A stretch of DNA of 15,664 nucleotides. Source: Polyangia bacterium (GTDB lineage: Bacteria > Myxococcota_A > Polyangia > Palsa-1104 > JAEUJZ01). The notes under the pieces were generated by a model. The model worked only from the letters and a program-made list of their open reading frames with translations, made no database searches and was not told the origin of the DNA. How positions within the stretch are numbered: the first letter of the stretch is position 1; each line of letters starts with the position of its first letter. Positions 1 to 15,664 of the stretch are shown here, in pieces. The DNA lies in contig JAXLYD010000072.1 of assembly GCA_046351655.1 (NCBI GenBank), forward strand, positions 1-15,664, written 5' to 3'. The translations under genes were made by a program, and so were the position numbers.

Positions 1-273
1 CTCACGCGGAATCCGTCCACCCTGAAAGTGGGACGCCGCCAGGAGCGTAGCATCGTCGACAAGCAGACTCCTTCCGTGCTTTTGCATCACATGACACGAA
101 GTACAAAAAGAAGTCTGTTTCGAGTTTTCGATATGTCTGTCGACACCAATCACGCTGGCAGTCACCGGCAGCACAAACAGACCTGTGAATGCCAGCGTCT
201 TGCTCGCGTGGGCTGGCCGAATCAGGATCAGCGCCGCGAGCAGAATCGCCAGTCCAAACAGTACCGCGAGCAT
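1..273 (-). CDS. NapC/NirT/NrfH-family membrane-anchored multiheme quinol-dehydrogenase cytochrome; N-terminal ~91 aa only, gene runs off the window edge
   Basis: Not in the ORF track because no stop lies in the window. Hand translation of the minus strand from ATG at 273-271: MLAVLFGLAILLAALILIRPAHASKTLAFTGLFVLPVTASVIGVDRHIENSKQTSFCTSCHVMQKHGRSLLVDD... Hydrophobic N-terminal anchor followed by the family-typical FCxSCHxM first-heme motif (FCTSCHVM). Same orientation as the upstream cytochrome genes and 46 nt after the cytochrome c start. Confidence 0.6.
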   Translation of the reverse strand, partial: MLAVLFGLAILLAALILIRPAHASKTLAFTGLFVLPVTASVIGVDRHIENSKQTSFCTSCHVMQKHGRSLLVDDATLLAASHFQGGRIPRE

Positions 274-318
274 CTTCCCTCCCTGAACGCTGCGCTGCTG
301 TATGCAAGTGAAGCGTGG

Positions 319-672
319 TTACTTCTTGGCCAGCTTGCGAACGAACATCACCAGACCATCGAGCTGCTCACCCGCGATCTCTGGCGTCGCTGGCATCTTC
401 AGTTCTTTGCCGTCCTTTTGCACGGTCTTGCCCTTGGTGATGCTGTCTTTCAGATCGGCGTCCTTGAAGCTTTCCTGCACTTTCGGATCGGTCAGATCGC
501 GCAGTGGACCACCGAACTTTTTGCGTGCTTGCTCGGTGTCGCCTTTGCCATCTTCGCCGTGACAAGATGCGCACTTTGCTTTCCACGCACGCTTGACACG
601 CGGATCATTTTCATCGGCAGAAGCCGACAGGGCAAACGACAGCAGCGAGGCAATGATGAGGACTTTGCGCAT
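319..672 (-). CDS. Monoheme class-I c-type cytochrome (c551/c552-like), secreted
   Basis: 117 aa. Signal peptide MRKVLIIASLLSFALSASA|DE. Single CASCH heme motif. Distal KMPATPE (Met as candidate sixth ligand). Lys-rich. GGGAGAA Shine-Dalgarno 6 nt upstream of ATG 672. Confidence 0.8.
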   Translation of the reverse strand: MRKVLIIASLLSFALSASADENDPRVKRAWKAKCASCHGEDGKGDTEQARKKFGGPLRDLTDPKVQESFKDADLKDSITKGKTVQKDGKELKMPATPEIAGEQLDGLVMFVRKLAKK

Positions 673-734
673 GATGTTCTCCCTACATCTTGTGTGTGAT
701 CGATGATTTGTTGTCGTCTATGCTTTGTGCAGCA

Positions 735-1796
735 CTACAGCGTGTGGCAGTAGCGACACATTCCGTTTCGCACGATCTCTTGACGGTCGTGTCGCTCCAT
801 CCATTCAGGCGGATGCGGATTCCCACCGAGTCCGCCGACCTTGTGACAGTCTACGCAGTTTGAGCGCGGACCTTGATCGTGGCAGCTTGCGCAGCTTGTG
901 ATGTTCCGTCGGGCTGCAAGACCATGGAACTGCGGCGTACCCGGAATGTTGAATCCCGACGGATGTGGGTTTCGCGGGTTGTCGCTGCGACCACTTACGC
1001 CCTGCTCTTTGTGGCAGTTTTCGCAGAAGCTCTGTCCGTGGCAGCGCAGACACGATGCCGGATCGGCGCGCGTTTCGATGCTGTGTCTGCCGATGAAGTC
1101 GCCGCGGTGAATCAGATCGCTGTCGGCGCGCTCTGGGAATTTCAGCTCAATCGGAGCGAACACCGTTTTGGCATGACAGTCGGCACAGAATGTCTGTTCA
1201 TGACAGGTCGCGCAGCTCTCTGGCGAGGATCGCGCCGGTCGAGCATGGCCCAGTACAAAGTTGCCGCGATGCGAAAACTGCGTGATCGGTTTCTGCGGAT
1301 AGCGGCGCAGATCCTTGTGACAGGTGCCGCAGCTTCCTTGCTCGTATTCCTGCTTGTGGGTATGGCAACCAAAGCACGACTCCATGGTCGGCGGCGTACC
1401 GGGTTGGCCTTTTTCCGACAGCGTCTTGTGGCAGCGGGTGCAGTCTTCTTTGGTCTGCTCGATGTGCTTGGCGTGCGACAGCTTCAGCGTCGATGGAGTC
1501 CGCCGATAGGAAGTCGGGCGAATCGGATCAGAATGACAGAATCCGCACTCGCCTTTCTTTTTGTTGTCTTCGTGGCATTCCAGACACTTTGACTCCTTGG
1601 GAAAGAAGTCCCCTTTCATGTCTTGCGCGTCGTAAATCGGTTCGTGACAGACCACGCAGTCGATCTTGGCTTTGCTGTGGACGCTGTGTGGAACCTTGAT
1701 CGTGTCGCCCCCGCCGATCTTGGCCCAGAATGTCGCACAGGCGACGGTAAATAGAACGCTGGCCAGCAAAAACCAGCGGAGGGCTCGGGCGCTCAT
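735..1796 (-). CDS. Periplasmic or membrane-anchored multiheme c-type cytochrome with 13 CxxCH motifs (doubled-CXXCH type)
   Basis: 353 aa. N-terminal hydrophobic segment (signal or anchor). 13 CxxCH: CVVCH, CLECH, CGFCH, CTRCH, CFGCH, CGTCH, CATCH, CADCH, CLRCH, CENCH, CASCH, CVDCH, CRYCH. Several occur as paired CxxCH-x(3-5)-FCxxCH units. Start ATG overlaps the upstream stop (ATGA at 1793-1796). Confidence 0.9.
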   Translation of the reverse strand: MSARALRWFLLASVLFTVACATFWAKIGGGDTIKVPHSVHSKAKIDCVVCHEPIYDAQDMKGDFFPKESKCLECHEDNKKKGECGFCHSDPIRPTSYRRTPSTLKLSHAKHIEQTKEDCTRCHKTLSEKGQPGTPPTMESCFGCHTHKQEYEQGSCGTCHKDLRRYPQKPITQFSHRGNFVLGHARPARSSPESCATCHEQTFCADCHAKTVFAPIELKFPERADSDLIHRGDFIGRHSIETRADPASCLRCHGQSFCENCHKEQGVSGRSDNPRNPHPSGFNIPGTPQFHGLAARRNITSCASCHDQGPRSNCVDCHKVGGLGGNPHPPEWMERHDRQEIVRNGMCRYCHTL

Positions 1797-3055
1797 TGCT
1801 GCACCTCACGGAAGACTTGCGTTGCGTTGTACGCGAGCTTTACGACAAACTCAACGCGCCTTTCCACAAACGGAGTCACGTCGGCAAAGCCTGTCGCCAC
1901 GATTCGGAAGCCGCGACCCAAGTTGCCTGCAACGGTTCCGGTCCCCGTAAACGAAAACGCTTGTCCGTTTATCGGTTGATCCAAAAAGTAACTGTTGGCA
2001 CCCAGCGTTACAAACCAAGCCGGAGTCAGCTTGTGGGTGCTGTAAAGCCGCGCTTGGACGTAGCCATTGTTTGGCAGTTTCAGTACGCGCAGCTCGCCGT
2101 TTAGCGTCGTGTGATCGCGCTGTCCCAGTGCGACTGTGGCCTTGATTCCGCCGCGCGCTCCGATTCCTTCCATGTTCACGACTGCGCGGAGATCGCCATA
2201 GAAACGGAGTCTGCGGATCGGCTTGAAAAAGACATTCCCGCCGACTTCATCGCGTGTCTCTTGCGAAAACACCGAAAAAATCGAGTTGAGCGGCAGAAAC
2301 AGATCGGGTGCTGTCCGACGATAATCGGCGCCGATCTGAAACATCAGATTGGGAATCCAGGTTGCTGCCACATCGGCTTCCGCAACCCTCGCTTCTGGAA
2401 TCGAATACAGCGTATATCCGGTCAGCGCGATCTGTTCATGGGGAACATAGCGTGCATCGACCGCGATGTCCTGACGGGCGGCGCGGCCTTCCCCCATCAC
2501 TTGGTGAAAAGACACCCCGACTTCGGTGTCCACGGAATGGCGGTAAAACATCCTGCCGCCGAACACCACGTCCCCGCGGCTGACCGAAAAACGCGGCGTG
2601 ACCGGAACGCCCCCGTACCCGCTGATCCCAAGTCCTTTGTAGATTTGCAGAGTCGCCGATCCACCGTCGAGCTGGGTGCTGCGCGCGGCCCCACCAAAGA
2701 CAAACTGACGACCCAGACGTACTTGCACCCTTTTTTTCCAGAAGCTGCCTTCCAGATAGCCAAGATCGATGTCTCCGGACCAGTACTCGTCACGGCCTAT
2801 GTCCAGTTGTACAGAGCCCCAGCCCGACATCACAATGTTGATGCTGTCGAAATAGGGGCGCTTGATCTGCGCTGTGACACCAAGCGATTGATAGACCGGA
2901 ACGACGGTGTGGATCTCTCCGTCCCGTGGGTCAGCACGCCCGGACAGCAGCGTCGATACATTGAATTCGACCGAGTCCGCACGCGCTACGGAAGCCAAAC
3001 ACAGCGCGCCGCACAGAATCGACCGCTTGAGTCTTTGATGGGACTTAGTTTCCAT
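1793..3055 (-). CDS. Outer-membrane beta-barrel (porin-like) component of a porin-cytochrome conduit
   Basis: 420 aa. Signal peptide ...CLASVARA|DS. Alternating hydrophobic/polar beta-strand patterns throughout (IALTGYTLYSI, YVQARLYST, WFVTLGANSYF, GFRIVATGF, EFVVKLAYN). G/Y/aromatic-rich with no Cys motifs. Sandwiched between multiheme cytochrome genes, with an 11-nt overlap upstream and a 4-nt overlap downstream. The ORF is certain; the porin role is an inference. Confidence 0.6.
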   Translation of the reverse strand: METKSHQRLKRSILCGALCLASVARADSVEFNVSTLLSGRADPRDGEIHTVVPVYQSLGVTAQIKRPYFDSINIVMSGWGSVQLDIGRDEYWSGDIDLGYLEGSFWKKRVQVRLGRQFVFGGAARSTQLDGGSATLQIYKGLGISGYGGVPVTPRFSVSRGDVVFGGRMFYRHSVDTEVGVSFHQVMGEGRAARQDIAVDARYVPHEQIALTGYTLYSIPEARVAEADVAATWIPNLMFQIGADYRRTAPDLFLPLNSIFSVFSQETRDEVGGNVFFKPIRRLRFYGDLRAVVNMEGIGARGGIKATVALGQRDHTTLNGELRVLKLPNNGYVQARLYSTHKLTPAWFVTLGANSYFLDQPINGQAFSFTGTGTVAGNLGRGFRIVATGFADVTPFVERRVEFVVKLAYNATQVFREVQQ

Positions 3056-4670
3056 CGGCGACTCCGTTTAGGTGCGTCGTGGTCAGGGCTCCCGGCGGAC
3101 CAGAAAAGAGAATCGTGCCGCTTGCGTCCATGGTCTTGGCGTGGCAGGTCACACAGTCGACAAGTCGCATGGTGGCGGTGTGGTTGGCATCTTTGGGCGG
3201 AATGCCGTGACATGATCCGCACGACGCTTGGTTCTCTGCGTTCCAGATCGGATTCCGATTCACCGTCGTGCTGGTGTCTGTCAGCAGCTTGCTGCCGCTG
3301 CCGTGACAGTACGTACTGGAACACTTGGCGGCTGCGCGATCCCACTTGGGACTGGCTCCTTCTCGATTGCTAAGCTGCGCCGCAAGCGAGGCCGGAAAGA
3401 TGGTGACACCTTGTCCGAACGCTTTGTGAAGGTTGCCGCTGCCCAGAAGTTGCAGGTCGTTGCGGTGGCATTCCGAGCACGCAATCGGAGCGCTCAGCTT
3501 GTGACTGGCATTGACGTGCGCTGCGTGTGCGCCGACGCTGACGAGGCTTGTATCGGTCTTCCGCAACAGATCCTGGAAAGGACTGCTGCCGCCAAATCCG
3601 TGGCAAGATGAGCACTGTCCTTTGCCATCGCCTGCATCGCTCTTTCCGTTTACGTGCAGACCCCCTGTGACAAAGTGTTTGGCATCGTCCACCGTGCGGT
3701 TGTGACAAAGCACGCAGCGGGTGATGCTTGGATCATGGCTCGCAGGGGGCGCGCCGTGACAGGTTCCGCAGATCGCTTGCGTGCTCGGTCCTGTCCACGT
3801 TGGCGTCGTATTCGCTGCATTGAGATCGCCGAGCACAGCACCATGACAGTAGACATTTGTGCACTGCTTGGTCCCGGCATCAAACAGCGGCGGACTTGTG
3901 CGATACATCGCGTAGGGAGTCGCACTGGCCAAGCTTCCAAATGCAATGATCGGAGGCGACGTGCGCAGGGTGTCATCGCTGTTAAACACATGCCCCGGAT
4001 CAAGCCAGGAGACACGCTTTGGATGGCACTCTGTACACGCGATTTGACGACCCAGTGAAGCGCCCGTTGCGTGCGCACGGTGGGCACTTGGCAGACGGGA
4101 ATGGCACGTATCGCAGGTGGTCACGCCTTGCGGATGACAGGTCAGGCACGACACCTTGACTTCGCCCCCTGTCAGGTCTTGACCGTGACAGCCGCTGCAC
4201 GCGCTGAGCTTGTAGTTTGCTTGCCGCAGCAGCGCACCGTGAAACTGCCCGTTTGGATCTTCGGGGTTTAGGATTCCGGCTTGGTGATAGATCGATCGAA
4301 CGTAGGACACACCACAGTCCACGATCCAGGTCCGCAGCGAATCACGGACCGCATCGGAAATGCGCTTGTGGGAATCCGATGTGGTGTCGCTCGCGATGAT
4401 CAAAAGAAGCCGGGAGTTTGCATCCCCAGCGACGGATCGAACAGGCTGGGAACCGCCTCCCAAGACGGACAGATAATCCGATGTATCAAGCCCACCCGCA
4501 GGTGCTGGGCCGCTGTGACAACTGCCACAGTTGTCTTTCATGATCTGTGCTACGTCGTCTTTCCAGCTTGTGCACTGCGTCCGCGTTCCTTGCGGAGTCC
4601 GCGCACTGCCGCAGCCGATGAGCAACATCACTGCACACAGCAGCGATGGATATCCAAGCACCCCGCCCAT
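3045..4670 (-). CDS. Lipoprotein multiheme c-type cytochrome (11 CxxCH + 2 CxxxxCH), OmcB-like family
   Basis: The track ORF 3045..4766 begins at GTG. The likely true start is ATG 4670 (M33), preceded by AAGGAG 8 nt upstream and only 5 nt after the TAG of the upstream gene. N-terminus MGGVLGYPSLLCAVMLLIGC with lipobox LIGC. CxxCH motifs: CGSCH, CSGCH, CLTCH, CDTCH, CTECH, CGTCH, CVLCH, CSSCH, CSECH, CGSCH, CVTCH. Two CxxxxCH motifs (CTNVYCHG, CSSTYCHG), each followed by a CxxCHG. Confidence 0.85.
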   Translation of the reverse strand: MGGVLGYPSLLCAVMLLIGCGSARTPQGTRTQCTSWKDDVAQIMKDNCGSCHSGPAPAGGLDTSDYLSVLGGGSQPVRSVAGDANSRLLLIIASDTTSDSHKRISDAVRDSLRTWIVDCGVSYVRSIYHQAGILNPEDPNGQFHGALLRQANYKLSACSGCHGQDLTGGEVKVSCLTCHPQGVTTCDTCHSRLPSAHRAHATGASLGRQIACTECHPKRVSWLDPGHVFNSDDTLRTSPPIIAFGSLASATPYAMYRTSPPLFDAGTKQCTNVYCHGAVLGDLNAANTTPTWTGPSTQAICGTCHGAPPASHDPSITRCVLCHNRTVDDAKHFVTGGLHVNGKSDAGDGKGQCSSCHGFGGSSPFQDLLRKTDTSLVSVGAHAAHVNASHKLSAPIACSECHRNDLQLLGSGNLHKAFGQGVTIFPASLAAQLSNREGASPKWDRAAAKCSSTYCHGSGSKLLTDTSTTVNRNPIWNAENQASCGSCHGIPPKDANHTATMRLVDCVTCHAKTMDASGTILFSGPPGALTTTHLNGVADGN

Positions 4671-4675
4671 CGCCG

Positions 4676-7105
4676 CTACTCCTTTTCGCGCAAGTAAGGA
4701 GGCTTGTACGGATTTGCGATGTTGTGGACTTTGCTGACAGAAAACTCCGCGCCTTCGCTGTGACACACCGAACAGGTTTCCACCGGCTTGCCCATCGGAT
4801 CGGTCCAGGTATTAAGAGCCGCATGTCCCGCTGCAGCAGAGGTATCGTGACAGCCCAGACACGCCGCGGTTCCGGCCTGTAGATAGGATGTGTTTTGGCA
4901 CTTTCCGGACACGCAGCTCTGTCCGATACCACAGGGGGCCGATGCAGAGCAGCTTGCGCCGGAGTCTCCGTGGCATTTTTTGCAGTTGCGAACATCTTGC
5001 GGAAACAGAATTTCCGAAAAGTCATTCGCAGTGTTCGAGTTGCCGATGTAGACAAGCGCGTTTGGTTTGACAAGACCACTGCGTTCCGCATAACCACCGA
5101 GCAGTCGCGCGAAGTGGGTGGAGTGAATCATCGCCGAAAACAGAATTGTCTGTCCGGGCGTCGGATCGACCGAGATCACACAGGTGTCCGCTTTTCCGTC
5201 GGCATTGGTGTCCTGACAAGTTTCCCAACCAGCGGCATTGCCACGACATTGGCTGCTCATCGTGCAGGCCAGACCGCGGCCCCCAACGATGCGATCGACA
5301 GCGCCAGCGGTGTGACAGATCGAACAGCCTTCCGCATCGCGACGACTACCGCCGTGCGCTTGCGTGACAACGTGGCAGCTATTGCAGGACTCTCGCTTGA
5401 TGACATGGCGCGGCTGAATCGCTTGTGATCCACCGACGCGGAAATCGACCAGTGCGCTGCCGACATCGCGGATCGATGTGCCTTTGTACGTCGTCGTTTC
5501 CACCACGTAGAGCCACGCGGAATAAGTTCCGGCGGGATTGGCCCGCGGCGTAAGTCCAGTCGTGTTCAGTGGCGTCTGTGCGTTCGCCGGCCAAGTCGTG
5601 GCCGGACTGTACGAATACACATTGCTCGCGGAATCAAACGTCAGCGTTCCCACCGTCTTGAGGCTCAGCGACGGATAAATCATCTGCCGATCGTTTGTCG
5701 GCCCACCAATCAGCAGCGTGGCAGACAGCGCAGAATTGGTCTTCAGATCGGTGATCGCGGCACCTGTTCCGTCCGCGACTTTGAAGCTGAGCTTGAATGT
5801 ATCGCCGACCATCATGGCGGCCATCGGACCCGATCCGCCGGATACCGTGACTTCGCTCAGCTGGACTTTGCGGACATGGGTGCGCGTCAGGATTTCGTGT
5901 TTGTCCGGAATCGGCGAAATGCCCGATGAGTCCGCGCTGTGGCACGTCGTACACTGCGCATCGTCTGTTTGCTTGGGATGCGTCGATGTTTCGCACAGCA
6001 GTGAGGCCGGATTGCACTTGGCCAGGCTGCTCTTGCTGGCGCAGTCGGCATCGACGGCACAAACGCCGGTGTACGTGCGGATTGGACTCAGCGTTCCGGT
6101 GTCAAAAAACAGTGCATCGTGACAAGCGCCGCAGGCCTGACGCGACGGCTTTTTCAGATAGCGATCGTCTTTGTGACACTTTACACAGTCTTTTTCCGCA
6201 TCAGGCATCGATGGGAATCCGACGTTTGTAAACAGCGGCAGGGTTGTATCCGCAGGAACGCCGTATTCTGGATGGGCGACGCCGGGGTTTGCCTGATGTT
6301 CACCGCGGTGCACACCATGGACTTTGCGCACCGTCGTGTTGGCACTGTATCCGTCCTGGTTGTGACAGACTTTGCAGCTTGCGATGGGGAATAGATCCAG
6401 CGACCAGTTTCCCAGCGGCGAAAATCCCGGCTCGATGTGATGCATGTACAGCTTGCCGGTCTCGGTTCCCTTGTGACAGTCGGCGCAGCTAGAAGACTGC
6501 GGGTCGCCCGATGCATAGGTTTCCACCGTCGCTGTGCCGATCTGAAAATCGAGCAGAGGGAATATCTGCTGCTGCTCATCTGCGGTCTTGGCCCACAGGG
6601 CAACCGTGTATGTTCCCGCTGCTTCACTTCCGATGGGGGCAAGCTGATACGTCAGCGATCCATCCGATTCCGTCGTCAGACCTGGTGCATTTGGGTTTGC
6701 GTAGGACGGATTCTTTAGGTTGATGTAGTGGTGCTGGCGATCCTTGGCAGTTCGATCGGTGACAGCATTGAGCAGCAGGTTCGCACTCTTGGTCGTGATT
6801 GCCCCGCGCGGACCCACGATGTACAGATTTGCGGTCCCAAGCTCCGACGGCGCGAGGAGGCGTCCACAGTCCGATCCGAGCTTCAGCGTGAGCTTGGGCG
6901 CTTCACCGGGCATGTAATAGGAACCCTGCGCCGGGGGCGAAAGCGCAAGCTCTGCTTTGAAACCGGGGCCGTTCGGATCGCACGCCACCGGATTCATGTC
7001 CGTGCTAGGAATCAGAGATCCGGAAGGACCGATGGGTCCGACGGGGCCTTCGCACGTTGCGAACATCAAGGCACACAGAGAGAGGAGTCTGCTGGTGAGC
7101 CGCAT
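4676..7105 (-). CDS. Outer-surface decaheme c-type cytochrome, MtrC/OmcA-like domain arrangement, probable lipoprotein
   Basis: 809 aa. Signal peptide MRLTSRLLSLCALMFATC (lipobox-like). About 200 heme-free residues, then 5 CxxCH (CADCH, CKVCH, CVKCH, CGACH, CTTCH). About 180 heme-free residues with a Cys cluster (CAVDADCASKSSLAKCNPASLLC), then 5 CxxCH (CNSCH, CSICH, CKKCH, CLGCH, CSVCH). First gene of the operon. Confidence 0.85.
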   Translation of the reverse strand: MRLTSRLLSLCALMFATCEGPVGPIGPSGSLIPSTDMNPVACDPNGPGFKAELALSPPAQGSYYMPGEAPKLTLKLGSDCGRLLAPSELGTANLYIVGPRGAITTKSANLLLNAVTDRTAKDRQHHYINLKNPSYANPNAPGLTTESDGSLTYQLAPIGSEAAGTYTVALWAKTADEQQQIFPLLDFQIGTATVETYASGDPQSSSCADCHKGTETGKLYMHHIEPGFSPLGNWSLDLFPIASCKVCHNQDGYSANTTVRKVHGVHRGEHQANPGVAHPEYGVPADTTLPLFTNVGFPSMPDAEKDCVKCHKDDRYLKKPSRQACGACHDALFFDTGTLSPIRTYTGVCAVDADCASKSSLAKCNPASLLCETSTHPKQTDDAQCTTCHSADSSGISPIPDKHEILTRTHVRKVQLSEVTVSGGSGPMAAMMVGDTFKLSFKVADGTGAAITDLKTNSALSATLLIGGPTNDRQMIYPSLSLKTVGTLTFDSASNVYSYSPATTWPANAQTPLNTTGLTPRANPAGTYSAWLYVVETTTYKGTSIRDVGSALVDFRVGGSQAIQPRHVIKRESCNSCHVVTQAHGGSRRDAEGCSICHTAGAVDRIVGGRGLACTMSSQCRGNAAGWETCQDTNADGKADTCVISVDPTPGQTILFSAMIHSTHFARLLGGYAERSGLVKPNALVYIGNSNTANDFSEILFPQDVRNCKKCHGDSGASCSASAPCGIGQSCVSGKCQNTSYLQAGTAACLGCHDTSAAAGHAALNTWTDPMGKPVETCSVCHSEGAEFSVSKVHNIANPYKPPYLREKE

Positions 7106-7354
7106 GGATATTAGTCTCTTAATGATGATGATAATTCCTCGCGGAACGGAATGGGAAGCTGATAGTCGATCGAATGCTCACGAAAACGTGTCCGCAATCG
7201 GCAAGTGGCTTCTCGATCAGGGTGCAGAATCTAACGCTAGGATCGATTTGAGGGGGCTGTCCGGGGCCGAAATGTGCGCAAACGTCGTCGAAAGATCCGC
7301 TGCTGTGGACATCCTCTTGCCATTTCCGAGAAAATGCAAAAGGGGGTCGAAAGT
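7106..7354. promoter_or_regulatory. Divergent promoter region between the cytochrome operon (-) and the EF-hand gene (+)
   Basis: 249-bp non-coding gap between divergent starts. Contains an AT-richer patch (ttaatgatgatgataatt, 7118-7136), the 8-bp palindrome TCGATCGA and GATC-containing inverted repeats. No confident -35/-10 assignment. Confidence 0.35.
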
Positions 7355-7918
7355 ATGCAGAGCATTTTGTCACCGCTACAGGTTCGCAAGTTCTCCACGC
7401 TGTTTTCCCTGCTAGACACAAATGGAGACGGATGTCTTTCGGAAGCAGACTTTCGCGAGCAAGCGCGGCGGATTTTAGAAGCGTTTGGTCTTGCGCAAGA
7501 TGAACGTCGAGCACGGCTTCTGTTTGAGAGCCGCAGCGAGCTGTTTCATCGTCTGATTTCCGGTGCAGACAAAGACCGCAGCGGAACCGTTTCCTTGGAT
7601 GAGTTTCTGCGCTATTTCGAACGGCAAATTCTCGCGCATCGGGCTGCTGGGGTTGCATCACCGTGGCTTGTGCAGTCGTGTCGTGATGTGATCGAACTGA
7701 TCGATCAAGATCGCAACGAAACCATCAGCGAAGCCGAGTATGCGCAGCTTCTGCGTGCGATGGGAAGCGATGCGGACCCGCATGTAAACTTTGCCAAGCT
7801 GGATCGGGATGGCGATGGAAAACTGACGTTAAAAGAAATGGTGGCGCTGTCGCTGGAATTTATGACCAGCGACGATCCAGATGCGCCAGGGAACTTCTTT
7901 TTCTGTGGGAAGGTGTAA
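7355..7918 (+). CDS. EF-hand calcium-binding protein with four EF-hand loops
   Basis: Track ORF 7274 starts at GTG. Best start is ATG 7355, with AAGGGGG 8 nt upstream. Loops: DTNGDGCLSEAD, DKDRSGTVSLDE, DQDRNETISEAE, DRDGDGKLTLKE. No signal peptide. Confidence 0.8.
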   Translation: MQSILSPLQVRKFSTLFSLLDTNGDGCLSEADFREQARRILEAFGLAQDERRARLLFESRSELFHRLISGADKDRSGTVSLDEFLRYFERQILAHRAAGVASPWLVQSCRDVIELIDQDRNETISEAEYAQLLRAMGSDADPHVNFAKLDRDGDGKLTLKEMVALSLEFMTSDDPDAPGNFFFCGKV

Positions 7919-15397: not shown

Positions 15398-15664
15398 ATG
15401 AGCCCTTGTTCGCCGTTTCCTTGGACGTGGCGTCGGGCGGCGTCGCTTGTGATTCCGCCCCAATGCAGCGTCGCTGGCATCTGCGCCTGGCTGTGCTGTG
15501 CTTTGCCGATGGCCCATGCGGAGTCGTCCTTTGACGTGGTCGTGCGGGCCGAAGATCCGGCGCTGCGTGCGGAAGTCAGCAAGCAGACGCTCCACACCGA
15601 AGAGCTGCGCAAGATGCCCGGAACGCTCGGCGATCCGCTGCGTGCCATCGAGAACCTGCCGGGG
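15398..15664 (+). CDS. Probable TonB-dependent outer-membrane receptor, N-terminus only (signal peptide, TonB-box-like segment, start of plug); continues beyond the window
   Basis: Hand translation of the frame whose codons start at positions ≡2 mod 3 (reading through 15662-15664). After the TAG at 15383-15385 it reads M(15398)SPCSPFPWTWRRAASLVIPPQCSVAGICAWLCCALPMAHA|ESSFDVVVRAEDPALRAEVSKQTLHTEELRKMPGTLGDPLRAIENLPG. The DVVV TonB-box-like stretch and ...LRAIENLPG resemble the conserved plug-entry motif of TonB-dependent receptors. Start is ambiguous (ATG 15398, GTG 15470 or ATG 15509). Confidence 0.45.
   Translation, partial: MSPCSPFPWTWRRAASLVIPPQCSVAGICAWLCCALPMAHAESSFDVVVRAEDPALRAEVSKQTLHTEELRKMPGTLGDPLRAIENLPG

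What the first reader, a model, noticed from the sequence alone, without database searches (positions are those of the whole stretch)
1..7105. Putative extracellular electron-transfer conduit: a seven-gene operon combining an MtrC-like decaheme, an OmcB-like lipoprotein cytochrome, a small beta-barrel, a 13-heme cytochrome, a cytochrome c and a NapC-type quinol oxidase
All seven genes are co-oriented. The first six (319-7105) are tightly packed: a 5-nt gap with a Shine-Dalgarno site embedded in the upstream stop region at 4670-4678, an 11-nt overlap at 3045-3055, and an ATGA overlap at 1793-1796. A 62-nt gap at 673-734 separates the cytochrome c gene from the 13-heme gene, and the partial NapC-type gene starts 46 nt after the cytochrome c start. 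Translational coupling and co-expression are implied. The encoded set is an inner-membrane NapC/NirT-type quinol dehydrogenase (partial), a monoheme cytochrome c, a 13-heme periplasmic cytochrome, an outer-membrane beta-barrel, and two surface lipoprotein multiheme cytochromes. That is the full parts list for moving electrons from the quinone pool across the periplasm and outer membrane. Together the genes carry 37 heme-binding motifs (10+13+13+1) plus those of the NapC-type partner, typically four in that family. The components look mixed in origin: the barrel is Pcc-sized (420 aa) rather than MtrB-sized, yet the terminal cytochrome has MtrC/OmcA-like topology.
Basis: partly seen in the sequence, partly recalled or inferred. 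Interest (0 to 1): 0.8.

Follow-up and report, generated by a model that had tools for sequence, protein, structure and literature searches.

The report
Myxobacterial outer-membrane porin–cytochrome electron conduit operon
This is a six-gene operon from an uncultured myxobacterium (Polyangia) that very probably builds a haem "wire" through the outer membrane, joining a Shewanella-type surface cytochrome to a small Geobacter-style pore; it is a new variant of a known kind of system, widespread in this phylum and never tested experimentally.

Summary
The sequence features are real. The coordinates, overlaps, Shine-Dalgarno sites and 37 haem motifs were all verified. There are six genes, not seven.

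- **g1** is a true MtrC/OmcA homologue by sequence profile and by fold.
- **g2** is a 13-haem lipoprotein with two conserved CX4CH motifs.
- **g3** models confidently as a plug-less barrel of about 22 strands. It belongs to no Pfam or NCBIfam family and is not MtrB.
- **g4** is a 13-haem c7-type cytochrome. It has a conserved lipobox, so it is probably a lipoprotein rather than free in the periplasm.
- **g5** is a monohaem class I cytochrome c.
- **g6** is the start of a NapC/NirT-type tetrahaem protein whose fourth motif is CX4CH in all six orthologues read.

g2, g3 and g4 recur in six distant loci (36-57 % identity, 64-74 % GC). A g1 orthologue is present in five of them, and two divergent MtrC-family proteins replace it in the sixth. 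The inner-membrane partner varies: NapC-type, Rieske/cytochrome b, CbcL-like or ImcH-like.

This fits a porin–cytochrome conduit fed from the quinol pool. Outward electron flow is favoured, and inward or bidirectional flow is not excluded. The parts are co-inherited rather than recently mixed.

It is a new variant of a known kind, with no experimental evidence. In most homologues, g1 also carries a collagen-like stalk.

The parts
4676..7105 (-). g1: 809-aa surface lipoprotein decahaem cytochrome of the MtrC/OmcA family. Four domains: beta 49-190, pentahaem 200-410, beta 415-557, pentahaem 570-809.
   Evidence: 10 CXXCH arranged 5+5. PF22113 scores 105.8 bits against a cut-off of 30. TIGR03507 scores 184.8 bits, below its cut-off of 209.3. 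AlphaFold2 model: pLDDT 88.7, pTM 0.84. The top 10 Foldseek PDB hits are all MtrC or OmcA, E 5e-17 to 5e-14; the next hits are above 1e-5. The family profile hits only MtrF (4e-25), OmcA, UndA and MtrC in the PDB. Lipobox ...MFATC-EGP.
3045..4670 (-). g2: 541-aa lipoprotein cytochrome with 13 haem motifs (11 CXXCH + 2 CX4CH). Its N-terminal haem domain is optional across relatives.
   Evidence: TIGR01904 scores 76.2 bits against a cut-off of 27. PF09698 scores 46.5 bits against 21.7. Lipobox LLIGC-GS. Twelve core motifs, including both C-x-x-x-Y-C-H motifs, are conserved in 7 of 7 orthologues; the N-terminal haem domain is present in 4 of 7. PSCyt1 gives a weak hit on the L013 orthologue.
1793..3055 (-). 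g3: 420-aa outer-membrane beta-barrel of about 22 strands, with a signal peptide and no plug domain.
735..1796 (-). g4: 353-aa, 13-haem c7-type cytochrome. It is the constant neighbour of the barrel and its inferred insert, and is probably a lipoprotein.
   Evidence: 13 CXXCH. PF14522 scores 55.4 bits against a cut-off of 24.8. PpcA is the best PDB sequence hit. 119 of 120 homologues have 13 motifs. Cys20 of the lipobox, 13 non-motif His and Met138 are conserved in at least 95 % of sequences. It directly follows the barrel gene in all 10 loci that contain it, overlapping it by 1-4 nt in nine and separated by 65 nt in L009.
319..672 (-). g5: 117-aa secreted monohaem class I cytochrome c, with a CASCH motif and a ...KMP... 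candidate Met ligand.
   Evidence: PF00034 scores 35.5 bits and PF13442 33.5 bits, both above their cut-offs. Best PDB hits are small soluble c-type cytochromes; MtoD (4xxl) reaches only E 0.69. An orthologue is present in L001-L009.
1..273 (-). g6 (5' part only, 91 aa): membrane-anchored NapC/NirT/NrfH-type tetrahaem quinol dehydrogenase.
   Evidence: The fragment scores 19.8 bits on PF03264, below the cut-off of 24.1. The full-length 200-aa L002 orthologue (79 % identical) scores 38.6 bits over profile positions 3-167 of 174. Six orthologues each have 3 CXXCH plus a fourth motif of CX4CH.
7106..7333 (.). Divergent intergenic region between g1 and an EF-hand gene. This is the presumed promoter and 5' leader of the operon.
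   Evidence: No ORF with a family hit lies here. One sigma-70-like match at 7157-7128 (-) is no better than chance. The same divergent EF-hand neighbour occurs in L002 and L011.

Best explanation
The operon encodes a porin–cytochrome trans-outer-membrane electron conduit together with its inner-membrane feed.

Proposed path (inferred):
1. Menaquinol is oxidised by the membrane-anchored NapC/NirT-type tetrahaem protein g6.
2. Electrons cross the periplasm, probably through the monohaem cytochrome g5.
3. They enter the 13-haem c7-type cytochrome g4. g4 is anchored by a lipid to the inner face of the outer membrane and threads into the plug-less barrel g3 of about 22 strands.
4. On the cell surface they pass to two lipoprotein cytochromes: the 13-haem g2 and the MtrC/OmcA-fold decahaem g1.
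5. g2 and g1 reduce insoluble or large acceptors such as Fe(III) or Mn(IV) oxides, humic substances, electrodes or partner cells.

Shown here: the family or fold identity of each part, the conserved haem ligands, the lipoboxes, translational-coupling-type gene junctions, and conservation of the gene set across distant Myxococcota genomes with interchangeable inner-membrane modules.

Inferred only: the physical complex, which cytochrome sits inside the barrel, surface exposure, co-transcription, and outward direction of flow.
For: 1. **g1 is MtrC/OmcA-like.** Profile and fold homology point exclusively to MtrC/OmcA/MtrF/UndA. The four-domain 5+5 haem layout is present. The non-motif histidines are invariant.
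2. **g3 is a suitable barrel.** It gives a confident model of about 22 strands. That lies within the 18-22 range reported for Pcc porins (PMC4245776).
3. **g4 resembles the Anaeromyxobacter Pcc partner.** It has 353 aa and 13 haems. The 'group IV' Anaeromyxobacter Pcc partners have 338-344 aa and 12-14 haems, each next to a porin. g4 keeps 14 conserved candidate distal ligands.
4. **The conduit definition is met.** The three elements used to define a cytochrome conduit are a periplasmic-side multihaem cytochrome, an integral beta-barrel and one or more redox lipoproteins (PMC6148476). All three are present.
5. **Synteny.** g2, g3 and g4 recur together in L005-L009 and L013, at 36-57 % identity and 64-74 % GC; a g1 orthologue (45-59 % identical in L005-L008) accompanies them in L005-L008 and L013. 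The 11-nt g2/g3 overlap is conserved (14 nt in L009), and the 1- to 4-nt g3/g4 overlap is kept in all but L009.
6. **Swappable inner-membrane partners.**
   - NapC-type in the window and in L001-L004, L006 and L008.
   - Rieske, cytochrome b and an octahaem protein in L007.
   - A CbcL-like protein (13 haems plus a b-type membrane domain) in L009.
   - An ImcH-like protein (3 transmembrane segments, CX3CH plus 5 CXXCH) in L009.
   - So far, ImcH homologues are known only from Fe(III) reducers (PMC6295460).
7. **No catalytic reductase.** None is encoded in the operon.
Against: - There are no experimental data of any kind. The organism is an uncultured MAG lineage.
- Co-transcription is not shown. 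Promoter and terminator scans are uninformative.
- The barrel has no detectable sequence relation to MtrB or to any solved protein. Its relation to the Geobacter or Anaeromyxobacter Pcc porins could not be tested.
- All three multihaem cytochromes carry lipoboxes, so which one occupies the barrel is unknown. A g3+g4 co-fold could not be run.
- g5 is a His/Met-type class I cytochrome. Such proteins are usually high-potential and fit an oxidase-directed (inward) chain at least as well as an outward one.
- Mtr-type conduits are known to be reversible.
- g1 homologues also occur alone, without a neighbouring barrel, in Anaeromyxobacter.
Confidence: 0.7

Rival explanations
1. The same conduit runs inward or in both directions. 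It would take electrons from extracellular Fe(II), Mn(II), reduced humics, minerals or partner cells. It would then pass them through g5 to a terminal oxidase or bc complex, or uphill through g6 to the quinone pool, as proposed for MtoAB-MtoD-CymA in Sideroxydans.
For: - The pairing of g5 (secreted monohaem class I cytochrome, CASCH...KMP) with g6 (NapC/NirT type) mirrors the MtoD plus CymA pair of the mto cluster. CymA and CbcL homologues occur in both reducers and oxidisers (PMC6295460).
- g5 orthologues are kept in every locus, more constantly than g6.
- Rieske or cytochrome b genes lie beside the cluster in L005, L007 and L013. Hemerythrin or protoglobin sensors, or cytochrome bd genes, are nearby in L005, L009 and the P0090 locus.
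Against: - Known iron-oxidising conduits lack an MtrC-type surface cytochrome (stated in preprint 10.1101/2022.03.26.485925). Here there are two surface cytochromes.
- An ImcH-like gene sits in the L009 cluster, and that family is known only from reducers.
- g5 shows no specific similarity to MtoD (E 0.69).
Confidence: 0.2
2. It is not a trans-membrane wire. The barrel would be an ordinary diffusion porin or a lipoprotein export or anchor device. The cytochromes would form a periplasmic or cell-envelope redox buffer, or would reduce a soluble substrate that enters through the pore.
For: - There is no sequence link to any conduit barrel.
- g6 scores best on the NrfH model among the NCBIfam models.
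Against: - No catalytic subunit (NrfA, HAO, molybdoenzyme) lies in or next to the operon.
- NrfH scores only 41 bits against a cut-off of 134.
- g4 directly follows the barrel gene in all 10 loci that contain it, overlapping its end in nine of them. The barrel co-occurs with MtrC-family surface lipoproteins in all nine loci whose upstream region is held.
- A 420-aa, 22-strand barrel has no spare residues for a plug or a constriction loop.
Confidence: 0.07
3. The genes are adjacent but do not work as one unit: separate transcripts, decayed genes or an assembly artefact.
For: No promoter or terminator evidence points either way. g6 is truncated by the window edge.
Against: - All ORFs are intact, with haem motifs and ligands conserved.
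- The same order and junctions occur in four independent MAG assemblies.
- An identical g1 occurs in a separate sequencing run.
- Shine-Dalgarno sites and overlaps are present at every junction.
Confidence: 0.03

Closest known systems
Geobacter porin–cytochrome conduits: OmaB-OmbB-OmcB and especially ExtABCD (12-haem periplasmic cytochrome, 18-strand barrel, two lipoprotein cytochromes)
   Same: - The three defining elements are present.
- The barrel is small, about 18-22 strands.
- The barrel partner is a c7-type polyhaem cytochrome.
- There are two outer lipoprotein cytochromes.
- The outer cytochrome carries atypical CX4CH motifs.
   Different: - The cap is an MtrC/OmcA-fold decahaem, which is not a component of the five G. 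sulfurreducens conduit clusters described in PMC6148476.
- The barrel partner carries a conserved lipobox.
- A NapC-type quinol dehydrogenase and a monohaem cytochrome c are encoded in the same operon.
- Sequence homology to OmbB, ExtB or OmaB could not be tested.
Anaeromyxobacter 'group IV' Pcc pair (porin plus a 338-344-aa, 12-14-haem periplasmic cytochrome; Shi et al. 2014, PMC4245776)
   Same: - Same phylum.
- Same two-gene core of a barrel followed by a cytochrome of about 350 aa and about 13 haems.
   Different: - The Anaeromyxobacter clusters were reported to lack outer-membrane cytochromes. Here two are translationally linked to the pair.
- In Anaeromyxobacter, the g1 homologue sits elsewhere as an orphan.
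- Direct homology was not testable here.
Shewanella MtrCAB with CymA
   Same: - A surface lipoprotein decahaem with the MtrC four-domain fold.
- A NapC/NirT-family quinol dehydrogenase as the inner-membrane entry point.
- The overall logic of the pathway.
   Different: - The barrel has 420 aa and about 22 strands, against 26 strands and about 650-700 aa for MtrB. It has no sequence similarity to MtrB.
- The insert is a 13-haem c7-type lipoprotein, not a DmsE/MtrA-family decahaem.
- There is an additional 13-haem surface lipoprotein.
- g1 is below the NCBIfam cut-off (184.8 against 209.3), is about 140-180 residues longer, and has three extra conserved four-cysteine inserts.
Sideroxydans MtoA-MtoB-MtoD-CymA iron-oxidation cluster
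   Same: The operon combines a barrel–cytochrome pair with a monohaem class I cytochrome c and a NapC/NirT-type tetrahaem protein.
   Different: - Mto has no surface cytochrome and uses an MtrA/MtrB-family pair.
- g5 is not specifically related to MtoD.

Membership tests
OmcA/MtrC family of outer-membrane decahaem cytochromes (g1) | Ten CXXCH motifs in two pentahaem domains (II and IV), alternating with two beta-barrel domains (I and III) | tested here: met
   Motifs at 207, 244, 307, 325, 385 and at 574, 594, 708, 749, 778. The AlphaFold2 model shows beta 49-190, haem 200-410, beta 415-557, haem 570-809. Foldseek's top 10 hits are MtrC or OmcA, E <= 5e-14, aligned over the full length.
OmcA/MtrC family of outer-membrane decahaem cytochromes (g1) | Score above the curated family thresholds | tested here: inconclusive
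   Pfam PF22113 (domains II/IV) scores 105.8 bits against a cut-off of 30, so it is met. NCBIfam TIGR03507 scores 184.8 bits against a cut-off of 209.3, so it is not reached. The family profile hits MtrF at 4e-25 and OmcA at 6.5e-15.
OmcA/MtrC family of outer-membrane decahaem cytochromes (g1) | N-terminal lipoprotein signal and surface exposure | tested here: inconclusive
   A lipobox cysteine followed by EGP is present and conserved. Surface localisation cannot be tested in silico.
MtrCAB conduit | MtrB/PioB-type barrel of 26 or more strands (about 650-700 aa) | tested here: not met
MtrCAB conduit | MtrA/DmsE-family periplasmic decahaem | tested here: not met
   g4 has 13 haems, matches c7-type models and has no TIGR03508 hit.
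Porin–cytochrome (Pcc/Ext-type) conduit, as defined in PMC6148476 and PMC4245776 | Integral outer-membrane beta-barrel with about 18-22 strands | tested here: met
Porin–cytochrome (Pcc/Ext-type) conduit, as defined in PMC6148476 and PMC4245776 | Adjacent multihaem cytochrome (5-15 haems) on the periplasmic side | tested here: met
   g4 has 13 CXXCH, overlaps the barrel stop codon (ATGA), and directly follows the barrel gene in all 10 loci that contain it. Caveat: its conserved lipobox means it is probably anchored rather than soluble.
Porin–cytochrome (Pcc/Ext-type) conduit, as defined in PMC6148476 and PMC4245776 | One or more outer-membrane redox lipoproteins, often with atypical CX3-15CH motifs | tested here: met
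   g2 (lipobox, 11 CXXCH + 2 CX4CH) and g1 (lipobox, 10 CXXCH).
Porin–cytochrome (Pcc/Ext-type) conduit, as defined in PMC6148476 and PMC4245776 | Sequence homology of the barrel and its partner to OmbB/OmaB, ExtB/ExtA or the Anaeromyxobacter group IV pair | not testable with these tools
   Those reference sequences could not be retrieved. The afdb50 fold library was unavailable. The listed homologues that carry a name are called only 'hypothetical protein' or, in one case, a generic mis-annotation, and come from MAGs.
Porin–cytochrome (Pcc/Ext-type) conduit, as defined in PMC6148476 and PMC4245776 | Demonstrated trans-membrane electron transfer by the complex | not testable with these tools
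   This needs proteoliposome or genetic experiments.
[quoted passage not shown] | N-terminal membrane anchor, four haem sites, and PF03264 above threshold | tested here: met
   The window fragment alone scores 19.8 bits, below 24.1, because it is truncated. The full-length orthologue scores 38.6 bits over nearly the whole model. An N-terminal hydrophobic segment is present. There are four motifs, the fourth being CX4CH in 6 of 6 orthologues. It is not an NrfH, NapC or TorC equivalog: it scores 41 against 134, 32 against 311 and 21 against 478 bits.
GSu_C4xC__C2xCH cytochromes (g2) | CxxxxCH...CxxCH domain above threshold | tested here: met
   TIGR01904 scores 76.2 bits against 27 and PF09698 scores 46.5 against 21.7, with two copies. 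Both CX4CH motifs are conserved in 7 of 7 orthologues.
   No OmcB sequence was available. The resemblance is by role only: a lipoprotein multihaem cytochrome next to a barrel.

The most novel reading that the evidence does not exclude
This is a Myxococcota-wide conduit architecture that has not been described. All three multihaem cytochromes would be lipid-anchored. The MtrC-type cap would be held off the outer membrane on a collagen-like (G-X-Y)n stalk, with 8-22 triplets in about three quarters of homologues and only 4 in this window. The stalk could form a triple helix, giving a trimeric, extended 'lollipop' cytochrome that reaches through LPS or EPS. The inner-membrane module would be freely exchangeable among NapC-type, bc-type, CbcL-like and ImcH-like partners.
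Probability: 0.25. Interest if true: 0.7.

Novelty: new variant of a known kind. Interest (0 to 1): 0.55.

Why it matters
Myxobacteria of the class Polyangia are usually regarded as aerobic predators and degraders. A conserved, complete outer-membrane electron conduit in them would imply mineral, humic or electrode respiration, or electron uptake. Close relatives of this locus were assembled from a membrane-bioreactor MAG and other metagenomes.

The finding also bears on how such conduits evolve. It shows that the MtrC/OmcA fold is not tied to the MtrAB pair. Here it has a long-standing partnership with a small, unrelated barrel family of about 1,000 clusters at 50 % identity that is absent from Pfam and NCBIfam. 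That gives annotators a new marker for surveys of extracellular electron transfer.

It also offers structural biologists a compact conduit, with a 420-aa barrel and a 353-aa insert, for comparison with MtrCAB.

Tried and rejected
- **afdb50 fold search of the barrel.** I wanted named Geobacter or Anaeromyxobacter matches, but the library was not available.
- **Barrel profile against PDB sequences.** Nothing was found even at E <= 10.
- **Pfam scan of eight distant barrel-family members.** No families were hit.
- **Linking the cluster to a cultured organism.** The only named isolate hit, Anaeromyxobacter oryzae, and an Anaeromyxobacter MAG each carry the g1 homologue alone, with no barrel beside it.
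- **g5 as an MtoD homologue.** Rejected; E is 0.69.
- **Nitrite or hydroxylamine reductase reading.** Rejected. There are no NrfA or HAO matches, and NrfH is far below its cut-off.
- **Promoter, terminator and Rfam scans.** These were at chance level or empty. Repeats in the upstream region were unremarkable.
- **Literature.** I found no paper describing this cluster, and none on collagen-like repeats in multihaem cytochromes.
- **Co-folding g3 with g4.** This was not possible with the tools and caps available.

Full report
**1. What is in the sequence**

All the genes of the finding lie on the minus strand.

| Gene | Coordinates | Length | Haem motifs |
|---|---|---|---|
| g1 | 7105-4676 | 809 aa | 10 CXXCH |
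| g2 | 4670-3045 | 541 aa | 11 CXXCH + 2 CXXXXCH |
| g3 | 3055-1793 | 420 aa | none |
| g4 | 1796-735 | 353 aa | 13 CXXCH |
| g5 | 672-319 | 117 aa | 1 CXXCH |
| g6 | 273-1 | 91 aa, truncated | a transmembrane segment, then CTSCH |

- g1/g2: AAGGAG-TAG-cggcg-ATG.
- g2/g3: an 11-nt overlap.
- g3/g4: an ATGA overlap.
- g4/g5: a 62-nt gap.
- g5/g6: a 45-nt gap.
- GGAG-type ribosome-binding sites lie before g2 to g6.

The haem count of 37 is right. The gene count is wrong: there are six genes, not seven. The complete operon in the related locus L002 ends with a 200-aa NapC-type gene, followed by a 300-nt gap and an unrelated cyclase gene.

Consensus promoter and terminator scans are at chance level. 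Rfam finds nothing. Co-transcription is therefore inferred, not shown.

**2. Identity of the parts**

*g1.* It matches the MtrC/MtrF domain II/IV model at 105.8 bits against a cut-off of 30. It scores 184.8 bits on the OmcA/MtrC NCBIfam model, just below the cut-off of 209.3.
- A profile of 61 homologues hits only MtrF (4e-25), OmcA, UndA and MtrC among all PDB sequences.
- An AlphaFold2 model (pLDDT 88.7, pTM 0.84) has the four-domain beta/pentahaem/beta/pentahaem layout.
- Its ten best Foldseek matches are all MtrC or OmcA, at E 5e-17 to 5e-14. Everything else is above 1e-5.
- g1 has a lipobox.
- It has invariant non-motif histidines.
- It also has three conserved four-cysteine inserts that Shewanella MtrC is not known to have.

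*g2.* It is a lipoprotein with the Geobacter CxxxxCH/CxxCH domain: TIGR01904 scores 76 bits against a cut-off of 27. Both CX4CH motifs and ten CXXCH motifs are conserved in seven orthologues. The N-terminal haem domain is optional.

*g3.* It hits no Pfam or NCBIfam family.
- It models with pLDDT 87.5 as a barrel of 22-23 strands that uses nearly the whole chain, so there is no plug.
- Its profile finds nothing in PDB sequences even at E <= 10.
- By standard barrel geometry, 22 strands give a Cα diameter of about 40 Å. That is my estimate, not a measurement. It is smaller than the 26-strand MtrB but wide enough in principle for a haem wire.

*g4.* It is a c7-type polyhaem protein. Across 121 sequences it keeps 13 non-motif histidines plus one methionine. 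It also keeps a lipobox cysteine at position 20, so it is probably lipid-anchored rather than free in the periplasm.

*g5.* It is a secreted class I monohaem cytochrome c with a probable Met ligand.

*g6.* It is the start of a NapC/NirT-type protein.
- The full-length orthologue passes the Pfam threshold (38.6 against 24.1 bits).
- It is far below the NrfH, NapC and TorC equivalog cut-offs.
- All six orthologues read have three CXXCH motifs plus a fourth motif of CX4CH.

**3. Conservation elsewhere**

The closest relatives are four Myxococcales/Polyangia MAG contigs with the same six genes in the same order. An identical g1 occurs in an independent sequencing run.

The more informative evidence comes from barrel homologues of only 43-55 % identity, in contigs of 64-74 % GC. 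These still sit with orthologues of g2 (36-48 %), g4 (50-57 %) and g5 (32-47 %). A g1 orthologue (45-59 %) is present in L005-L008. In L009, two more divergent MtrC-family proteins take its place.
- The 11-nt g2/g3 overlap is conserved in the distant loci where g2 precedes the barrel (14 nt in L009).
- The 1- to 4-nt g3/g4 overlap is conserved in every locus except L009.
- Gene order is sometimes permuted (L005, L009, L013).
- The identities rise and fall together across loci.

The set is therefore co-inherited.

The inner-membrane component is what varies:
- NapC-type in the window and in L001-L004, L006 and L008.
- A Rieske, cytochrome b and octahaem set in L007.
- A CbcL-like fusion (13 haems plus a b-type membrane domain) in L009.
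- An ImcH-like protein (three transmembrane segments, CX3CH plus five CXXCH) in L009. These match the signatures given in PMC6295460.

The barrel family has 983 representatives at 50 % clustering with E <= 1e-3, and 276 at E <= 1e-30. None of those scanned has a Pfam domain.

**4. Mechanism**

The best-supported reading is a porin–cytochrome conduit. It meets the three elements used to define such conduits in Geobacter: a periplasmic-side multihaem cytochrome, an integral beta-barrel, and redox lipoproteins (PMC6148476).

The barrel and its partner closely resemble, in size and haem number, the two-gene 'group IV' Pcc pair of Anaeromyxobacter. That pair is a porin plus a 338-344-aa, 12-14-haem cytochrome (PMC4245776).

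The proposed path is quinol, then g6, then g5, then g4 inside g3, then g2 and g1, then an external acceptor.

Outward flow is favoured for two reasons. Known iron-oxidising conduits lack an MtrC-type cap, and an ImcH-like gene accompanies the cluster in one relative. It is not proven. The pairing of g5 with g6 parallels MtoD with CymA of an iron oxidiser. g5 looks like a His/Met cytochrome. Such conduits can also be reversible. I give about 0.7 to the outward conduit, about 0.2 to inward or bidirectional flow, and about 0.1 in total to non-conduit explanations.

**5. Comparison and novelty**

- It is not MtrCAB. The barrel and the insert fail the MtrB and MtrA tests.
- It works like a Pcc or Ext conduit and meets every testable feature of that class.
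- Homology of its barrel to the Geobacter or Anaeromyxobacter porins could not be tested, because the afdb50 library was unavailable and no reference sequences could be obtained.
- MtrC annotations in Geobacter and Anaeromyxobacter genomes, and 'MtrC' hits in Myxococcota MAGs, have been noted in passing.
- I found no description of this conserved cluster.

I class it as a new variant of a known kind. There is no experimental support.

**6. Extra observation**

In most g1 homologues the lipobox cysteine is followed by an uninterrupted collagen-like (G-X-Y) run of 8-22 triplets. These runs give weak Pfam Collagen hits and weak matches to the Scl and Lcl collagen-like adhesins. The window protein keeps only four triplets. 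No paper in the searched library links collagen-like repeats to multihaem cytochromes. A stalk of this kind, possibly trimeric, would be a new way of presenting a terminal reductase. This is speculative.

Noticed in passing
window 7013-7048 (-), residues 20-31 of g1; homologues P0256-P0373: A collagen-like (G-X-Y)n run lies directly after the lipobox cysteine of the MtrC-like protein. It has 8-22 uninterrupted triplets in about three quarters of the 120 listed homologues, usually starting C-E-G-P-R-G-P-A-G, and only 4 triplets in the window. It gives weak Pfam Collagen and Scl/Lcl adhesin hits. It may be an extended or trimeric stalk.
   Followed up: partly
window 8123-10186 (-) and 10288-11058 (-): A bacterial homologue of the eukaryotic major vault protein. 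It matches the MVP shoulder, Vault_3 and Vault_4 models and hits MVP structures at E 1e-21 from the repeat domains through to the cap helix. It is preceded by a separate 256-aa ORF weakly similar to MVP repeats (E about 0.02), so the gene appears split in two. The arrangement is conserved in L001 and L003.
   Followed up: partly
window 11232-12902 (-) and 13136-14848 (-): Two paralogous cysteine-rich lipoproteins of about 560 aa, 54 % identical by tblastn through L001. Each has an N-terminal DxSxS MIDAS/VWA-like motif and a weak hit to the 'MIDAS family adhesin' model (41-44 bits against a cut-off of 700). They match no other family.
   Followed up: no
window 7334-7918 (+): A four-EF-hand calcium-binding protein is transcribed divergently from g1. 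The same neighbour is present in L002 and L011. It may be a regulator or simply a neighbouring gene.
   Followed up: partly
window 1-273 (-); L001, L002, L003, L004, L006, L008: The NapC/NirT-type partner has an atypical fourth haem motif, CX4CH (C[IV][ST]K[DG]CH, CVSGGCH or CIKSGCH). It is conserved in all six orthologues, down to 43 % identity. This marks a distinct subfamily that is not an NrfH, NapC or TorC equivalog.
   Followed up: partly
L009 2228-4513 (-) and 5393-6871 (+); L007 1616-4500 (-); L013 16482-18496: In distant relatives the conduit genes sit beside other inner-membrane quinol modules. These are a CbcL-like fusion of 13 haems with cytochrome b, an ImcH-like protein (3 transmembrane segments, CX3CH plus 5 CXXCH), and a Rieske, cytochrome b and octahaem set. 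This suggests a modular exchange of the inner-membrane feed.
   Followed up: partly
L010 10001-12490 (Anaeromyxobacter oryzae AP025591.1) and L012 8001-10418 (Anaeromyxobacter sp. MAG): Homologues of g1 (48-50 % identical, with a collagen-like run) occur as orphan genes with no barrel or multihaem neighbour. The MtrC-like cap is therefore not always encoded with its presumed conduit.
   Followed up: partly
L002 2333-3586 (-) and 3515-4984 (+): In this relative, a tyrosine-recombinase (integrase-like) gene lies where the N-terminal part of the vault-protein homologue should be, leaving a truncated MVP ORF. This looks like an insertion event just upstream of the conduit operon.
   Followed up: no
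window 4676-7105 (-), g1 residues 349-371, 614-642, 719-736: Three groups of four cysteines each (C349/355/364/371, C614/620/630/642, C719/725/731/736) are invariant in 61 homologues. They lie inside the two pentahaem domains and probably form disulfide-stapled inserts. They are not part of the haem motifs.
   Followed up: no

What the first reader, a model, noticed from the sequence alone, without database searches (positions are those of the whole stretch)
3045..4670. Non-canonical CxxxxCH heme motifs paired with CxxCHG in the lipoprotein cytochrome
Besides 11 CxxCH, the protein has QCTNVYCHG...(17 aa)...CGTCHG and KCSSTYCHG...(~30 aa)...CGSCHG. I recall the CX4CH followed by CXXCH arrangement as a signature of a Geobacter-associated multiheme domain. 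That would place this protein with OmcB-type outer-membrane cytochromes and raise the heme count to 13. The likely true start (ATG 4670, lipobox LIGC) differs from the ORF-track start, which is GTG at 4766.
Basis: partly seen in the sequence, partly recalled or inferred. Interest (0 to 1): 0.5.

Follow-up and report, generated by a model that had tools for sequence, protein, structure and literature searches.

The report
Thirteen-heme lipoprotein cytochrome, known CX4CH domain
The two odd CxxxxCH motifs are real, invariant parts of an already catalogued heme-binding domain, so this myxobacterial lipoprotein most likely carries 13 hemes and belongs to an outer-membrane electron-transfer gene cluster: a correct but ordinary finding.

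Summary
From ATG 4670 the ORF on the minus strand (3045-4670) encodes 541 aa with 11 CxxCH and 2 CxxxxCH motifs.

TIGR01904 scores 76.6 bits (cutoff 27) and PF09698 scores 46.8 bits (cutoff 21.7). Each of the two units also passes both cutoffs alone.

All Cys and His of both CX4CH motifs are invariant in 79 homologs of 30-99% identity. Thirteen non-motif His are conserved, which matches 13 bis-His hemes. GenBank already lists this protein as a 541-aa 'CxxxxCH/CxxCH domain-containing protein' from a Polyangia MAG, so the start codon and the family were already public.

'OmcB-type' is right only by analogy. The gene lies between an MtrC-like decaheme lipoprotein gene and genes for a ~22-strand outer-membrane barrel and a 13-heme periplasmic cytochrome. 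This cluster is conserved across Myxococcota. Published motif counts give OmcB only CX2CH motifs, and I could not test homology to OmcB directly.

Heme attachment at CX4CH is inferred, not shown. The protein is a new member of a known kind, of low to moderate interest.

The parts
3045..4670 (-). Gene for the 541-aa lipoprotein multiheme c-type cytochrome (11 CxxCH + 2 CxxxxCH; stop codon 3045-3047)
   Evidence: translation, motif count. (PF09698, TIGR01904, PF14522). (identical length and start in GenBank MFO0658083.1).
4679..4684 (-). Shine-Dalgarno AAGGAG, 8 nt upstream of ATG 4670. It lies inside the last codons of the upstream gene, whose stop is TAG 4676-4678.
   Evidence: upstream sequence CGCGAAAAGGAGTAGCGGCG-ATG
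4611..4670 (-). Signal peptide with lipobox L-I-G-C (lipidated Cys20 = nt 4611-4613). There is no basic residue in the n-region.
   Evidence: Cys20 is conserved in 75 of 79 homologs. Lipoboxes are visible in the homolog N-termini.
4281..4574 (-). N-terminal monoheme domain (aa 33-130; heme 1 at C48xxC51H52, conserved H101, covarying C33/C119 pair)
3636..4166 (-). Module A (aa 169-345), carrying hemes at C175, C186, C212, C270 (CX4CH), C301 and C319
   Evidence: Internal duplication with module B, 29% identity, E 6e-21
3843..3863 (-). First non-canonical motif C270-TNVY-C275-H276
   Evidence: Invariant in 79 of 79 homologs, with CX4 spacing in 78 of 79.
3756..3770 (-). Paired canonical motif C301-GT-C304-H305 (followed by G-x-P-P and conserved H312)
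   Evidence: The unit alone scores TIGR01904 49.3 bits and PF09698 36.0 bits.
3051..3632 (-). Module B (aa 347-540), carrying hemes at C353, C398, C450 (CX4CH), C484 and C506
3303..3323 (-). Second non-canonical motif C450-SSTY-C455-H456
   Evidence: Invariant in 79 of 79 homologs, with CX4 spacing in 68 and CX3 in 11.
3207..3221 (-). Paired canonical motif C484-GS-C487-H488 (followed by G-I-P-P and conserved H497)
   Evidence: The unit alone scores TIGR01904 50.9 bits and PF09698 32.8 bits.
4676..7105 (-). Upstream gene for an 809-aa MtrC/OmcA-like decaheme lipoprotein (10 CxxCH, lipobox FATC)
   Evidence: PF22113 105.8 bits; TIGR03507 184.8 bits, below its cutoff of 209.3. Syntenic in most relatives.
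1793..3055 (-). Downstream gene, overlapping by 11 nt, for a 420-aa outer-membrane beta-barrel with a signal peptide and ~22 strands (porin-like conduit sheath)
735..1796 (-). Last gene of the cluster (ATGA overlap), a 353-aa cytochrome with 13 CxxCH and 26 His, presumed periplasmic
   Evidence: PF14522 55.4 bits. Motif count. Syntenic in relatives.

Best explanation
The gene at 3045-4670(-) encodes an exported, lipid-anchored c-type cytochrome that most likely binds 13 hemes covalently.

Its layout is an N-terminal monoheme domain, one further CxxCH, and two tandem copies of a ~180-residue multiheme module. The signature of that module is the curated CxxxxCH/CxxCH domain (TIGR01904 / PF09698): a beta-hairpin, then Cxxx(Y)CHG, then P-x-W, then CGxCHGxPP..H.

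In each module the CX4CH is an ordinary heme attachment site with a longer spacer. The two Cys form the thioether bonds and the His is the proximal ligand. The 13 conserved non-motif His serve as distal ligands.

The protein is one of two lipoprotein cytochromes in a four-gene operon. The other three genes encode an MtrC-like decaheme lipoprotein, a ~22-strand outer-membrane barrel and a 13-heme periplasmic cytochrome. Together they most likely form a porin-cytochrome conduit that carries electrons across the outer membrane to or from extracellular substrates.

Shown here: the motifs, family membership, conservation, gene-cluster conservation and the barrel fold. Inferred: heme occupancy at CX4CH, surface location, complex formation and direction of electron flow.
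For: Motifs and start codon.

Family: PF09698 46.8 bits (cutoff 21.7) and TIGR01904 76.6 bits (cutoff 27), two stretches each. Each unit alone scores 49.3 and 50.9 bits against TIGR01904 and 36.0 and 32.8 bits against PF09698.

Conservation: every Cys and His of all 13 motifs is 96-100% conserved in 79 homologs (both CX4CH motifs 100%). The only other mature-protein Cys, C33 and C119, covary like a disulfide pair. Thirteen non-motif His are conserved: 101, 129, 144, 197, 200, 227, 312, 339, 382, 385, 415, 497 and 533.

Spacer variation: CX4CH is replaced by CX3CH in 11 of 79 homologs and throughout the giant relative P0301. In giant relatives the motif recurs every ~172 aa.

Internal duplication: E 6e-21.

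CX3-4CH and CXXXXCH bind heme covalently in other cytochromes: Shi 2014 citing Stevens 2004, and mass spectrometry of MmcA. Cytochrome c3 structures show the same (established knowledge).

Against: There is no experimental evidence for this protein or for any member of the CxxxxCH/CxxCH domain family. No solved structure contains the domain.

The signal peptide lacks a basic n-region residue, and the 73%-identical homolog P0002 lacks the lipobox Cys.

Lipoproteins face the periplasm by default, so surface exposure is assumed only by analogy.

The distal-His count is arithmetic, not geometry, because I could not inspect model coordinates.
Confidence: 0.78

Rival explanations
1. The CX4CH motifs do not carry heme. 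The protein has 11 hemes, and the YCHG cysteines form a disulfide or bind a metal as a structural element.
For: No direct chemistry is available for this domain family, and no solved structure contains it.
Against: Cys, Cys and His are all invariant in 79 of 79 homologs, exactly like the canonical sites. By contrast, the likely real disulfide pair C33/C119 is dispensable and covaries. The spacer varies between 4 and 3 residues while the C...CH is kept. There are 13, not 11, conserved candidate distal His. CX4CH is a proven heme site in other cytochromes.
Confidence: 0.07
2. The protein is a true member (ortholog or homolog) of the Geobacter OmcB/OmcC family.
For: It has the same general description: a lipoprotein with 12-13 hemes encoded beside a barrel and a periplasmic cytochrome.
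Against: OmcB/OmcC are described with 12 CX2CH motifs and are absent from the published list of porin-cytochrome outer cytochromes with atypical motifs. Those outer cytochromes share as little as 4% identity and do not form one family. The gene order differs and no TetR-type regulator is in the window. All 80 best genomic relatives are Myxococcota, with no Geobacter among them.
Confidence: 0.05
3. The heme count is the same, but the role differs. The lipoprotein faces the periplasm on the inner leaflet of the outer membrane and feeds the barrel-embedded cytochrome. Alternatively, the whole cluster works in the uptake direction, for example Fe(II) or humic oxidation, rather than in reduction of extracellular acceptors.
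Against: Known conduits with two lipoprotein cytochromes, such as ExtABCD, place both outside. The FoxE similarity is to a generic class-I fold at 17% identity. Nothing in the window indicates direction.
Confidence: 0.25

Closest known systems
CxxxxCH/CxxCH domain c-type cytochromes (NCBIfam TIGR01904; Pfam PF09698 'Geobacter CxxxxCH...CXXCH motif')
   Same: Both units of the protein pass the curated cutoffs. They have the same Cxxx(Y)CHG ... CGxCHG signature. GenBank already gives this protein that name.
   Different: The host is a Polyangia (Myxococcota) MAG, not Geobacter. This is a short two-module form with an added N-terminal monoheme domain. The family itself has no characterised or structurally solved member that I could find.
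Outer-membrane lipoprotein cytochromes with atypical CX3-4CH motifs in porin-cytochrome clusters (GM18_3461/3467, GSU2724, Gura_1837, Geob_1686, IALB_1837; Shi et al. 2014)
   Same: They are lipoprotein cytochromes encoded next to a porin-like barrel and a periplasmic multiheme cytochrome. Their heme count is only complete if CX3-4CH sites are counted.
   Different: Those proteins are much smaller (5-6 hemes), and sequence relatedness to this protein was not tested. Here the atypical sites are 2 of 13.
G. sulfurreducens OmbB-OmaB-OmcB and ExtABCD conduits
   Same: The three-part logic is shared: periplasmic multiheme cytochrome, outer-membrane barrel and one or two redox lipoproteins. ExtABCD also has two lipoprotein cytochromes.
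   Different: OmcB is reported with 12 CX2CH motifs only. The gene order, barrel family (no Pfam) and periplasmic partner (13 hemes, 353 aa) differ. Homology to OmcB is untested.
Anaeromyxobacter-type (group IV) porin-cytochrome clusters
   Same: They are myxobacterial and pair a barrel with a 338-344-aa periplasmic cytochrome of 12-14 hemes, which is close to the 353-aa, 13-heme protein here.
   Different: Those clusters were described as two-gene clusters without outer cytochromes. Here two lipoprotein cytochromes precede the barrel. Direct sequence comparison was not done.
Shewanella MtrC/MtrF/OmcA decaheme cytochromes
   Same: There is a weak local profile match: MtrF 3pmq, E 1.4e-6, over CGxCHG..PP..H..CxxCH, and PF22113 at 34.1 bits over 37 residues. 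The adjacent 809-aa gene is a real MtrC-like protein.
   Different: The CX4CH protein gives no TIGR03507 hit and has no MtrC domain architecture. Mtr cytochromes have no atypical motifs.

Membership tests
CxxxxCH/CxxCH domain cytochromes (TIGR01904 / PF09698) | Whole-protein score above the curated cutoff of both models | tested here: met
   TIGR01904 76.6 bits against a cutoff of 27; PF09698 46.8 bits against 21.7; two stretches each
CxxxxCH/CxxCH domain cytochromes (TIGR01904 / PF09698) | Each CX4CH...CXXCH unit matches the model on its own | tested here: met
   Unit A scores 49.3 / 36.0 bits and unit B scores 50.9 / 32.8 bits
CxxxxCH/CxxCH domain cytochromes (TIGR01904 / PF09698) | CX4CH followed at a short distance by CXXCH, with Cys and His conserved across relatives | tested here: met
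   The spacers are 23 and 26 aa. The Cys and His are invariant in 79 of 79 homologs. The motif recurs every ~172 aa in giant relatives.
CxxxxCH/CxxCH domain cytochromes (TIGR01904 / PF09698) | Covalent heme at the CX4CH site | not testable with these tools
   Inferred only, from conservation, the distal-His count and precedent in c3 and MmcA
Bacterial lipoprotein | Signal peptide ending in a lipobox [LVI][ASTVI][GAS]C | tested here: met
   L-I-G-C at aa 17-20. The Cys is conserved in 75 of 79 homologs. Caveat: there is no basic residue in the n-region.
Porin-cytochrome / Ext-type outer-membrane electron conduit (criteria of Jimenez Otero et al. 2018) | [quoted passage not shown] | tested here: met
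   735-1796(-): 353 aa, 13 CxxCH, c7/c3 family hits. Its periplasmic location is predicted only.
Porin-cytochrome / Ext-type outer-membrane electron conduit (criteria of Jimenez Otero et al. 2018) | An integral outer-membrane beta-barrel protein in the cluster | tested here: met
   [not shown]
Porin-cytochrome / Ext-type outer-membrane electron conduit (criteria of Jimenez Otero et al. 2018) | One or more outer-membrane redox lipoproteins in the cluster | tested here: met
   There are two: the CX4CH cytochrome (LIGC) and the MtrC-like decaheme protein (FATC)
Porin-cytochrome / Ext-type outer-membrane electron conduit (criteria of Jimenez Otero et al. 2018) | Physical complex that transfers electrons across the membrane | not testable with these tools
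   The only support is conserved synteny: 48 of 51 loci
OmcB/OmcC family of G. sulfurreducens | Sequence homology to GSU2737 / GSU2731 | not tested
   No OmcB sequence was obtainable with the tools. The best 80 genomic relatives include no Geobacter.
OmcB/OmcC family of G. sulfurreducens | Heme-site composition of 12 canonical CX2CH with no atypical motif (as published) | tested here: not met
   This protein has 11 CX2CH plus 2 CX4CH. OmcB/OmcC are not among the outer cytochromes listed with atypical motifs.
OmcB/OmcC family of G. sulfurreducens | Cluster organisation regulator - ombB (barrel) - omaB (8-heme periplasmic) - omcB | tested here: not met
   Here the order is MtrC-like, then CX4CH cytochrome, then barrel, then 13-heme cytochrome. 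No regulator is seen in the window.
MtrC/OmcA decaheme family | Score above the TIGR03507 cutoff, or the full PF22113 domain II/IV architecture | tested here: not met
   There is no TIGR03507 hit. PF22113 scores 34.1 bits but covers only residues 481-517.

The most novel reading that the evidence does not exclude
The four-gene cluster may be a distinct, so far undescribed class of outer-membrane electron conduit that is conserved across Myxococcota (Polyangia, Kofleriaceae, Haliangiales, Nannocystineae, Archangiaceae, Bradymonadales). It holds about 36 hemes in an MtrC-like decaheme lipoprotein, the CX4CH 13-heme lipoprotein, an unclassified ~22-strand barrel and a 13-heme periplasmic cytochrome. 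It would join a Shewanella-type surface cytochrome to a Geobacter/Anaeromyxobacter-type porin-cytochrome core through a CX4CH-module adaptor. The same ~172-aa CX4CH module would also be the building block of giant cytochromes with ~150 heme sites.
Probability: 0.3. Interest if true: 0.5.

Novelty: new member of a known kind. Interest (0 to 1): 0.25.

Why it matters
Counting only CxxCH would give 11 hemes in this protein instead of 13. That would leave two apparent gaps, one per module, in what is probably a continuous heme wire. The same undercount would affect every relative, including giants with about 150 sites.

The practical lesson is for annotation and heme-counting pipelines: count CX3-4CH. 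It also points to candidate extracellular electron-transfer capacity in uncultured soil and sediment Myxococcota.

For the finding itself, nothing goes beyond what curated domain models and the GenBank annotation already state. The open point is experimental: no member of this domain family has been purified or solved.

Tried and rejected
- **Sequence and profile searches of the PDB** for a solved CX4CH/CXXCH domain found nothing by single sequence. By profile there was only a weak local MtrF match plus zinc-finger/DnaJ noise from Cys/His richness.
- **A direct test against OmcB failed.** The original OmcB paper is not held, the supplements of the cytochromome survey are not held, and the single genome scan returned only Myxococcota.
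It was repeated with 12 sequences.
- **Literature searches for this cluster type in Myxococcota** found nothing specific. Only three papers mention the domain accessions, all as generic markers.
- **Promoter and terminator scans** were at chance level.
- **Rfam** found nothing in the window.
- **The GTG 4766 start was rejected.** It would overlap the conserved C-terminus of the upstream gene by 91 nt, it lacks an SD, and all public models use ATG 4670.
Full report
**1. Observation**

The longest ORF on the minus strand runs from GTG 4766 to the stop codon at 3045-3047. Motif counting gives 11 CxxCH, no CxxxCH and exactly two CxxxxCH. The two are CTNVYCH (aa 270-276 counted from ATG 4670; nt 3843-3863) and CSSTYCH (aa 450-456; nt 3303-3323).

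Each CxxxxCH is followed by Gly and then by CGTCHG (aa 301-306) or CGSCHG (aa 484-489). Every one of the 13 'CH' dipeptides has a partner Cys at -3 or -5.

**2. Start codon and export signal**

ATG 4670 is preceded by AAGGAG (4679-4684) with an 8-nt spacer. It lies 5 nt downstream of the TAG stop (4676-4678) of the upstream 809-aa gene. That gene's C-terminus aligns to its last residue in relatives, so a GTG 4766 start would require a 91-nt dual-coding overlap.

The 541-aa product starts MGGVLGYPSLLCAVMLLIGC-GS. LIGC is a lipobox, and Cys20 is present in 75 of 79 homologs. The homolog N-termini also show lipoboxes.

An exact-sequence look-up shows that the window is a 15,664-bp contig of a Polyangia MAG. 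Its protein of this cluster, GenBank MFO0658083.1, is listed as a 541-aa 'CxxxxCH/CxxCH domain-containing protein'.

There are two caveats. The n-region has no basic residue, and the 73%-identical homolog P0002 has no lipobox Cys.

**3. Family**

| Query | TIGR01904 (cutoff 27) | PF09698 (cutoff 21.7) |
|---|---|---|
| Whole protein | 76.6 bits, two stretches | 46.8 bits, two stretches |
| Unit A alone | 49.3 bits | 36.0 bits |
| Unit B alone | 50.9 bits | 32.8 bits |

The region from each CX4CH through the next two CxxCH also matches the cytochrome c7 model PF14522 (52.5 bits for the whole protein). That is consistent with a c3/c7-like heme packing unit.

**4. Is CX4CH a heme site?**

I could not test the chemistry, but several sequence arguments agree.

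- In 79 full-length homologs (30-99% identity), both Cys and the His of each CX4CH are 100% conserved, as are 10 of the 11 canonical sites; the N-terminal C48xxC51H52 site is 96-97% conserved.
- The only other Cys of the mature protein, C33 and C119, are dispensable and covary: 58 homologs have both, 17 have neither and 4 are mixed. This is how a structural disulfide behaves, and it is unlike the CX4CH cysteines.
- The spacer can shorten while C...CH is retained. Motif 2 is CX3CH in 11 of 79 homologs. One giant relative, P0301, has 17 CX3CH and no CX4CH.
- Exactly 13 non-motif His are conserved: 101, 129, 144, 197, 200, 227, 312, 339, 382, 385, 415, 497 and 533. H415 was offset by one column in the automatic alignment. 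This matches 13 bis-His hemes; with 11 hemes, two conserved His would be unexplained. The neighbouring 353-aa cytochrome shows the same arithmetic, with 13 CxxCH and 26 His.
- In relatives of up to 5,264 aa the CX4CH recurs with a constant ~172-residue period, once per module.
- There is precedent elsewhere. CX3-4CH motifs are accepted as covalent heme sites (Shi et al. 2014 citing Stevens et al. 2004). Heme adducts on a CXXXXCH peptide were shown by mass spectrometry in MmcA (PMC11024163). Cytochrome c3 structures show the same (established knowledge).

I put the probability that both sites carry heme at about 0.9.

**5. Architecture**

Residues 169-345 and 347-540 are an internal duplication with 29% identity over ~200 columns and pairwise E 6e-21. 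Each copy has the order AHxxH, CxECH, GH, beta-hairpin, Cxxx(Y)CHG, PxW, CGxCHGxPP..H, CxxCH, HxNG. In front of them lie a monoheme domain (aa 33-130) and one further CxxCH.

**6. Context**

All genes in the cluster lie on the minus strand and are tightly packed.

| Coordinates | Product | Evidence |
|---|---|---|
| 4676-7105 | 809-aa MtrC/OmcA-like decaheme lipoprotein | PF22113 105.8 bits; TIGR03507 184.8 bits, below its 209.3 cutoff; lipobox FATC |
| 3045-4670 | The CX4CH cytochrome | See sections 1-5 |
| 735-1796 | 353-aa cytochrome with 13 CxxCH; ATGA overlap with the barrel gene | |

This meets the three published criteria for an outer-membrane electron conduit: a periplasmic multiheme cytochrome, a barrel and one or more redox lipoproteins.

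A scan of one genome per species found 240 relatives. The best 80 are all Myxococcota MAGs. Of the 51 loci with at least 3.5 kb on both sides, 48 keep the barrel and/or the periplasmic cytochrome beside the CX4CH gene, and 30 keep exactly the window's four-gene order. Archangiaceae have the order barrel, periplasmic cytochrome, CX4CH cytochrome.

**7. Comparison with known systems**

The protein is a member of the CxxxxCH/CxxCH domain family. It works like the outer lipoprotein cytochromes of Geobacter porin-cytochrome (Pcc/Ext) clusters, where atypical CX3-4CH motifs have been noted before.

It should not be filed as 'OmcB-type' in the family sense, for four reasons:

- OmcB/OmcC are described with 12 CX2CH motifs and are not on the published list of outer cytochromes with atypical motifs.
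- Those outer cytochromes do not form one sequence family.
- The gene order differs.
- No Geobacter locus appeared among the best 80 relatives.

I could not obtain an OmcB sequence, so direct homology remains untested.

The 353-aa, 13-heme partner resembles in size and heme number the 338-344-aa, 12-14-heme periplasmic cytochromes of the two-gene Anaeromyxobacter clusters.

**8. How common is it?**

HMMER against 1.84 billion representative proteins gives 2,168 hits at E <= 1e-3 and 494 at E <= 1e-30. Many are giant proteins built from up to ~30 copies of the same module. The domain is therefore widespread and not Geobacter-specific.

**9. Verdict**

The family assignment, heme count and start codon are correct in substance but already public, through curated HMMs and the GenBank annotation. 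The OmcB label holds only as a functional analogy. The protein is an uncharacterised new member of a known kind.

The mildly novel element is the conserved myxobacterial four-gene cluster that joins an MtrC-like cytochrome to a porin-cytochrome core through this CX4CH protein. I did not find that cluster described in the held literature. Interest is 0.25.

Noticed in passing
window 8123-10186 (-): A 687-aa protein has eukaryote-type Major Vault Protein domains: MVP_shoulder 67.3 bits, Vault_3 31.8 bits and Vault_4 23.2 bits. It also has a Pro/Ala-rich N-terminus and a long charged C-terminal coiled-coil-like tail. It is conserved (86-88% identity) beside the cytochrome cluster only in the two closest relatives, L002 and L003.
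   Followed up: partly
window 10288-11058 (-): A 256-aa protein with no family match lies directly upstream of the vault-like gene. It is 89% identical in L003, so it may be a partner of the vault-like protein.
   Followed up: no
window 11232-12902 (-) and 13136-14848 (-): Two paralogous proteins of ~560 aa each give only a short, weak N-terminal match to the Bdellovibrio MIDAS-family adhesin model NF052240 (41-44 bits against a cutoff of 700).
   Followed up: no
window 4676-7105 (-): An 809-aa MtrC/OmcA-like decaheme lipoprotein in a myxobacterium has 16 extra cysteines. It scores just under the TIGR03507 subfamily cutoff (184.8 against 209.3). It is joined to a Geobacter/Anaeromyxobacter-style porin-cytochrome core, which is a hybrid arrangement.
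   Followed up: partly
window 1793-3055 (-): The 420-aa outer-membrane barrel belongs to a family of at least 249 'hypothetical proteins' with no Pfam or NCBIfam model. AF2 gives a confident ~22-strand barrel. It is a candidate for a new porin-cytochrome sheath family.
   Followed up: partly
[not shown]
   Followed up: partly
P0297 (metagenomic relative, 5,264 aa; not in the window): This giant lipoprotein is built from ~30 copies of the same ~172-aa module. It has 118 CxxCH, 31 CxxxxCH and 2 CxxxCH, about 151 heme sites in all. That exceeds the 86-motif protein called the largest in a 2025 paper. P0301 (3,276 aa) uses CX3CH in place of every CX4CH.
   Followed up: partly
P0002 (73% identical homolog): It has the same N-terminus as the window protein, but the lipobox Cys is replaced (LILGTGSGS). 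Lipid anchoring may therefore not be universal in the closest relatives, or that sequence may be erroneous.
   Followed up: no
window 7106-8122: A gap of about 1 kb with slightly lower G+C (0.54) lies upstream of the cytochrome operon. It holds only a dubious 180-aa GTG ORF (7119-7661) with no family. Promoter-like matches are at chance level and there is no Rfam hit.
   Followed up: partly

What the first reader, a model, noticed from the sequence alone, without database searches (positions are those of the whole stretch)
4676..7105. MtrC/OmcA-like split-barrel decaheme architecture in a Pcc-type context
The 10 CxxCH motifs fall into two pentaheme blocks (residues ~205-390 and ~575-800). These are separated by, and preceded by, heme-free segments of ~180-200 aa. 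The second heme-free segment is rich in beta-like alternation (GTYSAWLYVVETT, LVDFRVGG) and carries a Cys cluster (CAVDADCASKSSLAKCNPASLLC). This matches the four-domain layout of Shewanella MtrC/OmcA/UndA, which also carry a conserved disulfide in a beta domain. The N-terminus also carries a short collagen-like GPVGPIGPSGS tract immediately after the lipobox Cys, possibly a flexible tether.
Basis: inference. Interest (0 to 1): 0.65.

Follow-up and report, generated by a model that had tools for sequence, protein, structure and literature searches.

The report
MtrC/OmcA-type decaheme cytochrome, myxobacterial variant
The gene encodes a cell-surface ten-heme cytochrome of the same family that Shewanella uses to pass respiratory electrons to minerals, but here, in a myxobacterium, it heads an operon for a different, Geobacter-style outer-membrane electron conduit; this is a recognisable variant of a known system.

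Summary
The ORF is on the minus strand (7105->4676, 809 aa). It has exactly 10 CxxCH motifs in two blocks of five (aa 207-389 and 574-782), each preceded by a heme-free beta segment.

- Pfam PF22113 (MtrC/MtrF domains II/IV) matches at E 2e-30.
- NCBIfam TIGR03507 (OmcA/MtrC) matches at E 3e-54, just under its curated cut-off.

The error concerns the Cys cluster CAVDADC...C. It is not in the second beta domain. It is a roughly 36-residue insertion between hemes 4 and 5 of domain II. Domain III has no cysteine, so the Shewanella domain-III CX8C disulfide is absent. Three family-invariant 4-Cys insertions sit in the heme domains instead.

The GPVGPIGPSGS tract is the shortest form of a family-wide (GXY)n linker of 1-22 triplets.

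The "Pcc-type" context is real. Downstream, with overlapping or near-abutting junctions through the periplasmic cytochrome gene, lie a 13-heme lipoprotein, a 22-strand outer-membrane barrel, a 13-heme c7-type periplasmic cytochrome, a monoheme cytochrome c and a NapC/NirT quinol dehydrogenase. This linkage recurs in 15 of 23 well-flanked Myxococcota loci.

Verdict: a new variant of a known kind, of moderate interest.

The parts
4676..7105 (-). Gene A: 809-aa OmcA/MtrC-family decaheme lipoprotein cytochrome
7052..7105 (-). Signal peptide ending in the lipobox-position Cys18 (MRLTSRLLSLCALMFATC)
   Evidence: Cys18 aligns with the lipobox Cys (L-x-[AG]-C) in 36 of 42 relatives. The window's -1 residue is Thr, which is atypical.
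7013..7048 (-). Short collagen-like (G-X-Y)4 linker GPVGPIGPSGSL
   Evidence: 4 triplets here, 1-22 in relatives. Pfam Collagen PF01391 hits 17 of 42 relatives.
6506..6970 (-). Domain I, heme-free beta domain (aa 46-200; 7 modelled strands; C42/C80 possible disulfide)
   Evidence: AF2 secondary structure with pLDDT about 90. MtrC domains I-II (9eov) align over 244 of 278 residues at 3.2 A. C80 is conserved in 41 of 42 and C42 in 35 of 42 relatives.
5876..6505 (-). Domain II, pentaheme domain (CxxCH at aa 207, 244, 307, 325, 385)
   Evidence: all motifs invariant. Colinear HMMER alignment of hemes 3-5 with MtrF.
5993..6061 (-). 4-Cys insertion 1 (C349, C355, C364, C371; contains a CX8C) between hemes 4 and 5
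   Evidence: The four Cys are invariant in 42 sequences. CX8C is present in 41 of 42. MtrF has only about 10 residues between the corresponding points. Modelled as a beta hairpin.
5411..5875 (-). Domain III, second heme-free beta domain (aa 411-565; 8 modelled strands; no Cys)
   Evidence: pLDDT >90. Zero Cys here and in 37 of 42 relatives. Aligns with MtrF residues 288-505 within one HMMER stretch.
4679..5410 (-). Domain IV, pentaheme domain (CxxCH at aa 574, 594, 708, 749, 778), with 4-Cys insertions at aa 614-642 (nt 5180-5266) and aa 719-736 (nt 4898-4951)
   Evidence: PF22113 full-length match at aa 566-795. Invariant Cys. pLDDT >90 over both insertions.
3045..4670 (-). Gene B: 541-aa lipoprotein (LLIGC lipobox) with 11 CxxCH + 2 CxxxxCH motifs. 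Its start lies 5 nt after the stop of A, and an AAGGAG lies within the last codons of A
   Evidence: TIGR01904 CxxxxCH/CxxCH domain E 1.2e-21. No PDB sequence relative.
1793..3055 (-). Gene C: 420-aa outer-membrane beta-barrel (signal peptide + 22 strands). Overlaps the end of B by 11 nt
735..1796 (-). Gene D: 353-aa signal-peptide cytochrome with 13 CxxCH motifs, built of c7-type modules. ATGA overlap with the stop of C
   Evidence: PDB sequence hits are mainly Geobacter c7/PpcA (top 11), with weaker matches to other c7-like or multiheme chains and none to MtrA.
319..672 (-). Monoheme class-I cytochrome c with signal peptide
   Evidence: PF00034 and PF13442. One CASCH motif.
1..273 (-). 5' part of a NapC/NirT-type tetraheme quinol dehydrogenase gene (TM helix + first CxxCH), running off the window
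   Evidence: 71-87% identical to the genes at the same position in L003, L005, L007 and L011. The L003 gene carries PF03264 Cytochrom_NNT.

Best explanation
Gene A encodes the outermost component of a complete extracellular electron-transfer (EET) operon of a Polyangia-type myxobacterium. The gene order is A (surface decaheme), B (13-heme lipoprotein), C (22-strand outer-membrane barrel), D (13-heme periplasmic cytochrome), a monoheme cytochrome c, and a NapC/NirT quinol dehydrogenase.

Proposed mechanism:
1. The NapC/NirT protein oxidises menaquinol at the inner membrane.
2. Electrons cross the periplasm via the monoheme cytochrome and D.
3. D sits in or under barrel C and wires electrons across the outer membrane to lipoprotein B.
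4. A receives the electrons. A is lipid-anchored at Cys18 and held off the membrane by a short Gly-Pro-X linker.
5. A distributes the electrons through two five-heme chains, flanked by two beta domains as in MtrC/OmcA, to insoluble Fe(III)/Mn(IV) oxides, humics or other extracellular acceptors.

What is shown:
- Homology and fold of A to MtrC, OmcA, MtrF and UndA.
- Ten invariant heme motifs plus 11 invariant extra His residues, enough for bis-His ligation.
- The barrel fold of C and the heme counts and signal or lipoprotein peptides of B and D.
- The operon structure and its recurrence in related genomes.

What is inferred:
- Cellular locations, direction of electron flow, physical contacts between A, B and the barrel, the acceptor, and the staggered-cross heme packing.

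Compared with Shewanella, A lacks the domain-III CX8C redox switch. It carries three invariant 4-Cys insertions, most likely pairs of structural disulfides, in the heme domains.
For: - 10 CxxCH in 5+5 against 0.06 expected by chance.
- PF22113 at 105.8 bits and TIGR03507 at 184.8 bits. All 42 sampled relatives match both.
- Profile against PDB sequences: MtrF 2.8e-25, OmcA 1.6e-13, UndA 1.3e-7, MtrC about 1e-4, with hemes 3-10 colinear with MtrF.
- AF2 model with pLDDT 82.4 and pTM 0.76 and the order beta / heme / beta / heme.
- Foldseek top 13 hits are all MtrC or OmcA at E 5e-18 to 5e-15.
- Invariant columns: all heme Cys/His, His 223, 263, 266, 278, 376, 403, 584, 661, 664, 761 and 794, and 12 extra Cys.
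- B has an LLIGC lipobox and 13 heme motifs. D has 13 heme motifs and c7 modules.
- Gene junctions through the first four genes: a 5-nt gap with AAGGAG between A and B, an 11-nt overlap between B and C, and an ATGA overlap between C and D. The monoheme and NapC-like genes follow on the same strand.
- The same operon plus the NapC/NirT gene occurs in relatives at 75-82% identity.
- C and D lie next to A in 15 of 23 Myxococcota loci with at least 6 kb on both flanks, in three different gene orders.
Against: - TIGR03507 is below NCBI's curated cut-off (184.8 against 209.3), so the protein lies outside the core Shewanella-trained subfamily.
- No MtrA or MtrB homologue is present, so docking cannot be copied from the MtrCAB structure.
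- 8 of 23 well-flanked relatives, including Anaeromyxobacter oryzae, are orphan genes. More distant Verrucomicrobia and Acidobacteriota homologues are also orphan. A therefore does not strictly need this conduit.
- The window's lipobox is atypical (FATC).
- The monoheme cytochrome c plus NapC/NirT pair also resembles the accessory genes of Fe(II)-oxidising Mto clusters (own knowledge), so the direction of flow is not settled.
- Global Foldseek TM-scores are only 0.4-0.55, with 10-13 A rmsd.
- No hemes are modelled.
Confidence: 0.72

Rival explanations
1. The components are the same but the direction is opposite. The conduit takes electrons up from Fe(II), reduced humics or a cathode and delivers them through the monoheme cytochrome c and the NapC/NirT protein to the quinone pool or to an oxidase.
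For: The operon ends with a class-I monoheme cytochrome c and a NapC/NirT gene. That pairing recalls mtoD-cymA of the Sideroxydans mto cluster (own knowledge). Multiheme conduits are reversible in principle.
Against: Known oxidising conduits (MtoAB, PioAB) lack an MtrC-type surface cytochrome (PMC4245776; bioRxiv 10.1101/2022.03.26.485925). This operon has two surface lipoprotein cytochromes. The cultivated myxobacterial relatives with such genes (Anaeromyxobacter) are metal reducers (PMC4245776).
Confidence: 0.12
2. A is an OmcA-like free-standing accessory reductase. It is only loosely associated with the conduit, or shuttles electrons to soluble mediators, while B is the true MtrC-equivalent partner of the barrel. 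The operon linkage would reflect co-regulation, not a complex.
For: B accompanies C-D in 14 of 15 linked loci. A also occurs alone in 8 of 23 genomes and in other phyla. The position of A relative to C-D varies: A-B-C-D, A-C-D-B, and C-D upstream of A.
Against: This differs from the main explanation only in the contact topology. Translational coupling of A to B (5-nt gap, Shine-Dalgarno inside A) argues for stoichiometric co-production.
Confidence: 0.3
3. The resemblance is superficial. A would be a periplasmic multiheme cytochrome or reductase unrelated to MtrC, and the 5+5 pattern would be coincidental.
For: Sequence identity to the Shewanella proteins is only 14-20%. The lipobox is atypical. 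TIGR03507 is below its cut-off.
Against: Independent sequence-profile and fold evidence single out MtrF, MtrC, OmcA and UndA, with a clear gap to the next hits. The heme motifs align colinearly. The lipobox Cys and the GXY linker are shared with the family.
Confidence: 0.03

Closest known systems
Shewanella outer-membrane cytochromes MtrC, MtrF, OmcA and UndA (OmcA/MtrC family; Pfam PF22113, NCBIfam TIGR03507; PDB 4lm8, 3pmq, 4lmh, 3ucp)
   Same: - Lipoprotein with a Gly-X-Y-rich linker after the lipid-anchor Cys.
- Domain order beta / pentaheme / beta / pentaheme.
- Ten CxxCH motifs in colinear positions.
- Fold match over about 490-515 residues.
   Different: - Only 14-20% identity, and below the TIGR03507 curated cut-off.
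- No CX8C disulfide in domain III, which has no Cys.
- Three invariant 4-Cys insertions in domains II and IV; the first adds about 36 residues between hemes 4 and 5.
- About 150-200 residues longer than MtrC or MtrF.
- Not encoded with mtrA/mtrB. It is encoded with a 22-strand barrel, a c7-type 13-heme periplasmic cytochrome and a second 13-heme lipoprotein.
Porin-cytochrome (Pcc) gene clusters of Geobacter and Anaeromyxobacter (Shi et al. 2014, PMC4245776)
   Same: [quoted passage not shown]
- D (353 aa, 13 hemes) matches the size and heme class reported for the Anaeromyxobacter Pcc periplasmic cytochromes (338-344 aa, 12-14 hemes).
- B carries the Geobacter CxxxxCH/CxxCH domain.
   Different: - The Anaeromyxobacter pcc clusters described in 2014 had only two genes and no outer-membrane cytochrome. 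This operon adds two, one of them of the Shewanella MtrC/OmcA family.
- Sequence homology of C, D and B to Geobacter OmbB, OmaB, OmcB or ExtABCD could not be tested here.
MtrCAB complex (PDB 6r2q)
   Same: The overall logic is shared: a periplasmic multiheme wire inside a large barrel, capped by a surface decaheme.
   Different: - D is not an MtrA/DmsE-type decaheme.
- There is an extra lipoprotein cytochrome, B.

Membership tests
OmcA/MtrC family decaheme outer-membrane cytochromes | Ten CxxCH heme-binding motifs arranged as two pentaheme domains | tested here: met
   Motifs at aa 207, 244, 307, 325, 385 and 574, 594, 708, 749, 778. All are invariant in 42 relatives.
OmcA/MtrC family decaheme outer-membrane cytochromes | Four-domain order: beta domain I, pentaheme II, beta domain III, pentaheme IV | tested here: met
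   [not shown]
OmcA/MtrC family decaheme outer-membrane cytochromes | Match to the curated family profiles | tested here: inconclusive
   Pfam PF22113 scores 105.8 bits against a cut-off of 30, so it passes. NCBIfam TIGR03507 scores 184.8 bits against a cut-off of 209.3, with E 2.7e-54, so it is significant but under the curated threshold. All 42 relatives match, best at 2.4e-71.
OmcA/MtrC family decaheme outer-membrane cytochromes | Lipoprotein signal peptide (lipobox Cys) followed by a flexible linker | tested here: met
   Cys18 aligns with L-x-[AG]-C of relatives, although the window's own box FATC is atypical. A GXY linker follows, as seen in the N-termini of MtrF, OmcA, UndA and MtrC.
OmcA/MtrC family decaheme outer-membrane cytochromes | Conserved CX8C disulfide in beta domain III (the redox switch for flavin binding; PMC9973256) | tested here: not met
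   Domain III (aa 411-565) has no Cys here and none in 37 of 42 relatives. The only CX8C (C355-C364) lies in an insertion in heme domain II.
OmcA/MtrC family decaheme outer-membrane cytochromes | Staggered-cross packing of the ten hemes | not testable with these tools
   [not shown]
MtrCAB-type conduit (MtrC proper) | Encoded with an MtrA/DmsE-type decaheme and an MtrB/PioB-type 26-strand barrel | tested here: not met
   C and D have no MtrB_PioB or MtrA-family profile hit. D matches c7/PpcA and other c7-like or multiheme chains among PDB sequences, with no MtrA. C has about 22 strands and MtrB is not its best fold match.
Porin-cytochrome (Pcc) gene cluster sensu Shi et al. 2014 | Porin-like outer-membrane protein gene adjacent to a periplasmic multiheme cytochrome gene | tested here: met
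   C is a 22-strand barrel with a signal peptide. D has 13 CxxCH and a signal peptide, and its start overlaps the stop of C. The periplasmic location is inferred.
Porin-cytochrome (Pcc) gene cluster sensu Shi et al. 2014 | Outer-membrane lipoprotein multiheme cytochrome in the cluster | tested here: met
   B has an LLIGC lipobox and 11 CxxCH + 2 CxxxxCH motifs.
Porin-cytochrome (Pcc) gene cluster sensu Shi et al. 2014 | Sequence homology to Geobacter OmbB, OmaB, OmcB or Ext proteins | not testable with these tools
   No reference sequences or profiles for these proteins are available in the libraries. The only indirect evidence is the TIGR01904 domain in B and the c7 modules in D.
Bacterial collagen-like proteins (Pfam PF01391) | A long uninterrupted (G-X-Y)n run able to form a triple helix | tested here: not met
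   The window protein has only 4 triplets and no PF01391 hit. Relatives have up to 22 triplets, and 17 of 42 hit PF01391.

The most novel reading that the evidence does not exclude
In Myxococcota, an MtrC/OmcA-type surface cytochrome has been grafted onto a non-Mtr (Geobacter-style) trans-outer-membrane conduit, forming a true hybrid complex. In relatives with 14-22 Gly-X-Y triplets, the linker would form a collagen triple helix that displays the decaheme as a stalked trimer. The invariant CX8C-containing 4-Cys insertion next to heme 5 would take over the redox-switch role that the domain-III CX8C plays in Shewanella.
Probability: 0.1. Interest if true: 0.7.

Novelty: new variant of a known kind. 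Interest (0 to 1): 0.42.

Why it matters
The result suggests that the surface module of extracellular respiration (an MtrC/OmcA-type decaheme) and the trans-outer-membrane module (barrel plus periplasmic cytochrome) are interchangeable parts. The two best-studied paradigms, Shewanella Mtr and Geobacter Pcc, are combined in one operon in a soil and sediment lineage (Polyangia and other Myxococcota) that is abundant in metagenomes.

It extends the 2014 description of Anaeromyxobacter pcc clusters as lacking outer-membrane cytochromes.

It also flags that the domain-III CX8C oxygen/flavin switch is not a universal feature of the family. This bears on how far Shewanella flavocytochrome models can be generalised.

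For annotation, "MtrC" hits in metagenome surveys of Myxococcota should not be read as evidence of an MtrCAB pathway.

Tried and rejected
- The plus-strand translation of 4676-7105 is full of stops, so the gene is on the minus strand.
- The first attempt to read the NapC-like gene in the listed ORF frame (2..307) gave a non-cytochrome peptide. The correct frame starts at position 273.
- Internal duplication (domains I-II against III-IV) tested by BLASTP is only weakly visible: best E 0.002 around heme motifs, and 24% identity over 156 residues for domain I against domain III at E 0.08. I do not use it as evidence.
- The hematite-binding motif [ST]-P-[ST] is absent.
- The afdb50 fold library was unavailable, so barrel C could not be compared with predicted Geobacter OmbB or ExtB structures.
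- A homologue search with D was meant to tie it by name to Adeh_3392 of A. dehalogenans. The top 120 hits carry only generic names, so the link rests on matching size and heme count alone.
- A literature search for a collagen-like linker in multiheme cytochromes found nothing.
- Reading the 4-Cys clusters as Fe-S or metal sites was considered and set aside. The protein is an exported lipoprotein, the spacing is not CxxCxxC, and the segments are modelled as confident beta hairpins. Disulfide pairing itself could not be checked without coordinates.
Full report

The coordinates 4676..7105 delimit one ORF, but on the minus strand. It encodes 809 residues.

A motif scan finds exactly ten CxxCH, at residues 207, 244, 307, 325, 385 and 574, 594, 708, 749, 778. 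There are no CxxxCH or CxxxxCH variants. 2000 shuffles of the same protein give on average 0.06 motifs and never more than one. The 5+5 pattern and the two heme-free stretches (aa 1-206 and 390-573) are therefore as described.

They are modelled as two long antiparallel strands.

One statement is wrong in position. The Cys cluster CAVDADCASKSSLAKCNPASLLC is residues 349-371, between heme motifs 4 and 5 inside the first pentaheme block. The second heme-free segment has no cysteine at all.

The N-terminus is MRLTSRLLSLCALMFATC-E-GPV-GPI-GPS-GSL. That is four G-X-Y triplets, starting two residues after the Cys that aligns with the lipobox Cys of relatives.

**2. What is the protein?**

Three independent lines converge on the OmcA/MtrC family.

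(a) Curated profiles:
- Pfam PF22113 (MtrC/MtrF domains II/IV) scores 105.8 bits against a cut-off of 30. The whole profile is matched at aa 566-795.
[quoted passage not shown] That is below its curated cut-off of 209.3.
- All 42 sampled relatives match both models.

(b) Solved structures by sequence:
- The single sequence finds only MtrF with a significant score (1e-10).
- A profile of 42 relatives finds MtrF (2.8e-25), OmcA (1.6e-13), UndA (1.3e-7) and MtrC (about 1e-4). The only other hit is a marginal NrfB match.
- The alignment with MtrF is colinear for hemes 3 to 10 and runs through domain III.

(c) Fold:
- An AF2 model built on the 42-sequence alignment has pLDDT 82.4 and pTM 0.76. Its order is beta (7 strands, aa 50-189), helical/heme (206-410), beta (8 strands, 415-557), heme (571-795).
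- In Foldseek against the PDB, the top 13 hits are all MtrC or OmcA (E 5e-18 to 5e-15, about 800 aligned columns). The next hit is at E 5e-5.
- About 490-515 residues align, while the two heme domains of MtrF hold only about 300. The beta domains must therefore be part of the match.

Whether the ten hemes form the staggered cross cannot be measured here. The models carry no hemes and I have no coordinate access. The alignment does show all ten motifs and eleven further His residues as invariant, enough for bis-His ligation.

**3. How it differs from the Shewanella proteins.**

- Identity is only 14-20%.
- The Shewanella family carries a conserved CX8C disulfide in domain III that controls flavin binding and peroxide formation (PMC9973256). 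Here domain III has no cysteine, and the same is true of 37 of 42 relatives.
- Instead there are three 4-Cys insertions, each invariant across the family: C349/355/364/371 in domain II, and C614/620/630/642 and C719/725/731/736 in domain IV.
- The first insertion adds about 36 residues where MtrF has about 10. It contains a CX8C spacing (C355-C364) conserved in 41 of 42 sequences.
- The insertions are modelled as beta hairpins, confidently for the two in domain IV (pLDDT >90) and moderately for the first (about 79-89). I infer paired structural disulfides. The pairing could not be checked.

**4. The collagen-like tract.**

In relatives the run of G-X-Y triplets after the lipobox Cys ranges from 1 to 22. 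17 of 42 relatives hit Pfam Collagen PF01391, and a few hit the streptococcal Scl collagen-like adhesin models.

The window protein has the shortest regular version, with four triplets.

The N-termini of MtrF, OmcA, UndA and MtrC printed also show four to six G-X-Y triplets directly after their lipobox Cys (for example ...ACGGSDGDDGSPGEPGKP in MtrF). The tract is thus a shared, variable-length tether of the whole family. Four triplets are too few for a triple helix (own knowledge). Whether the 14-22-triplet versions trimerise is open.

**5. Context.**

A is the first gene of a minus-strand operon.

| Gene | Coordinates | Description | Junction with the previous gene |
|---|---|---|---|
| B | 4670..3045 | Lipoprotein (LLIGC) with 11 CxxCH + 2 CxxxxCH and the Geobacter-type TIGR01904 domain | Starts 5 nt after the stop of A, with AAGGAG inside the last codons of A |
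| C | 3055..1793 | No Pfam or NCBIfam match; modelled (pLDDT 83) as a signal peptide plus 22-strand barrel | Overlaps B by 11 nt |
| D | 1796..735 | 13 CxxCH, signal peptide, c7-type modules | Overlaps C by ATGA |
| Monoheme class-I cytochrome c | 672..319 | One CASCH motif, signal peptide | Follows D |
| NapC/NirT-type gene | 273..1 | Start of the gene, running off the window | Follows the monoheme gene |

- Among PDB sequences, D matches mainly Geobacter PpcA/c7, with weaker matches to other c7-like or multiheme chains, and does not match MtrA.

By organisation this is a porin-cytochrome (Pcc-type) cluster in the sense of Shi et al. 2014 (PMC4245776), not an Mtr cluster. That paper described the Anaeromyxobacter pcc clusters as two-gene units: a porin plus a 338-344-aa, 12-14-heme periplasmic cytochrome, with no outer-membrane cytochrome. 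D fits that description. The operon here adds two surface cytochromes.

**6. Is the linkage conserved?**

The closest genomes are Polyangia/Myxococcales MAGs at 75-82% identity. They carry the identical gene order, including the NapC/NirT gene.

Among Myxococcota-type homologues of A (at least 38% identity) with at least 6 kb on both sides, 15 of 23 have C and D within the locus and 14 have B. The arrangements are A-B-C-D, A-C-D-B, or C-D upstream of A. Linkage kept through rearrangement argues for a functional association.

The other 8, including Anaeromyxobacter oryzae, and the more distant Verrucomicrobia and Acidobacteriota homologues inspected, are stand-alone decaheme genes.

The wider superfamily is large. 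There are 1110 clusters of 50% identity at E <= 1e-3 and 118 at E <= 1e-30.

**7. Mechanism.**

The best-supported model is an outward electron path:
1. Menaquinol is oxidised by the NapC/NirT protein.
2. Electrons pass to the monoheme cytochrome c and D in the periplasm.
3. They cross the outer membrane through barrel C.
4. They reach lipoprotein B.
5. They reach A, which distributes them to insoluble or polymeric acceptors.

What is shown: family membership and fold of A, heme counts, signal and lipoprotein peptides, the barrel fold of C, and the operon structure and its recurrence.

What is inferred: locations, contacts, direction and substrates.

Rivals:
- Reverse flow (Fe(II) or cathode uptake). 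This is suggested by the monoheme cytochrome c plus NapC pairing. It is disfavoured because known oxidising conduits lack MtrC-type proteins.
- A as a loosely attached OmcA-like accessory, with B as the real cap.
- A merely superficial resemblance to MtrC, which is essentially excluded.

**8. Novelty.**

- A FeGenie-based survey lists MtrC and ExtABC hits in Myxococcota MAGs (bioRxiv 10.1101/2022.03.26.485925).
- MtrC-annotated genes outside Shewanella were noted in 2013 (PMC3669403).
- The systematic study of MtrCAB distribution does not mention Myxococcota (PMC8805035).
- I found no description of the MtrC-type plus Pcc-type operon, of the missing domain-III CX8C, or of the 4-Cys insertions.

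I rate it a new variant of a known kind, of moderate interest.

Noticed in passing
window 8123..10186 (-), with 10288..11058 (-): A 687-aa protein carries the major-vault-protein domains MVP_shoulder (E 1.6e-18), Vault_3 and Vault_4, plus a Pro/Ala-rich N-terminus and a long coiled-coil-like C-terminus. This is a bacterial MVP-like gene. It and the neighbouring 256-aa gene without a Pfam match are conserved beside the cytochrome operon in relatives L003, L005, L007 and L011 at 87-95% identity.
   Followed up: partly
window 7274..7918 (+): A four-EF-hand calcium-binding protein is encoded divergently from the cytochrome operon, sharing the 7106-7273 intergenic region. The pairing is conserved in relatives at 66-75% identity.
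   Followed up: partly
window 11232..12902 (-) and 13136..14848 (-): Two paralogous Cys-rich lipoproteins of about 560 aa have a VWA-like start (DILFxxDNSPSM) and no significant Pfam family. One of them (the 556-aa gene at 11232..12902) is 90-93% conserved in L007 and L011.
   Followed up: no
relatives P0117, P0036, P0053, P0015: Family members carry 16-22 uninterrupted Gly-X-Y triplets between the lipid-anchor Cys and a second conserved Cys. Some match streptococcal Scl collagen-like adhesin models. A possible trimeric stalk for a multiheme cytochrome was not found in the literature searched.
   Followed up: partly
loci L058, L065, L069: The Verrucomicrobia and Acidobacteriota (Bryobacteraceae) homologues whose decaheme ORF could be read (L058, L065, L069; 25-31% identity) are 10-heme proteins of about 675-790 aa. 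They have no adjacent multiheme or barrel genes, so they are orphan MtrC-like decahemes.
   Followed up: partly
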